Shown in pieces: positions 1 through 64,000 of a stretch of DNA of 64,000 bases (the first letter of the stretch is position 1; each line of letters starts with the position of its first letter). A program made the position numbers and the translations under genes. Source of the DNA: a virus; IMG/VR virus record IMGVR_UViG_3300031134_000007, positions 32,001-96,000 of that record; one strand, written 5' to 3'. The notes under the pieces were generated by a model. It saw only the letters and a list, made by a program, of their open reading frames with translations, did no database searches and had not been told where the DNA came from.

Positions 1-2
1 TT

Positions 3-425
3 AAAGGTAAAAGTCAGGAAGAGTTAACCGCGTTTGCTAATGAAAAGATGGCGATGCTAAAGACTCACCTGGATGCTATTAAAAGTGACCTGCCGGAGAT
101 TAAGTCAGGTGCTTCCAGTGAACTACCTCCGTTGACTGCCGAACACGGCAAGTCTCTGGGTGAGCTCATGAAAGAAATAATGAGCTGGGGTGTCGATATT
201 GAAATGGATGCCGAAGATAATCGCATTACGTACGGTGCGGGCCAGGATACGTTTGATAACGTAGATGGTGCTGACGATAATGATGCGATGAGCAAACTTC
301 AGTGGAACTTCTTGTATTGGGAGTCCGCAACCGAAGCTAACTCTGCACTGGCTGACAAAATCTACAAGTGGTCACTTCAGGTTGCCCAACAGCTTGAATC
401 GGTTATTAACAGTGCCGTGAAATAA
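3..425 (+). CDS. hypothetical protein, 5'-truncated by the window edge
   Basis: The frame of ORF 48..425 is open back to position 3; followed by a UUCG hairpin. Confidence 0.6.
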   Translation, partial: KGKSQEELTAFANEKMAMLKTHLDAIKSDLPEIKSGASSELPPLTAEHGKSLGELMKEIMSWGVDIEMDAEDNRITYGAGQDTFDNVDGADDNDAMSKLQWNFLYWESATEANSALADKIYKWSLQVAQQLESVINSAVK

Positions 426-428
426 TTA

Positions 429-462
429 CATAGGCGGTGGGGCTTCGGCCCTGCCCTTATGC
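429..462 (+). terminator. hairpin terminator with CATA...TTATG closing arms
   Basis: cataggcggtggggc-TTCG-gccctgcccttatgc directly after the stop at 425. Confidence 0.6.
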
Positions 463-499
463 CACCGATTACAATAATACTACCCTACCGGAGGCATAC

Positions 500-559
500 A
501 TGTCTAAATATCGCACCCTGAAGTACTGGTACTTTCGTATGTTACGTAAGCTCGAATAA
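500..559 (+). CDS. 19-aa cationic/aromatic microprotein MSKYRTLKYWYFRMLRKLE
   Basis: GGAGG at 490-494, ATG at 500, TAA at 557-559; lies between two hairpins; translated by hand. Confidence 0.55.
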   Translation: MSKYRTLKYWYFRMLRKLE

Positions 560-564
560 TTAAT

Positions 565-609
565 CGGCATAAAAAAGGAGAGGGGCGCAAGCTCCTCTCC
601 TTTATGCTG
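565..609. terminator. bidirectional hairpin, GCATAA/TTATGC family
   Basis: cggcataaaaaaggagaggggc-GCAA-gctcctctcctttatgctg between convergent ORFs. Confidence 0.75.
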
Positions 610-621
610 GTTTGAGTAATA

Positions 622-915
622 TCATGCAACCATTGCCATTGGACTGATATGAATGAAGCCTTTGCTGGTACTGATACCATACAAGTGCACCGACACCAAA
701 TCTTGCTGTAACGGAAGCATCGGGTAACCGATCATCTCCATACACTGCAGGAACTGGCAATCCGGGATACCAGGCGCGACATTCACCATCCGGGCAACTT
801 TGTTAACAATACGATCTACTAAGTCTAACCCCAGTGCGGTGGCCACTCCTGGAGGGACTTCCGTTTCATAACGGCGAAGTAGATCAGTAAGGATACGAAA
901 CTCTTCTTGTTTCAT
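622..915 (-). CDS. hypothetical protein
   Basis: 97-aa ORF with GAGG RBS, downstream of terminase. Confidence 0.6.
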   Translation of the reverse strand: MKQEEFRILTDLLRRYETEVPPGVATALGLDLVDRIVNKVARMVNVAPGIPDCQFLQCMEMIGYPMLPLQQDLVSVHLYGISTSKGFIHISPMAMVA

Positions 916-986
916 TAAAACCTCGCTGATAAGATAAAACGTGACATGAGTCTATATGTTAGCGCACCCATGTCACGAAATACCAA

Positions 987-3167
987 TTAGAAGTACATGC
1001 CTGCATAACGTCGTGATTTAACACGTGAACCGAGATTAGTCGGCGGTGCGGTGTTACGACCTGCACGTGCTTTCAACTGACGCGTTTCTTTGGCTTCCAA
1101 CAACAACTGATCAACAGTCATAGCATCATTGCCCATATCGACGATTTGTGCACGCAAGTTACGCACTTGTTGCTCAAGACGTGTGATGGCCATTTGATGT
1201 GTGGCAGTTTTCAACAGCTCCATGGTGCTGGTCAATTCATCACGCAGACGAGACTGATGATCCAGCCACGCTTGCTCTTCGATGCTGTAACCTTGTGCCT
1301 GTTCAGAAACGCACATCACTTTACGTGTGTCGATTCCGTACCAGTCCTGGTGACGTGCATCGGTGATGAACCAGTAACCCAGCAGCCAAGCAATAACGAG
1401 GTCATCGTGACCGCCTGACTTATGGTCAACACGGCCGCCCTTCGCCACCAAGCCCATGATCTGATCGATCAGTTCTTTGTCGCGTGTTGCGTAACCCGTG
1501 TGCTTCGCTGCCTCCTGCAGAACACGACCATAAAGAATCGGACGTGATTGTGCGCCAGTCCAGAAGCCGAAGTACGTACGTTTGGAATCGTAGAACTCCT
1601 GTGTACGTGCACCCAGAGGTGTGTTGACCAATTCCATGAACTCCGTGCGGCGCACAGTCTGATCATCCACCAACGTATTGTAGATACGTTTAAACGGATC
1701 CATACCACGACGTGGCAATTCAATCAGTAAGTGGTCAATCAGGGATTGTGCACGGTTGCGTTCAGGAACGAACGTGGAGTTCTTGTGTTGTTCCAACAAG
1801 TCCGCCACCATGTGGTTGACGTTGATGGTGTTGGTGTTGCGGAAGTTCATGGTTGCCACTACACCCATGTCACGGATATCACGGAAGACGATGGTGTTGC
1901 TGTCCCCGGTAGAGGTCGCGTCCGACGTATCCATGCCGATGATGTAATGTGTGGCTGTTTTGTTGCTTTCGATCTCGGCCTTGGTAATGTACCACCGCAC
2001 GATGTACTTGTGCTTTGTGATCTCGGTATACACCACTTCGCGTTGCGAGGCGTTGATCTTTTCGTTGAGTGCGATCGACAGAGGAGACGTCAGGTTACCT
2101 GAAGTCCAGCGGTTAAGGAAGTCACGTTCTGCCGACTCCTTGTCGTTCTTGTTCTGTGCGATGGTTTTACGTAACCATTCGTCAGTGTACCCCAACTGGC
2201 GATGTGACATGGTGATGTTCACCGCCGGTGCTTCCGAGCCCGAGTTGTTCATGATGGTTTCAGACAAATCTTTGAAATCCACACAGTCATAGTACATCTC
2301 GTTCCACACCGCAGCATCTTGCAAGATACCGTAGAAGTACTTGCCTTCACGGGAGTCGCGTCGACCGGCCGTGGTCGTAAAGATGTTGCCATGTGGTGTG
2401 CCAAACTTCTCAGCATAACGTCGTGCAGTGGTTGTGGCGTTCAGTGCCGCCGGGATAGTGATATCCACGAATGACAAGAACGGCCCTTCATCGATGTGAA
2501 TGGTCGCCGTGGTAATACCACGACCCAGGTTGTTTGCTGCAGTTTCGTTACCCTGTGCGATGGCGGCCTTGTAAGCATTCTTCAGTGCAGCGTAGCCAAT
2601 CCACTCGGAGTTGTCCGGATCATGACGGTCACGCACCACCAGGTATTTTGGTAAGAAGTCACGCATCGCCTTGAGACGTTTAATGTTCTCAGCACGAAGG
2701 TCACCCTTGGTAATCAGGGAGATGTTGTTGTTACGACTACCAAAGTAGATTAACCACAACATGATACAGTCAGTAGAAACCGACTTCCCGGTCTGACGTG
2801 GCTGGATCAAGAACACGTCGATGTGACACAGGTAAAGCCAACTCAAAGCCATGTTGCCACGGTTGGCGATATAACGAATACCTTCAGCCTGACCCGGAAC
2901 ACGGATGCGAATCACTTCACGAATGAAGTACCAGAAGTTGATACTGCACTCGATGGCGATCGCCTTCTTTTGCTCTTCCGTTAAGTTGGGATCATACGGG
3001 TCTACGTCGATTAGAGACTTGTTGAACAAGGAGAGCATAAACAGGCAGTTCTTCACACCCATGTCATGCATCTTCTTCGCAACTTTCAAGAAGCTGTCGT
3101 TCTTGGTCTCATAATGAACGTGTGGCATCATTCGGTATTTACACCAATCATTGCCATACAGTATCAT
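987..3167 (-). CDS. terL: terminase large subunit (phiKZ gp25-like)
   Basis: Walker A PRQTGKS, Walker B IHIDEG, nuclease motifs IIGMD and HDDLVIAW; position next to the sheath cluster. Confidence 0.95.
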   Translation of the reverse strand: MILYGNDWCKYRMMPHVHYETKNDSFLKVAKKMHDMGVKNCLFMLSLFNKSLIDVDPYDPNLTEEQKKAIAIECSINFWYFIREVIRIRVPGQAEGIRYIANRGNMALSWLYLCHIDVFLIQPRQTGKSVSTDCIMLWLIYFGSRNNNISLITKGDLRAENIKRLKAMRDFLPKYLVVRDRHDPDNSEWIGYAALKNAYKAAIAQGNETAANNLGRGITTATIHIDEGPFLSFVDITIPAALNATTTARRYAEKFGTPHGNIFTTTAGRRDSREGKYFYGILQDAAVWNEMYYDCVDFKDLSETIMNNSGSEAPAVNITMSHRQLGYTDEWLRKTIAQNKNDKESAERDFLNRWTSGNLTSPLSIALNEKINASQREVVYTEITKHKYIVRWYITKAEIESNKTATHYIIGMDTSDATSTGDSNTIVFRDIRDMGVVATMNFRNTNTINVNHMVADLLEQHKNSTFVPERNRAQSLIDHLLIELPRRGMDPFKRIYNTLVDDQTVRRTEFMELVNTPLGARTQEFYDSKRTYFGFWTGAQSRPILYGRVLQEAAKHTGYATRDKELIDQIMGLVAKGGRVDHKSGGHDDLVIAWLLGYWFITDARHQDWYGIDTRKVMCVSEQAQGYSIEEQAWLDHQSRLRDELTSTMELLKTATHQMAITRLEQQVRNLRAQIVDMGNDAMTVDQLLLEAKETRQLKARAGRNTAPPTNLGSRVKSRRYAGMYF

Positions 3168-3229
3168 AAAACGTGTTCCTTATAAAGCACAGGGTTGAGG
3201 GCGAAAGCCCCCAACACCTGTACAGTGAG

Positions 3230-4972
3230 TTACTGCTTGACCACCAGGGCAGAAACACCCAGCTGCAGTTCAACGTTACCCGTGTCCGTCTTCAACCACT
3301 TCACGTACACCGTCTGACCTACGTTCAGAATGGTGCTGATCGTCAGAACCGCGTTCCACTGCGCTACCGGATAGCGGTACACGTGGGTGCTGTCGACATA
3401 GATCTCAAAGTGGGTTGGTTCAGGTGCTTTCGACTCAGAGGCAATCGAGCGCAATGGGCGTGTATTGTAGAACATCTGCTGCAGCCACTCTGCGTAGGTC
3501 GCAATCCCCGCATCGACTTTCACCGTACGGGAGTTAGCAGTCTGCGTTGTGACTTTACAGGAGAGTCCCACACCAAACAGCGGGTCTTGACCAGGGTCGA
3601 ACCCTACAGTCCAGTCCGTGCCGGTGGCAAGACCCGGTGCGCCGTACAAGACAACGTCGAGTTTCTGCACGTGACGGAACGGTTTCCAGCGAGAGTCAAC
3701 ATCTGACAAGGTTACCGCGTAAGACAGATGCTGCACTACACCGTAGTTCAATCCATCAAACGGTTCAGAGTTGGTGGCGACTTCCACTTTATCCGTTACT
3801 TCGTAAGCCATCTGACGATCCAGGTTATACAACCACCAGGACATCTTCCAGCCAAGCGCTGCAGAAGCGAACACCGGATAGCCGTACAGCTTCGCCGCGT
3901 AAGCACCCACGGCTTCGGTGGTCCGGATGCGATACTGCTCATCCACGTGCTTCTTCTCACCTGGGTTAGCCGATACCGCTTGTTCGTCGTCGTTCAGGAA
4001 GTAGGTCAGCGTCAGGTTAGCCTGTTGTCCCACGATAGTTGGGATATATTCCCGCATACCGTTTAACACCATGCGTTCGCCATCAACCGGCCAGTCCTTG
4101 TACGAGTTGTCGGTGTACCAAACACGCGCACGGAACTCCACCTGACTCAGGTCACGAATCGAAACCGGAATCTCAAGCAGGTTTGGATCAGCGCCGTTCA
4201 TGAATGGCGAGAGCAGTTGTACGGCTTTCACGTACTTCTGACCCGATTCATTACGACGGACAAACGCCGTGTTCTGCACCACCATGCGGTACGCCGGGAG
4301 AATAGCACCGCCATTCTTGTCGTACGCCACAAACGTCAGGGTTTCCCCATCGGCTAAGTTCATGGAGCAGTTGCACGGCATCGGGATACGCACCGCAATG
4401 TTGCGTGAATCGTTGAACTTGGCCAGTTCCAAAGGAACCGTGTCGCTCACGATGTTACCCGAGTTGTCGTATTGACAGCTGACCACTTTGCCGTTGACAC
4501 CAATATCGTTGTTCAGCCAGATTTTAGCCGACGCTGCATTGGAACCCCACACCTGAATGCGGTTATCCACACTCATCACCGGCGGCATCTGCGAGTAGTC
4601 AATACCGCAAACAATGAATTCACTGGTCAGGCGAGAGATACTGCCAAGAATCACCAGGTCATCATTGGTAGTGCCCGCACGGTCCGGTGCTTCCCAGGGA
4701 ACCAGGGTCGACAGGTTTTCACCTTCCAGACCAACATGAGCAACGTAGAACCAACCGTTGTCTTTGTCGTTGACCCAGTCACCTTCTTTCGGAACGTAAG
4801 CGTAGTAGCCGTTTTCCTGAATGAAGGCCGGGCCTTTATAGATGTTACGAATATCCCAAAACGCAACGAGGTCGTTTGCCTTGGGAAGGATAGGTTTCAA
4901 GGCCGCCGCCAATGTGGTCGTGGTCTTGAACGCACCGCTCAATAAATCAGTCATCAGATTATCCTGCAGCAA
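3230..4972 (-). CDS. virion structural protein (phiKZ gp26-like)
   Basis: 580-aa beta-rich ORF in the terminase-to-sheath synteny; true start may be slightly downstream. Confidence 0.7.
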   Translation of the reverse strand: MLQDNLMTDLLSGAFKTTTTLAAALKPILPKANDLVAFWDIRNIYKGPAFIQENGYYAYVPKEGDWVNDKDNGWFYVAHVGLEGENLSTLVPWEAPDRAGTTNDDLVILGSISRLTSEFIVCGIDYSQMPPVMSVDNRIQVWGSNAASAKIWLNNDIGVNGKVVSCQYDNSGNIVSDTVPLELAKFNDSRNIAVRIPMPCNCSMNLADGETLTFVAYDKNGGAILPAYRMVVQNTAFVRRNESGQKYVKAVQLLSPFMNGADPNLLEIPVSIRDLSQVEFRARVWYTDNSYKDWPVDGERMVLNGMREYIPTIVGQQANLTLTYFLNDDEQAVSANPGEKKHVDEQYRIRTTEAVGAYAAKLYGYPVFASAALGWKMSWWLYNLDRQMAYEVTDKVEVATNSEPFDGLNYGVVQHLSYAVTLSDVDSRWKPFRHVQKLDVVLYGAPGLATGTDWTVGFDPGQDPLFGVGLSCKVTTQTANSRTVKVDAGIATYAEWLQQMFYNTRPLRSIASESKAPEPTHFEIYVDSTHVYRYPVAQWNAVLTISTILNVGQTVYVKWLKTDTGNVELQLGVSALVVKQ

Positions 4973-7529
4973 TGGTTACATACCCAGAAAGCGACGTGCG
5001 CTTATTCAGGTACAGATCAATAACACGATTCAGGAAGTCGTATTGCAACGAGGTCACCGACAAGGTACCAGGCTGGTTATGCGGTTCAACAAGCACATAG
5101 GTCCAGTCGATGTCTTTGGTGCAATGATCGAACGCCATCCACCATTTGTACGGCTCAAGAATCTTATCCAGCTTTTCATCCGATCCCCACCCAGCGGCAG
5201 GTAACACCAGGAAGCCCAGCTTGAGGTCGTAAATCAGCTTTTGTAACAGCGGCGAATACACCACGTACTTTTGCTGAACAAAATTGGGATCACCAAAATC
5301 AGGCTGTGGGAATACCGAGGTCAGGTAAGCACCCAAACGGTTATCCAGATCCAACGCCGCCTCACGCTGTGGGAAGGTCTCGTAGTCATCAACACCCCGC
5401 ACACTCGCCATGACATTACTGATGTGATACGGCTGACCGTTATAGCTTGGATCTAATCCAGCGGCAGACGGAACGTCTTCTGCATACACCAGATCTTCAC
5501 GCCGTGCTACACGTCCAGCGATCACACACCGCACCGTACGATCATCACGCAAGTTAAACACGTCATTATTACTGATGTGCTCACGGGTGACCCAACCGAA
5601 CTCGTTAGCCGGCTGTGGTTGCAGATCAAGTGTGCCCCAGCCTGTACACCGCACAGTGAACTGCTGCGGCTGGTCAGGAACCAGGTAGGCTTTGTTGGTG
5701 ATCACAATCCGTGGATAGTTCATGATGTAATCGATACCCGGAACCAACGAATGCCGGTTCATAATGATATCAACATTCCCCGGTGCAATCGGTGCTTCTA
5801 AGCCACCACCTACCCAGTCGTACGTGATCGAGAAGGCCAGCGTTTTATCGAGATGGTCCAGGGTGAAATCATAACCCAGGAACACGTCGTTGAACACCAC
5901 CAGACCAATGTTGCGAACTTTGTTATGCACAAACGTAAGCTTACCTTGGTTCACCTTGTACACCGTGTCCAGGTTAGTGACGTCGGTCCAGGTCGTGTTA
6001 TCAACCGTGGTCTCATCCCACTTCGCCGTATAGACACGGTAACCATAGTCTTTCAACAACGGTACGTCATCGTTACCAAAAACGTAGTGCGGTGACTTAC
6101 TGGCTTTCCCGCTGTAGACTTCAATCAACGCCGCGTTTGCATTGTGTGCAATGTAGCGGTTGCCACCCGACTGGTAGTAGTTACCCAGGTACAAGCCATC
6201 ACTGTCGTATTCGTAAACCTGTGCGTTTTCACGCAGGCTTGGTGACAGCACGGCGTAACCATTGCTGGTCTCACCCTTGGTCAGTAACAGTGGGGTGTTA
6301 GCCATCACTTGGGTCATTGCGTTGTAACCGTATGCATCACGCACCAGGTTAGAGCTCAGTAACTTGTACTGCGCACCCAGCAGACGGATATAGTCACAAC
6401 GCTCCAGTTCAGCTGCGGACCATTCCGGCAGTGTTGCACGTACGTTCACCATCACATCAAGAATCAATGCATCGGTGAGTTTGTACATTTCATTTATACG
6501 GTTACTGTTAAAGGCAAGCTTTTGATCAAAGCCGCTTTTACGCATAACACACCGGACCGTACAATCGTTGAGCTGACCCCAACCTTGCTGCAACACAAAG
6601 TTTTGCAAGTACTGCACACAGAGTGCGTAATCACGATGGGTTAACTGACGGATTGCATCTTTGCGGTTGCGGTGGAAAAACACCCCCGTGCCATCGGGAC
6701 CGATCAACCAGAAGTCGAGGTCATCAAAGTACACCACGTCCAAATCCGTTTCGTCATTAAGACGTGGCGGATGGAAGATGAACTTCTGTCGATTATCCAA
6801 GGTGGACAAAAACGTCGGCATGGTTTTGACCGGAATGTCCACCACTTTGAATACCGAGGCATCGTACGACACCGTGACATAATCACGTTGACGGTAGGAA
6901 CCCGGGACAAAGTCATCCACCAGTTTACCGTTCACCAATGCCTGTGCCAACCCTTCCTTATTAGCCTTCAGTGACAGGTACTGATTCTGCCAACGCAAGA
7001 CCTCATTGGGGTTACTCATCATTCCGCCAAAGCAAAGCAGTTTATCCAACCGCTCTTCTTCTAACAGTGTTTCCCAGTAGGCGTTGCTGTAGACACGCAA
7101 GTACACGTCCACGTTACGCGGCACCGCCATGTTCTGGAAATCCGTGATAGCAATCAGGATGTTGTGATCGTAACGTAACCGTACAAAGACACCGGTGGCG
7201 GGAAGTTGCACACCGGTATCCAGGTAGACGTTTGCCACCAACATACGCATGTAACGCAGGTCACTTAAACGCACCCACTCTTCTAATGGTAACGGGCTGA
7301 TGTAACCATCACCGACGTTCCAGGTCCAGGGGTGGTTCTGTCCGATCTGAAAGACGTGGTACAGTTCTTTGCGGGTGGGTAACGGCACATACGCAGTCAT
7401 CACCGAACTGTAGTTGATATCACCAATGTCTCGTGAAATACGAGCCAGGTGCAACACGTGCTGACGATCGGCTTGTGGGTTAGCCCACGCGTTTTCAATT
7501 GCGTGGTTTACTAAATCGACGCTCGCCAT
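4959..7529 (-). CDS. virion structural protein (phiKZ gp27-like, putative baseplate-associated)
   Basis: 856-aa ORF; size and position match the phiKZ-like core block. Confidence 0.7.
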   Translation of the reverse strand: MASVDLVNHAIENAWANPQADRQHVLHLARISRDIGDINYSSVMTAYVPLPTRKELYHVFQIGQNHPWTWNVGDGYISPLPLEEWVRLSDLRYMRMLVANVYLDTGVQLPATGVFVRLRYDHNILIAITDFQNMAVPRNVDVYLRVYSNAYWETLLEEERLDKLLCFGGMMSNPNEVLRWQNQYLSLKANKEGLAQALVNGKLVDDFVPGSYRQRDYVTVSYDASVFKVVDIPVKTMPTFLSTLDNRQKFIFHPPRLNDETDLDVVYFDDLDFWLIGPDGTGVFFHRNRKDAIRQLTHRDYALCVQYLQNFVLQQGWGQLNDCTVRCVMRKSGFDQKLAFNSNRINEMYKLTDALILDVMVNVRATLPEWSAAELERCDYIRLLGAQYKLLSSNLVRDAYGYNAMTQVMANTPLLLTKGETSNGYAVLSPSLRENAQVYEYDSDGLYLGNYYQSGGNRYIAHNANAALIEVYSGKASKSPHYVFGNDDVPLLKDYGYRVYTAKWDETTVDNTTWTDVTNLDTVYKVNQGKLTFVHNKVRNIGLVVFNDVFLGYDFTLDHLDKTLAFSITYDWVGGGLEAPIAPGNVDIIMNRHSLVPGIDYIMNYPRIVITNKAYLVPDQPQQFTVRCTGWGTLDLQPQPANEFGWVTREHISNNDVFNLRDDRTVRCVIAGRVARREDLVYAEDVPSAAGLDPSYNGQPYHISNVMASVRGVDDYETFPQREAALDLDNRLGAYLTSVFPQPDFGDPNFVQQKYVVYSPLLQKLIYDLKLGFLVLPAAGWGSDEKLDKILEPYKWWMAFDHCTKDIDWTYVLVEPHNQPGTLSVTSLQYDFLNRVIDLYLNKRTSLSGYVTIAAG

Positions 7530-7541
7530 GACGCCCCCTTC

Positions 7542-8495
7542 TTACAGATCAATGGTGCCTGCGAAGCTGCGCATAAACACCTCTTTGGTTTTCTTGAATT
7601 CACCCCGGTCCAGAATACGACCCAGCACTGTGTTGCGGTAGTAGCTGTTGTTCGCAGAACCGTAGAGCATAGACAAGAACACCGGCGGATATTCCAAACC
7701 GATAGCGCCAGACTCAGCAGCATGACCACCAATCCACGCACCGCCAGCTACCGACACGAACATGCGCAGGTCCAGCAGTTTTAATTCTTCCGCCCCCACT
7801 ACTTCAAGAGCATGGGTAACGAAAGACTGTACACCAGACAGGAACGGGGCATCTTCGAGTGTTTCTGCCACGACGTCTGCACGTACCCGCGATTGGTCGG
7901 TGACTTTACGCACGGCATTCATTCTTACCGCTGGATCGGCAAAGTCGCTTTCATCGTAGAACTGACACACAAAGAACCAGCCACAATAAGCCAGGAAACG
8001 TGGCATTTCATTGTAGCCCATTTTGGTTTTGTTCGCGATGGCTTCTGCGACCCAACGGATGTAGACCTGCATCGGAATAGGTGACAGGTTCAAGAAGTCA
8101 CGCTGGTTACCGGACATCCAATACCACACCGCTTTCATGCGGATGATCTGCTGTTGCAAATCAGTGATGGCATTACGACTACGCAGCGCAATGGTGCCAG
8201 TTGCCTGATCAAACATTAATGCGGTGCGCGCATCGATAACGATGTTCTGTTTACCCAGTGTGTCGGTAAACGTGATAGGGTTGGTGAACGCTGTCTCGGT
8301 ATCATTACCGGTAATCCCGGCAACCAAGAACCACATCCCCTCGACCTTCACCGGACCATAAATGCCGGTTAAGCCAGGAATGGGTTTTGTTGCGGGGATC
8401 AGACGCTTTTCAATCTTTGCTAACTTCATTGCCGATTGGATCTTATCGATCGGGTTCCAACTGGCCGCTTTAGTCTGATAGGGGGAAATAAACAT
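7542..8495 (-). CDS. conserved jumbo-phage protein (phiKZ gp28-like)
   Basis: 317 aa, divergent from the sheath gene as in phiKZ-like phages. Confidence 0.65.
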   Translation of the reverse strand: MFISPYQTKAASWNPIDKIQSAMKLAKIEKRLIPATKPIPGLTGIYGPVKVEGMWFLVAGITGNDTETAFTNPITFTDTLGKQNIVIDARTALMFDQATGTIALRSRNAITDLQQQIIRMKAVWYWMSGNQRDFLNLSPIPMQVYIRWVAEAIANKTKMGYNEMPRFLAYCGWFFVCQFYDESDFADPAVRMNAVRKVTDQSRVRADVVAETLEDAPFLSGVQSFVTHALEVVGAEELKLLDLRMFVSVAGGAWIGGHAAESGAIGLEYPPVFLSMLYGSANNSYYRNTVLGRILDRGEFKKTKEVFMRSFAGTIDL

Positions 8496-8541
8496 GGTCG
8501 TGAAACCCTCTCCTGCGCGCTTTTATGTAAACAATGACACC

Positions 8542-8590
8542 TAATGGTATGGCACTGTTTAATCGTCGTAAATAGTGAACCATACCATTA
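8542..8590. promoter_or_regulatory. 49-nt inverted repeat with TATG late-promoter cores on both strands
   Basis: TAATGGTATGG-CACTGTTTA-atcgtcg-TAAATAGTG-aa-CCATACCATTA in the divergent intergenic region. Confidence 0.55.
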
Positions 8591-8697
8591 CTCCCTGCCA
8601 CGACGGTGGTTTGTGTGGGGTGGATTGGCGCCACAAAGCAGTGAAACATGTTTCTAAAAAAGGCTCTTTTGACACTATCGATAGTTAGGAGAAAGGC

Positions 8698-10779
8698 ATG
8701 TCAAATCTTTCTAACGGAGCACCACGTTTTATCCTGGAAGGTATCCGGGATGAATCCGTAGCCGCTCCGGTTCCCGTTCCGGAGGTGTACGCGCAGCATT
8801 TGCCGCATCTGTACATTCTCGCCGAGCGTGGGCCATTAACCCCGCAGTTGCTTGATCCTACGCTGTTGACCGCTTATTACGGCAGCAAGTCGTTCGATCC
8901 ACTGTCTAAGTATTACACCATGGGGTCCGCGTTCGTTTCTACTATTGGTGGAACGGGCAACGCCATTATGGTGCAGCGTGTGCATCCAGCCGATGGCCTG
9001 AAGCCAGCGTACTTCTCGCTGGGTATCGAAATCGTTGCGGACAAAGTCACTGACTATGTGCGTGATGACAGCGGTGTGGCTCAGCGTGATGCCAACGGTA
9101 ACTTCGAAGAAGACACCACCCAGCGTGATGGCTTCATCGCTCGTATCGTGATCAACCGCGACATCGATTCCGTGCTGTTTGGCGCAGGTGTTAAGAAGAA
9201 AGGTCTCCTGACTTCTTCTACTGGCGTGCAGTCCGATTTCTACCCGCTGCTTGATCTGGAAGTTCCTTATGCTGGCGCTTATGGCGACAACGTAGGCTTC
9301 TCCCTGTGGGCACCGAACACCCAGTCTACCACTCCACTGAATACCGCAGTGGCTGTGGACCAGCTGGCGCAACTGTTCGCCCTGCGTGTGTACGAGCGTC
9401 CAGACGTGCAGTCTACTGCCGTGCTGAAGCTCACCGCGGATCGTTCGTCTGAAATCAACTTCTCCTTTAAGAAGACAGTGGTTGATAGCGCGACGTCTAC
9501 GAAGTACAGCTTCCCGCTGCGTGTGAAAGATTACGACAACACCCAAGACGGCTACGTGCCAGTCCCAGGTCCGGTCGGCCGTACCAAAGTGTACTACGAC
9601 AACCTGGAAGCGGTGCTCGGTCTGCTCTACACCGCAGAGAAAGCAGCGAACCCATCTCTGCTGGAAGGCGAAGGTGCACAGCACCAGATCAACTTCCTGG
9701 GCGGCGTGGACTTCTACAACAACCCTTACTACACTTTCCGTGTACAGGGTGTTGCAGATGGCGGCGTGAACATGAACGACGTAGCGATCTACTACGCCGA
9801 AGGTGGTAGCGACGGTTCTTATAAAGATGCCGACGGTAAAACCATCAGCAAGATCACCATGTACAATCAGCTTTGTAAAGAGCAGTTTGACAACTATGGC
9901 GATCTGAAAGACATCGAAGTGCTGGACGATGCCCGCTATCCTCAGTCTGCGTACTGGGACTGCGGCTACGATCTGGAAACTAAGAAGTCGCTGATCTCTA
10001 TCATCGGTAAACGTAAAGACATCGTGGTGTACATCAGTACCTTCATTGATGGCCATGAACGTCTGACCGCACTGGAGCAACGCTCTATGGGTTCTGCGCT
10101 GCGCACTTACGCACGTCTGTTCCCAGAGTCAAGCCTGTACGGTACGTCTACCTGCCGCGCCGTGTTCTTCATGCAGTCAGGTTACCTGGCCGGTGATGAC
10201 TCAGGTGAATGGTACCCACATCTGCTGGATCACGCTTATAAACGTGCTCTGTACGCAGGTAGCGGTGACGGTGTGCTGAAGAATGCGAAAGCATACGACT
10301 CAGCGGAAAACAACCGTGTGCAGATTCTGTCTCAGATGGATCTGCTGTGGGAGCCAACCGAAGTCCGTAACACCAACTGGAACCTCGGCCTGAACTACGC
10401 CCAGAACGTTAACCGTTCACAAGCGTACGTGCCGCATGTCCAGACCGTGTACACGGAAGAGTCGTCTGTGCTGCGTGATGAAATCGCGTTGACGATCTGT
10501 GTGGATATCGAGAAGAAATGTCAGCAGGCTTACCGCATGCTGGGTGTAGACACCCGTCGCACCACAGAACAGACTCTGTCTGAGCTGAACACCATTCTGA
10601 CCGATCTTACCAACAACCTGTACGACAACCGTGTTGACATCTCTGTCAATGCGTTCCGTACGGTGAAAGATCAGAACAGCCGCGTGCGCTACTCGTGTGA
10701 AGTTTCCGCGTCCTTTAACAAAGGGATGTACATCGGTAGCTTCACCGTTGTTTCACGCAACCGTGAGGATAATGCATAA
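8698..10779 (+). CDS. tail sheath protein (phiKZ gp29-like)
   Basis: 693 aa, AGGAG RBS, N-terminal NGAPRFILEGIRD and AERGP motifs, strong codon bias, synteny. Confidence 0.9.
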   Translation: MSNLSNGAPRFILEGIRDESVAAPVPVPEVYAQHLPHLYILAERGPLTPQLLDPTLLTAYYGSKSFDPLSKYYTMGSAFVSTIGGTGNAIMVQRVHPADGLKPAYFSLGIEIVADKVTDYVRDDSGVAQRDANGNFEEDTTQRDGFIARIVINRDIDSVLFGAGVKKKGLLTSSTGVQSDFYPLLDLEVPYAGAYGDNVGFSLWAPNTQSTTPLNTAVAVDQLAQLFALRVYERPDVQSTAVLKLTADRSSEINFSFKKTVVDSATSTKYSFPLRVKDYDNTQDGYVPVPGPVGRTKVYYDNLEAVLGLLYTAEKAANPSLLEGEGAQHQINFLGGVDFYNNPYYTFRVQGVADGGVNMNDVAIYYAEGGSDGSYKDADGKTISKITMYNQLCKEQFDNYGDLKDIEVLDDARYPQSAYWDCGYDLETKKSLISIIGKRKDIVVYISTFIDGHERLTALEQRSMGSALRTYARLFPESSLYGTSTCRAVFFMQSGYLAGDDSGEWYPHLLDHAYKRALYAGSGDGVLKNAKAYDSAENNRVQILSQMDLLWEPTEVRNTNWNLGLNYAQNVNRSQAYVPHVQTVYTEESSVLRDEIALTICVDIEKKCQQAYRMLGVDTRRTTEQTLSELNTILTDLTNNLYDNRVDISVNAFRTVKDQNSRVRYSCEVSASFNKGMYIGSFTVVSRNREDNA

Positions 10780-11645
10780 TGCGTCTTAATGACTCTATTG
10801 CCCAGCCTAAAGCTGGCGCCGCGGCGTTTTCGAACGCCACGATGGTCAATGCGTTGACTGGCGGTTATCACGGTATTTCGGCTAACCTCGCACGTTACGT
10901 CGATAACGCCGGTTTCCGTCAGCAGCAGCTGCAGTGTGTGGTGCTCCGTACTCCGGGCGCCATCAAGAACCTGGATCACCCCGAAACGTGGCATGGTCAC
11001 ATCAAAGCGATGATGGAAAAACACACCCGTAGTATTACGGGTTTCCAGCGTGCGCTGCAGGTGGATCACTTCTCACAGCCGGCCGGTGGTTCTGGTGCTG
11101 AGCAGTTTGACCTGGCTAACGTCACCCAACAGCAGCCAACCCCGACGCACGAAATCGGTGAGAAATACGGTTTCCCGAACGGTACGCTGCTGGAGTGGTG
11201 GATTCGTCTGTTCCTGATGGACCCGGATGTTAAGCGTCCGCTCATCATGACCTACCCGAACCCGCCGAAAGACCTGCTGCCTGACATGACGTCAATGATC
11301 TGTCTGTATTACGACACTGACCCAACCGGTCAGGAGATCATCAACGCCTACCTGTGCGTTGGCATGCAGCCGTCTTCTTCTGGCACGCGTGAGTCTCGTA
11401 TGGACAAGTCCCAGGGTTCCGCTGACCTGGTTCACTCCATCGAGTGGAAATGCACCACCATCATGAACGCCGCTGTTGATAAGCTTGCTGAGACTATCAA
11501 CAAAACGCGCCAACTGATCGGTGCAAGCCCGTACAACCGCGATCTGCCGGATGTGCTCAAGGTCATTGGCCCTGACATCAACGCTGCTAAGTCTGGTGTG
11601 GTTGACGATATCAATGATATCCGTTCTCACCAGGTTGTTCGTTAA
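10779..11645 (+). CDS. tail tube protein (phiKZ gp30-like)
   Basis: 288 aa, TAATG-coupled to the sheath gene. Confidence 0.8.
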   Translation: MRLNDSIAQPKAGAAAFSNATMVNALTGGYHGISANLARYVDNAGFRQQQLQCVVLRTPGAIKNLDHPETWHGHIKAMMEKHTRSITGFQRALQVDHFSQPAGGSGAEQFDLANVTQQQPTPTHEIGEKYGFPNGTLLEWWIRLFLMDPDVKRPLIMTYPNPPKDLLPDMTSMICLYYDTDPTGQEIINAYLCVGMQPSSSGTRESRMDKSQGSADLVHSIEWKCTTIMNAAVDKLAETINKTRQLIGASPYNRDLPDVLKVIGPDINAAKSGVVDDINDIRSHQVVR

Positions 11646-11659
11646 TCGAGCAAAAAAAA

Positions 11660-11720
11660 CAGCATAAGACCCAGAGGGTTCCTCTCCCCGTGAAGGGAGA
11701 GGAACGCCTCTTTTATGCCG
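11660..11720. terminator. bidirectional hairpin, GCATAA/TTATGC family
   Basis: cagcataa..agagggttcctctccc-cgtgaa-gggagaggaacgcctct..ttatgccg between convergent genes. Confidence 0.75.
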
Positions 11721-12144
11721 ATTGGTCTTTAAGGTACTGTTTGTAGTTGTAACGAAAAGCTTCTCTTACGGGTTCCGGTAAAATACTTAAATCGAGACGC
11801 CCTTCAATATGGGGGTGCGCAATCAGTTTAACAAACCGCTGCTTATCCTCTTTATCTTCAGGATTGATCTCGATACCGTGCTCCAGACAACACGCCACGT
11901 AGATCGCATACAAATCATCCACCGCGGCTTCCAGTCGGGTGCAGTCATTGAAGTTGTACAGATCATAGCCACCCAACGGTAAACGTGTAGTGGCTTCACG
12001 CCGCTTGATTCTGCGCAGACGGAGTTCCCGATAACCCAAGACAAGTACCACCACCAACAAACCTAATCCCACCATCAGGATCAGGTCATCAAAACTATTA
12101 ACCGCATCGTTTACAACCGGGTCGGTTGTAGTGATCGTTTCCAT
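11713..12144 (-). CDS. membrane-anchored hypothetical protein
   Basis: TM segment LILMVGLGLLVVVLVLGY followed by a basic stretch. Confidence 0.7.
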   Translation of the reverse strand: METITTTDPVVNDAVNSFDDLILMVGLGLLVVVLVLGYRELRLRRIKRREATTRLPLGGYDLYNFNDCTRLEAAVDDLYAIYVACCLEHGIEINPEDKEDKQRFVKLIAHPHIEGRLDLSILPEPVREAFRYNYKQYLKDQSA

Positions 12145-12147
12145 GGG

Positions 12148-12549
12148 TTATTCCCGCTTAGGCAATTTGGCGAGCACTGCTGGCGACAGTAAGCCTGAGA
12201 AATAAGAAGCGTACATGCTGATAAGATCTGCAGATGACAAAGGAAACTTCGTCAGCTCCACCGCCAGATCCAACCAAATTGCGTTGTCTTTCATGTACGG
12301 GTATTCACAGATAAACACCGAATCAACCAATGGTGAAAACGTCAAGCACGCACCCACCATGTCACACACCCGCTGATTAACGAACGGGATCTCCAAGACC
12401 TGCGTATCAATTAAGATGTCGCTTGCCGTGAAGTGGAAACGCAAACACACAGGGGTGTAGTGGGTATCAAGAGTGTTGAGTGGATTCACCAACATCTCTG
12501 ACGGCGCCAACATTAAGTCCTGCATCTGCGTGTAAATAAATTTGCTCAT
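12148..12549 (-). CDS. hypothetical protein
   Basis: 133 aa, translationally coupled to its neighbours. Confidence 0.6.
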   Translation of the reverse strand: MSKFIYTQMQDLMLAPSEMLVNPLNTLDTHYTPVCLRFHFTASDILIDTQVLEIPFVNQRVCDMVGACLTFSPLVDSVFICEYPYMKDNAIWLDLAVELTKFPLSSADLISMYASYFSGLLSPAVLAKLPKRE

Positions 12550-12938
12550 TAGGCAGCCCTTTTCAGTTCCCCATGATAGACAAAAGGGATATTGTACTTA
12601 ACACAAATGTTACGAAAAATATCCACAAGTAAAAGACGGTGACAAAAATCCCCCGCCCCACAATAACACGCCAAAGCCACACGCTCATGTTGGCGACAAA
12701 AGTTGATGAACCATTCCGGATCAGTTGACCAACGCCCTCTCATAAGGTTTAAGTAGATTTGCTGGTACCCAGAGGCGTTAATACAGCCACTTTTGTAATT
12801 CCCTAATAACTCACCCGTCGGTGCTAACCAACGGATGTTGTTATGAATTAAACCAGAGGCGTAAGTGGTATCCACTAATGGGATGTCCAGTTGTTTAGCC
12901 AATCGCCACTGACCTAACTGTATTGTCCATATTTCCAT
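12549..12938 (-). CDS. DUF488-like protein
   Basis: WTIQ...DTT...LAPT..LL and VALACYC....CHRLLL motifs; AGGAGG RBS. Confidence 0.7.
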   Translation of the reverse strand: MEIWTIQLGQWRLAKQLDIPLVDTTYASGLIHNNIRWLAPTGELLGNYKSGCINASGYQQIYLNLMRGRWSTDPEWFINFCRQHERVALACYCGAGDFCHRLLLVDIFRNICVKYNIPFVYHGELKRAA

Positions 12939-12953
12939 CCCCGCCTCCTTTAC

Positions 12954-13148
12954 CTACAAGTTAATCACGATGTGAGTTTTATCCCACAGTATTTTCACCG
13001 CGTCTCTTCCCGCCACTGTAGAGCCCAGCAATGCAATCAATCCAATGCCGATCATGAACAGCACAAACAGCACGACCAGCATTTGAATGACGGGGTCCAC
13101 ACCCGGCCTGCCGCACTGAGAACAGCTTTGACGTCTAAGCAGTCTCAT
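12954..13148 (-). CDS. small membrane protein (start uncertain)
   Basis: Hydrophobic stretch IQMLVVLFVLFMIGIGLIALLG; ORF track start overlaps the upstream gene, so ATG 13148 chosen. Confidence 0.5.
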   Translation of the reverse strand: MRLLRRQSCSQCGRPGVDPVIQMLVVLFVLFMIGIGLIALLGSTVAGRDAVKILWDKTHIVINL

Positions 13149-13788
13149 GGGTTTCTTCCTGTATCTCAACATCAGGTTGCTGAGCTTCAATGAACACCGG
13201 TTCAACGAGTTTGACAAGCGCTGCAACGGTCTGCATGGCAAAAATGTTGATCAACGGGATCTCGTCGTCGTTGTGCACCACATCCGCATCCTGGATATGG
13301 CGATTAAATACACAGTGTGTGGTAACACTAGGAAACCGGCTGGTTTTCTGTGCAATGGTTCTCAGACGCGCATTGATCTGACCTTGCACTGTCCCTGCTG
13401 GTAACTTCAACTCTTCCAGCGCTGGAGTGTAACCGTAGGCTTGGCCCCAGGTATAGTTGTTCAGCTGAAGGGTAGTGCGCAAATGGGTGATCACCATCTC
13501 ATGGTAGCCGTTACACCCGTACACCAGATTCTGAAGACTGACGATATCATTCAGGATGTACTGTGCGACTGCGGTCGGTGCAAAGCCGTAACGCCAACCT
13601 TCAATGATTGTACTGGCACGCATCTGCTCATAAACAGCGCCATAAAGATCTTTGTGTACTTTCTCGATGAGAGAATAAAAAGCTTCTTTATAGTTCTTTG
13701 CCTGGATGGTGTTGTTTCTGATTTCGCCGTTGTGCTGCTCCGTGATCTTGGGAGCGTAAATATCAAAATCGGGATTGATCGTTAACAT
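13135..13788 (-). CDS. hypothetical protein, tandem paralog A
   Basis: Shares WGQAYGYTP.LEE and G..P.AVA.Y motifs with 13792..14391. Confidence 0.7.
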   Translation of the reverse strand: MLTINPDFDIYAPKITEQHNGEIRNNTIQAKNYKEAFYSLIEKVHKDLYGAVYEQMRASTIIEGWRYGFAPTAVAQYILNDIVSLQNLVYGCNGYHEMVITHLRTTLQLNNYTWGQAYGYTPALEELKLPAGTVQGQINARLRTIAQKTSRFPSVTTHCVFNRHIQDADVVHNDDEIPLINIFAMQTVAALVKLVEPVFIEAQQPDVEIQEETHETA

Positions 13789-13791
13789 GGG

Positions 13792-14391
13792 TTACTCCTG
13801 AACCAGAAAATAGTCACGACGGGAAGTGAGGGCGACAAGCACCAACGTGCGGTATTCTTTCAGCTTGTCAATTTTGTCAAACTTTGACACCGAGCCACAG
13901 TCGCTGGCGTAAGTACCGAAACGGACATAGTTTTCTGTACCCATTTCGTTAGCGATGTCAACGGAACGGTTGTTGATTTCCAGCTGCACATCGATGGCGT
14001 CACGGGTGCGCTCTTCTAACGACGGCGTGTAACCATACGCCTGACCCCAATGGAATTTGTCGTAGCCCATCAGAGAATACATGGTGCCGTTCAGTAACTG
14101 CTTGGCCAGTTCATTTCCCCGGTTGCTACCATCATTACTGCCAATGAAAGCAAAACCGGTTCCCAGGTATTCATGGGTGATCAGGTAATCAGCCACCGCC
14201 ATCGGATCATAACCACGGTGATAACCACCAATGATGTCTTTGATGCTGAGATCGATGTTTTTGATCAGGTCATCGAAATAGGCAGTCAGGTTATTTACCG
14301 CAATCCGATAAGCGTCCTCACCGTTGGGAACGGTCTGCAGTAATTCGTCGGCAAAGAGCTCTTCACGTTTAAAGAACTGAACGGTTGTCAT
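13792..14391 (-). CDS. hypothetical protein, tandem paralog B
   Basis: WGQAYGYTPSLEE motif; AAGGA RBS. Confidence 0.7.
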   Translation of the reverse strand: MTTVQFFKREELFADELLQTVPNGEDAYRIAVNNLTAYFDDLIKNIDLSIKDIIGGYHRGYDPMAVADYLITHEYLGTGFAFIGSNDGSNRGNELAKQLLNGTMYSLMGYDKFHWGQAYGYTPSLEERTRDAIDVQLEINNRSVDIANEMGTENYVRFGTYASDCGSVSKFDKIDKLKEYRTLVLVALTSRRDYFLVQE

Positions 14392-14441
14392 GGAGTTATC
14401 CTTACAAAAAAAAGAAGGCCACCGCAGTGACCCTCAGGGAG

Positions 14442-15149
14442 TTATGCCGCTAAGCCTTTGACGGCAGCAGCAGCTTTATTGGCCATGATCTCAACAACCT
14501 TTTTGTAGGTCGTTCCCAATGCATGGTCGCGGTGAGTCAAACGGTTATGTCCGTCAATATTAAAGGTCCAAACCGTTGAATCGAACTTAAACCGATCTTG
14601 CTCGATACGCCAAACACGACTGCCGGTGATGTTCTTATTCGGCGTCATGATAGCTGCACGGTACTGGTTTTCAATACCGTTCACCAAACGTGCCTGATAC
14701 ATCGCTTCAGCCACACCCACGTAATCGCTAATGGCATCCGTATTGGATTCATCACACGTACCCAGCAGATTATCAAAGATTGCTGAGATCAACCGTGAGG
14801 TAGACTCGTGCGCATACGGACTGCCTTGTGTGTAGATTGTCGCGCCGTAGTTAGAGCGATGGTTGAACAACTTATCACCACCGGCAACCGGGCGATACGC
14901 ACCGCGCATGCTCCAGTCACGGATGATAACGTTCTCACCCAACTTTCGTTGGTTACGTCCAATCCACACGTCATACGTGGTATTGGTGCTGTCTTCTTCA
15001 AGACGCAATAAACGCGCCCCAATACGGTATTCAGGTAATTCAATTTCCAACATCTTCACGTACTGGATGCCGTCGTGTTCTTGGTGCTCAACTTTTACAG
15101 TAATCTGTTGCATGGTAATCATCCTTTTATTTATGGCACTTTTGGCCAT
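14442..15149 (-). CDS. hypothetical protein
   Basis: 235-aa ORF flanked by hairpin/U-tract terminators. Confidence 0.65.
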   Translation of the reverse strand: MAKSAINKRMITMQQITVKVEHQEHDGIQYVKMLEIELPEYRIGARLLRLEEDSTNTTYDVWIGRNQRKLGENVIIRDWSMRGAYRPVAGGDKLFNHRSNYGATIYTQGSPYAHESTSRLISAIFDNLLGTCDESNTDAISDYVGVAEAMYQARLVNGIENQYRAAIMTPNKNITGSRVWRIEQDRFKFDSTVWTFNIDGHNRLTHRDHALGTTYKKVVEIMANKAAAAVKGLAA

Positions 15150-15159
15150 GGGACGGTTA

Positions 15160-15187
15160 TAAAAAAGAAGGAGCCGAAGCCCCTTCC
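15160..15187 (-). terminator. rho-independent terminator
   Basis: Minus strand GAAGGGGC-TTCG-GCTCCTTC-TTTTTT. Confidence 0.75.
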
Positions 15188-15197
15188 AGGTTAGTGA

Positions 15198-16280
15198 TTA
15201 AAACTGTTTACCAGTACACGGGTCGTAATGATGACCACCGATCGGGTAACCTTGGTTAAGTTGCGGCTGGAAATGCATCTGCTGGGTAGTAGATACTGGA
15301 TCCATGTGCGGCATACCGTTGGCGGCATCCGTTGCAGGGTGACCGGTAGGTATTCCTGGGTTACCAAACTGCATTGGACTAAGTGGCGAACTACCCGCAC
15401 CAAACATCGGAAAATTCATCCCGCCCATCATTGGTTGCTGAGGCTGTTTTGCAGCCATCGCTTCAGACTCTTCAATAAAGAGGTTAATGAATGCCGGAGA
15501 GAAGCCAGCGCGGTCAAACGCCAATACATGCTGAACCAGATGCTGATTGGTAATGACTTTATCGCCGTAGTGGTATTCTGTTTCCTGTGCTTGGAACTGC
15601 GTCGTCATGTACGCGTACTGACCGGTGCGCACCTGTTCGAAAGTTCTGACGAGATGTTCATCAGCTTTGAACAGCCGAGACTGACGAAGCGACGCGCCCA
15701 ACTCCATGTTCATCAGAGTTTGCTTAACAGTGATGGTGTTATCGAGCACTTTCCAGATGCGATTATAATCACAGCAATGTGCACGACAATGCGTTTTCAC
15801 TTCACCGTTTGCACGGTACAACCCTTTTGACAACATCCACTCAGCCATTTTAACACGATCATCAATAACGATGTGCGCCAGGTTAGGTGCGCCAGGTGGT
15901 GTCAGCAGTTGACGAAATACTTGCTGGACCACTGCATGTTCTGCATTGGCTTCGGTGTTGCCTTCCATACCCAGGATGTTAATGCCGAGACGTGGTCGTT
16001 CAGCCGTACCAAATGCTGTTCCTAAAACTGATGACCCAATACCGATGCTTAAGAACGGTGTGTCTTCACCCAACGGGTAGAAGCTTGCCACCCATTCGCC
16101 GTGCAATGTGTTTTCATCACAGTCCTGGCCGTAGATGACTGGCTTTTCGTCATACTCTTCCGAGACCAGCTCAACAACCATCTTAGACGCATCATCGAAC
16201 TCTGCTTTGTATTGCGTGCAGATGAAGTTCTTTTCGTTGACTGGGGATTTGATCAGGGACGTAGTTAAGTTAAGACTCAT
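15198..16280 (-). CDS. hypothetical protein with P/Q/M/G-rich low-complexity C-terminus
   Basis: 360 aa, AGGA RBS; tail QPQQPMMGGMNFPMFG...QQMHFQPQ. Confidence 0.7.
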   Translation of the reverse strand: MSLNLTTSLIKSPVNEKNFICTQYKAEFDDASKMVVELVSEEYDEKPVIYGQDCDENTLHGEWVASFYPLGEDTPFLSIGIGSSVLGTAFGTAERPRLGINILGMEGNTEANAEHAVVQQVFRQLLTPPGAPNLAHIVIDDRVKMAEWMLSKGLYRANGEVKTHCRAHCCDYNRIWKVLDNTITVKQTLMNMELGASLRQSRLFKADEHLVRTFEQVRTGQYAYMTTQFQAQETEYHYGDKVITNQHLVQHVLAFDRAGFSPAFINLFIEESEAMAAKQPQQPMMGGMNFPMFGAGSSPLSPMQFGNPGIPTGHPATDAANGMPHMDPVSTTQQMHFQPQLNQGYPIGGHHYDPCTGKQF

Positions 16281-16502
16281 GTTTCAGTTTCCTATCTATT
16301 GGCATTCTTTCTGAATGCAAGGTTTTGAAACTGTCGCGAAATACGACAGTAGATAAGAGCCGGTTTCCGGACCAGCCCTTAGATTACTGTCTATTTTTGG
16401 AATGTCTTGCAGGACACAGTCCGAGTTGACCCAAGCGGGTTAAATGGAATTGTGTTTGGCTGAGCGGGTGTCTAGGCCGCTCAGTGTGTTACAGGGTAGA
16501 AC
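16281..16502 (-). other. structured ~220-nt non-coding region (candidate ncRNA or leader)
   Basis: No credible ORF; four hairpins on the minus strand, two with G-U pairs. Confidence 0.4.
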
Positions 16503-16961
16503 TTACTTCGCACCACCGGTCAGGAGGTCGTCAGCCATTGCACGAACGTGCTTCACGGCCGCAGCGAGTTCGCCACGGTTCGTACCAGCGGCGTTGGCCG
16601 TGTAGGAGCTGATGACGTGACCGTTGATGGTCTGTTTGCCGTGCTGGTATTCACGCACGATATCGGTGGCAATGGTGTCCGAACCCACTGACAGCGAGGT
16701 AGAGATTTGAGACAGCGCGGTGTTGTTCTGCATCACTGGCAGACCGAGTTCACCGAGTGCCACTGCCTGTGCAGCCATGACTGCGCTGTCGTGGCTCTGG
16801 AACTGTTTGCGCTGATCGATAGTCAGACCTTCTGGCAGATTCTTCTCATACCAGTCCGGTGCGGTCACAGCCACGCCGTTGTCGCCCATGGTCATTGCTG
16901 CTTTCAGGGAGTCAGCCAGAGTACGGGTGGTGGCTTTGATTTCTTTTGACATGTCGAACAT
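16503..16961 (-). CDS. hypothetical early protein
   Basis: 152 aa, strong codon bias, first gene after the TATATTAC promoter at 17020. Confidence 0.75.
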   Translation of the reverse strand: MFDMSKEIKATTRTLADSLKAAMTMGDNGVAVTAPDWYEKNLPEGLTIDQRKQFQSHDSAVMAAQAVALGELGLPVMQNNTALSQISTSLSVGSDTIATDIVREYQHGKQTINGHVISSYTANAAGTNRGELAAAVKHVRAMADDLLTGGAK

Positions 16962-17019
16962 CCTTCTGATGGGGTATGTGGTTTATATGTAAAGTGTTCT
17001 CTGCAGAGAATACACTAGA

Positions 17020-17027
17020 GTAATATA
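17020..17027 (-). promoter_or_regulatory. phiKZ-type early promoter core TATATTAC
   Basis: GTAATATA on plus = TATATTAC on minus; followed by the palindrome TTCTCTGCAGAGAA. Confidence 0.75.
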
Positions 17028-17047
17028 GGGTTCAAAAATCTTTGAAC

Positions 17048-17215
17048 TCACTCGCCTGTAATAGGCCAGGTGCTCTGCAACTTCTCTGCAGCGTACGCCA
17101 TGGCTTTGGCGTGCAGCATTTTAGCATCAAGACCGCTGTAACGGTTATCAACGATAAAGGTTTCGTATGCGCTGTTAAAGACATCTAACATTGCTTCCGG
17201 AGATGGGCCACCCAT
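17048..17215 (-). CDS. 55-aa hypothetical protein (not in ORF track)
   Basis: ATG overlaps the TAA of 17215..17760; MGGPSPEAMLDVFNSAYETF...WPITGE. Confidence 0.55.
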   Translation of the reverse strand: MGGPSPEAMLDVFNSAYETFIVDNRYSGLDAKMLHAKAMAYAAEKLQSTWPITGE

Positions 17216-17760
17216 TACACTGCTCCTTCTGAATCAGACAACACCAACTCACCGTGGGATGCATTCATTGCCACCTGATGCGCCAGCAGAACCAGCATCT
17301 TCTGGTAACGTGCCTTGTTAGGTCGAGCATAACGACCACTGGTCAGTAGCGCGTTATTCAGCTCCAGCAGGTTAAGTGACGGGAAGTACACGATGTTGAT
17401 GAAGTTCAGGATATGGTGAATGGTCACCTCATCGCGGGTCAACGTATAGATCAGCTGACTGCGAAACGCGAGACCTACCTGAATCGGGGTGTGATTAAAC
17501 AACGGCCACAATACCACGCTATCCGAATCCTTCCCCAGCACGTATTCATTTACCCGTGCTAAGAACCCACCGATGATTTCACCCCGGGCATCTTTGTCTT
17601 TGGTTTCGGCTAGACGTGGAACCACGTTTTGGTATTCTTCGATAACGCGCATTGCGATGTCGCAGTAGCGAGGGAGAAAGGATTCGAGTTCCTTCATCGC
17701 CAGAAACGCACGAGCGACACTGTGCGGTGCATTAATAATCATGATCACTTCCTGGTTCAT
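17215..17760 (-). CDS. hypothetical protein
   Basis: 181-aa ORF. Confidence 0.6.
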   Translation of the reverse strand: MNQEVIMIINAPHSVARAFLAMKELESFLPRYCDIAMRVIEEYQNVVPRLAETKDKDARGEIIGGFLARVNEYVLGKDSDSVVLWPLFNHTPIQVGLAFRSQLIYTLTRDEVTIHHILNFINIVYFPSLNLLELNNALLTSGRYARPNKARYQKMLVLLAHQVAMNASHGELVLSDSEGAV

Positions 17761-17841
17761 TATTAGACATAAGAGTGGGGTGGTTGGTACGATAATACAC
17801 AGGCCGGCATAAGAGGCAGGGTTTCCCCTGCCCCGTATGTG

Positions 17842-18624
17842 TTACCAACGCAGTGAGGTCGGACGCAGAATCGGTGAGTTATCACCGGCTTCGTAATCGT
17901 TCATCATGATCTGCAGTGCCGTGGTGTCATTGAAATTAGACTCCAGGCCGTAACCCTGACCGCCAGCATTCTGACTGGTGATGATCTCGTTACGAATAAC
18001 CGCTGGATCGAACTGGTAGTCACCAAACGACTCCAGACCCGGGGAATGATACTTGGTGGCATTACGCACACCTGGCTCAGGCACCCAGTCCCACGTCACC
18101 AGCTCGTATACGTCTTTCTTCCACGCCATACCCATCATGGTATCGAGTGTCAGTGAACGCACAGAGAAGCAGGTGTCTTCGCTGGAGTTTTCCAGTGACG
18201 CTAACAGCTTGTCACCGATCGGACCACCCACAGGTTTGATTTCACCCAGCACCGCTACCATCTGCTCATTGCGGTGAGACTTGAAGTTGTTGAAATCAAG
18301 TTCTACACTACGGAGGTGCAACGCCCAGTTACTCATGTCGAGATAACGCAGACGGGAGAAGTACTGTTGCTGTGACATCCCCGGTTGAATCTTCGGATGG
18401 TCTTGCTCACCACGCAGGTGACCGCGTTCAATACGACGCATGAACGAGGAGGACTTTAAGAAGATCTCTTCCAGGTATTTGTTGAACGGGTAGTAGTTAC
18501 CGGATTCGTTATGGATGTTAAAGCCACCCAATACCACGGTCCAGTAACCGTCCCCGCTCGGCTTTAGCGTGCCGGCTTTATTTGTGCCACGTAACGTCTG
18601 GCACGAAAACGTAATGTTCGACAT
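17842..18624 (-). CDS. prohead (head maturation) protease (phiKZ gp175 / SPN3US gp245-like)
   Basis: RGEQDHP (His), CFSVRS (Ser), TWDWV.EPG (Asp); C-terminal GLES motifs; synteny with the vRNAP block. Confidence 0.88.
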   Translation of the reverse strand: MSNITFSCQTLRGTNKAGTLKPSGDGYWTVVLGGFNIHNESGNYYPFNKYLEEIFLKSSSFMRRIERGHLRGEQDHPKIQPGMSQQQYFSRLRYLDMSNWALHLRSVELDFNNFKSHRNEQMVAVLGEIKPVGGPIGDKLLASLENSSEDTCFSVRSLTLDTMMGMAWKKDVYELVTWDWVPEPGVRNATKYHSPGLESFGDYQFDPAVIRNEIITSQNAGGQGYGLESNFNDTTALQIMMNDYEAGDNSPILRPTSLRW

Positions 18625-18636
18625 ACGACGTTCCTT

Positions 18637-19356
18637 TTACGAATCAGTTAACCCCAGATTACCGGCACCGAGCTTCTTGTGAGAAGAGTATTCGCCGCTG
18701 GTAATAGGAAGCACGATGATATCTTGGGGGTTACGCAGATCCATTGCTTCGAACCAGTTGTTGTAAATCAGTTTGTAATACCCAGCACGCAATACCGTTG
18801 ATTTGTTCAGCGGCAGCATGTTCCCTTCAGCAATTCGGACGTATGCCTTCACCACCACCTTACGGGGCAGCTTTGCATCACTGGTGGCTTCACGCCCCAC
18901 CTTCGTAAAGAAGATCTCACCAATTGGTGTTGCCGGATAACGCACATGTGCTTTGTTGTACGGTACCAGCCAAACTTCTTCCGTGGAATCCGCATCGCCC
19001 AGGATTTTCTTATTGGGCTTCAAGGCCACTTCATAGTTGATCGCGTAGATCTTCCACCCACCCGACCACTTTTCCGCATCCATTTGTTCCCAGTCGTACA
19101 ACGCCGAACTGTACCCAGACAAACAACCGTTCAAGGTGCCCGCTGTAGAAACACGAGGAACAGAACGGTCCTCCCGATTCATAGTGCGACGCGATACACG
19201 CGGTTCAAATGACTTAAGGCTGTTGTTGGTACTAATGTGGAACACCACCCCCGACGAGTTCGCCGGGGTAAGAATGTCGACATTGTTACCGATGGTATTT
19301 GGCCAATACTCCAAAAACCGACGCATATCCTGCAGGTCAGTGTTATTGTCCACCAT
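18637..19356 (-). CDS. hypothetical protein, possible ADP-ribosyltransferase-like fold
   Basis: VFHIS...FEPR...PRVS.A..L.GCL...T.EVW spacing resembles the H/S/E strands of ARTs; inference only. Confidence 0.4.
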   Translation of the reverse strand: MVDNNTDLQDMRRFLEYWPNTIGNNVDILTPANSSGVVFHISTNNSLKSFEPRVSRRTMNREDRSVPRVSTAGTLNGCLSGYSSALYDWEQMDAEKWSGGWKIYAINYEVALKPNKKILGDADSTEEVWLVPYNKAHVRYPATPIGEIFFTKVGREATSDAKLPRKVVVKAYVRIAEGNMLPLNKSTVLRAGYYKLIYNNWFEAMDLRNPQDIIVLPITSGEYSSHKKLGAGNLGLTDS

Positions 19357-20081
19357 TAGCTCCTCAGCAAGGCTTCTACGCCTTCCACACGATCTGACGG
19401 GTTAATCAATGCAGAAACCACACCATCCTGGAAGTAACTACCAATCAGTTTCGCCACCGTATTCGTTGACGTTACAGCTGGGTTACGCAACCCCACAATG
19501 GTAGGCGGTTTCTTGTACACGTCGGCCAGTGCCTGCGGTACATTACGGTACTGTTTGTTCAGATCTTCAGGGTCACGGGAAATAATGTTAATGATGGTTT
19601 CGAACACTTGCGGGTTCGCACCCATCTTAAAGCCCGCGTACTTCGGTGCCAGATGGAAACACTTCGCCAGGTCAAACAAACTCCACCCATACGGCGCATT
19701 GCCGTTGATGATGAGTTCGTTAAACAAAGGAGGAATGCAACTGTCCGTTTTCGGAATCCAGGTGGTTTCGAATACCGTGCTACCGGGTGCAAACGACAAC
19801 TCATAGTACGGGTTCCCGTCCAGCTTCACCTGACGCACTTCGGTCGGGGTCAAGATCATGATAGCCGGTACCAGGGTTGCACAATAGAAACCACTGTCCG
19901 TTGCCATCACGAACTCACCCACTGACCAGCAGGTTTCACCAACGTTCGCTAACCCTTTGTTAACGTAACGCTGAGGGATGTAGACTTTACACCCCTCACG
20001 GCAAACAACCGAACTGTCGTCAAGTTTGACCAGATTGGCACGGACCTTGTCCCGGTTACGTGTTAAAGATGACAGGTCCAT
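19356..20081 (-). CDS. virion RNA polymerase beta' C-terminal-like subunit (phiKZ gp176 / SPN3US gp244-like)
   Basis: C-terminus GLRNPAVTSTNTVAKLIGSYFQDGVVSAL resembles beta' GITKASL..ESFISAASFQE; synteny. Confidence 0.7.
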   Translation of the reverse strand: MDLSSLTRNRDKVRANLVKLDDSSVVCREGCKVYIPQRYVNKGLANVGETCWSVGEFVMATDSGFYCATLVPAIMILTPTEVRQVKLDGNPYYELSFAPGSTVFETTWIPKTDSCIPPLFNELIINGNAPYGWSLFDLAKCFHLAPKYAGFKMGANPQVFETIINIISRDPEDLNKQYRNVPQALADVYKKPPTIVGLRNPAVTSTNTVAKLIGSYFQDGVVSALINPSDRVEGVEALLRS

Positions 20082-20090
20082 GGGTTACCC

Positions 20091-21617
20091 TTACGATTGG
20101 AAGTTGTAGTAAACGTCGTTCATCAGTGATTTGATGACCATATCCATAACGACATGCGACGCGATGGCTTTTGGTGACAGTGTCTGATCCGGGTAGTTGT
20201 TCATTGCAGTAATGAACTCATCCACACGCAGGCGGCAATAGATGAATGACGCGAAGACGTAGGTGATGACCTTGTCCAGGTTGTCGCTGGTGTTAACCGG
20301 CAGTCCACTGGCCAGGTAATTCTGAATGTCGCGGATCATGTCTTGCTTGGTGCAGTCCGGGTTGATTTTAGCCCAGTAATCCTGGTCGATGTTCACCACG
20401 TGCTTAATCGCCGCTTTGGTCAGCGCTTCCATGGTGAAACGGTGTTTGCTCGACACCGCCATACCGGTGTAGGTACTCACCACGTTGTTGTACGCCGCTT
20501 CGTACTGCGGACGCATTTCCAGAATGGTACGACCAGACACCTGACGCTGAGAGAACACGTTACCAATGATGGCTTCAATCGACCCGCCTTCTTGCAGGTA
20601 CCATTTATGTACATCACCGTTCAGCAGGATGTTGTCGGTTTTCTGACCCAGCTGCCAGTTGCGAACAATTGGCATGTTGATGATCAGGGTTTTGTTTTCC
20701 ACCGCAGCCACACGTGCACGGTAAACACGACCGATCACTTTACCGAAGTGGGCTTTGAACGCAGAGATTGCCAGGTTGTACGTTGGCAGGTCCATACCCC
20801 ACTGCACGCCTGCCACTGGATTGTCATACAGGGCGTTGGCTAACAGGAAGCCAGACAGAATCGCGTCGTAACCTTTACGGGTATCCAGAGCATCGCCCAG
20901 GGTACCGGCATTCAGCACACGACCGTTGCCGCTATTACCGAGCATGCGGCTCAGGAAACGGAAGTCATCAGAATCAGACACCGGCTGACCCTGGAACCAG
21001 ATTTGCCAGATGGCAGACAGGTGGCCCGGGATCTCTTTGTCTTCACGTGCAATAAAGTCACGCACTTCCTGAGAACCCGAATTCACCAGCGCGTGCAGTT
21101 GCTCATCGCTGAGGGTCGGCAGTGAAACAGAAGGCATACCAACCAGATCGACTTTGTCGTACTGGGTAGCAATACCGTCAACCAACGCACCGGCCCACAG
21201 TGGGTCGTAGTTATACACATCGACCTCAGGAATGATCGAGCGCGCTTGTGCGTTATCGGCCACGTACTGGTCAATGTATTCACGCGTGGCATTGATCGCC
21301 GGAATAACCACTTCACGTGCGTTGGTGATCATGCCCTTCACGCCGGCTGCAATACACTGCGCCGCACGTGCCTGAACAAAGCCGTGTTCAGAAGGCAGAA
21401 TGATAGGCAGGTTTTCAGAATCACGACGACCTGTGTCAACCGGAGAGGACACCGCCATCAGGGTTTCTGCAACAGTGGCGTCATCAGCGTGCAGGGTTGC
21501 ACTCGCCATGGTCAGGTTTCCAATCGGTGAACCTGCACAGGTTTCCAAACGGATATTGCGTTCGGAGAGCATTTCAGCAAGCGGCATAATAGCCGTTACT
21601 ACTTGTTTCTTCAGCAT
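20091..21617 (-). CDS. virion head protein (phiKZ gp177-like)
   Basis: 508 aa, conserved position in the vRNAP/protease block. Confidence 0.6.
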   Translation of the reverse strand: MLKKQVVTAIMPLAEMLSERNIRLETCAGSPIGNLTMASATLHADDATVAETLMAVSSPVDTGRRDSENLPIILPSEHGFVQARAAQCIAAGVKGMITNAREVVIPAINATREYIDQYVADNAQARSIIPEVDVYNYDPLWAGALVDGIATQYDKVDLVGMPSVSLPTLSDEQLHALVNSGSQEVRDFIAREDKEIPGHLSAIWQIWFQGQPVSDSDDFRFLSRMLGNSGNGRVLNAGTLGDALDTRKGYDAILSGFLLANALYDNPVAGVQWGMDLPTYNLAISAFKAHFGKVIGRVYRARVAAVENKTLIINMPIVRNWQLGQKTDNILLNGDVHKWYLQEGGSIEAIIGNVFSQRQVSGRTILEMRPQYEAAYNNVVSTYTGMAVSSKHRFTMEALTKAAIKHVVNIDQDYWAKINPDCTKQDMIRDIQNYLASGLPVNTSDNLDKVITYVFASFIYCRLRVDEFITAMNNYPDQTLSPKAIASHVVMDMVIKSLMNDVYYNFQS

Positions 21618-21629
21618 GACGCGTCCTTA

Positions 21630-21827
21630 TTAAACAGCAGGGGCCGAGATCAGCAGTGGGGAAACGATGTTCTGCAGTTTAGCAGCCACCAGGTTAGGTA
21701 ATGCGTCTGGGTCGTTAACAACGCTGAGATCCGCAATTTCATTACCGCTGATGGCTTCCATTACTGCGCCAGTGGTTGCGACAATGTTTGCCAGAACGTT
21801 GGCGTTCTCATAAAGCTTCGTGGACAT
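21630..21827 (-). CDS. small conserved hypothetical protein
   Basis: 65 aa, AAGGAG RBS. Confidence 0.65.
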   Translation of the reverse strand: MSTKLYENANVLANIVATTGAVMEAISGNEIADLSVVNDPDALPNLVAAKLQNIVSPLLISAPAV

Positions 21828-21874
21828 ACTCTCTCCTTAAAAGGACAGGAGGCGGTTTCCCACCTCCCATTAAA

Positions 21875-22558
21875 TTACAGCGGACGACGGAACTGTGGTT
21901 GCAGACCCCGCGCTAACTTCTCCAGCACTTTCCCCGCGGCTTCCGCTTTGGTGATGGCACCGTCTTTGTCAGCATCCAGGCCTTTGTTCTGCAGGTAAGT
22001 CGTAGGACGACCTTCTTTGGTCCACAGCACGAAGTTCTCAGGTTTGCCTACTGCGGCTGGCCACAAGATCTTCATGTAAAGGTCACTCACGGTCATGAGT
22101 TTACCGGTCAACGGTTTGAAGTACAGATACACGTACTCCAGCTGCTGTTCGGCTGTCATTTTCACGAGTGCTTCTACTGTGGTACCGCAGTCCGTTGCAG
22201 CCGCTTTGCCAAACTGAATGAGACCGTAATAAGGTGCGCCTGCGCCGTTCTTAATCGTCGGGCTGAAGGTTTCCCCAGTCTCAAACGCCATGCACGCCAT
22301 GAGCATGCTGGCACCACCTTCTGGCATCTTCAACTGCTGTGCCATGAGACGCACACGCGCAGAGAACGCCGGTGACACTTTTGCACTCCAGGCGATGTCA
22401 AGATCAAGACCACCCAGAGGCGCCAGTGGTTTACCGGCATTGATGTAAGCGGTTAGCGCACCTTGGGAACCGTTCCCCCAGATGCCATCAACAACACCGG
22501 TATAGAAACCGGCGTCTTTTAGCTGCTGCTGCAGACTACGGACTTTTTGCTCGTTCAC
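21875..22558 (-). CDS. modular endolysin: N-terminal peptidoglycan-binding domain plus lysozyme-like/transglycosylase domain
   Basis: V..LQ..L...GFY.G.VDGIWG (PG_binding_1); MAFET catalytic Glu, GLIQF; EF-hand-like DADKDGAITKAE. Confidence 0.85.
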   Translation of the reverse strand: MNEQKVRSLQQQLKDAGFYTGVVDGIWGNGSQGALTAYINAGKPLAPLGGLDLDIAWSAKVSPAFSARVRLMAQQLKMPEGGASMLMACMAFETGETFSPTIKNGAGAPYYGLIQFGKAAATDCGTTVEALVKMTAEQQLEYVYLYFKPLTGKLMTVSDLYMKILWPAAVGKPENFVLWTKEGRPTTYLQNKGLDADKDGAITKAEAAGKVLEKLARGLQPQFRRPL

Positions 22559-22561
22559 GAT

Positions 22562-25500
22562 TTACTCCTGCAGTGAATGGCGTAACTTGATTGCGTTTTT
22601 GGTCACCGTGTACAAGTAGGAGTTCATGGCACCGATGATGTACGGCGAGGTCACCATACGGTTCGCGATCGACAGGTTGGAGAAGATTGCTCCCACTTCC
22701 AGACCGTTGACCGTGGTGATGCGTTCGTCGTAGATGTAACCAAAGGTTGATTTCATCTGGTTGGCAAACACACCTTTATCACCGATAATGGTTGGCATAG
22801 GCACGATCAGGTAAACGTAGATCACCGCTTGTTTGTTCTCAAGCGTGTCACCACCAATACGCAGACCACCCATAACCTCACCGGTTTCCGCTTTACTGCC
22901 ACGCATCTGACGATTCAGTTTGCGGCGTTCGCGGTCAGACCGGTTAGCCACAATGGCCAGGGACTCCGACATGTCCTCAATGCTACCCCGATACAGCACC
23001 TCAATTTTTGCGACACGACCGGTAGCTTTCGCTTTCGGGTTGTCGTTGCCAAAGACACGAAGACCGTCGTAACTGCCGTCGTCATCCAGGCCAAGCTGGG
23101 CGCTCACCAGGTTCTCCAGGGTACATAAGATTGTTTCCTGATCGACTTCGTCACCGACCGTTACCAGGTTACGTACCTCTTGATCGAAGTTAACCAGAAT
23201 CGGAATTGGCTTACCGGTAAAGGTTGCCAGTTCCTTACCTACACCACGATAAATCATCGAGGAGTCTTCGTAGGTAAACTGATCTTCCATCAACGCTGTG
23301 TTGACCATCACCCCGCCTTTCCACGAGACCTGTGTAGGTTCCATGAAATCGCGCTCGAAGTAGTTGCGGTTCCAAACGATCACATGACCTTTCTTCACCG
23401 TGTCGCCCGCTTTCATATCGGTAACAATCTCATGCACATACATCGTACCTGAGGCTGACCCAAACCGTGTTCCGATTTCGACACCCACCACACGATCACC
23501 GTAATCAACCAGTACGTGCTTGTCGCTGACTTCTGTGATCACCCCATCCCCTTCTGCAGGGTAGGCAAAGATCTTGGTGACGCGGTGCGCCAGCATACGC
23601 TCAGCACCGGTACGGTACGGCGTAGTTTTGTATCCCACCGCATACATACCCTGGGAGTGCTGGACCGAGGTAAACATCACACGTTGTGGCGAATCACGGT
23701 CAGAGCCTGGGTTAAGCATGGCAGTAAAGGAGACCAAACTTGCTGGGTTGGTTTCATCGGTGGCAGCTTGAGCGTTTCCGCGCAGGTCTGTCAACAACGG
23801 ATCACCCACCATGTGTGCAGTGTAACCAACATCGGAGTTATCCACCGACGACTCAGAGACCACGCCCAGGTTATCAGGAATGAATTCACGAGTAGGTTTG
23901 GTCATGGAACGCGCAGTACGTCCGCCAGTACCACCAAAGGTGACTACCGAGTAATCCTTGGAGCTGTGGACGGGGTTGCACTCTTCGACCGGGGTGGTTG
24001 CAGTGTCGTCAAGCAACGCGTACCACACCGCATCCGGATGAAGTTCCAGTCCGGCTTTGGTAGCGACGGCTCGTGCTTTCAATTGACGGGTTGCTTTCAC
24101 CAGTTCATTGTACACCGCACCAGCCACACGCTCGGAACCACGCACACGTTGTTCACGCATTGAGGTCTCACGAATGTGTTGATCGTTTAGCAGCATCTTA
24201 ACCGCATGCAGCAGTAACAGATCCCAGCGGGTTGGCGCACCCATGCGTTTCAGTTCTTCACGCGTAATCGGGTCAATGAACATATCACGCATCAGATCGA
24301 GTTCACGCACCCAGCGCACACCCATACCAGCTGACGCCAGTAAGTTGGAGTACACGGATTTACGGTCAAAGTCGTAGCGGCTAAAACGCTGCACTTCTTT
24401 GTCGTAATAGTTGAACCCGTTCAGCAGCATCGCGGCAAAGCGGTCACTGCGGTTGAACACCAGCACCTCATCGTTAAAGGTAACGGTACGTTCATCCGCG
24501 GTCAGGTTAAGACGCTCACCACGCTGAGCAATACGAACCTGCAACTGCAGTTGTTCGATCATCACCGACAAGCCGTAGTAGTAGGCCAGAATCACACCCA
24601 CGGGAATGGCTTTACGGAAGACCTGCAGCTCCACAGTTTCCACCGGTGCTTTAGCGGCATCTAACCCTAAGAAGGTTTCGAAGTCACCCAGCTGTTCCAA
24701 TGAATCCCCGTTGGCCAGATACAGCGCACCCGAGTCATCCATCAGTACCGGGCTGCCTTGACGGTGTCCACAGATTGCCAGCTTGTTTGCGTAGTACCGA
24801 TCCCACAGCTCTTCACCAAACTGGGCTTTGATCTGTTTGATGGAGAACAGGAACGAGATACCCTGATAGTCGAACCCTTTATAGCGCTGAGAGATGACCG
24901 CGTACGTATGTGGCACCCGAACACTGGATACAAAGTAACGCCCAATCACCAGATTAGAAACCGGCGGCTCGTACGTTGAATCGCTTGGGTTAGCCAGTGA
25001 CATCAAGTTAATGCGGTTGCCCAGCCACTTACCGTAGTCATGCACCGCCTTCTCAGAACGGGTCATGAAGCTCTTACCGTAATAAGAGGTCATGGAGACT
25101 TTGGTAGAGGAGACTTTGCGAATCGGAATATCAACACGCTGTTTACGCACACGGCTCTTAACGTTATTCACCAACGTGGTGCCGTCTTCTTCGAGCTTTG
25201 GTACACGGAAACGAATCGTGCTGACCTTCCCACCCACGGGCTGCACTTGCACGGCATAGACGACATACGCGGTGACTGCATCCTGTTTCTCTTCGCGCTG
25301 GTAGTCGAGTACCGCTACACCTGCACCCATCACCGACATCACCGCGTTCGCAATGTCAGATTCCAGGACGTTGTTGATGTAGTTCTTGTCGAGGTTAACC
25401 AGACAAGTGGTCAGCATGCCTTTATTCAGGATACTGATTGAGTCAGGCGCCTCACCACCGGAGAGATCCGTCAACACTGTCGGGTCAATCTTCATCAGAT

Positions 25501-27223
25501 CAGCCAGTGTGCCTTCGCCCACCGGGTTAGGGATGTTTTTGTACTGTTCAGCCAGGCGTTGGAAACGTTTGTATTCCGCTGCTGACAACATCCCTGCGTC
25601 GGCCAACACTTCCACCTGTGCCAGGACACCGTCTTCCGGTTTTGCTTCCACGTTGTTATTGGGAACGACTTGTGCAACCCGGCCTTCACGGTCATGGTTG
25701 AATTCATCGTCCGCAATCTCGTCACCAAAGCTACGTTGTTCGTAGACTTCAATGTCGGTCAGTGGCTCATCACCGTCGGTCTTCTTGGCCGCAGCAGGTT
25801 TAACCGGTTCAGGTTCATCCAGTGTTGGGATATCCACACCGAACACTGAAACAGGTTTAGCAACCGGTGCCGGTGCATCTTCTTCATCAATCTCCGGTTC
25901 TGCACCCTCGGTCTGTTGAGCCGCCGGTGGGGCAATCGCCTCAATGACTTCAGGCTGCTCCGCTTCTTCGCTGATTGATGTGCCGCCGGTTTTCACTTCG
26001 AACAACTTGGTCATGAACTTCAGCATGTGTTTGCGGAAGTTGTCCAGACCGTTGTTGCCCTTTGACTGTTTCAGGATCTCTTCACGCCACTTTTCAATGA
26101 CATCAAGACGTACCACAGTGTACGCGCCCACGTTACCAAATACCAGGTGGATCTTTTCCAACTGTTTCGGATCGTGATCAAGCATGCTGAACAGGGACGC
26201 TTCACGGTTACTCCCTAACCATAGCCAAAAGTGAATGAACCAATAATCATTCGCCGTACGCAGACGGTTCATGACTGACATCTGCAGTTCAGGCTTAAAG
26301 CGCATGACACGTGACTGGAACGCGCCCAGGGCTTCCATGCCGGCAGACAGATCGGTCAACAGCGGCTCGTAGTTCGGCAAGGTGCTCGGGATCAGGAAGA
26401 CTTCATTCCCGGTTGCCATGCGGATCAAGGTATCCAGTAACCGACCATCTTGGTTACTGATACGCGCACCCGGTTCCCACGCTTGGTCAGACGCGCCGTA
26501 ATACGCATCACGGGTATCTTCGAACGCTTCGAGTGCCGCATCAATTAACATACCCTGGTCGTAGTCATCCAAGCTTTCCAGACCCGCACCGTACCACTGA
26601 CTCACGGGTACGCCGTCCATCCAGGCTTCGGTACCCACGCCCTGAATCTTGTCCAACCCTTTTGCCATACGCTCATCGTAGACACGCAGCTGTGACAGCT
26701 GAGGCAGTGACGCCGGCATCTGTAAATAGATGAACTGGTTACGCTCAGACTCTTTCTGGATGTTGGTCATCCGTTCCATCACGGTGTACTGCATGTTGTA
26801 CCAGCGGAAGTAGTTCACGAACATCGCTGGACGATAGGTCAACTGGTGTTGTGCCATCGCGTAGTTTTCAACAATACAGTAGCGCTGGTTCGCCATCACT
26901 GACGCAATGTTACGGACCAGCTTGAAACGTTTGTGACGGTTATGATACTGCTTGATCATGTTGTTCAACGACAACGTCTTGACCTGGGGATTCCCCAGAG
27001 GCGTTTTGATTTGACGCACATGGTCAATATAGACGTCATCGCTGTACTTGTTAATCAGCAGGTCATTTTGCTCGATACCGTATTCGGTCAGATCCGATGG
27101 GACGTAGTGCAGTAATGCGCCACGGGGTAGTTCAAAGTCAGCCAGCGGGAAGAAGTGCGGGCTGAATACGTGCTCTTTCTTTCGCACACAGATCTTACGA
27201 AAGAAGCTATTATACAAAATCAT
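22562..27223 (-). CDS. virion RNA polymerase beta subunit, N-terminal part (phiKZ gp178-like)
   Basis: 1553 aa; beta motifs TFGGTGG, DSPQR, YEDS, GDKGVFANQMKST. Confidence 0.92.
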   Translation of the reverse strand: MILYNSFFRKICVRKKEHVFSPHFFPLADFELPRGALLHYVPSDLTEYGIEQNDLLINKYSDDVYIDHVRQIKTPLGNPQVKTLSLNNMIKQYHNRHKRFKLVRNIASVMANQRYCIVENYAMAQHQLTYRPAMFVNYFRWYNMQYTVMERMTNIQKESERNQFIYLQMPASLPQLSQLRVYDERMAKGLDKIQGVGTEAWMDGVPVSQWYGAGLESLDDYDQGMLIDAALEAFEDTRDAYYGASDQAWEPGARISNQDGRLLDTLIRMATGNEVFLIPSTLPNYEPLLTDLSAGMEALGAFQSRVMRFKPELQMSVMNRLRTANDYWFIHFWLWLGSNREASLFSMLDHDPKQLEKIHLVFGNVGAYTVVRLDVIEKWREEILKQSKGNNGLDNFRKHMLKFMTKLFEVKTGGTSISEEAEQPEVIEAIAPPAAQQTEGAEPEIDEEDAPAPVAKPVSVFGVDIPTLDEPEPVKPAAAKKTDGDEPLTDIEVYEQRSFGDEIADDEFNHDREGRVAQVVPNNNVEAKPEDGVLAQVEVLADAGMLSAAEYKRFQRLAEQYKNIPNPVGEGTLADLMKIDPTVLTDLSGGEAPDSISILNKGMLTTCLVNLDKNYINNVLESDIANAVMSVMGAGVAVLDYQREEKQDAVTAYVVYAVQVQPVGGKVSTIRFRVPKLEEDGTTLVNNVKSRVRKQRVDIPIRKVSSTKVSMTSYYGKSFMTRSEKAVHDYGKWLGNRINLMSLANPSDSTYEPPVSNLVIGRYFVSSVRVPHTYAVISQRYKGFDYQGISFLFSIKQIKAQFGEELWDRYYANKLAICGHRQGSPVLMDDSGALYLANGDSLEQLGDFETFLGLDAAKAPVETVELQVFRKAIPVGVILAYYYGLSVMIEQLQLQVRIAQRGERLNLTADERTVTFNDEVLVFNRSDRFAAMLLNGFNYYDKEVQRFSRYDFDRKSVYSNLLASAGMGVRWVRELDLMRDMFIDPITREELKRMGAPTRWDLLLLHAVKMLLNDQHIRETSMREQRVRGSERVAGAVYNELVKATRQLKARAVATKAGLELHPDAVWYALLDDTATTPVEECNPVHSSKDYSVVTFGGTGGRTARSMTKPTREFIPDNLGVVSESSVDNSDVGYTAHMVGDPLLTDLRGNAQAATDETNPASLVSFTAMLNPGSDRDSPQRVMFTSVQHSQGMYAVGYKTTPYRTGAERMLAHRVTKIFAYPAEGDGVITEVSDKHVLVDYGDRVVGVEIGTRFGSASGTMYVHEIVTDMKAGDTVKKGHVIVWNRNYFERDFMEPTQVSWKGGVMVNTALMEDQFTYEDSSMIYRGVGKELATFTGKPIPILVNFDQEVRNLVTVGDEVDQETILCTLENLVSAQLGLDDDGSYDGLRVFGNDNPKAKATGRVAKIEVLYRGSIEDMSESLAIVANRSDRERRKLNRQMRGSKAETGEVMGGLRIGGDTLENKQAVIYVYLIVPMPTIIGDKGVFANQMKSTFGYIYDERITTVNGLEVGAIFSNLSIANRMVTSPYIIGAMNSYLYTVTKNAIKLRHSLQE

Positions 27224-27233
27224 AAAGGGTCCC

Positions 27234-28850
27234 TTAGCTGGTAAGAGCTTTTAATACGAAATCCAGGGTATCGTTGGTTAAGTCGATTAAGAATTCACCA
27301 CGACCTGTGATGTACGTTTCTCGTTTCGCTAACGACTCTCGGCATTCACGCAGGACGTCATCACCTAACAGCACCGTTGCGCCACAGGTGTCACCGTCGT
27401 GGTCCGCACCCAACAGCCCCATACGGGACGCGTGCATGGACAGTGATTCCATGAACTCCGCTTCGCGTTCATTGGTTGGGAACTCAATAGCATAGGCGCC
27501 TTCAATAGGCTCCCAGTATTCGTCACGTTCCTGCTTGACCGATGATTTCAAGGTGGTGCAGCAATACGCTTTGGTTTGGTAAACTGAACCCATGCCTGTG
27601 ATAGGATAACGCACCACCAACATGTACAGATCGTTCCAGCGTTTGTAGCCGGACAAGTACATGAGTTCGGTGTACGTCATGGGGTGCACGTACTTCTTAT
27701 CGAAGTTCGCTGGCAGTTCACTGATGTCGCCAAAGACCTTAAAGGTGTGCTGATCGCTGTACACCAATCCCAGGTAATACCCGTTCACCGTGATGGGTTT
27801 GTTACGCAAGGTAGAGTCACGGAAACCGTTGATCAGTTTCTCTAACCCTTCTTGTGTGGTCCATTTGGTTAAAGTCGTGACATCAATCTCGACATCACTG
27901 GCAGTCAACGTCTTGCGATCAATCAGACGCGCTAACGTACCTGAGGAGAAGACCTGTGATAACCAGCCGGTCTGCAACAAATGAATGGTTAACGGCAGGG
28001 CACCACGAATCAATTGATAAAGACCAATACGGGTGTCGTTGATGTCCGGTGCCGTTTTAGACCCAAGCGTTGCAGTGCCTAACTGAACAGCAGTGATAAC
28101 GTTACGCGTGCCGTTGAATACCCGGCGGCTACCCCATTTCTGCTGAAGTAAACCACGCTTACCGGACAACATACCCGCATAGTACTCGTAGAGCTCGTTA
28201 AACCGGTTCTGCAGCGTCCAACGTGCTGTGTCATACAAACTCCCGTTTGCAAGCTCCGGATCGTCTGTGATGGTGTTAGCGGCGCTTAACAGCTTACGGT
28301 ACATATCGTTGACTTCGTTCTCAACGGTACGACCACGCTCATCAATCTGGATCTCACGTAAGCCGGCAGGCAACACCAGGATGTTGCGGTGCATGGCGCG
28401 GTCTTTATATTTGTTAACCAGCTTGATTTTATCACTGCGTTTCGGGGAGCCAGTCTCTTTGAATTCGATGTCTTTCCAGTGCTTGACAAAGAAGGCAAAA
28501 CCGGTTTGACCCTCAAGTGCGGATGATTTTATGAAGTCCTTTTCATTTTCATCCCACACCGCGTATGTGTTACCCGAAAGGATACCGGCGTACATCTGTT
28601 TCAAAGCCACGATGCTCTTAAACATCTCTGGGTGGAAAACAGAACTTTTAATGTGGATGTAACTGAAACGCTCGTCACGTTCCTCGGAACCCACACGACC
28701 GAAGATCGGGATGGAGTATAAACCGCTGTCGTTGAGGTCGGTGGTGAGGCCGTCGTAAATGTCTAACGACGTTACCGGTCGCATCATCGCCCACGGAATA
28801 CGCTGCGGGTTGGTTAATTCAATGTTAAAAGGCAGCATAGCCGATCGCAT
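27234..28850 (-). CDS. virion RNA polymerase beta' subunit with the catalytic loop (phiKZ gp180-like)
   Basis: GLYSIPIFG, LVLPAGLR, GKRG, RYP and ADHDGD metal-binding motif. Confidence 0.93.
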   Translation of the reverse strand: MRSAMLPFNIELTNPQRIPWAMMRPVTSLDIYDGLTTDLNDSGLYSIPIFGRVGSEERDERFSYIHIKSSVFHPEMFKSIVALKQMYAGILSGNTYAVWDENEKDFIKSSALEGQTGFAFFVKHWKDIEFKETGSPKRSDKIKLVNKYKDRAMHRNILVLPAGLREIQIDERGRTVENEVNDMYRKLLSAANTITDDPELANGSLYDTARWTLQNRFNELYEYYAGMLSGKRGLLQQKWGSRRVFNGTRNVITAVQLGTATLGSKTAPDINDTRIGLYQLIRGALPLTIHLLQTGWLSQVFSSGTLARLIDRKTLTASDVEIDVTTLTKWTTQEGLEKLINGFRDSTLRNKPITVNGYYLGLVYSDQHTFKVFGDISELPANFDKKYVHPMTYTELMYLSGYKRWNDLYMLVVRYPITGMGSVYQTKAYCCTTLKSSVKQERDEYWEPIEGAYAIEFPTNEREAEFMESLSMHASRMGLLGADHDGDTCGATVLLGDDVLRECRESLAKRETYITGRGEFLIDLTNDTLDFVLKALTS

Positions 28851-28888
28851 AATGGTGTCCTTTATTAGTCACGTAAAAGGGTGTTCAA

Positions 28889-31800
28889 ATGGCTAACGAT
28901 TTCGATTTAAGTTTTGGTGACTTCTCACCTGATTATGATTTGGATTATGACTTCGGCGAGTCGTCCAATTCAGGTGCAAAGAAAGCCAAAAAGAAAGGCG
29001 ACGTGATTAAAGAATTCGCGTCGGGTCTGTGGGAAGGCGTCACCACAGAGTTAACGGGTTACGGTGTCCCGCAACGCCTGATCAAATCCATGCTTCCACG
29101 TTCGTATGGTCCGGCATTGGATACAGTTGACCGTACCTTACGGTTTAAAGATGACCTATACGATAAAGTCCGGGAGAACACCAAAGAGACGGTATACGAG
29201 TTCCGTGAACTCACTCGTGAAGCCCTCGGCCTGTACGGTAACAAGGTTCCCGCTAAGCTTGCAAAACGATTAGAGGATTGGGCCAACAGCTCAGCGTCTG
29301 ACAGCAGCTGGCAGGACTACGTTACTGACGATGGTCAGAAGCTTGACGTGGATGCCGATACCGGTGATCTCCTTGATGCCCTGACACACGGTACTGCTGC
29401 CAATGCAGAGTTGTCACAAGCCCAACACCAGGAACTCCTGGCGACTCTGGCAGCCGGTGCCGTGGCCAACCAAAAAGGTGATGCTAAGCAGAATGTCCTG
29501 TTGGATCAGATTCTGACTATGCAGCGTCGCTTGGTGGGTCACACTGAGACCATCACTTCTACCTTCCAACGTCGATCATTGGAACTGCAGTATCGTCATT
29601 ACAAGTTGGATATCTCGATTGCGAAGATGCAAGAGCAGTATTACAAACGCTCGCTTGAAGCCTTCTCGAATATGATCACCAACTCCTCTATGACCGATCT
29701 GGAGAAAGCCCATAAGTCACCTAATCATCAACGGTTAGTGAACAAGGCGTACGGCACGGGTAAGATTGGTTCCACGGTATCGCGCTACGGCAACCACTTG
29801 TTCGACTCTGTGTACAACATGGTCGACAACATGTCGCAGAACGGTAACCATCGGTGGTCAGCCGGTGCAGCCGGTATGGGTGCTGCGATGCGCTCGATGC
29901 AGCAGGCTCGCATGTCGGGTATGACACGGGGTGCAGGTAATAAAGGACGCATTGCCGGTGGGATGCTTGCCAGCGCCGCACCGTTCATGCTGCAGCAGTT
30001 AATCCGCAGTCGCATGGAGCGTAACCCGCGGGCCAATGGCATGGGTCATAACCTCAGCTATTATGCGGAGTCAGCGCCAGGACTGATTAATGGGTGGCTG
30101 CGTAACCGTCAACAGTTCGATGAGTTCTACAACGAATTCGACCCGAACAATAAATGGTACACGCGTCTGCAGAAAGGGGTACTCAACCCGCTGCTGAACA
30201 ACGCCCTGTTTAACATCCCGGTGACCCAAGGCAACAAGACCCGTGTTACCACGCCCGGTATCAAGGATTTGATGCAGCCGGCCCAGTTCGACATGATGAC
30301 CCGTCGTTCGATTGTTGAAGTGATTCCAGGTCTGTTAACCCAGCAACTCAGTGTGCAACAGAAACTGTACGAAGTCTGGGGTGGGGAAGCCAAACCTGAA
30401 CAAGCCTTTAACCATCGCCAAGGTGCCTTTACGTCCAAGGCCCGTGTGAAGGCGGATATCCGTGCCAGTATCTTTAACCGCAGTGAGTTCCAGTCTGCAG
30501 CCGGTTCGTTCAACGGCATGGTTGAAGCCATTGACCCAGAGGAAGAACTCTCTGCCAATGCCCGTGTAGCATTAGCCATGCGCTTTGCCCGTGATGCTGA
30601 TGCCGGTGACGGATTCAACATCAACAACTACCTCACGGAGTCGGGTTGGATCAACGCCAGTAAAGAGACGATTCGGGAGATCAACGATTTCCTGCACAAA
30701 CGTTTCGATACCAAGGAAGCCACGGGTAAGGCAAAACTGTTAGGGAAGTATCAGATTGGTGACAGTGCGGATGTGGCTGACCTGCGTAAGCGGGTGGCAA
30801 CTAACATGCAGTCCCAGCAGAACTACATGCCTAACGTCCAGGACTCGGTGAACGCACTGGCCAACGGTGGTCAACGTGCGATGCTGAAAGAGATGGGGAT
30901 CATCCAGCGTGTCAATGGTCAGGAAGTGTTCAACCATGACATGTACTGGAAGATGATGGAGAAATTCATCAGTAACCCGAACTTCCGTCCTGATGCCGAA
31001 GATGAAGGTCCGGGCCCATTGAAGGACCGGTTGGATACCGGTGCAATCGATGACCTCAAAGACAAAGCCAAGGCGAAAGTCAAGGATACCGCGAGTGATC
31101 TGGCTGACAAGGTAAAAGGCAAGACAGAAGACCTCGGTCTGTCTGGCTCCTTGGACAATGCGAAAAGCAAAGTCGATGATCTGCTCAACCGCGGTAAAGG
31201 TATTGGCTCTGCTGCCACAGCACGCTTACGTGCCAGCATGACCGGCGAAGCCCTGAGTAAGTTTTACGCTGACTGCAGTGACAAGTACGATGCCATGGTT
31301 GATGAACTGCGTATGCTGCAAGGAAACGGCGACGAGCATGTTATCCACGTGAGTATTGCCAACATCAAAGAACGCACCGCAGACATGATCCGTCAGGTGA
31401 AGGAGCAGTTAAATAACCTGGATCCGGAAGAGATGGGACAAGAGGCGTATGACGCGGCACAGAAACGTGGTGCCTTCATTGTACAGTCTCTGCAGAACCA
31501 GCTCAACGGATTAAGTATCACCAGTCTGCGCAGTGGTGTGGGGATCAAACTTGAGCAGGCCAAAGACTCTGTGATCGCCGCCACCAATCGGGTCCGGACC
31601 CCGGTGGCTGAACCTGAGGCCTTGCAGGATGAAGAACCTGCACCGGAAGTGGTTCTGGCCGGTGAGCAAAATGACTTGCTTCGTGAACTGATCGGTTTGA
31701 CGGCTTCGGCACGTGACCAGATCAGTGCAGTCAAAGATGCGACCATGGCGCAAATCACCGGTGACCCTAATGTGATCAACAATGGCATCCAGGAACGTAA

Positions 31801-34800
31801 AGGGTTCTTGAAGTCGTTAGGTGATCGCATGAAAGGACGCGAAGCCAGTAAGCTTGCTAAAGCCTTTGGCATGGGTCGTCTGTACTCAAGCGGTGTCTTC
31901 ACAGTAACGAAGTGGGCAACCTTGGGTCCGGCGATCGTTGGTTACAAAGGGGCTAAAGCGGTCTGGTCTTTCTTACGTAAGAAGAAAGAAGGCACGCGTG
32001 GTGATTCAGACGGCGACGGTATTCGCGATAACTCTTGGCTGGACCAGCTTCGTCGTAAGAAGGCGAAACCTGAGAAAGAGAAAGTGGATAAAGACGGTGC
32101 ACCTAAAGAGAAACCAACATCGCTGTTTGGCATGTTAGGCGGTATCTTTACCAGCGTCTCTGGTTTGTTCGGTGGGATCAAGAAGTACGGCATCCTCGCA
32201 GGACTGGCAAACTTTCTTAAGCTGGGTTGGATCGGTGACCTCGTTGGCGGGTTGGGTAAACTCATCATGGGCAAGAAAGCCATTGATGCGGCTACTGACC
32301 TGATGGATGACATGCCGGATGTTGATGCACCAGAACGTGGGGGTCGTCGGGGTCGCAGAACCCGTGTACCGAGGAAACGCGGTCTCCTCAGTCGGGCAGC
32401 GCGCTGGACCGGTAAGAACGTATTGGGTCGTGGGGCGAGGGCTATCCTGGGTGAACCGGGTCGTATGGCGGGTCGGGCATCGTGGTTGCTGAAAGGCGGT
32501 GCGAAGACATTGGGTCGCCGTATTCCGGTCGTGGGGTCATTGGCAATCGGTGGCTTCGAAGCATACCAAGCCTGGCAGGATGATGACGGTCTGGGTGTTG
32601 CACAGGGATTGGGTGGTGCGGCAGGCGGTGCATTAGGCGGGATGGCGATGGGTGCAGCCATTGGCTCTGTGGTACCTGTAGTGGGTACGGCAATCGGTGC
32701 CGTGGTAGGTTCTGCTGTGGGTGCGTTAGCGGGCAGTAGTGTGGGTGCAGCCATTTACAAGTGGGTGAACTCACCGGGTCTGTTACAGCAGATGCGTCTG
32801 TACCAGTACGGGCTTGATTCCATTAAGTCTGATTACACTGGGAAGATCTTTGCTTTGGAAGCTGCGCTGGAACCGTATGTGAAAATACTGGATTCCGGTA
32901 AAGCCATGATCGATCCAAAAGCACCGATGGCTGAGTTGGCAAGGCCGTTCATTGACGACCCTAACAATCGCGACGAGGTTGAGTCCTTTGGCGGTTGGTT
33001 CGTGCAACGTTTCAAACCGGTGTTCTTAACGCACTATGCTGTCGCTAAGCAGATGTTCCCGGGTGTCAAGTTCTCTGAGCTTGATGCATCTAAGGACAAT
33101 GCCGCGAAGTATGAGATGGCCAAACGTTGTCAGCAGTTTGACGAGTCGATTGATCATCCGTACCGCTGGTCAGGAATGTTGTTTAATACCAAGCCAGCGT
33201 TGGGGTATCGTGAAACCACGGAAGAAGTCCAGAACGTGGTGAATCAACTCAAAGCAGAAGTGAAGAACACCAGTAAAGATGTCAAGTCAACGTCGTTGGT
33301 ATTGACAGGGAATGAAAACCGCACGCGTGCTGATGTGGTCGACAAAGGTGTTGTTGATGCGATTCGTCCTGCCGGTGGTGGTAAGCTGAAAGGGGTGGAT
33401 CTGGATGGTCACAAGGTCAGTGGTGGTTGGGGGCAAGAAGTTACAGTAGTGTCGGTGCAAGACATCCTGGGGTCAATTCTCCCAGCGAAAGGCCAAGCAC
33501 TGGATGACCTGACTGCTGCCCGAATGAAGATCTACGGCTTGCCAAATCTTGACATCAGCAAAGTCTCAACCTTGCTGCAGTTGGAATTGGTGGTACAGAA
33601 CCGGATCTCATTCAACGGTCGGGGGGTTCACTTTACCGGTAAGACGAAAGAGGTGTTTGACATCATGGCCAGTTCGTTTGGTCACGGTTGGCTCTCCTCG
33701 TTCTCGTTTAACAGTTGGTCGAAGTGGTTCTCACGTCGTTTCCTGCCAGCGTACTTGGCGTTTGCTTCAACCGTGTACAACCAGGTCGGTGATGATAAGC
33801 CAACCCTGGGCGCGATGAAGTTACCGCCAGAAACCAAGTTGATGATCATCAACGCCATGACAGGCCAGACGTATAATGACGGTCGTACTGACCTCAACAT
33901 CTGGACCGTGTCAGACAGCCCGTGGTCGGATTTGGATACGTCCAACACCGATGCCACCATTCTCGATGTTCACATCAATAACCTGAAACAGCTGGCGAAG
34001 ACGGCGCAGTACGAGGCCCAGCCGGTTAAAGGGGGTGTGAAGCAAAGCGAAGACGGCACCACGGATAAGCAATGGCGTAAGGACAACAGCACCGGTCAGC
34101 AAACCACCAATGTGGTGAAAGGCACTGACGGTGTCGTGCGTGACTCTCAGCGTCAAGAGACCACGTATGATCCAGCGACCGGTAAGACCAACGGGGCTTA
34201 CGGTGGCGGTCAGATGCCAGACGGTGTCGGCAAGAAAGATGGCGGTGGCTTGGACAGCACTGGGAAAGTTGAACCGCTGAAGATGGGTCCAGGTACCGAA
34301 GAAGGTGCCCGTGCCATGATTCGTGAAGCGGTGAAGAACGGCATCACAGACAAAAAGGAACTGGCGATCATGTTGGCGAACACCCATCATGAAACCGGTG
34401 GCTTTAAGAATGTGGAAGAGAACTTGCGTTACCGTCCCGAGACGTTAATGAAGCTCTGGCCGAAACGTTTCCCAACCGCAGCCAAAGCACAGGAAGTGGC
34501 AAGTGGCGGTCCGGTTACCATTGCGAACACCATCTACGGGAATCGCATGGGGAACGAGAATCCGGGTGATGGCTACAAATACCGTGGTCGTGGCTTTATC
34601 CAGTTAACGGGTAAAGACAACTATACACGTGCTTCTAAAGCACTGGGTGTAGACCTGGTAGATGATCCAGACATCATTGCGGAAGACCCCACCATGGCAG
34701 CAGCGTCCGCGCTGTACTTCTGGAAAGCCAACAAGGCAATCAGTCAGAAAGCGAAAGCCGGTGACGTTGCCGGGGTACGTAAAATCGTCAACGGTGGTAC

Positions 34801-35512
34801 GATTGGGTTGGAAGATACCCAGAAGTTGGCTCAGCAGTACATGCAGACCATTGACGGCGGTCAGTACGACGACATCATTTCCGGCAAGGACAAAGGCGAC
34901 ACTGGCACCACGTCAGATGGCGGCTCGACCATGGAAGACATGATGGGTCAATCTGCACAAGAGCAGGCGAAACAGGAAGGTGCGGTTTCGGATGATAAAT
35001 CTGCAACCACCACCGCGGCAGCAGCACCGCCGCCACCTGGTTCCACCACCAATGCCGGTCCAAGTACCACACCGCCAGACATGTCGTCCACGGCAGGGCC
35101 AAGCGCTACTGCGACCAACAACGCAGCCTCGGTTACGCCAAACGCACCGGACTCCACGGCATCGGCCGATCCAAGTGCGCTCAACAAAACTGAGATGCAG
35201 CCGCAACTTCAGCCTCAGCCTGCAGCACCTGTTCAGCCGGTTCCTGTTTCTATGGATATGGATGACACGCATGTTAAGGCCACAGCGGAGAACACGGCAA
35301 CCACCAATGAGAAACTGGATCAAATGATTCAGGCGCTCAACAAGATTGCAGGCACCAACCAACAGATGGCTGAGAAAGAAGCCGTGGCTCCGGCCGCAGC
35401 AGACCCTGGCTCAGCAGCACCGACCGCCCCACAGGCTCAGAATGCTGTGCGGTCGACGCCTGTTGGTTCCGGCAATCCCGGTGTGTCGGTCAAGCGCGCG
35501 TACAGTAACTAA
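28889..35512 (+). CDS. tape-measure-like tail protein with GH19 peptidoglycan hydrolase domain (phiKZ gp181-like)
   Basis: 2207 aa helical; Gly-zipper hydrophobic segment; HETGGF..EENL, GDGYKYRGRGFIQLTGKDNY, SALYFW. Confidence 0.85.
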   Translation: MANDFDLSFGDFSPDYDLDYDFGESSNSGAKKAKKKGDVIKEFASGLWEGVTTELTGYGVPQRLIKSMLPRSYGPALDTVDRTLRFKDDLYDKVRENTKETVYEFRELTREALGLYGNKVPAKLAKRLEDWANSSASDSSWQDYVTDDGQKLDVDADTGDLLDALTHGTAANAELSQAQHQELLATLAAGAVANQKGDAKQNVLLDQILTMQRRLVGHTETITSTFQRRSLELQYRHYKLDISIAKMQEQYYKRSLEAFSNMITNSSMTDLEKAHKSPNHQRLVNKAYGTGKIGSTVSRYGNHLFDSVYNMVDNMSQNGNHRWSAGAAGMGAAMRSMQQARMSGMTRGAGNKGRIAGGMLASAAPFMLQQLIRSRMERNPRANGMGHNLSYYAESAPGLINGWLRNRQQFDEFYNEFDPNNKWYTRLQKGVLNPLLNNALFNIPVTQGNKTRVTTPGIKDLMQPAQFDMMTRRSIVEVIPGLLTQQLSVQQKLYEVWGGEAKPEQAFNHRQGAFTSKARVKADIRASIFNRSEFQSAAGSFNGMVEAIDPEEELSANARVALAMRFARDADAGDGFNINNYLTESGWINASKETIREINDFLHKRFDTKEATGKAKLLGKYQIGDSADVADLRKRVATNMQSQQNYMPNVQDSVNALANGGQRAMLKEMGIIQRVNGQEVFNHDMYWKMMEKFISNPNFRPDAEDEGPGPLKDRLDTGAIDDLKDKAKAKVKDTASDLADKVKGKTEDLGLSGSLDNAKSKVDDLLNRGKGIGSAATARLRASMTGEALSKFYADCSDKYDAMVDELRMLQGNGDEHVIHVSIANIKERTADMIRQVKEQLNNLDPEEMGQEAYDAAQKRGAFIVQSLQNQLNGLSITSLRSGVGIKLEQAKDSVIAATNRVRTPVAEPEALQDEEPAPEVVLAGEQNDLLRELIGLTASARDQISAVKDATMAQITGDPNVINNGIQERKGFLKSLGDRMKGREASKLAKAFGMGRLYSSGVFTVTKWATLGPAIVGYKGAKAVWSFLRKKKEGTRGDSDGDGIRDNSWLDQLRRKKAKPEKEKVDKDGAPKEKPTSLFGMLGGIFTSVSGLFGGIKKYGILAGLANFLKLGWIGDLVGGLGKLIMGKKAIDAATDLMDDMPDVDAPERGGRRGRRTRVPRKRGLLSRAARWTGKNVLGRGARAILGEPGRMAGRASWLLKGGAKTLGRRIPVVGSLAIGGFEAYQAWQDDDGLGVAQGLGGAAGGALGGMAMGAAIGSVVPVVGTAIGAVVGSAVGALAGSSVGAAIYKWVNSPGLLQQMRLYQYGLDSIKSDYTGKIFALEAALEPYVKILDSGKAMIDPKAPMAELARPFIDDPNNRDEVESFGGWFVQRFKPVFLTHYAVAKQMFPGVKFSELDASKDNAAKYEMAKRCQQFDESIDHPYRWSGMLFNTKPALGYRETTEEVQNVVNQLKAEVKNTSKDVKSTSLVLTGNENRTRADVVDKGVVDAIRPAGGGKLKGVDLDGHKVSGGWGQEVTVVSVQDILGSILPAKGQALDDLTAARMKIYGLPNLDISKVSTLLQLELVVQNRISFNGRGVHFTGKTKEVFDIMASSFGHGWLSSFSFNSWSKWFSRRFLPAYLAFASTVYNQVGDDKPTLGAMKLPPETKLMIINAMTGQTYNDGRTDLNIWTVSDSPWSDLDTSNTDATILDVHINNLKQLAKTAQYEAQPVKGGVKQSEDGTTDKQWRKDNSTGQQTTNVVKGTDGVVRDSQRQETTYDPATGKTNGAYGGGQMPDGVGKKDGGGLDSTGKVEPLKMGPGTEEGARAMIREAVKNGITDKKELAIMLANTHHETGGFKNVEENLRYRPETLMKLWPKRFPTAAKAQEVASGGPVTIANTIYGNRMGNENPGDGYKYRGRGFIQLTGKDNYTRASKALGVDLVDDPDIIAEDPTMAAASALYFWKANKAISQKAKAGDVAGVRKIVNGGTIGLEDTQKLAQQYMQTIDGGQYDDIISGKDKGDTGTTSDGGSTMEDMMGQSAQEQAKQEGAVSDDKSATTTAAAAPPPPGSTTNAGPSTTPPDMSSTAGPSATATNNAASVTPNAPDSTASADPSALNKTEMQPQLQPQPAAPVQPVPVSMDMDDTHVKATAENTATTNEKLDQMIQALNKIAGTNQQMAEKEAVAPAAADPGSAAPTAPQAQNAVRSTPVGSGNPGVSVKRAYSN

Positions 35513-35520
35513 ACCAGAAT

Positions 35521-35550
35521 GGCTACCGGGTGACCGGTAGCCTTCTTTCT
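35521..35550 (+). terminator. intrinsic terminator or attenuator
   Basis: GGCTACCGG-GTGA-CCGGTAGCC-TTCTTTCT. Confidence 0.7.
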
Positions 35551-35562
35551 TCGGAGCACATC

Positions 35563-37563
35563 ATGACTGTCAGTATCCGGGACCATGACTACATCCAGCA
35601 GGCGTTCATGCTTTCGGGTGTGGCAATCGATGATGGCCTAAAAGACCGTCGTCGTTTCCAAGCAGCACGCAACAAATTTACCGACACCACCCCAGGCGGT
35701 AACTTCTGGATTAACCCACCGCCTCAGTGGTCACCAACGTGTGACATTCGCTCCTCTCGTTTCTGGAGTGATCAGTTCTCAGGCATGGGGTCCGACTACT
35801 CCGTGGCTATCGACGATAATGCGGATGTCGTTTATTTTCGTATGGGTGTGCCGGAGTTCAACGGCATGTTCACGTTCCTCTCCAACATGTTTGACTCCAA
35901 CTCGGCGTACCTGGCGCGTACAGGTCGTTCACCCGGTTGGCTGTTTAAGATTGCGGAGTTGGCTTCATCAATTGTACACTGGCCTATCCAGGCGATCTCG
36001 GTGACTTACAACACCGTGCGTTGGTTAGCCGGTATTCCAAAGTCCAAGTTCTACTACTCTAAACCGGTTATGCCGCTGTACTGGAAAGCGTGTACGCACA
36101 TGCTGAACCAGATCCTTATTAACATGGGGATTGTGCCACGTGTGTTCCGCACCCGTCATGGTCAGTTGGCAGACGTAGGTAAAGTGTCAGGCTTCGACTT
36201 CTCCATGTATACCCAGAACGAACGTTCACAGATTGCTAACTTGTTACCGGGCTTGTGGAAAGCAGACGGCACAGTCGATCTGTTCTATCTGGCTAACCGG
36301 GCAACCCGTAAACAGATTCGTTGGGAGAAAGCACTGGAGTCACGTCTTACCAGCACCACTAACCGTGAGACGGCAATCCGAGCAATCTACCAGCACGGCA
36401 ACAACTGGACCGACAAAGCTGGTGACTCATCACAGTCCAATCTGAAGACCACGCTGGACTCTTACTTTAAGTCAGGGTTAGGTAGCGACGGCGATCACAA
36501 TAACGGTGTTGAGCGGGCAGGTAACTATACCCCCGATGCTGACGGTGATACCGGCGTTAACAATGCGGTGCAACAGAACGGTCAAACGGTCGGCGTCAGT
36601 AACACAGAAAAACCGTTAACCTTCATGGAATCCATTGAAGCGCACCTGGCCTCGGAGTTGCGTGACGGCGGGTCATTCATTGGGTTCAAAGTCAACCATA
36701 ACGGTGCGGTGGGGGAGTCGTTCTCCAGTTCCTTTAAAGACAACGACCTGGCGGGCTTCTTCAACGGGTTCTCGGCACAAACCAACGATGCACGCTTCAC
36801 CATGTCAGGTGGTGCTACTGGCATCCCCGGTATCGATGCATTGATCAGAGGGGCGCAAGACGTGGTGGCGGGAGCCATCTCAGGCACTGGTCTGGGTGGT
36901 ATTGCTAACATTGTACTGGGTCAGGGGTTTGTGGATATTCCGCAACACTGGGCAGGATCAACCGTGTCGCTTCCCCGTGAAACGTACACCATCAATCTAC
37001 GCTCTCCGTACGGCCACCCAGTGGCACGTATCCAGAACCTGATCATTCCCCTGGTTTGTTTGTTAAACATGGCCCTGCCGCATTCTGCGGGCGCTCAGGC
37101 CTATACCTCACCGTTCCTTATCGAGGCATTCTCAAAAGGTCGTTCGCAGACCCGTTTGGGTATGGTGGACTCCATGAGTATTCAGCGTGGTGTGGGTAAC
37201 GTGGGCTGGACGCGTGACAAACATCCATTAGGGATTGATGTTACGTTTTCTGTGGTCGACTTGTCACCGCTGATGCACATCCCTATTGAGCCGGCGTTGA
37301 ACCCAGGTGACTTGACTAACCCGGCTGCTGCCGTGAACAAACTGTTGACTGATGACACTAACTACTCTGACTACCTGAACGTGATCTCCGCTATGGGTGT
37401 GAACGAACAGATTTATACGTCGGATAAACTGGCCCGTGTCTTGGCCCGCACTAAGCTTGATGTCAAGCAGTGGGTGTCACCAACACAGATGGCGGCCACG
37501 TTCTCTAACTCACTGGGTGGTGAGGCCATTAAGATGTTCATGCAAGGGACGGGACGTTCGTGA
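35563..37563 (+). CDS. tail/baseplate structural protein (phiKZ gp182-like)
   Basis: Follows the gp181-like gene; ATG 35563 has a GGAG RBS (track start 35530 lies inside the terminator). Confidence 0.7.
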   Translation: MTVSIRDHDYIQQAFMLSGVAIDDGLKDRRRFQAARNKFTDTTPGGNFWINPPPQWSPTCDIRSSRFWSDQFSGMGSDYSVAIDDNADVVYFRMGVPEFNGMFTFLSNMFDSNSAYLARTGRSPGWLFKIAELASSIVHWPIQAISVTYNTVRWLAGIPKSKFYYSKPVMPLYWKACTHMLNQILINMGIVPRVFRTRHGQLADVGKVSGFDFSMYTQNERSQIANLLPGLWKADGTVDLFYLANRATRKQIRWEKALESRLTSTTNRETAIRAIYQHGNNWTDKAGDSSQSNLKTTLDSYFKSGLGSDGDHNNGVERAGNYTPDADGDTGVNNAVQQNGQTVGVSNTEKPLTFMESIEAHLASELRDGGSFIGFKVNHNGAVGESFSSSFKDNDLAGFFNGFSAQTNDARFTMSGGATGIPGIDALIRGAQDVVAGAISGTGLGGIANIVLGQGFVDIPQHWAGSTVSLPRETYTINLRSPYGHPVARIQNLIIPLVCLLNMALPHSAGAQAYTSPFLIEAFSKGRSQTRLGMVDSMSIQRGVGNVGWTRDKHPLGIDVTFSVVDLSPLMHIPIEPALNPGDLTNPAAAVNKLLTDDTNYSDYLNVISAMGVNEQIYTSDKLARVLARTKLDVKQWVSPTQMAATFSNSLGGEAIKMFMQGTGRS

Positions 37564-37763
37564 TTGGGGGTATGGCAGTGGAAGGGTATTACGAGGAAGT
37601 CATTGTGGGGTTAAGCTTTTTGGTAACCTTACTCGGTTTACTCTGCGCTGGATTGTGGTGCGAGTTAAACAAGCAGCGTCGTATTGCGAAAGTCATGGGT
37701 GACCGTTTAAGTGATGTCCTGGCGTTTAGCGATAAGATGGTTAAAGCTGTGTATAAAAAATAA
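37560..37763 (+). CDS. small membrane protein
   Basis: TM segment VIVGLSFLVTLLGLLCAGLW. Confidence 0.5.
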   Translation: MIGGMAVEGYYEEVIVGLSFLVTLLGLLCAGLWCELNKQRRIAKVMGDRLSDVLAFSDKMVKAVYKK

Positions 37764-37765
37764 AC

Positions 37766-37806
37766 CGGCATAAGAGCAGAGGCCAACGCCTCTGCTCGTT
37801 ATGCTG
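37766..37806. terminator. bidirectional hairpin, GCATAA/TTATGC family
   Basis: cggcataa-gagcagaggc-caac-gcctctgctc-gttatgctg. Confidence 0.75.
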
Positions 37807-37807
37807 A

Positions 37808-38872
37808 TTATTGCACGATGGCCAGGTTCGGGTAGTTAGACCGCAGTAAATCGATCACGTTCTGACTGCCGTAGAGTTTCGCCATTAACACTTGATCACG
37901 AAAGCGCGGCTCATACTGAAGTAACGTGGTGACATCCGGTGAGCACGCCGTAAACGGTTCAAGCTTGTTTGCGATAACGCCACCGAAATTGACTTTGTCC
38001 CAGTTAGGTTCCAGTCCATCCAACACACCTGCTAACCGACCCCGGTAGTTAGGGTAGTCGCTGGTGGTGACGCCAGTACGAAAGCGGAAGTTGCGCAACA
38101 TGTCGACCACCACGTTAGCATTGAGAGCTTTCACCTGTGGAGCACCCACACGATCCACAATCGCTTGCAACGTATAGATGTCCCCGTTAGCAATGGCGTA
38201 GCTAGCACAGTTACCCAATGCGGTTAAGCCGTCTTGCTTGTTGGTGTATTGGGCGAGCAGGGTATCAATCCCTTCCCACAGTCCGGAAGACACCGTGTAC
38301 TGCAGCATCACGTTTAAAAACGCAACCTGTGCGGTACGGTCAACCACACTGCTAAATTCACTGTCTGAATCTGAATAGCGGTTAATCAGATCCGTCAGCA
38401 TACTGGTGATTTCATACGACCCATCAGTCGCAATGTTAATCCCCAGGGCATTCAGCATCCCAAGGTAGTTCTTACTCTGGTATGCGTCCAACAGGTTCAT
38501 TGCTTCCTGTTGAATCTGTGTCGACATGTTTAACACTGAGTTAATAGGGAAACCTGCGGCTTCACCTAAACGCTTACCCAGTGACATGTAGTCCACTTTG
38601 AATCCGTTGCGCACATCAATAAAGCTTGAGAGCTCACTGATGCTCAGCGACCCACCGGAGACCTTCTTGATAAAACCATTCAGGGCATTGACCTGATTAT
38701 CTTTGAAGGTGTTCAGGGAGGCAATACCACTCTTTGCCGTGGAATCAACTAACGCGATGTCTTCGGATAACCCACCGGTGAACATCGAGGTGGCTTTCGA
38801 GACTGCGTTGGTCGTTAACGAGCTGGCTTGCTTTAACGCGCTGCCAATCGAGCTTCCGATGTCAACCGTCAT
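37808..38872 (-). CDS. putative virion structural protein
   Basis: 354 aa, GGAGG RBS, next to tail genes. Confidence 0.6.
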   Translation of the reverse strand: MTVDIGSSIGSALKQASSLTTNAVSKATSMFTGGLSEDIALVDSTAKSGIASLNTFKDNQVNALNGFIKKVSGGSLSISELSSFIDVRNGFKVDYMSLGKRLGEAAGFPINSVLNMSTQIQQEAMNLLDAYQSKNYLGMLNALGINIATDGSYEITSMLTDLINRYSDSDSEFSSVVDRTAQVAFLNVMLQYTVSSGLWEGIDTLLAQYTNKQDGLTALGNCASYAIANGDIYTLQAIVDRVGAPQVKALNANVVVDMLRNFRFRTGVTTSDYPNYRGRLAGVLDGLEPNWDKVNFGGVIANKLEPFTACSPDVTTLLQYEPRFRDQVLMAKLYGSQNVIDLLRSNYPNLAIVQ

Positions 38873-38939
38873 GGGACCTCCAACAAATCAAAAAAAAAAA
38901 GAATAGAGGTGAGGCCGTCGCCCCACCAACTATATCATT

Positions 38940-39398
38940 TTAATCTTCTTCTGCGTCGTCGATAGAAGGGTCCGACGTCGACGACCCCTCTTTCTCAGGC
39001 GACTCACCAAGCATACGTCGTTTCTGCAAAGAGATTGTTGCTGCATTGGTAATCTCAGTGCCGTCTGGTCGAATGCCGGTAATCTGAATACGGATGGCCT
39101 TATATCCCAAAAATTCCATCCCACGTACCAGAGCTTGGAACGACATAGAAGGCTTCTCAATGAATGACTTCACTAAGTTACCTCGTGCCGTTCCGATTTG
39201 TTGTGCGTCCATCGATTTGATCTGTCGTAATTTACTGATGTGTTCTCCAACCAAGCGCGTCCACTTTGAGGGGGTCACTTGTTCAGCGGCCAGGAACTCA
39301 CGCCAGATCCGTAAGAGATGGTGCGCAGTGGAGAAGCTTTTCTTACTGGGGTCGGTAAGCAGCTCTTCCATCTTCTCTTTCGGTTTCTTATTATCCAA
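38940..39398 (-). CDS. hypothetical protein
   Basis: 152 aa, GGAG RBS, downstream hairpin and T-tract. Confidence 0.65.
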   Translation of the reverse strand: MDNKKPKEKMEELLTDPSKKSFSTAHHLLRIWREFLAAEQVTPSKWTRLVGEHISKLRQIKSMDAQQIGTARGNLVKSFIEKPSMSFQALVRGMEFLGYKAIRIQITGIRPDGTEITNAATISLQKRRMLGESPEKEGSSTSDPSIDDAEED

Positions 39399-39412
39399 CG
39401 GGTATACTCCAT

Positions 39413-39937
39413 CTAAACGCTACGTAAACCACATTCCAACGTGCCGGCAAACACAATTAACAGTTCAGTGTATAACGGTGTCAGTTTTCGCAGAATGTAA
39501 TCACGGTCAATGTCGTCCACCTGATACACCAAGTCGCACAACAGATTAAGCTGGTTGATAAAGGCGTCGTAGAACTCGGGGATATCGAGAACGTTGCCAT
39601 CTTCATCAACTAACCAATCGTAGAGCGACATCACCCGTACGTCCTGCAGGTAACGATAGGTGATTCGGGCTTCAGGTAACGACCCAGACTCAGAGGAGAG
39701 GTGCTCATTGATTTCCTTTACAGTGGTCAACAATTCCACGCCTCGGTGAGTCTGTACTCTCAAGCGCACGTCCAACATGCAACGCACGCTAAAGTATTCT
39801 ATGGGATTGTCACTGTTGATGACTTTGCGTAATGCGCCCAGCACGCGTAATCCATCATCGGGCTTGTAACTATCACGCCGTGCTTTCTCCAGCCCTGAGA
39901 GCAGACGATTCAACAGCAAACGTTTTAAGAACCGCAT
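39413..39937 (-). CDS. hypothetical early protein
   Basis: 174 aa directly downstream of the promoter at 39972. Confidence 0.65.
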   Translation of the reverse strand: MRFLKRLLLNRLLSGLEKARRDSYKPDDGLRVLGALRKVINSDNPIEYFSVRCMLDVRLRVQTHRGVELLTTVKEINEHLSSESGSLPEARITYRYLQDVRVMSLYDWLVDEDGNVLDIPEFYDAFINQLNLLCDLVYQVDDIDRDYILRKLTPLYTELLIVFAGTLECGLRSV

Positions 39938-39971
39938 GGGTAGTCCTTAATTCAGTTCCACTTACACACTA

Positions 39972-39979
39972 GTAATATA
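39972..39979 (-). promoter_or_regulatory. phiKZ-type early promoter core TATATTAC
   Basis: Exact GTAATATA; flanks resemble the copy at 17020. Confidence 0.75.
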
Positions 39980-40003
39980 GTCCTGAAAATTCTTGGAGGA
40001 AGT

Positions 40004-40444
40004 ATGAGCGGTAACATTACCCTCGACAGTAACGACGTGTTAATGCTGAAAATGCAGCGCTACCGCATGGACATCATTGAAGGCGTTATGGAGGCCCCTG
40101 CGGAGAACCCTGGTGAGCGCATCGTGGATAAAGACCCTAAGATGCTGCGCGTTGCATTGGTTGCCATGGGTGATGTGGATAACTCCATTCACAAGCAAGC
40201 ACGTCTTGACCTCGATAAGCAAGCGCAAGAGAACGACGGAGATTTCCAGCGTCAGATTGCCGGTGCCATTAACTTCATCATGGAGAAAGGCGGCATGGCA
40301 TTGGCTGACGTAGGGTCTCCGTCTGATCAAACTTCAGCCCCTGCACCGCAGTTGGCTAACTTGCCCACAGACCATATTTCGTCTGAAGAGGCACACATCG
40401 GGGTCGAGCACATTGACTACGATGACATCATGGCCAAGAAGTAA
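40004..40444 (+). CDS. hypothetical protein
   Basis: 146 aa, GGAGG RBS. Confidence 0.7.
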   Translation: MSGNITLDSNDVLMLKMQRYRMDIIEGVMEAPAENPGERIVDKDPKMLRVALVAMGDVDNSIHKQARLDLDKQAQENDGDFQRQIAGAINFIMEKGGMALADVGSPSDQTSAPAPQLANLPTDHISSEEAHIGVEHIDYDDIMAKK

Positions 40445-41170
40445 TTACACTTCCAGGTCAGGCGGTGTGTCGGTCAACACGGAAAATATATTCACGTCCA
40501 TGAAGACCACACCCGCCAACCCTGCAAACATCAACGCCATTTGCTCCCACCCATACTCTTCCGCTTTTACCTTCTCAATCAGCTGAGCAGGCGCATCCGA
40601 TAAATACAGGCGTGGCGCCACAATGCGCACCTCTGGGATGGTGGTCTGCTTAAACTCTTCTGTGTGATTCATCAACCACTCATCAAAGTTGTACATGAAA
40701 CAAATCGCGTAACTGTGCTTTAACATCGACACCGTTAACTCATCCGGCGCAAAGGAGACAATCTCAACAACAGCAGCATTGTTGGTGTACGTCTCAATGA
40801 CCCGCTGAATGGATTGACACACTTCATCAGACAGTGTGTACGGATAGATGTTCACGTGGATAGCAAACTGCTCAGAGAGCAACGGCATTCCCTGGGTGGT
40901 GGTTAACCGGGCAATCAGCGACATCAGGTAGAGTGGCAGTTGTGTCATGGTCGACACTTTTAACGTCTCTTCATCCCGGGCGCTGTAAAGCGCCTCATAT
41001 GCCGCCTGATTGATTTTCGACCCATTCAGGTCAAAGCGATCGACCGTACGTTTATGGTAGTACGAGTCTTCGATCATTTCCGCCGAGGCAGCGTTCAGCC
41101 GTTTCAGAGTACCCAACCGGGTATCCATCAAACAGTCTAACGGTACCAGGCATTTGATGGCACCACTCAT
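40445..41170 (-). CDS. conserved hypothetical protein, possibly degenerate HAD-like
   Basis: N-terminal LVPLDCLMDTR. Confidence 0.55.
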   Translation of the reverse strand: MSGAIKCLVPLDCLMDTRLGTLKRLNAASAEMIEDSYYHKRTVDRFDLNGSKINQAAYEALYSARDEETLKVSTMTQLPLYLMSLIARLTTTQGMPLLSEQFAIHVNIYPYTLSDEVCQSIQRVIETYTNNAAVVEIVSFAPDELTVSMLKHSYAICFMYNFDEWLMNHTEEFKQTTIPEVRIVAPRLYLSDAPAQLIEKVKAEEYGWEQMALMFAGLAGVVFMDVNIFSVLTDTPPDLEV

Positions 41171-41745
41171 TTAGTAGGTTCCTTCTCAATTGCCGACAGG
41201 ATATCAACCCGTGTCAGGTAGTAAATAAAGAACAACCAGGGGTTGGTTTCAAACTTCTTTTCCAGATCCTGGTACAGGGGAAACACTTCCCGCATTGACG
41301 CCGGAAGCAAGCTGGCATTGGATGACATCACAGTCAAGCTGTCGGCCAGGTGTTTACCCAGTGCCATCGCTGAAAGGTTTGCTGTGTCCGTTGAGCGACC
41401 AAACACCCGAGCATAAAGCATCGACGCCCCACGGTAAACAAAATCCAACAGATCCTGATTGGATTCCAGTGGTTCCCAAATGCTTTCACGAATACCGGAT
41501 TCAGACCACAAGCGGGCATAAAAGAAAGATGAGTTTAAACTGACCGCATACCTGATGATTGCATTGTAGATTTCATCATCACTGATTTTGCGTCCAGCGG
41601 TTTTATTGTGCTTGATACGTGTGCGTAACCACGTCAGAAAATAATCCTCAACGACTTCCTGGGCTGCAAGGTCCATTTCCAGCACCAGGGGGTCATTGGG
41701 TTTCTGAGCGAGCGCACTGGCAAAGGCGGCCAGTTTATTTTTCAT
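41167..41745 (-). CDS. hypothetical (possibly virion) protein
   Basis: 192 aa downstream of the vRNAP beta C-terminal gene. Confidence 0.6.
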   Translation of the reverse strand: MKNKLAAFASALAQKPNDPLVLEMDLAAQEVVEDYFLTWLRTRIKHNKTAGRKISDDEIYNAIIRYAVSLNSSFFYARLWSESGIRESIWEPLESNQDLLDFVYRGASMLYARVFGRSTDTANLSAMALGKHLADSLTVMSSNASLLPASMREVFPLYQDLEKKFETNPWLFFIYYLTRVDILSAIEKEPTK

Positions 41746-41755
41746 GCGCGTCCTG

Positions 41756-42424
41756 TTAAAGGTTGTTGGTCAGCATCATTGCGTGCAGGATAGCACCCAC
41801 CGTCTTGGTGGATTTTACCTTGGTCTTTTGACTGGCAATGGCACCGACGTTCACACCGCCTGTGGCGATGATCTCGTTGTTATAACTCCGGTAAGCGGCC
41901 TCATCACCCCCACGCACCTTCAACAGCTCCTGCATGGTTTTGTTCATCCCCATGGCGTACAGGATCTGAATCTCAGGATAGGAGATAGCGGAACCTTTCG
42001 ATTCGGTGGTAGGCTGACCGGTCAGGTCGTCAACGTGCTTGTTATCTTTGGGTACCGACATCTTCTTCTGTAGCTTCTGCTGCTGGATACGCAGCGGTAG
42101 ACGCAGAATAGGATACTCGATCGGTGTCAGGAAGCGCTGGCTGGTTTCGAAGTCAACCATGTTGATCTTCTCCATGAACGCACCACCTTCCTTGGTGATT
42201 AATCCGATCAGGTGTTCCAGGTCGATGTTCTTACCCGTGAAGTTCGGATGGTAGAACGGAAAGGACTCATCATCCTTTTCCATGCGGTCCATCATCGCAT
42301 CAAAGGCAGCGTCATCCAAACGACCAAAGTAGTCGCGGTAGATGTCAGGGTTTTTGTTCCCCGGCATCACCTGATCCATTGCCCCGATCAGGTATTTCTC
42401 AATAGCAGCACGTGCAGCGTTCAT
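41756..42424 (-). CDS. virion RNA polymerase beta C-terminal subunit (phiKZ gp149 / SPN3US gp218-like)
   Basis: LTGQP...KGSAISYPEIQILYAMG....QELLKVRGGD matches beta TQQP..GK...FGEME..AL.AYG....QE.LTVKSDD. Confidence 0.85.
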   Translation of the reverse strand: MNAARAAIEKYLIGAMDQVMPGNKNPDIYRDYFGRLDDAAFDAMMDRMEKDDESFPFYHPNFTGKNIDLEHLIGLITKEGGAFMEKINMVDFETSQRFLTPIEYPILRLPLRIQQQKLQKKMSVPKDNKHVDDLTGQPTTESKGSAISYPEIQILYAMGMNKTMQELLKVRGGDEAAYRSYNNEIIATGGVNVGAIASQKTKVKSTKTVGAILHAMMLTNNL

Positions 42425-42427
42425 GGG

Positions 42428-43717
42428 TTAGTCCTTGCTGAATATAAACACGAAATGGCTTATATTATTTTTCACAAGGAGGTCGATCATGTTTTTGGTG
42501 CCACGCGACTCACCGTCCCAGAAGATCAGACCCGCATCTACCATCTTACCCATAACCCCATTGCGAATCATGCCGGCAGGTTTCTGATACTTGTCCCACA
42601 ATGCAGGTCGGCCGATTAACCCATGACCTTGTTCGCGTGCATAACGAATCGCCATGTTGTCAGGGCCATCCAGTGCCAGACCGGTCACGAGTTCAATGTC
42701 GTAGTCTTTATCAAACGGTGTGATAAAGTTACTGATGTACTCGTCCGTGATCTGTTTGAACAGGCTGTAGTTCTTCAGGGTGCGTGAGCCCGCAATCAAG
42801 ATCTTCATGGGTTTCTTCCTGGAGCTCTCAGATTCTTCTTGCATTTTATTCCGGTACTCCACGTAGAAGTCCAGCTGCCATTGATGCCGCGCCTTCATAT
42901 CCCGGACTGCATCGTTGCCGTACACGTAATAGTGTTCAAACGGCAGTGATGAGTTCAGGAGCTCTGAGCGCAGGATCTCATTTTGTTCGAGGCGTAAGCG
43001 CATGCCTTCTTTGAAACGTTCCTGGAAATCGGGCAGGTCTACCCGTTCCATCTTGGAACCGATCTGCTTGGCTTCAAACCCGTTCATCTGTTTGAACTGT
43101 TCATGTTTGCAGCCTGTGGCCAACCAGTACCAGTATCCTTCTAAACATTCGAACCATCCGTGATCCTCGTGCAGGAAACCATGTTTCGACAGGTTGCTTA
43201 ACCGACGTCCGAGACTGGTGCTGCTTTTGGTCCAGATGTTGATATGTTCGACCCCATCATTTTTGGGGTTGGGTAATTTGACACCAAGGCAGAGATGCAC
43301 TTGCAAGTCACAATCACCTAAAATGGCATAAATGAGAGGACGCACGTCCTCCCACTTAAGACCACCATTACCACAGCCGAGCGGTGGCATAGCTACGCTC
43401 GTGATACCCCGATCCCGGTAAGTATCACGCAGCGTACGCAAGTTGGTTTCAATCCATTCCAACTTGCTGTCTTCCCAAGTTTTGTCTTTAGTTGGGAAGC
43501 AAAGAATTTTTGGCGTGTTGTGTTCATAAACCCATAACGTGTTGACCAGTAATTGTTTTTGTTTGCACTGCTCACGGTATGCGTCATAAAGACCGGGAAT
43601 ACACTTCTTGAGATACAATGCAATACCGCGACCCATATGCCCTTCAGTGTTGACGGTGCAAATGACGTGGCTGACTGGTACGTCAAGAATGCCGATGTGT
43701 GATTCCGATACGATCAT
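42428..43717 (-). CDS. Macro domain - NADAR-like - SLOG (YspA/DUF2493-like) fusion protein
   Basis: Macro: VNTEGHMGRGIA, FPTK, PPLGCGNGGL.W; NADAR-like: LSNL, F.CLEGYW, EAKQIG, EQN..LR..LL; SLOG: IAGSR, G.A.DGPD, AGMIRN, FWDG.SRGT. Confidence 0.8.
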   Translation of the reverse strand: MIVSESHIGILDVPVSHVICTVNTEGHMGRGIALYLKKCIPGLYDAYREQCKQKQLLVNTLWVYEHNTPKILCFPTKDKTWEDSKLEWIETNLRTLRDTYRDRGITSVAMPPLGCGNGGLKWEDVRPLIYAILGDCDLQVHLCLGVKLPNPKNDGVEHINIWTKSSTSLGRRLSNLSKHGFLHEDHGWFECLEGYWYWLATGCKHEQFKQMNGFEAKQIGSKMERVDLPDFQERFKEGMRLRLEQNEILRSELLNSSLPFEHYYVYGNDAVRDMKARHQWQLDFYVEYRNKMQEESESSRKKPMKILIAGSRTLKNYSLFKQITDEYISNFITPFDKDYDIELVTGLALDGPDNMAIRYAREQGHGLIGRPALWDKYQKPAGMIRNGVMGKMVDAGLIFWDGESRGTKNMIDLLVKNNISHFVFIFSKD

Positions 43718-43726
43718 AGTGAATCC

Positions 43727-44209
43727 TTAAATCGCGCAGGTAAACACCCGCACACGACTGCCGTTAGTGAGGCAGGCTTTGATCAGTGAAGACATCCCTT
43801 CGTCGTTGTGGTTGGTGAAGATCAGGGCATGCGTAGAACGCAGACCTAACACCCCACAGTTGTCGAAGAACGCTTTCTTTCCACGATCCCACTCTACCGG
43901 GATTTCCTGGATATCAATGCCTGCAGCGACCGAGTACTCTTTCACCTCTGCTGCCAGGGTTTTAATTTCCCCGTTGGTGATCAACACCACGTGCTCTTTC
44001 GTCAGGAGTTCATCCTCATCCGTCACACCTTCATTAACCAGAAAGATGTCACTGATCAGCGAGTCCAGTGCCGACTTCAGGCGGTCCTTGTTATGAAACC
44101 CCTTATCGCCGGCAACGACTATACGTACTTCTTTATTCAACATAATAGCCTTTCCCAATACAACATTACATTCCCAACCGGCGGTATAAAGTGGGGTGAG
44201 TTTCCTCAC
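43727..44209 (-). CDS. divergent SLOG/DUF2493-like protein
   Basis: RIVVAGDKGF, PVEWDRGKKA, THALIF; true start may be 44143. Confidence 0.6.
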   Translation of the reverse strand: MRKLTPLYTAGWECNVVLGKAIMLNKEVRIVVAGDKGFHNKDRLKSALDSLISDIFLVNEGVTDEDELLTKEHVVLITNGEIKTLAAEVKEYSVAAGIDIQEIPVEWDRGKKAFFDNCGVLGLRSTHALIFTNHNDEGMSSLIKACLTNGSRVRVFTCAI

Positions 44210-44228
44210 CCCTTAGCGCGCGGACACA

Positions 44229-45617
44229 TTACATCCAGTACGGACGGTACTCATCATGGTACATGCGGAGCAAGTCCATGGTGCTCAAGAACGGCAGAGG
44301 ATGGTTATCTTCCTCAAACGTCCAGAAGCCACGGGTGTTCAGCAGGACGTCCCACTTATACCCTTTCTTCTCCAGTCCAACACGCAGTTCTTCAGGTGTC
44401 ATGTTGTACTTCGGATCACGGGTGTGCCATAAGTAACGCATCTGGCACATCTCCATGGTGATTTCCAGCGCACGACGCAGCTCTGGGGTTTCGTCGATCT
44501 TACCGCGCACGGTGGTACGCATCAGCTTCACATCGGGCAGTAACTCAACATAGTAATTACGGTCATTACCGCCAAGGCCGTAACGGTTACAGTTTTTGAT
44601 GTGGTTGAATTCAGTCAGTGACGGCAGCAGACCTTCGGACTGTGACATCACAAATTCCCACGGCACACCAGATGGACCGTTCTTACCGCGCAGGTTCTTC
44701 GCGACCAGCGTCAGCAGATCTGGGTTGCCTGCGGTTTCAATATCACCCGGTTTTGGATACATCCACTCTTTGGTGTCACGGTTGATCAAGACCGTACCGG
44801 TGGAGATCTCCCAGGCGTTGTTCGGCAGGGACAGGATTTGGCTTGGCACTTTAGAGATCTTGTCACCTTGCTTCATGAAGGTGGTTTTCTTCTCTTGTGG
44901 CTTGCCGTCCATGTTCAGCTCTTTACCGAGGTGAGCGGACATAATAACGTACAGACCGCCGGCGTTGGCGTAACCCTGCGTCTTTTCAATCAGCATACGT
45001 TTGGCGTTCGACACACGCATGGCTTCGGTCTGCATTTCACCCTGACCGATTTCCATTTTCGCGTAGTTCTTTTCCAGGTCGTTGAACTTCATCTCAGAGA
45101 TGGAGTCCGCGCCATTGACAGTCGGGAACAGATACGGAATCGGGTTACCCTGGGCATCCACAAACGGCAGGGTACCCATGGACTTGCGGTCTTTCTGTTT
45201 CAGACCCGCATACTCCTGAACGGTTTTCTTAAACCATTCGTTACCCTTAGCGATCGAGTCATCGGTCAGGTAAATACGGCCTTCGTCGATCCAGCTCTGG
45301 GCGACACCCGGATCAAGGTGGGACATCAAGCTGAGGATACGGTCAGTACCAAAGGTACACTCGGTATCGTAGTGCAGGGCGTTACTGTTGCCGTAACGTT
45401 CTAATACACGACCCATCTTGAACATCATAATAGCGGTTTTGAAGGTGTTGCCTTTCCCGACAATCGCAGTGTAAGGAGCCAGTCCACCATTGAGGATAGA
45501 CTCACCATGCTTACCAAAACGATAACTGCCGGTCGGGATGTCAAAGCCAGCACCGATATTCAGCAACGGCCTTATCGGTTTAGACTTCTCAATAACTTCA
45601 CCAAAAGATAAGCTCAT
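44229..45617 (-). CDS. uvsX: UvsX/RecA-like recombinase (phiKZ gp152-like)
   Basis: P-loop GKGNTFKT, YDTE, DSIS, KNLRG; synteny. Confidence 0.8.
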   Translation of the reverse strand: MSLSFGEVIEKSKPIRPLLNIGAGFDIPTGSYRFGKHGESILNGGLAPYTAIVGKGNTFKTAIMMFKMGRVLERYGNSNALHYDTECTFGTDRILSLMSHLDPGVAQSWIDEGRIYLTDDSIAKGNEWFKKTVQEYAGLKQKDRKSMGTLPFVDAQGNPIPYLFPTVNGADSISEMKFNDLEKNYAKMEIGQGEMQTEAMRVSNAKRMLIEKTQGYANAGGLYVIMSAHLGKELNMDGKPQEKKTTFMKQGDKISKVPSQILSLPNNAWEISTGTVLINRDTKEWMYPKPGDIETAGNPDLLTLVAKNLRGKNGPSGVPWEFVMSQSEGLLPSLTEFNHIKNCNRYGLGGNDRNYYVELLPDVKLMRTTVRGKIDETPELRRALEITMEMCQMRYLWHTRDPKYNMTPEELRVGLEKKGYKWDVLLNTRGFWTFEEDNHPLPFLSTMDLLRMYHDEYRPYWM

Positions 45618-45698
45618 GGTTGTTCCTTAGATAAAAAGAAAATGACTTCATAAGAAGTGATAATATGTTGAAGAAAACAAACGTCCCTCGGAGCAAAT

Positions 45699-46481
45699 AT
45701 GTATACCATTAGCGATTTTGAAAATGCTGTAAAGGACCTCAACGAGGGCATCGGTAACGAAGGCTTTGATGTCAAGTCTTCTATCGGTAATCTCTTTGCA
45801 GGTATCAAGAATTATTTCCAGGGTAAACTCCTGGGCTTGGATAAACCTCTGGTGCTGGCAAACGTTAACGCTGCCAAGAAAGTCATGGGGTCCCTGAACT
45901 ACACTGAGGTCATGGATACCCTGATCTTCCAACCGCAACGTTTAAACGTCTCATATAAAGAGCTGTTGCCAACGTTGACCCTGGGGTGTGATTACCTGAG
46001 TAAAGTTGAGCAGGGCCTGCCTGCGGTGTTGACGTGTTTGGCGAACCTTAGCAACGGTAATAAAGTGTCGGTCTATGTGACCAGCGATATCACCAGTGCT
46101 AAGAACAAAACCGAACTGGCTTTGCAGAAAGCGTTTAACGGTCGCGATGTAACAGAAGCAGTGTTCTCAACGCGCTTTGAATCTATGACACAATATCAGG
46201 CCACTTATGTGGAATTTAACACACTGGTGCAGAACCTGTTGCGTCGTAATGCCAAAGACACCCGTGTCAACGTTGACCGTATTGCGGGTCTGGCAGAATT
46301 GATTCATAATGAGGTTGCTGCTGGTAACCTGGAGATGAATGCGGTCCAGGTGAAACAGTTGGGCGAACTGATGCTGAGTCTGGCTCGTGCAGTGGACGTC
46401 TACAGTGTGACCTTGACGCTGCTGATTGCTACCGGCACGGCGCTGAACAACACCGCGGACAAACTGTTAAGCAAAAAATAA
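45699..46481 (+). CDS. putative virion head protein (phiKZ gp153-like)
   Basis: 260 aa helical; N-terminal GNE motif like a protease cleavage site; synteny. Confidence 0.55.
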   Translation: MYTISDFENAVKDLNEGIGNEGFDVKSSIGNLFAGIKNYFQGKLLGLDKPLVLANVNAAKKVMGSLNYTEVMDTLIFQPQRLNVSYKELLPTLTLGCDYLSKVEQGLPAVLTCLANLSNGNKVSVYVTSDITSAKNKTELALQKAFNGRDVTEAVFSTRFESMTQYQATYVEFNTLVQNLLRRNAKDTRVNVDRIAGLAELIHNEVAAGNLEMNAVQVKQLGELMLSLARAVDVYSVTLTLLIATGTALNNTADKLLSKK

Positions 46482-46485
46482 AAGA

Positions 46486-46537
46486 CAGCATAAAGTAGAG
46501 GGTTTCCTCCCATTGGGAGGAAACGCCTCTTATGCCG
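46486..46537. terminator. bidirectional hairpin, GCATAA/TTATGC family
   Basis: cagcataa..agagggtttcctccc-att-gggaggaaacgcctct-tatgccg; close to the copy at 11660. Confidence 0.75.
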
Positions 46538-46538
46538 A

Positions 46539-46901
46539 TCACAGATACTTCAGGTTTTTGAGATCACGAAACACTTCAACCGTCGAGCCATAGCGAATCC
46601 AGTCAGGCATGTGTGCAATGATGTCAAGGGGTGAGGATACATCCACCCCCTCATACACACGACCCAGTCTGCGATCCAGTACCGACAGATACTTGAGATA
46701 GCGGTCCACGTCTTTTGCGTTGCGCGTAATCGCGTACTTACGATTCAGCTCATCCGCATTATCCGTGGGGTGTCGCAGTCGACAAATATACGTCAGGAAC
46801 AGGCACCGTTTGATAGGTGCCTCTAAGTCTCGGTCACGGTCGAATAACGCGCCGATGTCTACGTCGTTGCGTATTGGTAATGTCGTTGCCGCATCAAACA
46901 C
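46539..46901 (-). CDS. hypothetical protein
   Basis: 120 aa downstream of RNase H. Confidence 0.55.
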   Translation of the reverse strand: MFDAATTLPIRNDVDIGALFDRDRDLEAPIKRCLFLTYICRLRHPTDNADELNRKYAITRNAKDVDRYLKYLSVLDRRLGRVYEGVDVSSPLDIIAHMPDWIRYGSTVEVFRDLKNLKYL

Positions 46902-46913
46902 AACACATTCTCC

Positions 46914-48425
46914 TTACGCGCACTTGTCCAGTTCCGCTTTGGACAGAATGCGTAGGTTGGCGTAAACGTTTGCCATGATACAGTAACCGTCGTCACACGA
47001 CATGATAGTCAAATAACGGAATGCAACATCGGATTCCTTAATTACCATGATGTGAATCTTCGGGCTGGCTTCGCTGATGCCGGCTAAGGTATTCCGGTTA
47101 GGAACATCCAGACCCAACGTCAACGTAACGTCTACGGTGATGGGTTTATTGAGGACTTCGCACGATACCGGCACCTTGATCGCTTTGGTGATTTGCTTGA
47201 TAGACTTACTCAAGTTAAATTTCACCTCACCTTTCTTGGTGGTCTCCTTCTCGTAAATCAAATCGGTAATGTCGTACGCCTTACTGAGGATACTGAGTTT
47301 CCCCGTATGGAACTCCGTCAGGCACTTGTTCAAGTACATGAGGTTATTCACCGCACGATATGAAATCGCCGGCGGGTTACACTCACGAACAATCAAAGCA
47401 CCTGTGCAGTTAGTAATGTCGTTGTCGTTCTTGTTCGCCCGGAACAACAACTCACCGCCGTAGTCCATAATTTCTTTATGGTTAAACGGAGAGTAGATGT
47501 TGTCAAGACGCCCAATAAAGGCATTACCGTACACATTGGTCGCGATTCGCTTCACGCGGGTATACACCAGGTCCAGACAGGTTTCCGGTTGCTTTAACCA
47601 CACCGTACTGAATGCGGTGTCCGCTAACGCTTTGCCCAGATAGACTTGGTCGGTATCTTCCTTTGAAGGGTGACCGAAGCAGTACTCGTAAAAGCCATGC
47701 TCGTTCACCTTCAGCAAGTCCTCATCACTGAGGTTAAAGTACCAGCGAGCGTGAGACACAAAGCGGTGACGATCTGCTTTGTATTTATCGTACTCGCCGA
47801 AGTCCTGGACGTTATGACGCGGTGTGGTATCGTTGTTCTTGCCGAGCAAGACACCACGCGTTGCCATGTAGTCCGCCATTACGTTCCCTCTATGGCCATC
47901 ATGGCCTTTCACCCACTGGAACGTGTAGTGGATGTTCTTCGCCTGCAATTCAGCAAGCTTGCTGTCCAATGCAACCCACAAGGCTTTGTTGGCAACTTCG
48001 CCCCCTGTAGCTTTTTGCCAGCCGTTTGACTTCCATTTATTGAGGTACTGTGTGAGGCCTTTCGTTACGTACTCGCTGTCAGTGTAGATGAGCAACTTCT
48101 CTGCACCCTGGCTTACGGCAAGATCCATACCGTTCAACGTAGCAGTCATCTCAGCGATGTTATTGGTGGTTTCCGGCAGCAAGCCACCGAATGATTCAAA
48201 GACCTGTGCAGGACGTACAACTTCACGTTGCTGCATCTTTGGATCGTCTTTGATAATGTACCCTGTGGTGGTCGGTACACCAACAGCGGGTTTCTTCTTT
48301 TTCTTCTTGTCTTCGTCGTCTACGGTGTAGCTGTAACCATGCACCCCCCAACCACCGACATTCTGTCGAAAACCACCATCGGTGTATAACACCATGGAGA
48401 CTTTCGGCAATGATGTTACTTCCAT
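46914..48425 (-). CDS. ribonuclease HI with long C-terminal extension (phiKZ gp155-like)
   Basis: YTDGG, TNNIAE, YTDSEY, WVKGH.G..GN..AD catalytic motifs. Confidence 0.92.
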   Translation of the reverse strand: MEVTSLPKVSMVLYTDGGFRQNVGGWGVHGYSYTVDDEDKKKKKKPAVGVPTTTGYIIKDDPKMQQREVVRPAQVFESFGGLLPETTNNIAEMTATLNGMDLAVSQGAEKLLIYTDSEYVTKGLTQYLNKWKSNGWQKATGGEVANKALWVALDSKLAELQAKNIHYTFQWVKGHDGHRGNVMADYMATRGVLLGKNNDTTPRHNVQDFGEYDKYKADRHRFVSHARWYFNLSDEDLLKVNEHGFYEYCFGHPSKEDTDQVYLGKALADTAFSTVWLKQPETCLDLVYTRVKRIATNVYGNAFIGRLDNIYSPFNHKEIMDYGGELLFRANKNDNDITNCTGALIVRECNPPAISYRAVNNLMYLNKCLTEFHTGKLSILSKAYDITDLIYEKETTKKGEVKFNLSKSIKQITKAIKVPVSCEVLNKPITVDVTLTLGLDVPNRNTLAGISEASPKIHIMVIKESDVAFRYLTIMSCDDGYCIMANVYANLRILSKAELDKCA

Positions 48426-48495
48426 CGTAAACTCCTCAAATTATCCGCAATACTCTCTTATAATAGGTCGGGTAGGTAAAGAAATACCAAAACGA

Positions 48496-48912
48496 TCACG
48501 GAGGAACCTTCGCGACCGTTTTTACTGGAGTTTCACATTTCCCAATCAACTCAACATGTAAACGACTATTTTCCTCACGGAGATCTAACACCTCATCGCC
48601 TAATGCTTTATTATGCTGTAACAGCATCCGGTTTTGTTGCAACATATCCGTCATGTTAGGGTAGATGCTCGTCATGCCACGAAGAACACCTAACTCGTCA
48701 ACGAACTGCCTGTTCTGCTTACTCAAGTTCTCGTATTCACGATAGCCATAGATGACCAAACCTGAGAGCATAACAATGGATGCGATCAGCGCATAATAAA
48801 TCCCTTTGTTTTTGCGCGAAGTGCTGTACCGGGTGGCGCCGTCGGACATGAAGGTATTCGAGTGCTTCCGAATAAAGGGGAGACACATAAAAAGTATACG
48901 TAACAGTAGCAT
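48496..48912 (-). CDS. membrane protein with coiled coil
   Basis: TM IYYALIASIVMLSGLVIYGY followed by a heptad region. Confidence 0.6.
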   Translation of the reverse strand: MLLLRILFMCLPFIRKHSNTFMSDGATRYSTSRKNKGIYYALIASIVMLSGLVIYGYREYENLSKQNRQFVDELGVLRGMTSIYPNMTDMLQQNRMLLQHNKALGDEVLDLREENSRLHVELIGKCETPVKTVAKVPP

Positions 48913-48988
48913 GCTGTTATTTCCCCCAAATCACGTACCGTTGCTGAATGTTATGTCTTTTATCCACTCCCATTGTAAAGGGTGAACC

Positions 48989-50314
48989 ATGAAAACGATA
49001 CTCGGGTTTGCGGTATGCAATGCCTTGATCAACAACAGCCCGCAGATTACAAATGCAATCGGCGAGTTATCAGCAATCTCCTTGACGTCTTCCCGAAACA
49101 TCGGAACCTACACTAACGATAGTCAACCCGGTACGGTATTTCAGGCGTTCACCGCTGAGAACGATAACGGTGCCGACTTTGTTTTAACCGATGTCTATAA
49201 GTCGCCTATTCTCCAGTTACAATACTGGCTGATGACGCGGATTATTGACGGGCGGATCACTAACGATAAGACCATTACACTGCAACAGATCACCAGCGAG
49301 TTTGGCAACGCCTGGTCGAACCTGGCGATTGGTGCGATGGTGACCGACGGTCAGCACTGGGCACCAGAGTGGGTCTCTGGTAGCATCGTTGGCAGTAACG
49401 CTGATGACAACACCGTGAAGATCTGGTTTGCTGACGCAGCCTTCCAGTTAAGCTACCCACGGTTTGAATTAGATGTGTTGAACTGTGTGCCTAACGACCA
49501 GTTAGACATCCTGCACGAAGATTACGTTCAACAGAAGACAGCGATTGATGCCGTCACGAAAGGGGATGTGTCGCAGGCGCTGGATGAGATGATCGGTGTG
49601 CATCCACAGACCTTCATTCAGACCTATTCATTCAAAGTGTACGATAAAGCCAATACCGCCAAATTCCAGATTGCCTACTGGCAAGTTGTGGGTTGGGGTA
49701 AGAACGGACGTAACGATGATGCGGCTTATGAAGCCATCAAAGCGTCTATCCTGGCGAACTCGAAATACGATGAAGAAGAGTGGGGGTTAGTGATCCCGGA
49801 TCTCTTCAACCCGATCGAGTACGTGATCGCACCGAACTGGATGTCCTATAGCATTCCGAACAAAACGGTGCAGGCGGGTACCTACGATCCGGTTGTTGAT
49901 TTTGAAACCATGCTGGAACTGCCACTGAAAGTCATGAAGTGGTACCCAGAAGATCACGTCCGCAAATCACTGCAGGTGTTCCCAAGTTTGACCAAATCGC
50001 TTTCATTGAACGCGGTGGCCAAACCAACAAACCGCTCGGGTCAGTTCAAGTTGAAAGAACTGTATCCGGACTATGCATTGATTCCTTCTGACAACGTCAC
50101 CTTTGACAGCATCTCTCGCGGGACACAGGCGTTCATCTATGCCCTGCAAGAACTGATCATTGCTACCGAAACCATGCAGGAGTTCTCTGAACTGCCAGCA
50201 GGGGTAAACCGTGTGGTGCGTGACGGTGTTATCTGCGGAACCAAAACGGTGGACGGGATCAAACTGTTGATGGTGGCGAAGCCGTATACAGAATCTCTGT
50301 ACGCGACTGCTTAA
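48989..50314 (+). CDS. virion structural protein (phiKZ gp157-like)
   Basis: 441 aa; synteny after RNase H. Confidence 0.6.
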   Translation: MKTILGFAVCNALINNSPQITNAIGELSAISLTSSRNIGTYTNDSQPGTVFQAFTAENDNGADFVLTDVYKSPILQLQYWLMTRIIDGRITNDKTITLQQITSEFGNAWSNLAIGAMVTDGQHWAPEWVSGSIVGSNADDNTVKIWFADAAFQLSYPRFELDVLNCVPNDQLDILHEDYVQQKTAIDAVTKGDVSQALDEMIGVHPQTFIQTYSFKVYDKANTAKFQIAYWQVVGWGKNGRNDDAAYEAIKASILANSKYDEEEWGLVIPDLFNPIEYVIAPNWMSYSIPNKTVQAGTYDPVVDFETMLELPLKVMKWYPEDHVRKSLQVFPSLTKSLSLNAVAKPTNRSGQFKLKELYPDYALIPSDNVTFDSISRGTQAFIYALQELIIATETMQEFSELPAGVNRVVRDGVICGTKTVDGIKLLMVAKPYTESLYATA

Positions 50315-50324
50315 GAGGTAAGTC

Positions 50325-50939
50325 ATGGCTAACATCACCCCACCGCCGCGCCTACGGGGCATTTGGCAGCTGAACGCCCCGTTTGCTGTAGTGCCCGATA
50401 CCATCTACATGGCTGAAGCGGTACGTACCATTGATGAGATGCTCGGCCTTAACGTCAATATCCTGGAGCGTGTTTACACACCGGTAGGGTTGACCAAGGT
50501 TGAGTACGAGTCAGACGTACTGAACAACGCCATGATCATCACGTTGACAGCACCCGGACAGAAGACCGTCTACGTACCCAGCACCTATATCGCTTCAATG
50601 CCGGATGACACGGCCATTGCGTATGACTACGTGGTGTTGTCAATCCCGTTAGGTGCGGTACCGTCCTCGTTGGTGAACTCACTGCAGCAAACCATGGATG
50701 AGGTTAAAAGCACAGTGTCTGATCTCATTGGTATTGAACCTACAGTGTCGATTAACGTCGCACCTTCAGTAGGGACGGTCACTGCAGAGCAGCATCGTGT
50801 GAATGAGCAGAACCGTCTCAATGCGATTAAACGTCGCACAACGGAGCATGCACAACTGATTGCGTCGGAAGCAGAGAATGAACGTCTCCGGACAATCATC
50901 GCTGACTACGAGCAACGCCTCACCGCCAATAAAGCATAA
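50325..50939 (+). CDS. putative virion structural protein
   Basis: 204 aa, GAGG RBS, same operon as 48989..50314. Confidence 0.6.
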   Translation: MANITPPPRLRGIWQLNAPFAVVPDTIYMAEAVRTIDEMLGLNVNILERVYTPVGLTKVEYESDVLNNAMIITLTAPGQKTVYVPSTYIASMPDDTAIAYDYVVLSIPLGAVPSSLVNSLQQTMDEVKSTVSDLIGIEPTVSINVAPSVGTVTAEQHRVNEQNRLNAIKRRTTEHAQLIASEAENERLRTIIADYEQRLTANKA

Positions 50940-50973
50940 CCTCGGGCAGGGCTACGGCTCTGCCTTTATGCCG
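50932..50973. terminator. bidirectional hairpin, GCATAA/TTATGC family
   Basis: gcataacctcgggcagggc-tacg-gctctgcctttatgccg. Confidence 0.7.
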
Positions 50974-50974
50974 G

Positions 50975-51439
50975 TCAAAACAGTGTGTTGGTCGAATGAA
51001 ACTTCAGATAGAGCGGTTGCGCCAATCCCTCTGTGGTCACAATCAACTCTAAGCGGTTGTTAGTTGTGATGCTAACACACGCCTTCTGATTCGGTCTGCT
51101 GTTCAACTCATGCGCAATCACCAACACCATTTCGAACTGGTTACGCACTTCTTGCTGACACAACACCACGATCCAATTAGCGATGGTGTCGATCAAGACG
51201 CTGTGAGTCTCTTCCACTTCTAACTCGTTTGGCATAAACAGGCGAGAGTGTAACTCGGCTACCACCACCATACAAAGGGTAGGGCTTACCATCTCATTGT
51301 GACCCCGTATAAAGCTCGCCAACGAACGTACACGTCGTTCCATCATTCGGGCCAACCAGGTATCGAACATTAGCCGTGTAATAGACAACAGCACGAACAA
51401 GCAAATGACAGTTCCAATCACCACTAATAAGTCGTGCAT
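50975..51439 (-). CDS. membrane-anchored hypothetical protein
   Basis: N-terminal TM LLVVIGTVICLFVLLSI. Confidence 0.6.
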   Translation of the reverse strand: MHDLLVVIGTVICLFVLLSITRLMFDTWLARMMERRVRSLASFIRGHNEMVSPTLCMVVVAELHSRLFMPNELEVEETHSVLIDTIANWIVVLCQQEVRNQFEMVLVIAHELNSRPNQKACVSITTNNRLELIVTTEGLAQPLYLKFHSTNTLF

Positions 51440-51496
51440 AATAACCCCCTGTTAAACAAAAAAAGAAGGGTAGCGATGCTCCCTTCTCTTATCACA

Positions 51497-51973
51497 TCAT
51501 TTATCTGAACGCGTCAGACAATAGGTTACGGCCGCCGCAGTGATTGCACCGATAGCCAAGCCAGCAATCAGGTATTTGCGTTTACCTTTAGGCTTAGGCG
51601 TTGGGATCTCGGTGTGCTCTTGCGGATCAGGGTTGTGACGCCCATCGAGCCATTCACCAGCGATCAGTGAAAGATCGATCGCGACTTGTTGACCCGTGAT
51701 GTATGCACTGGCATCCTGCATATCCTGCGAGGTCGCACCCATCTGTTTGAGAATCGCATACGGGAACTCTTCCGCCAGCAGGTTCTCAGTGAGGTGGGTG
51801 ATCATCTCGATACGAATTTGTTGATGCAGGGTTTCTTTCTCTTCATCAGAGAGTCCATTGAAGTCGACGTTCTCAACGATCCAGTCTTCAGCATCCTTGC
51901 CGTATGCAAACCAGTTCAGCAGCAATGTGCGGGAAGTTCCCGCGATGACTTCTTCCAGCGTTTTGTATTTCAT
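51497..51973 (-). CDS. tail-anchored membrane protein
   Basis: C-terminal KRK then LIAGLAIGAITAAAVTYCL. Confidence 0.7.
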   Translation of the reverse strand: MKYKTLEEVIAGTSRTLLLNWFAYGKDAEDWIVENVDFNGLSDEEKETLHQQIRIEMITHLTENLLAEEFPYAILKQMGATSQDMQDASAYITGQQVAIDLSLIAGEWLDGRHNPDPQEHTEIPTPKPKGKRKYLIAGLAIGAITAAAVTYCLTRSDK

Positions 51974-52176
51974 TCTTCGTCCACCAATCGTGCTAATTTC
52001 TTCAGGATGGTTAATGCGGACGCCATGACGATGCCTGCACCCAATGCTTTTACGCCACGGTTCTCACTGCCGGCCAGTACTGCGCCCATGGTGATTGAAA
52101 CCAGTGGAATACCCCAACGTTCAGGGCGGTTCACGTATTCAACTTGTTCACACTGCTTATTCTGTGTTTTGCTCAT
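51970..52176 (-). CDS. small hydrophobic-hairpin membrane protein
   Basis: Two Gly-rich hydrophobic helices; ATGA overlap with the next gene. Confidence 0.6.
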   Translation of the reverse strand: MSKTQNKQCEQVEYVNRPERWGIPLVSITMGAVLAGSENRGVKALGAGIVMASALTILKKLARLVDEE

Positions 52177-52525
52177 CGTCTTTACCTTTACTCAGGAGCT
52201 TCACCATCAGTAGCCCAGCGGCCACTATGACGAAGCCAGTGCCCATGCCCACGCCCGCTGCTTCCAGCTTTTCTTGTGGACGACCAAAGTTCTCGCGTTG
52301 CATCTCTTCCTTAACGGTCTGGTCCTCCACAGCAGTCAGGCCTGCAGTGACCAGCTCCATTGAGCAGAGTAATGCCGCAGCGAGTGCGATCTTTTCAGCC
52401 GGGAGTTTCTTTAGTAGCAACCCGGCCGATACAGCACCCACAAAACCTGCCCCACGGGACAGGCGAGTGAGCAGTACAGTTTTACGTGCCGTGAGTGGGA
52501 TACTCACTTCGTCGATTTGACTCAT
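52157..52525 (-). CDS. Gly-zipper membrane protein
   Basis: Start MSQIDE at 52525 with AAGGA RBS; GAGFVGAVSAG and AAGVGMGTG motifs. Confidence 0.65.
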   Translation of the reverse strand: MSQIDEVSIPLTARKTVLLTRLSRGAGFVGAVSAGLLLKKLPAEKIALAAALLCSMELVTAGLTAVEDQTVKEEMQRENFGRPQEKLEAAGVGMGTGFVIVAAGLLMVKLLSKGKDDEQNTE

Positions 52526-52535
52526 GGCGAGATCC

Positions 52536-53249
52536 TTATTCAGCCGCGTTGTCGATGACGTCTTTGGCTTTACGTACAAGGAAACGACCAATGATCGCGC
52601 CACACACAACAGACCCTACCATGCTCGGGACGACTTCGTCGAACAGGTTGAACGTAGATGCAGCTTCCACTTCATCGGCATCACCGTGTTTGGCAATCAG
52701 ATCTGCTTTGTCTTTGCTGAGGCGAGAGATTGCGTTGTAGGCAATCAGACCACCGAAGATACCCGCAGTGACATCAGCAGCTTTCTTGCTACGGCCAAAC
52801 TTACGACCGGTTGCTGAAATGGTGGCTGCAGTAACAACCGCCATGCCGACGTTTTCGATGATCTGTTTGGTGCGGATGCCTTTACGAGCTTTAGCCACGT
52901 CACGGATAGACACGGTTTCGATTTGCTCTTCAGCCGCCGCCTGCACTTGCACCGCACCTTCTTGCAGTGCCGCTTCAACGCCTTTTGCCAGGTTGCTCAT
53001 TTCAACTTTCAGGTCGTTAGGGATTGCAGTGGTGTTGTTAGCGATAGTGTTAGTGTTCATGGTTACTTCCTCACAGGTAATGGTTTCAGATTGGGTTTCG
53101 ATAGTTACGTCGATGTGTGCCTCATCGGCACGGGCAAAATGCATTTCAGCCAGAGACGGTTGTGAGCGAATGTTCACGATGTTGTCAGTCTGGGTATGGC
53201 GTGCTTTCTTAAAATCACGGACTGAGTTGATCATTGCGGAATTGCTCAT
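52536..53249 (-). CDS. membrane protein with two candidate starts (53249 and 53060)
   Basis: Both ATGs have a GAGGA RBS; three hydrophobic Gly/Ala helices. Confidence 0.7.
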   Translation of the reverse strand: MSNSAMINSVRDFKKARHTQTDNIVNIRSQPSLAEMHFARADEAHIDVTIETQSETITCEEVTMNTNTIANNTTAIPNDLKVEMSNLAKGVEAALQEGAVQVQAAAEEQIETVSIRDVAKARKGIRTKQIIENVGMAVVTAATISATGRKFGRSKKAADVTAGIFGGLIAYNAISRLSKDKADLIAKHGDADEVEAASTFNLFDEVVPSMVGSVVCGAIIGRFLVRKAKDVIDNAAE

Positions 53250-53289
53250 AATACGTTCCTCGAAAAGAGTAGGCACAGGTTACATCTTA

Positions 53290-53297
53290 GTAATGTA
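53290..53297 (-). promoter_or_regulatory. early promoter variant TACATTAC
   Basis: One mismatch to TATATTAC, same plus-strand TAGG flank, upstream of an operon. Confidence 0.55.
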
Positions 53298-53346
53298 GGG
53301 GTAACATCCTGTGCGTTGTAAATTAGGGCGGCATAAAGCGAGGGTG

Positions 53347-53820
53347 TTACCCCTCGCTGTTGTGACTTTTGACATGCCAGTTTAAACGTGACAAGAGAGC
53401 AGGTGAAAGAACATCGGTGACACGTGCTAAGTGCACATAGCTCACTTTGTATTCCTTGACCTGTGTTTCGTCGTCACGGATTAGTGTGATAATGAACAAG
53501 GCATCGTCGCCCTGATCAGTAATCACACCAGACAGCCGATAACCGTCAGTGGTTTGGACATTGCTGAACTCTTTGAAGATCTCGGTATACAACTCAACGA
53601 ACGCATGAGTGCCGTAAAGGGTCAAGTGTCGATGTGCTGTACGCTCCGCAATCTCGTACATTTGTTCAGTTTGAAACGCCCGGTCCAACAACTCAGGAGT
53701 GGTCAGAACAACCCACCGCTTTTGATTGGTACCTGCTGGTTTCCGTATCATTGCACGAATCAGCAGAATGAAGAAGGTGATGATCGCCATGATAGCGACC
53801 CACTTAACTAAATCAAACAT
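53347..53820 (-). CDS. N-terminally anchored membrane protein
   Basis: Start MFDLVKWVAIMAIITFFILLI with GAGGG RBS (track start overlaps the upstream gene). Confidence 0.65.
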   Translation of the reverse strand: MFDLVKWVAIMAIITFFILLIRAMIRKPAGTNQKRWVVLTTPELLDRAFQTEQMYEIAERTAHRHLTLYGTHAFVELYTEIFKEFSNVQTTDGYRLSGVITDQGDDALFIITLIRDDETQVKEYKVSYVHLARVTDVLSPALLSRLNWHVKSHNSEG

Positions 53821-53830
53821 GTTATTTCCC

Positions 53831-54274
53831 TCAGATCGATTCTGCGACGTTTGAACATATGATTTTGAACTCACGTTCAACAATACTGTTGGTGCCAGTA
53901 ATGCCAGCACCGCCAAACAGACGCTCCAGACCTTTGTCTGACACATATTTGCGATACGCTTTCCACGCATTCGCTACGCCTTCTTTGGTGATCGCAGCGC
54001 CAGTAAACAGTTTACGGACGTTAGCTTTCAGCCAGGCATAGATATTAGCCAGACGGTCTTTCTCATCAACCAGGCTATAGCTCATTGCTACAGCGCGTTT
54101 GATATCAGATACATCAACATCGATGCCGATCAGTTTAGGGTTACGGAACTGGTAACGACGTTCAGCCAGACGAGCCACGCCATTCACGCCCAGTTCGTTG
54201 ATGTTTTCACGTACCATCGCAACGAATTCGTCAGACATTACGAAGGTCAGTTTTGCAGTGTTAATAGTGTTCAT
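53831..54274 (-). CDS. hypothetical early protein
   Basis: Start MNTINTAK with GAGG RBS; strong codon bias. Confidence 0.7.
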   Translation of the reverse strand: MNTINTAKLTFVMSDEFVAMVRENINELGVNGVARLAERRYQFRNPKLIGIDVDVSDIKRAVAMSYSLVDEKDRLANIYAWLKANVRKLFTGAAITKEGVANAWKAYRKYVSDKGLERLFGGAGITGTNSIVEREFKIICSNVAESI

Positions 54275-54342
54275 GGTAATACCTCTTTGCAATTGATTGA
54301 TTATGGTTAGTTTGCTGAGGTTCACATGAACGCTCAGCGATG

Positions 54343-54423
54343 TTAAGGACTATTGCAAACGAACCGGCACACCCTTGTAAGAGTAACCAGGTTAGTTTGG
54401 TTTAACGGACAGGATAATGGCAT
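54343..54423 (-). CDS. 26-aa Cys-containing microprotein MPLSCPLNQTNLVTLTRVCRFVCNSP
   Basis: AGGAGGT RBS overlapping the upstream TAG; translated by hand. Confidence 0.4.
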   Translation of the reverse strand: MPLSCPLNQTNLVTLTRVCRFVCNSP

Positions 54424-54434
54424 AGGACCACCTC

Positions 54435-54566
54435 CTAGAACTGCAGGTATGTGACAGTGGACTTAACATGCCCACGGCCGGCTTTCTTATTGATGTAGTT
54501 GAGAGCAGCAGTGGCTGCAAGCGAAACAACTACGGAGACAACAACTTTGGTAATGATCGATTTCAT
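54435..54566 (-). CDS. 43-aa signal-anchor microprotein MKSIITKVVVSVVVSLAATAALNYINKKAGRGHVKSTVTYLQF
   Basis: Preceded by CCTTAACCTGT plus GGAG; not in ORF track. Confidence 0.65.
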   Translation of the reverse strand: MKSIITKVVVSVVVSLAATAALNYINKKAGRGHVKSTVTYLQF

Positions 54567-54602
54567 GATAATGCTCCAACAGGTTAAGGCGAAACAAACT
54601 AC

Positions 54603-54836
54603 TTACTGCGTCAGATTCTCAATGCGTGGGTCAGTGGCAGCAACTGAGCGAACTGATTTGACACGGACCACAGGCTGCGGGGCAAGGATAACGATCTTCA
54701 GTTTCTCGTCGCCCTGGTCGATCTTGGTTTGATGACGCTTGTTACGGATCTTCTGAATCTGGACCTCGTAATAGACACCCGCCGCAATCATGGCAGTGCA
54801 AGCAGCAACGTAGGCAACTTTAGCTAATGTGTTCAT
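54603..54836 (-). CDS. small signal-anchor membrane protein
   Basis: MNTLAKVAYVAACTAMIAAGVYY followed by a basic tail. Confidence 0.7.
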   Translation of the reverse strand: MNTLAKVAYVAACTAMIAAGVYYEVQIQKIRNKRHQTKIDQGDEKLKIVILAPQPVVRVKSVRSVAATDPRIENLTQ

Positions 54837-54860
54837 AAGGGACTCTCACAGGTTAAGGGG

Positions 54861-55112
54861 TTATTTAACAACTTCGTACAATGGGGCGATACGGTTAAAA
54901 TCAACAGCTTTACCAATCAGATCCATGCACTCGATGTAGCTAGGACTGTTAGACTGACGAACGATTTTCATAACGGCTTCGTGTTGCTCACTACGAGTCA
55001 ACTTACGCAGCACCACTGGCTCTGGTTTTGGTTTACGTTTGAAAACAGTGGCGATAGCGGTTACAGCGACAGCAGCGACAGCGATGATGGCAACAGCGTT
55101 TACGTTTGACAT
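54861..55112 (-). CDS. small signal-anchor membrane protein
   Basis: AVAIIAVAAVAVTAIATVF-KRKPK. Confidence 0.7.
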   Translation of the reverse strand: MSNVNAVAIIAVAAVAVTAIATVFKRKPKPEPVVLRKLTRSEQHEAVMKIVRQSNSPSYIECMDLIGKAVDFNRIAPLYEVVK

Positions 55113-55138
55113 GATAGTTCCTACAGGTTAAGGGAAGG

Positions 55139-55234
55139 TTAAGCAGTTTCTTTTGAATCACCGTATGGAACATTCCACACAACGACCAGTGCAACAAACA
55201 GAACTAAAGATAAGACAGTCGTTAAATCAAACAT
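55139..55234 (-). CDS. 31-aa single-TM microprotein MFDLTTVLSLVLFVALVVVWNVPYGDSKETA
   Basis: Fills the gap between two 11-mer repeats; not in ORF track. Confidence 0.65.
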   Translation of the reverse strand: MFDLTTVLSLVLFVALVVVWNVPYGDSKETA

Positions 55235-55267
55235 GGAATATTCTCACAGGTTAAGGTTAAAGGGTTA

Positions 55268-55504
55268 TTACAGGGATGCTGCAGCGATATTGTCGATGGA
55301 CTTCTTGGCTTGGGCTTGGACCTCTTCGTTATGAGGGTGGGTCGCCGCCACTTTGTTAATAGCATCGATAGAGGACTCTGCCATGGCATCAGACAGTTCG
55401 TCTATGATGACTTTGGCTTCTTTGTGGTTCTTGACTAACAGCACGATACCGGTTGCGATGGCAGCGATAGATGCAGTAGCGGTAATGATCAGTTTAGTGT
55501 TCAT
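55268..55504 (-). CDS. small signal-anchor membrane protein
   Basis: MNTKLIITATASIAAIATGIVLLV-K; GAGGA RBS. Confidence 0.7.
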   Translation of the reverse strand: MNTKLIITATASIAAIATGIVLLVKNHKEAKVIIDELSDAMAESSIDAINKVAATHPHNEEVQAQAKKSIDNIAAASL

Positions 55505-55562
55505 GGTGAATCCTCATTGATTAGTTAGATGTAAGAGAAGTTTATTGCTCTTATTCACCTTT

Positions 55563-55577
55563 TTAATATAGGTCTGA
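55563..55577 (-). promoter_or_regulatory. early promoter variant (TATATTAA)
   Basis: TAATATAGGTCTGA shared exactly with the site at 55942. Confidence 0.65.
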
Positions 55578-55606
55578 GATTTTCTACAACTCAAAAGAAA
55601 CGGTTT

Positions 55607-55900
55607 TTACCAACCGATTGACACGCCGTCATCCATTTCACTCAATGCATCGTGGAGTAAGCGACCCGTCTTATCAATGTTTAATTCCTTTTTGGAACGT
55701 TCTTCCTTCAGTGCTAAGATTTCCGCATACAACATTTTTACTTTTGGTGCAAATTTCTTGGACTCCTGCAGGTTTGCTGCAAACCACTTCTTTTCCATTT
55801 TGGTATGTTTAGCAGTTAACTTTACCAACTGTGCAGTAATCTCAGTGATACGGGCGCGGTCGGCTTTAATGTCGGCTTGATATTCGATTACAGTTTTCAT
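55607..55900 (-). CDS. basic coiled-coil early protein
   Basis: 97 aa, between two early promoter motifs. Confidence 0.65.
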   Translation of the reverse strand: MKTVIEYQADIKADRARITEITAQLVKLTAKHTKMEKKWFAANLQESKKFAPKVKMLYAEILALKEERSKKELNIDKTGRLLHDALSEMDDGVSIGW

Positions 55901-55941
55901 GTTAGCGTCTCATGTTAAATTGGTTTGGTTTATACACATCG

Positions 55942-55956
55942 CTAATATAGGTCTGA
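55942..55956 (-). promoter_or_regulatory. early promoter variant (TATATTAG)
   Basis: TAATATAGGTCTGA, just downstream (on minus) of a terminator. Confidence 0.65.
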
Positions 55957-55993
55957 AACCATCTGCAGCTCGAAACAAACAAAAATAAAAGAT

Positions 55994-56051
55994 CGGCATA
56001 AAACCTCAACCCTTCCCCGTGAGGAGAAAGGTTGAGGCCTTACTTATGCAG
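55994..56051 (-). terminator. hairpin terminator, GCATAA/TTATGC family
   Basis: cggcataaaacctcaacctt..cccgtgagg..aaggttgagg..ttatgcag. Confidence 0.7.
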
Positions 56052-57273
56052 TACCCAGTACTTCTTTTGACACGGTGGTCTGACCGTTACCGTAGGTGCC
56101 CAGGAAGCGAGCCAGGTAATCAGCCTGCACATGGAACCACATATCCGGTTCAATGCGACCTGCCACCAGAATGATGGCCGCACGGTCTTCACGTGCCAGC
56201 TCGATGGTGACTTTAGCTTTGTCGCCAGCAAACTTGCCTTTCACACCCACGTCACCGGTTTGACCGTCAGCATCTTTCGCTTCAGCGACATCGTCTTCAG
56301 TCAAGACTTTCTGATAAGACGCTTCGAGACCGCCGTTCATCAGGTTGTATTCGAAGTCCACCTTAGCATCGGCCGGTGCAGCCGCTTGTGCGCGTTTGTA
56401 GACTTCTTCGCTGATAGACATCAGGTAATCAGCCAGATCGCCGGAGAAACGCTTGTACGCAGCCTGAGACGGTTTTACCACACGCTTCCAGTCACGGTGT
56501 TCGGCAGCATGACGCGCAACAGCGGAACGCACGTTGTTGCCTGCTGCATCATCAGCCGGATACGTGCTTGCGATATCGATGCTCTGAATATCTTCGTAGT
56601 TCACTTCGCCATCTTTGTTTTCGATGACATCCAGTGGACCACGTTTGTGTGTGACTACCTGCAGCAGGTTTTCGTCTTCGTTGTAGGCCAGCGTAGCACC
56701 CAGGTAAATGCCGTCGTCAGACTCTTTACCGTATTCCGCTTCCAGCATGGCTTTCTTGGCCGTCAGGAAATCAACTGCTTCTTGCACCAGCTTACGACCA
56801 ATGCGGTCGATGTTTTCCAGACGTGCTTCCCAACCTTTCTCGCCAGGCAGCAGAGTGACTTCTGGCAGGTAGTACAGGCCGATGTTCGGGTTGGTACGAC
56901 GCTGATGTGCATCTTTCGCAGCCTGCTGCAGATGGTCGTAGCGCAGGATGAATTTGAACGCCTGCATATCCGGGTTCAGTTGGGTGTGTGCGTCATCCAG
57001 GTAAACCACAGGCTTACCATCTACTACCGGCACAAACCACTCAGTCACAATGATGCGACGACGATCATGCTCAACATCGATGTCTGAACCAAAGGTCCAG
57101 TTAGCACGGTCGGCGACTTCAATGTCGCGATAGAAACGCAGACGCACAGATTGACTGGCGAAGTCGCGAATGGAATCCAGCACCTGATCGATCCAGTCCT
57201 GTTCCCAATGAACCGGAGCATTACGCTGAGCTTCTTTACGCAGTTGTTTCGTGTTGTTTTTCTTACCAGACAT
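56044..57273 (-). CDS. hypothetical protein, probably highly expressed
   Basis: 409 aa, GAGG RBS, strong codon bias with a long antisense shadow ORF. Confidence 0.8.
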   Translation of the reverse strand: MSGKKNNTKQLRKEAQRNAPVHWEQDWIDQVLDSIRDFASQSVRLRFYRDIEVADRANWTFGSDIDVEHDRRRIIVTEWFVPVVDGKPVVYLDDAHTQLNPDMQAFKFILRYDHLQQAAKDAHQRRTNPNIGLYYLPEVTLLPGEKGWEARLENIDRIGRKLVQEAVDFLTAKKAMLEAEYGKESDDGIYLGATLAYNEDENLLQVVTHKRGPLDVIENKDGEVNYEDIQSIDIASTYPADDAAGNNVRSAVARHAAEHRDWKRVVKPSQAAYKRFSGDLADYLMSISEEVYKRAQAAAPADAKVDFEYNLMNGGLEASYQKVLTEDDVAEAKDADGQTGDVGVKGKFAGDKAKVTIELAREDRAAIILVAGRIEPDMWFHVQADYLARFLGTYGNGQTTVSKEVLGTA

Positions 57274-57284
57274 GCGGTGGCCTC

Positions 57285-57692
57285 TTATTGACAGATCGTA
57301 TTTTTGAAATACGGTTTAGTATGTGCATACACGGTTGGTGCAAATTCCACAGAATGGATTACGACGCCCCTAAGTCCAAGGACTGTCAACCGAATACGGA
57401 AATCGATTACTTCAGCGGTAACACGCGGTTTACGTAACCACGTACTGTGGTCTACATAGATACAAGTGCTTATGTATTCTAATACTTGTCGCTCAACGTA
57501 CTTACGTAAACGGGTGGCAATAAAGTTCATGCGATCAACGCGATCACCGATTGGCTTGAGGTTGACAATGGCCAGGTAATCATCGGGTTGGGTGAGTGCC
57601 GCACTGATCTCGTTCAGCAACCAGGTGACCTGGCTCACGAGTCGTGGTGGAGGAGTCATTACAAAGCGTATCCGTACTGAGGTAAAAAACAA
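57285..57692 (-). CDS. hypothetical protein (start uncertain)
   Basis: 135-aa ORF. Confidence 0.5.
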   Translation of the reverse strand: MFFTSVRIRFVMTPPPRLVSQVTWLLNEISAALTQPDDYLAIVNLKPIGDRVDRMNFIATRLRKYVERQVLEYISTCIYVDHSTWLRKPRVTAEVIDFRIRLTVLGLRGVVIHSVEFAPTVYAHTKPYFKNTICQ

Positions 57693-57746
57693 AAGTGCAA
57701 CATAAAAGAAGAGAGCGGTTTCCCACCCTCTTCCTTATTGTGTTGA

Positions 57747-58304
57747 TTATGCCAGCGCCGCGTCGTCAGGCATGCTGCCTTCAAGGGCGGCGAACAGACC
57801 CGCCAGATTCTTGAGTGAACACTGAATCAGTTCAGCGTCAACCGCACAATCACCTTTACGCGCATGGTTAATGGCGATGATGACTTTGTGGTTGCCGAAA
57901 AGTGGTTTCAGCTCATTCTCAAGAACAGACTTAAGGGTATGAATTTCGCCACCCGCAAAGTAGTAGTCGTTAGCCAGTTTGGCTTTCAGTGACGCGTGAT
58001 GAAAGACGCCACGTAAACCACCCAGCATGTGATACTGGTGAACCGGTATTTTAACCGTGTCAGCGATCTCTTCACCCGACTTCACATTGATGATGTTAGT
58101 ACGGATGGTTTGAAAGAGACCGTCTTCACTGTTGAAGCCCAGGTTGAAACGGGTGTTCACATCAAAGCTTTCCCGCCCGCCATGCAGTTTGATCTGATGA
58201 CGGATGTCCGACTCGATGTATTGTTTCAAACGGATTAGGTATTCTTCAGCATTGGTGGCCGCGAGTGCCCGCACGACAGCTTCTTGGATAATGGATTGAA
58301 TCAT
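57747..58304 (-). CDS. hypothetical early protein
   Basis: 185-aa ORF. Confidence 0.65.
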   Translation of the reverse strand: MIQSIIQEAVVRALAATNAEEYLIRLKQYIESDIRHQIKLHGGRESFDVNTRFNLGFNSEDGLFQTIRTNIINVKSGEEIADTVKIPVHQYHMLGGLRGVFHHASLKAKLANDYYFAGGEIHTLKSVLENELKPLFGNHKVIIAINHARKGDCAVDAELIQCSLKNLAGLFAALEGSMPDDAALA

Positions 58305-58391
58305 GGATGGTGGACCTTTGAATTTATAATTGGTTGTTAATACTCAACCCCTGAGCAGAGTATTGGCTTGACGAACTTAATCGTCATAACA

Positions 58392-58475
58392 TCATTTTAC
58401 GTTACAGACAAACATCAGGGTTAAACCGATAATGGTCACCATCAGGATGCCAAGATTAACGAGTGAATTGTTCAT
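58392..58475 (-). CDS. 27-aa hydrophobic microprotein MNNSLVNLGILMVTIIGLTLMFVCNVK
   Basis: GAGGA RBS; first ORF after the promoter at 58533; not in ORF track. Confidence 0.55.
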   Translation of the reverse strand: MNNSLVNLGILMVTIIGLTLMFVCNVK

Positions 58476-58532
58476 CAGATTATTCCTCACATGTAAAGTA
58501 TTACATTTGTTTTCAGCTGAAAACTCACCATA

Positions 58533-58540
58533 GTGATATA
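58533..58540 (-). promoter_or_regulatory. early promoter variant TATATCAC
   Basis: GTGATATAGGT on plus; divergent from the helicase. Confidence 0.6.
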
Positions 58541-58596
58541 GGTTTAAAATCTGATGGAAATTGTATGTTATTCAACTATTAAAACAGGAACTACTT

Positions 58597-60729
58597 ATGG
58601 CTCTCTTTGACCGCGTTAAAGGGATGCTTGGGATCATCAGCGTTCGGGAACAGAACGGCTTAATCACGATCTCTGGCACACCCTCGCGTTTTATTCAGTA
58701 CGACATCGATAAACTGTGGGGCACTTCCAAGATTGCCAAATACATGTTTAAGAACGTGAAACCCAGCGAATTCTCGTTCCACAGTTTCTTTGCGTTGGAA
58801 GTGGTGTACATGTTCGAGAAGATGATCAATGACAAAACCCGTTACTGCAGTCGTCGGGTGTTGATTCGTATTGTTGAACTGATTAAAGAAAACACCTGGA
58901 TGAACGACATCGATGAGAACTGGGCTGACATCATCGACATCAATCGCACCAAACCTATCAAGTTTCCCCTGCTCCCCAGTCAGCGCGGGTTCTTGCAGTA
59001 CTATAACTACACTAAGCCGCGTTACCGGTTAAAAGGTGCGTTGTACGCCGCGGATCCCGGTGCCGGGAAGACCATCGGTGGGATCGCCACCATGTTTGCC
59101 CGTGACCTGGACTACGTCTTTGTCATCTCGCCAAAGAAAGCCATTTACGACGTTTGGGAGAAAACCCTCAAAGAAAGTATCAATGGCAATCAGACGACCT
59201 GGGTGGCCGATAGCAACACGGCATGTCCAAAGGGTACCAAGTGGATGATCTTCCACTATGAACGCCTAGGACAGGCTCTGGAGATGGCTAAGAGCCTACG
59301 GTTACCGAATGTGGGGATTATCCTCGACGAGTCCCACAACCTGAACATGAAATCAAAGGAATCGATTCGTACCGCAACCTTTGACGAACTGTGCGTCGTT
59401 TCCAAATCCCAGGATGTGGTGTGGCTCTCTGGTACCGCACTGACTGCCATGGGGTCTGAAGCCATTCCGTTGTTCCGCTCCTTAATCCCAGACTTCAACA
59501 GTGACGTTGAATTTGCCATGCGTAAGATCTGGGGCAAAGTCGGGGGCAAGGCAAACGACATCCTGGCAAACCGTTTGGGAATTGTGAGCTTCTTGGTGCC
59601 TAAGGAAAGCTTCATGTCTGACAAGCCGGTCGAAGACACGAAGAAGGTGAAGATCCCCAATGGTCAACGTTATACCCTGGAGGCGATTCGCACACTCATG
59701 GTGTCCTTTATTAAGGAACGCTTTGAGTACTACACCAAGAACCGGCCGGTGTATCAGCAGATCTACGACGACGCAATGATCGCCCACCGTCGTGACCTGC
59801 GCACGCAACAGGACCACGAAGCCTTTAAGAAGTACCAGGCGAACGTGGCAATGTTCCAGAAGTACGGTTTTGACCCCCGCACCATGTCAGACGAGTCCAA
59901 GTACTGTAACGATTACGAACTCAACGTGATCATCCCATCGTTGCCGGATTCGTTGAAAGCACCGTTCAAGGATGCCCGTTCGGTGATCAAGTACGTGGAC
60001 CTGAAGATTAAAGGTGAATGTCTGGGTCGGATACTGGGCAAGGAGCGTACGCAATGCCACATCGACATGGTCGCACACATTGACTTCCAACAGTACATCG
60101 ACAACGCCACGAAGAAGACGTTGATCTTTACGGACTTTGTCCCGGTGCTGGAAGAGGCTCGTCGGGTGTGTATTGAGAAGGGGTATAACCCGGTGGTGGT
60201 CTACGGTGACACGAACAATGAATTGGTGAGTATCATCAAGGATTTCCGTAGTAACGTTGACATTAATCCACTGGTAGCAACCTTCCGCTCACTGGCAGAA
60301 GCTGTGCCTGTAACGGAGGCCAACAACGGAATGATGTTGAACAAGCCTTTCCGTTTCCATCATTACAAGCAAGCTGTGTCCCGTATGCACCGCATCGGTC
60401 AGGACGAAACGGTTTACATCAACAACTTCGTTCTGGATACCGGGAATGAGCCGAACATCTCCACCCGCTCAGAAGACATCATGAACTGGTCTCGTGACCA
60501 GGTCGATCAGCTGATGGGGTATGATCGTTACGGTTCAACGGTCAATGTGCCAGAGGTTGCTGACGGGATCGGACTGGAAGCGCTGGATGAACCACCGTTT
60601 GACCCGGACGAAGGATTCCTGTCCAGTGGTAACGAAGCACTGTATAACTTCATGGAGGCAGAAGGGTTTATTGTCGAAGAGTTACCGACGGCCATTAAAC
60701 CACCACGCTCTAAAGCCATGAACTGGTAA
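58597..60729 (+). CDS. SF2 (SNF2-like) helicase
   Basis: ADPGAGKT, ILDESH, LSGT, QAVSRMHRIGQ; ATG 58597 has an AGGA RBS. Confidence 0.9.
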   Translation: MALFDRVKGMLGIISVREQNGLITISGTPSRFIQYDIDKLWGTSKIAKYMFKNVKPSEFSFHSFFALEVVYMFEKMINDKTRYCSRRVLIRIVELIKENTWMNDIDENWADIIDINRTKPIKFPLLPSQRGFLQYYNYTKPRYRLKGALYAADPGAGKTIGGIATMFARDLDYVFVISPKKAIYDVWEKTLKESINGNQTTWVADSNTACPKGTKWMIFHYERLGQALEMAKSLRLPNVGIILDESHNLNMKSKESIRTATFDELCVVSKSQDVVWLSGTALTAMGSEAIPLFRSLIPDFNSDVEFAMRKIWGKVGGKANDILANRLGIVSFLVPKESFMSDKPVEDTKKVKIPNGQRYTLEAIRTLMVSFIKERFEYYTKNRPVYQQIYDDAMIAHRRDLRTQQDHEAFKKYQANVAMFQKYGFDPRTMSDESKYCNDYELNVIIPSLPDSLKAPFKDARSVIKYVDLKIKGECLGRILGKERTQCHIDMVAHIDFQQYIDNATKKTLIFTDFVPVLEEARRVCIEKGYNPVVVYGDTNNELVSIIKDFRSNVDINPLVATFRSLAEAVPVTEANNGMMLNKPFRFHHYKQAVSRMHRIGQDETVYINNFVLDTGNEPNISTRSEDIMNWSRDQVDQLMGYDRYGSTVNVPEVADGIGLEALDEPPFDPDEGFLSSGNEALYNFMEAEGFIVEELPTAIKPPRSKAMNW

Positions 60730-60769
60730 GTCAGTAAGACAGGGATGTCATCTACATAGCGAGGGTCTT

Positions 60770-61891
60770 ATGTTAGAAATGCTTGTAGGGGGTGGGGGTA
60801 AACCTTACTACCCGAAATCAGGACCCGGACCGAAGTCTCTTCAGTACGGCAACGAGCAAGCGGGTTACTTTGGTACGGTAGCCCAATCGCAGCTTTTCAC
60901 CCCCACCGAAATTTTCAATCAGTTGAACATCCCACTGTTAGGTCCGTCACTTGACGCCAGTATGCTGTGGGGTAAGTTCTATTACCAGGGGACCATTGTT
61001 TATATTCCAACCCGACCGGTTAACACTACTGCCCAGGTATTCAGCTGGGAGTCGTTATACCAAATGGGTTTGGTGTACGGAACAGACAACGACGGGGCTT
61101 ATCCTTCACCGGTATCGGCACCCTATAACCAGCGTACACTTATTGTGAAAAAGCTGGAGAACAAAGTTGCGGGCTTTAAAGTGCGACTGCCGAGTGCGGG
61201 AAACACCGACCCCATGACAGCAACGTTATCCGCAGCGGGTGAGTTCAGTGTGTTGCTGAGCAACATCATTGCGTTGGGTGTGGGTGCTGGCACAGGGAAA
61301 TGGGACAGTTTAGACACCACGGTGTTTAATAGCACGTCCTACGAACTGTCACTGACCTCGCTTTTAAACAGCACCACGTCTGCATTGTACGGTCGTGGCC
61401 TTACCAGCAATCCAGGGCAGTATTCGTACAGTAATCTATCAAAGACAGGAACCGCCGCCGCCATTTTGTGGTGGCCTGTTTTGCAATATATAAATCCCGA
61501 TGAAAACTTGCTCGATTTGATCAACTTTACTACCCAGTTACCGCAGCCAATGGCGGTGGATATGTTACAAACCACCGGCGAGTCAACCGGCGGTATTCTC
61601 AACGCGTTTAACGTAACGTCGTCACCTGTTGCTAAACCGGCACAGGCCTCGGCAACGTACACTGCAGTGGTTTCACCGGTTAACCTTTATCCGTCTGTTG
61701 CAGGTCCTGCACCGCGGGTAACAAAAGTCACTGCCGAACCACTCCAGGGACCCGTCAACATTGTAGTGAGTCATGTCGACCCCACCCCGGTCCTGAAGGT
61801 TGATAACCCGATGACTGTGTTTAACCCGTTTGCACCGACAGTGCGTTATGAACCTAAACCACTGACCGGTCTGAAACTCGCCGACCAATAG
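60770..61891 (+). CDS. virion/tail-appendage paralog family member 1
   Basis: GPGP..L.YG....GYFG.V, WGKF, WWPVL shared with the downstream genes. Confidence 0.65.
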   Translation: MLEMLVGGGGKPYYPKSGPGPKSLQYGNEQAGYFGTVAQSQLFTPTEIFNQLNIPLLGPSLDASMLWGKFYYQGTIVYIPTRPVNTTAQVFSWESLYQMGLVYGTDNDGAYPSPVSAPYNQRTLIVKKLENKVAGFKVRLPSAGNTDPMTATLSAAGEFSVLLSNIIALGVGAGTGKWDSLDTTVFNSTSYELSLTSLLNSTTSALYGRGLTSNPGQYSYSNLSKTGTAAAILWWPVLQYINPDENLLDLINFTTQLPQPMAVDMLQTTGESTGGILNAFNVTSSPVAKPAQASATYTAVVSPVNLYPSVAGPAPRVTKVTAEPLQGPVNIVVSHVDPTPVLKVDNPMTVFNPFAPTVRYEPKPLTGLKLADQ

Positions 61892-61899
61892 AGGTAGCC

Positions 61900-62811
61900 A
61901 TGGCAATTAAATTAAGTTGGACCAACCGTAACACCCAGCCCATCACTACGTCAATCTACCGTGGCGACACGCCACTGGATCGCAATAACTTGGGCACCCC
62001 ATTGGTGGTTCTGTCCAACAACGAAACCAGCTGGGTTGATGCCACTGCGGCGCAGGGTAACACGTACTACTACGTATTCAAAACCAGCAATGGCAGTGAA
62101 ACCATTACTTCACGTAACCAAAAGCAACAGGCGGCTGAAACCCGCGGTCCGGGTTCGAACGTGTTCCAGTATGGTGACCGTGAACTGGGCTTGTATGATG
62201 TTATCGGTGCGGATATGTTTATCAGTGCCGCTAACCTTAATACCTTGGTGGGTGGCGCAGTATCTGCCATTGTTGCGAATACCAGCTGGTACAAGTTAGC
62301 CCGTAAAGGCAAAGTGTTTATGGTGCCAGAGCGTGTTATTGGGTATACCACCTCGTATAACGCCCTGAACGCATTGGGATTGGTCACGGGCAAAACGGTA
62401 CAGATCAACGGCTTTACCTGGAAGGTGCGCCTCATGCGCGGCTGGCGTGAAGCTGACTCTACCGTGCCGTTGCCTTCTAACGCCTTGAACACGTTCGATA
62501 CTGCAACGTACAGCCAAACCTGTGAGTTCAATGATTTTGTATATCCGATGTGCGCACCCACACCTGTTACGCAACGCCTGCCTAACTGGTCACAAGTCGG
62601 GGTAGCGGCACTGTACTCGAGCTACGGTAACTACGTATTGATGCAGGAGCTGAGTGCCGAAGGCGACCGCTGTTTTGTACGGCTTATTTCTGGGATCGGT
62701 ACCAATGAGCGTACGAAGCTTTCAGCCGGCTCTGTGACCCAGACCGTCGTGCCGGGTACGTCGAACACAAACGTTGGCTGGTGGCCGGTGTTAGAATTGG
62801 TGGAGGTGTAG
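61900..62811 (+). CDS. virion/tail-appendage paralog 2 with FN3-like N-terminus
   Basis: LSWTN..IYR...YYYVF; GPGS...YG...GLY; WWPVL. Confidence 0.65.
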   Translation: MAIKLSWTNRNTQPITTSIYRGDTPLDRNNLGTPLVVLSNNETSWVDATAAQGNTYYYVFKTSNGSETITSRNQKQQAAETRGPGSNVFQYGDRELGLYDVIGADMFISAANLNTLVGGAVSAIVANTSWYKLARKGKVFMVPERVIGYTTSYNALNALGLVTGKTVQINGFTWKVRLMRGWREADSTVPLPSNALNTFDTATYSQTCEFNDFVYPMCAPTPVTQRLPNWSQVGVAALYSSYGNYVLMQELSAEGDRCFVRLISGIGTNERTKLSAGSVTQTVVPGTSNTNVGWWPVLELVEV

Positions 62812-62812
62812 C

Positions 62813-63730
62813 ATGGCAATCACTGCTAACTGGACAGCTGTATCGGGTTCCACCGGTTATAAGCTGTATCGTCAGGCTGGTGCAAAAGTTGACCTCACTA
62901 ATCTGCCAGCCGATGTCGTGTCCGTCGCCGCGGACAAAACCACGTATCAATACCCTACGTCGGTGAGCAACACTCTCTACTACGTGGTGGTGGCCTCAAC
63001 AGATGCTAATGGGCTGGTGACGTTCTCTGATCAGATCATGATCGGTTACTATCCTGATACCGGGCCTGGGCCGTCTACGCTGCTGCGGGGTGATTGGTCA
63101 TTCGGTTTCTTTGGTGAAGTGGCGGTGACCGATGTGGCCTCACCTAACGAGATTTATGCATCAGCCTACGCCTTAAAGGGGTCGAGTGCGTTATCACCAC
63201 AAAACGCCTGGTCGGTGTATTATAAGTGTATTGTGGCAGGGCGTATCATCTTCATTCCTGATAATGCATATGCTAACAACGGACCCACCTTTGAAACCCT
63301 TCGTACCGCTGGTTTTGCGTTAGCAGATTACAGCTATGAGGCTAATGGTGTCAAGGTTGCGCGTAATGGGTTTGAGTTTGTGACCCGTGTTGCCCACGCA
63401 ACTGCCGGTCCGTTGACAACCATTATCGCTGATCCAACAAAGGCCACGGACGACATCAGTCGTTCTGAACTGGGTATGTTCATAGCGCTGTTTGGTGGTC
63501 CTAACGCGCCAGGTGCAGTTCCTGCCGTTGCAGGTAATGTACCATACACCAAATACAGACTGGGTGATTACGCAGTATCGACATACCAAAACACGCTACC
63601 CACCGACACCTTTATTAACGCCCAGGGTTCAGGGGTGGTTGCTGCCGCGGCGGTCTCCTCGGCAACGGTATCAACGATTACAACCGCCACGTCGTCACGC
63701 GCTAACCTTGTTCTCGAACTGCTGTTCTAA
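62813..63730 (+). CDS. virion/tail-appendage paralog 3 with FN3-like N-terminus
   Basis: NWTAVSG.TGYKLYR...YYVVV; DTGPGP..L.RG...GFFGEV. Confidence 0.65.
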   Translation: MAITANWTAVSGSTGYKLYRQAGAKVDLTNLPADVVSVAADKTTYQYPTSVSNTLYYVVVASTDANGLVTFSDQIMIGYYPDTGPGPSTLLRGDWSFGFFGEVAVTDVASPNEIYASAYALKGSSALSPQNAWSVYYKCIVAGRIIFIPDNAYANNGPTFETLRTAGFALADYSYEANGVKVARNGFEFVTRVAHATAGPLTTIIADPTKATDDISRSELGMFIALFGGPNAPGAVPAVAGNVPYTKYRLGDYAVSTYQNTLPTDTFINAQGSGVVAAAAVSSATVSTITTATSSRANLVLELLF

Positions 63731-63745
63731 TAGGAGGGCTTTACC

Positions 63746-64000
63746 ATGGGTGTAAAACTCACCTGGCAGAATCGTGGTACCGTGCCACTGGATTCTATTC
63801 GCATTTATCGTTCAGCCACCAAAACCGGTGATTTGGTATTGATTGACACCATCGCGGGCAGTGCATTGACGTATGAAGACACCACCATGCCAACCACTAA
63901 CCGGGTTTATTGGTATGTCGTTGCTTCGGTATTGAACGGCAATGAAACGTTGGGTGCTCGCACACCACTGGGTCATTTTCCCGACACTGGGCCTGGGCCG
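63746..64000 (+). CDS. virion/tail-appendage paralog 4 (3'-truncated)
   Basis: AGGAGG RBS; MGVKLTWQN...IYRS...YWYVV...FPDTGPGP, open to the window end. Confidence 0.65.
   Translation, partial: MGVKLTWQNRGTVPLDSIRIYRSATKTGDLVLIDTIAGSALTYEDTTMPTTNRVYWYVVASVLNGNETLGARTPLGHFPDTGPGP

Follow-up and report, generated by a model that had tools for sequence, protein, structure and literature searches.

A start-associated motif in a clade of nucleus-forming jumbo phages: a putative mRNA signal at the ribosome-binding site and its coincidence with cassette edges

Early messages of phage T4 are controlled at their ribosome-binding sites by RegA and RegB, and the epsilon element of T7 gene 10, TTAACTTTA, lies next to the Shine-Dalgarno sequence (SD). 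The start-associated sequences (SAS) of Cluster K mycobacteriophages are present in 11-19 copies per genome, in one orientation, and head a subset of non-structural genes; their function is given there as not known, and a role in translation has been proposed (PMC3203893). The PeSL of T4-type phages consist of a sigma-70-like early promoter plus a terminator stem-loop, and circular excision products, or mini-circles, are among their features (PMC2839356, PMC4122927). Sequence analysis does not succeed in predicting the middle and late promoters of nucleus-forming jumbo phages, and what transcribes the middle promoters of phiKZ is not known (PMC7598289).

Here we describe an 11-mer, CCTTAACCTGT, that recurs in an array of small membrane-protein genes within a 64,000-nt stretch of phage DNA (the window). 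It represents, in its strongest form, a start-associated signal that occurs throughout a clade, (A/C)CTTAAC(C)YGT. Our preferred but tentative reading is that the motif is an mRNA signal at the ribosome-binding site, that a phage factor reads it there, and that the shuffling of cassettes follows as a by-product. No description of the motif was found in the literature: a full-text search for TAACCTGT returned primer sequences only, and no paper discussing it was found for SA002 or pEa_SNUABM_37, two isolated phages that carry the motif and thereby make it experimentally accessible. A scan of viral contigs for CCTTAACCTGTWGGAG gave more than 100 matches, which correspond to one coding site of an unrelated, abundant phage family.

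An 11-mer in an array of small membrane-protein genes

The four exact copies of the 11-mer described in the earlier note were confirmed at their positions, all on the minus strand (Table 1), where ~0.03 copies would be expected by chance in the window. With at most one mismatch there are five matches, against a mean of 0.92 in shuffled sequences, and none of 100 shuffles gave five or more. The same repeat was recovered independently by a repeat finder (family D1). At each of the four copies a stop codon lies 2-20 nt upstream, GAG, AGGA or GGAG follows directly 3', and the ATG comes 11, 10, 11 and 12 nt after the end of the motif, so that the reported order of stop codon, 11-mer and ribosome-binding site, with the ATG 10-12 nt on, also stands. 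Two partial copies had been proposed in addition. That at 53073 is a true member of the family; at this site motif, SD and in-frame internal ATG are conserved in five genomes, the site being also present in L005, G002, SA002 and pEa37. The other, at 53275-53282, does not belong to the family: it falls where a further early promoter (CTACATTAC, 53299-53291) has its start region, and no ribosome-binding site adjoins it.

Table 1. Positions of the array features and neighbouring elements in the window
Feature	Position	Strand	Remarks
97-aa gene with its own early-promoter copy (55930-55980)	55607..55980	-	Entire segment missing from L005
Early promoter and conserved leader at array head	55540..55597	-	Core CAGACCTATATTA at 55576-55564
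78-aa gene	55268..55504	-	First in array; N-terminal hydrophobic helix; without its own 11-mer
Motif copy 1	55246..55256	-	5' edge of cassette B
31-aa gene (cassette B)	55139..55234	-	From the ORF list
Motif copy 2	55123..55133	-	5' edge of cassette C
83-aa gene	54861..55112	-	N-terminal helix, then basic stretch
Motif copy 3	54848..54858	-	Within cassette C; L005 counterpart degenerated to CTTTAACTTGT
77-aa gene	54603..54836	-	Hydrophobic N-terminus borderline
Motif copy 4	54579..54589	-	5' edge of block D
43-aa gene	54435..54566	-	From the ORF list
26-aa ORF	54343..54423	-	Candidate gene; strong AGGAGGTG site ahead; not hydrophobic; also in L005
147-aa gene (phrog_11150) and 157-aa gene (phrog_10789, N-terminal helix)	53347..54274	-	Complete the array transcription unit
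Terminator closing the array unit	53329..53356	-	GC hairpin, then CTTTATGCCG
Diverged motif copy CCATTACCTGT	53073..53083	-	Inside 237-aa ORF; followed by GAGGA and in-frame ATG at 53060
Conserved 27-aa membrane micro-gene	58392..58499	-	Headed by motif variant ACTTTACATGT (58499-58489)

The early promoter that had been placed at 55563, ahead of the array, was recovered by a sigma-70-like scan as TTGAGT-18-TATATT (55594-55565) and fits the clade-wide early-promoter consensus. Its leader, GGTGAATAAGAGCAATAAAC, is made up of five ARN triplets, and the 57-nt promoter element has three further occurrences in G002, each of them heading a small membrane-protein array. The two promoter copies around the 97-aa gene form a 51-nt repeat (family D2), just upstream of which lies a small hairpin (55616-55601).

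The five genes of 78, 31, 83, 77 and 43 aa were all verified as ORFs, and BLASTP detected no similarity among their five products, in agreement with the lack of obvious homology noted before. Their best 17-residue hydropathy values, in the same order, are 2.13, 2.69, 2.69, 1.64 and 2.15, at residues 4-7. The N-terminal helix ascribed to these proteins is present, with the 77-aa product borderline; the basic tail ascribed to most of them is found in the 43-, 77- and 83-aa proteins, whereas the 78-aa protein continues from its helix into a mixed stretch and the 31-aa one into an acidic stretch. L005 encodes an ortholog of the 78-aa protein with 82% identity, and a weak homolog is encoded in G002, where it belongs to another array. 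For the 83-aa protein there are orthologs in L005 and SA002, and databases contain five relatives, of which four come from contigs of ~280 kb. Array content varies between relatives, and the 43-aa gene is the sole member kept in all five, with the motif still ahead of it. No family or structural match was found for the array proteins, to which roles in exclusion, vesicle handling or anti-defence had been tentatively assigned, and PHROGs, Pfam and the protein atlas gave a function for none of the small proteins or the motif-bearing genes examined. Tiny early membrane-protein genes are often missed in annotation; in SA002, one is annotated within a longer ORF.

Association of the motif with gene starts

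The motif was compared across the 104-kb record from which the window comes (G000), a complete 273-kb relative (G002), Salmonella phage SA002 and Erwinia phage pEa_SNUABM_37 (pEa37). Beyond the four array copies, the rest of the 104-kb record contains no further exact 11-mer, and the motif family is linked to starts and not randomly placed. In these four genomes the consensus abuts the SD of about 10% of genes, and the 11-mer is thus not the cassette-specific joint that had been supposed. At gene starts the motif is confined to the sense strand; its 3' end lies 0-2 nt before the SD and 10-13 nt before the ATG. Counting G000 and G002 together, it is present at 42 of the 457 called starts; the distance to the ATG has a mode of 12 nt and lies at 10-13 nt in 36 of the 42. 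A-6, C-5, G-2 and T-1 are nearly invariant, and the information content is ~14.6 bits.

When the 10-mer was sought in G002 with at most one mismatch, 36 forward and 7 reverse matches were obtained, against 3 and 7 for reversed-pattern controls. Matches of at least 14 bits ended 8-17 nt before a called start in 9/12 cases in G000 and 16/26 in G002 (chance fraction 0.006), a figure that is partly circular because the position matrix was trained on start-associated sites, which does not apply to the G002 mismatch counts or to the counts in SA002 and pEa37. In the latter two phages, and independently of the gene caller used for G000 and G002, an SD, an ATG and an ORF follow 16 of 36 sense matches (0/13 antisense) and 16 of 40 (0/15 antisense), respectively. 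Start-linked copies number roughly 16-30 per complete genome.

The idea that the copies are functionless leftovers from the tandem duplication of one ancestral cassette is practically untenable. The five array genes are of like architecture, and the 31-aa gene begins with the same 13 nt as the 157-aa gene (MFDL; repeat family D11), as duplication would have it; the motif, however, is exact while the coding sequences are dissimilar, and its presence before unrelated genes throughout four genomes already contradicts the idea. The motif is kept at orthologous sites in phages that show only some 50-60% identity in the proteins compared: it precedes the genes of 288/289, 135/126, 152, 110/136, 43 and 27 aa, as well as the internal start. 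It also heads single genes in conserved synteny.

Agricanvirus phages show no enrichment of the motif: RAY has 16/9 matches and AH06 14/6, against controls of 8/7 and 10/10. RAY and pEa_SNUABM_37 have the same host, and a putative reader of the motif is therefore likely to be encoded by the phage. This also bears on a translation enhancer read by the host ribosome, in the manner of the T7 epsilon element, with which the motif shares TTAAC and a position directly 5' of the SD. We consider such an enhancer quite improbable: RAY lacks the enrichment in spite of the common host species, the motif-bearing genes examined match no family of known function, and the motif pairs with 16S rRNA of E. coli, taken to stand in for the host, no better than expected at random, given that 142 of 200 shuffled motifs did equally well. 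The best duplex with this 16S rRNA (-9.6 kcal/mol) lies outside the 458-466 region, and pairing with E. coli 23S rRNA was likewise no better than that of shuffled motifs. Genes with the motif have SDs as strong as those of genes without it (-6.1 vs -6.3 kcal/mol, p 0.70), which also led us to reject the notion that the motif compensates for a weak SD.

The motif is enriched in two classes of gene. In G000 and G002, early-promoter units contain 22 of the 42 genes that carry it and 86 of the 417 that do not (odds ratio 4.2, p 2.5e-5), and small proteins with an N-terminal helix account for 12/42 against 12/417 (odds ratio 13.5, p 9e-8). About 9 motif sites lie in the leader, 25-45 nt downstream of an early promoter, and the motif must therefore be transcribed into the mRNA there. 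Within this one clade of nucleus-forming jumbo phages, the motif may define a regulon of ~30-40 genes, most of them early, served by a phage-encoded, sequence-specific reader; this is a possibility that we put forward with reserve.

Alternatively, a multisubunit RNA polymerase of the phage would use the motif as a compact promoter, perhaps of the middle class. CTTAAC would then be recognised and transcription would start at the conserved G, leaving a leader of ~14 nt that begins with the SD. The Y-G-T at the 3' end fits a start with pyrimidine at -1 and purine at +1, ~14.6 bits suffices to pick out about 40 sites in a genome of 280 kb, the motif is restricted to its clade, which may also be true of a polymerase specificity, and G002 encodes a beta-like polymerase subunit. 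The non-virion polymerase of phiKZ needs only TATG, which overlaps the point where transcription starts, and it is not known what reads the phiKZ middle promoters (PMC7598289, PMC12809450), while early and middle promoters stand in tandem at PHIKZ054 (PMC8244752). In addition, ~12 motif sites lie 3-10 nt past a terminator. Many genes without the motif, however, also start 21-28 nt past a terminator hairpin followed by TTTATGCCG, so that this adjacency is not diagnostic, and it was dropped as an argument for a promoter.

Several observations speak against this promoter, which is the main rival of the mRNA signal and the less probable of the two. A rigid contact of 0-2 nt with the SD is not needed by a promoter, the ~9 sites mentioned above already have an early promoter upstream, and the consensus differs from TATG, its 3' end being C-Y-G-T, with ATG there in only 7 of 42 sites. 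A second register of the motif, SD-CTTAAC-ATG-T, carries the start codon inside the motif (5/423 starts vs 10/11,968 other ATGs); such sites also exist in SA002, their total being only 5 to 7, and transcription from the G of the motif would remove both SD and AUG from the message.

An endonuclease that cuts the early polycistronic message before each ribosome-binding site, comparable in purpose to the RNase III sites of T7 early mRNA or to RegB of T4, would account for the single copy that precedes each internal array gene and for the enrichment in early units. The motif zone is, moreover, predicted to be slightly more single-stranded than the corresponding zone of other genes (0.60 vs 0.53, p 0.006). 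Processing of this kind appears improbable to us, since the motif also stands before first and single genes, where no separation is required, no RNase III hairpin is present, and a RegB homolog is absent. Homologs of RegA (PF01818) and RegB (PF10715) were found in none of the four genomes, an Rfam search of 52500-58700 gave nothing meaningful, and when an antisense partner was sought between the genes of G000 and G002, only trivial self-antisense sites came up.

Since the motif heads about 10% of genes, single genes among them, its primary role appears to lie in gene expression. The control of RNA or translation that the earlier note offered as one of two options remains the best reading of a signal that is linked to starts, confined to the sense strand and abutting the SD, and from this placement we infer an action at the level of RNA rather than DNA, to which the second register, the conserved internal start and the predicted single-stranded character of the motif zone also point. 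The signal would act in the mRNA, within the stretch covered by the initiating ribosome, where a putative phage-encoded factor would read it and set, or switch off, ribosome loading on mostly early genes.

Cassette order in the closest relative

The other option in the earlier note was a PeSL-like joint for the recombination of cassettes, and breakpoints in gene order do fall on the motif in L005, a phage 91% related to that of the window. The blocks, which start at the 11-mer, run A-B-C-D in the window and A-C-B-D in L005, where the 31-aa gene (cassette B) is placed after the 77-aa gene, and in either genome the edges of the cassettes lie no more than 1 nt from the motif. In this single pairwise comparison, the 31-aa cassette has moved at motif copies between this phage and its closest relative. 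A metagenome scan for further relatives returned only the L005 phage again. The joint stands as far as the breakpoints are concerned, but not as a device particular to the cassettes, given that genes across the genome carry the motif.

A dedicated recombination site, at which a recombinase or nuclease moves cassettes in integron fashion, would explain these edges and the differing array content of relatives. It is nevertheless very improbable: the motif keeps a set distance from the ATG, is retained at single genes whose synteny is stable and is devoid of inverted-repeat structure, and the sequence between motif and ATG differs at one junction. Furthermore, the neighbouring indel, in which the 97-aa gene was gained or lost, lies between two copies of another repeat, the early promoter, which points to exchange that is driven by homology and can use any repeat present. 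Shuffling is not the purpose of the signal but a by-product. As identical copies head consecutive small genes, the motif also marks the points of reshuffling; these copies supply 11-15 nt of homology at which exchange can take place.

The array thus offers a concrete example of a regulatory repeat driving the turnover of tiny early membrane proteins. If the regulon exists as proposed, whether it works through translation or through a promoter, arrays would also exchange their tiny membrane-protein genes at this signal. How nucleus-forming jumbo phages control their post-early genes is poorly understood, and this clade provides a sharp, ~14-bit mark of a gene class. Should the motif be a middle-class promoter after all, it would represent a post-early promoter found from sequence alone.

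Comparison with known systems

The late promoter of the phiKZ non-virion polymerase, TATG, resembles the motif in being tiny, in belonging to nucleus-forming jumbo phages, in lying at the presumed start and in ending with T/C-G (PMC7598289, PMC12809450); it differs from CTTAAC-C-Y-G-T in sequence, and the motif, known from its sequence alone, is rigidly tied to the SD. RegA and RegB of T4 and the proposed reader would have in common that they are phage-encoded and exert class-specific control at the ribosome-binding sites of early messages. The targets of RegA and RegB differ in sequence from the motif, and a reader acting as a translational regulator would be one without homology to either, as their homologs are absent here. 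The attC sites of integrons are imperfect inverted repeats that fold into a hairpin, whereas the motif is a linear, asymmetric 11-mer, the junctions having been searched for direct repeats.

PeSL and the motif are alike as repeated expression signals that flank small genes of no known function in variable regions, and recombination between their copies gives rise to insertions, deletions and reordering among close relatives. The 11-mer, however, has neither promoter hexamers nor a stem-loop, and the homology that it provides extends over no more than 11-15 nt. What resembles a PeSL in the window is instead the 51-nt early-promoter repeat flanking the 97-aa gene.

The SAS are, like the motif (PMC3203893), short asymmetric repeats in tens of copies and in one orientation, just upstream of some start codons. 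Both are kept at orthologous genes, go with ATG starts and are missing from related phages. Their sequences are unrelated (GGGATAGGAGCCC for the SAS against (A/C)CTTAAC(C)YGT), and their placement differs: the SAS contain the SD core (AGGAG) and end 3-7 bp before the start, while the motif is placed on the 5' side of the SD and stops 10-13 nt short of the start codon. Unlike the SAS, the motif has no extended inverted-repeat partner; phage type and host differ as well. The motif also marks joints between cassettes, a role that the available part of PMC3203893 does not mention for the SAS. Taken together, the motif stands closest to the SAS of Cluster K and the PeSL of T4-type phages, and is a member of neither.

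The array, its phage and its junctions

The earlier note had described an identical 11-mer joining five consecutive minus-strand genes for small membrane proteins (78, 31, 83, 77 and 43 aa). Four exact minus-strand copies were confirmed at 54579, 54848, 55123 and 55246, and a repeat finder recovered them independently as family D1; the whole-record count gave no further exact copy in the 104 kb. Each copy is preceded by a stop codon and directly followed by GAG, AGGA or GGAG, with an ATG 10-12 nt downstream. All five ORFs are present, each with an N-terminal hydrophobic helix and without mutual similarity. The assignment of the array to an early promoter also stood, since its head matches a clade-wide consensus, tgcAGa..aTTTcA.ACCTATATTAcc.aGGTG, which has the general shape of the early (virion polymerase) promoters of jumbo phages, in which some 10 nt of AT-rich sequence are conserved (PMC7598289). 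The small proteins combine an early promoter, the N-terminal helix, in most cases a basic stretch just past it, and rapid turnover; family and fold searches with the array members gave no match. The transcription unit runs on through genes of 147 and 157 aa to a terminator at 53356-53329 (hairpin-CTTTATGCCG).

The 31-aa and 157-aa genes have an identical 13-nt start, cATGTTTGATTTA (MFDL), at 55223-55235 and 53809-53821, and it is possible that the former is a truncated copy of the latter's N-terminus. Three other starts (53050-53063, 54264-54277 and 55494-55507) have ACCATGAACACTAA (MNT) in common. Downstream of the 43-aa gene, a 160-nt gap holds a candidate ORF for a cysteine-rich protein of 26 aa (54343-54423, minus strand), preceded by a perfect AGGAGGTG site; L005, the closest relative, has a counterpart.

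The window spans bases 32001-96000 of a 104-kb IMG/VR phage fragment (about 37% complete). Protein identity is 56-58% to Salmonella phage SA002 (288 kb) and Erwinia phages pEa_SNUABM_37/48 (294 kb), and about 24% to RAY and Ea35-70, two Agricanvirus phages; the gene order of the locus is common to all of these. RAY features in a study of nucleus-forming phages as a family (bioRxiv 10.1101/2023.02.24.529968), and G002, a complete relative of 273 kb, encodes a beta-like RNA polymerase subunit; on these grounds we treat the phage as a chimallivirus-like jumbo phage. L005 and the 280-kb metagenome contig L139 are one and the same phage; in the neighbouring 409-aa protein, L005 is 91% identical to the window.

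The cassettes run A-B-C-D in the window and A-C-B-D in L005. In the alignment of this single close pair, taken from a group with further relatives and the basis of the evidence for shuffling at the motif, the gene-order breakpoints do fall on the 11-mer: in both genomes the 5' edge of each of B, C and D lies within 1 nt of its first base. The short intergenic junctions share only the motif, or the motif plus GAG(A), up to 15 nt; in one of them the stretch from motif to ATG differs too, which places the crossovers no further than about a dozen bases from the motif and not at one fixed bond. L005 also lacks the 97-aa gene together with its promoter, and this indel lies between two 51-nt copies of the early promoter (75% identical), which is the pattern of PeSL, the T4-type promoter and stem-loop cassette (PMC2839356). 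In more distant relatives the 43-aa gene is the sole constant member of the array; three genomes have the 83-aa family, and in G002 the 78-aa family sits in another array. Neither RAY nor AH06, a second Agricanvirus comparison phage, has annotated small genes at the array site.

Coordinates of the features discussed (window positions unless another genome is named; SD, Shine-Dalgarno sequence)
Feature	Position	Strand	Description
Block A	55601-55243		promoter and 78-aa gene
Block B	55257-55164		31-aa gene
Block C	55133-54625		83- and 77-aa genes
Block D	54589 onward		43-aa gene and downstream
97-aa gene (phrog_36317) with own early promoter	55607-55980	-	missing from L005
57-nt promoter-plus-leader element	55540-55597; G002 near 60870, 99653, 199849	- (window)	heads every small membrane-protein array
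27-aa membrane micro-gene	58392-58545	-	conserved in all five relatives; unannotated in SA002 and pEa_SNUABM_37
Internal start	53060, in 237-aa ORF 52536-53249	-	motif, SD and ATG; product would be 174 aa
Second-register sites	104-kb record 27125, 21555; G002 76257, 171173, 222843; SA002 64739, 277845
Terminator	53329-53356	-	GC hairpin, then fixed tail (C)TTT(T)ATGCCG; same tail genome-wide in the 104-kb record and G002

The motif at gene starts

The proposal that the 11-mer is a cassette joint specific to the array was not supported, since the motif precedes genes throughout the genome and is kept at orthologs. Outside the array, CTTAACCTGT followed by an SD and ATG occurs at two more sites in the 104-kb record. 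In G002 a 10-mer with at most one mismatch was found 36 times in forward and 7 times in reverse orientation (reversed-pattern controls, 3 and 7), and most intergenic copies lie directly 5' of an SD-ATG. Gene starts were taken from a crude gene caller; an iterated position matrix then recovered the wider form (A/C)CTTAAC(C)YGT at 42 of 457 starts in the 104-kb record plus G002, and at 36 of these sites it ends 10-13 nt ahead of the ATG (mode 12). Positions A-6, C-5, G-2 and T-1 are near-invariant, with few G residues in the 8 nt upstream. Of 38 matches scoring at least 14 bits, 25 were start-linked against a chance expectation of 0.6%; since start-linked sites had also served to train the matrix, this figure is in part circular. 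Replication in two deposited phages was independent of the gene caller: an SD, ATG and ORF followed 16/36 sense and 0/13 antisense matches in SA002, and 16/40 and 0/15 in pEa_SNUABM_37. Orthologous genes across these genomes keep the motif in front, and an inherited variant, CCTTGACCTGT, heads a 152-aa gene in three phages. The deposited annotation of SA002 has a 126-aa ORF at 7220-7597. Its start has probably been placed too far upstream, since motif, SD and ATG at 7352 point to a shorter gene of 81 aa, orthologous to the 83-aa gene of the array.

Motif enrichment was looked for in RAY and AH06 and not found. Erwinia amylovora is the host of both RAY and pEa_SNUABM_37, which makes it more likely that the reader of the motif is phage-encoded than host-supplied.

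The motif-bearing genes tested matched no family of known function. Early-promoter units hold 22 of the 42 motif genes and 86 of the 417 others (odds ratio 4.2, p 2.5e-5), an underestimate because the promoter pattern misses some variants; for small N-terminal-helix proteins the counts are 12/42 and 12/417 (odds ratio 13.5). G002 has three such arrays, each under the same 57-nt element as the window array. The leader of this element, GGTGAATAAGAGCAATAAAC, consists of five ARN triplets, a pattern to which Hfq binds through its distal face. Upstream of the 27-aa micro-gene stand a variant of the early promoter (CTATATCAC), a leader hairpin that is a perfect palindrome (GTTTTCAGCTGAAAAC) and a motif variant (ACTTTACATGT).

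RNA signal or promoter

The motif is very probably an expression signal in the first place, and not a dedicated recombination site. Our tentative reading is that it acts at the RNA level, as a signal in the mRNA next to the ribosome-binding site. This reading draws on the rigid spacing between motif and SD (0-2 nt), on some nine sites that sit in leaders with an early promoter 25-45 nt upstream, on an in-frame internal start, and on a motif zone whose predicted accessibility is slightly above that in other genes. Conservation of the internal motif, SD and ATG in five genomes suggests that the 237-aa gene gives two protein forms. A second register, SD-CTTAAC-ATG-T, places the start codon inside the motif at 5/423 starts compared with 10/11,968 other ATGs (about 14-fold enrichment), with further cases in SA002. 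It counts for the RNA level because a transcript starting at the motif G would be useless at those sites.

That the motif is itself a promoter is the main rival reading, and to us a less probable one. Its Y-G-T 3' end would suit a polymerase start, its information content is enough to specify sites, phiKZ offers a precedent of a consensus overlapping the start site (PMC12809450), and the reader of the phiKZ middle promoters is still to be identified (PMC7598289). The terminators of this clade consist of a hairpin and TTT(T)ATGCCG; adjacency to one was rejected as an argument for a promoter, as many motif-less genes also begin 21-28 nt past such an element. The terminator tail includes a phiKZ-type TATG, and about 11 copies stand at the ends of convergent genes, where no gene follows; TTATGCCG has 33 plus-strand and 21 minus-strand copies in G002.

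As to how an RNA signal might be read, no support was obtained for pairing of the motif with 16S rRNA (E. coli sequence) or with a phage antisense RNA from the intergenic DNA of the 104-kb record and G002, and homologs of RegA and RegB were absent from the four genomes searched. Compensation for weak SDs was ruled out by SD comparison.

Relation to known elements

A literature search found no published description of the motif. Its closest functional analogue is the start-associated sequence (SAS) of Cluster K mycobacteriophages, which follows the same distribution logic and, like the motif, has a function yet to be settled (PMC3203893). As a shuffling joint, the motif resembles the T4-type PeSL. 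Taken together, the motif resembles known kinds of element and is a member of none, because the SAS is unrelated in sequence and contains the SD, whereas the motif abuts it, because both defining parts of a PeSL are missing, and because its consensus is not that of a TATG promoter.
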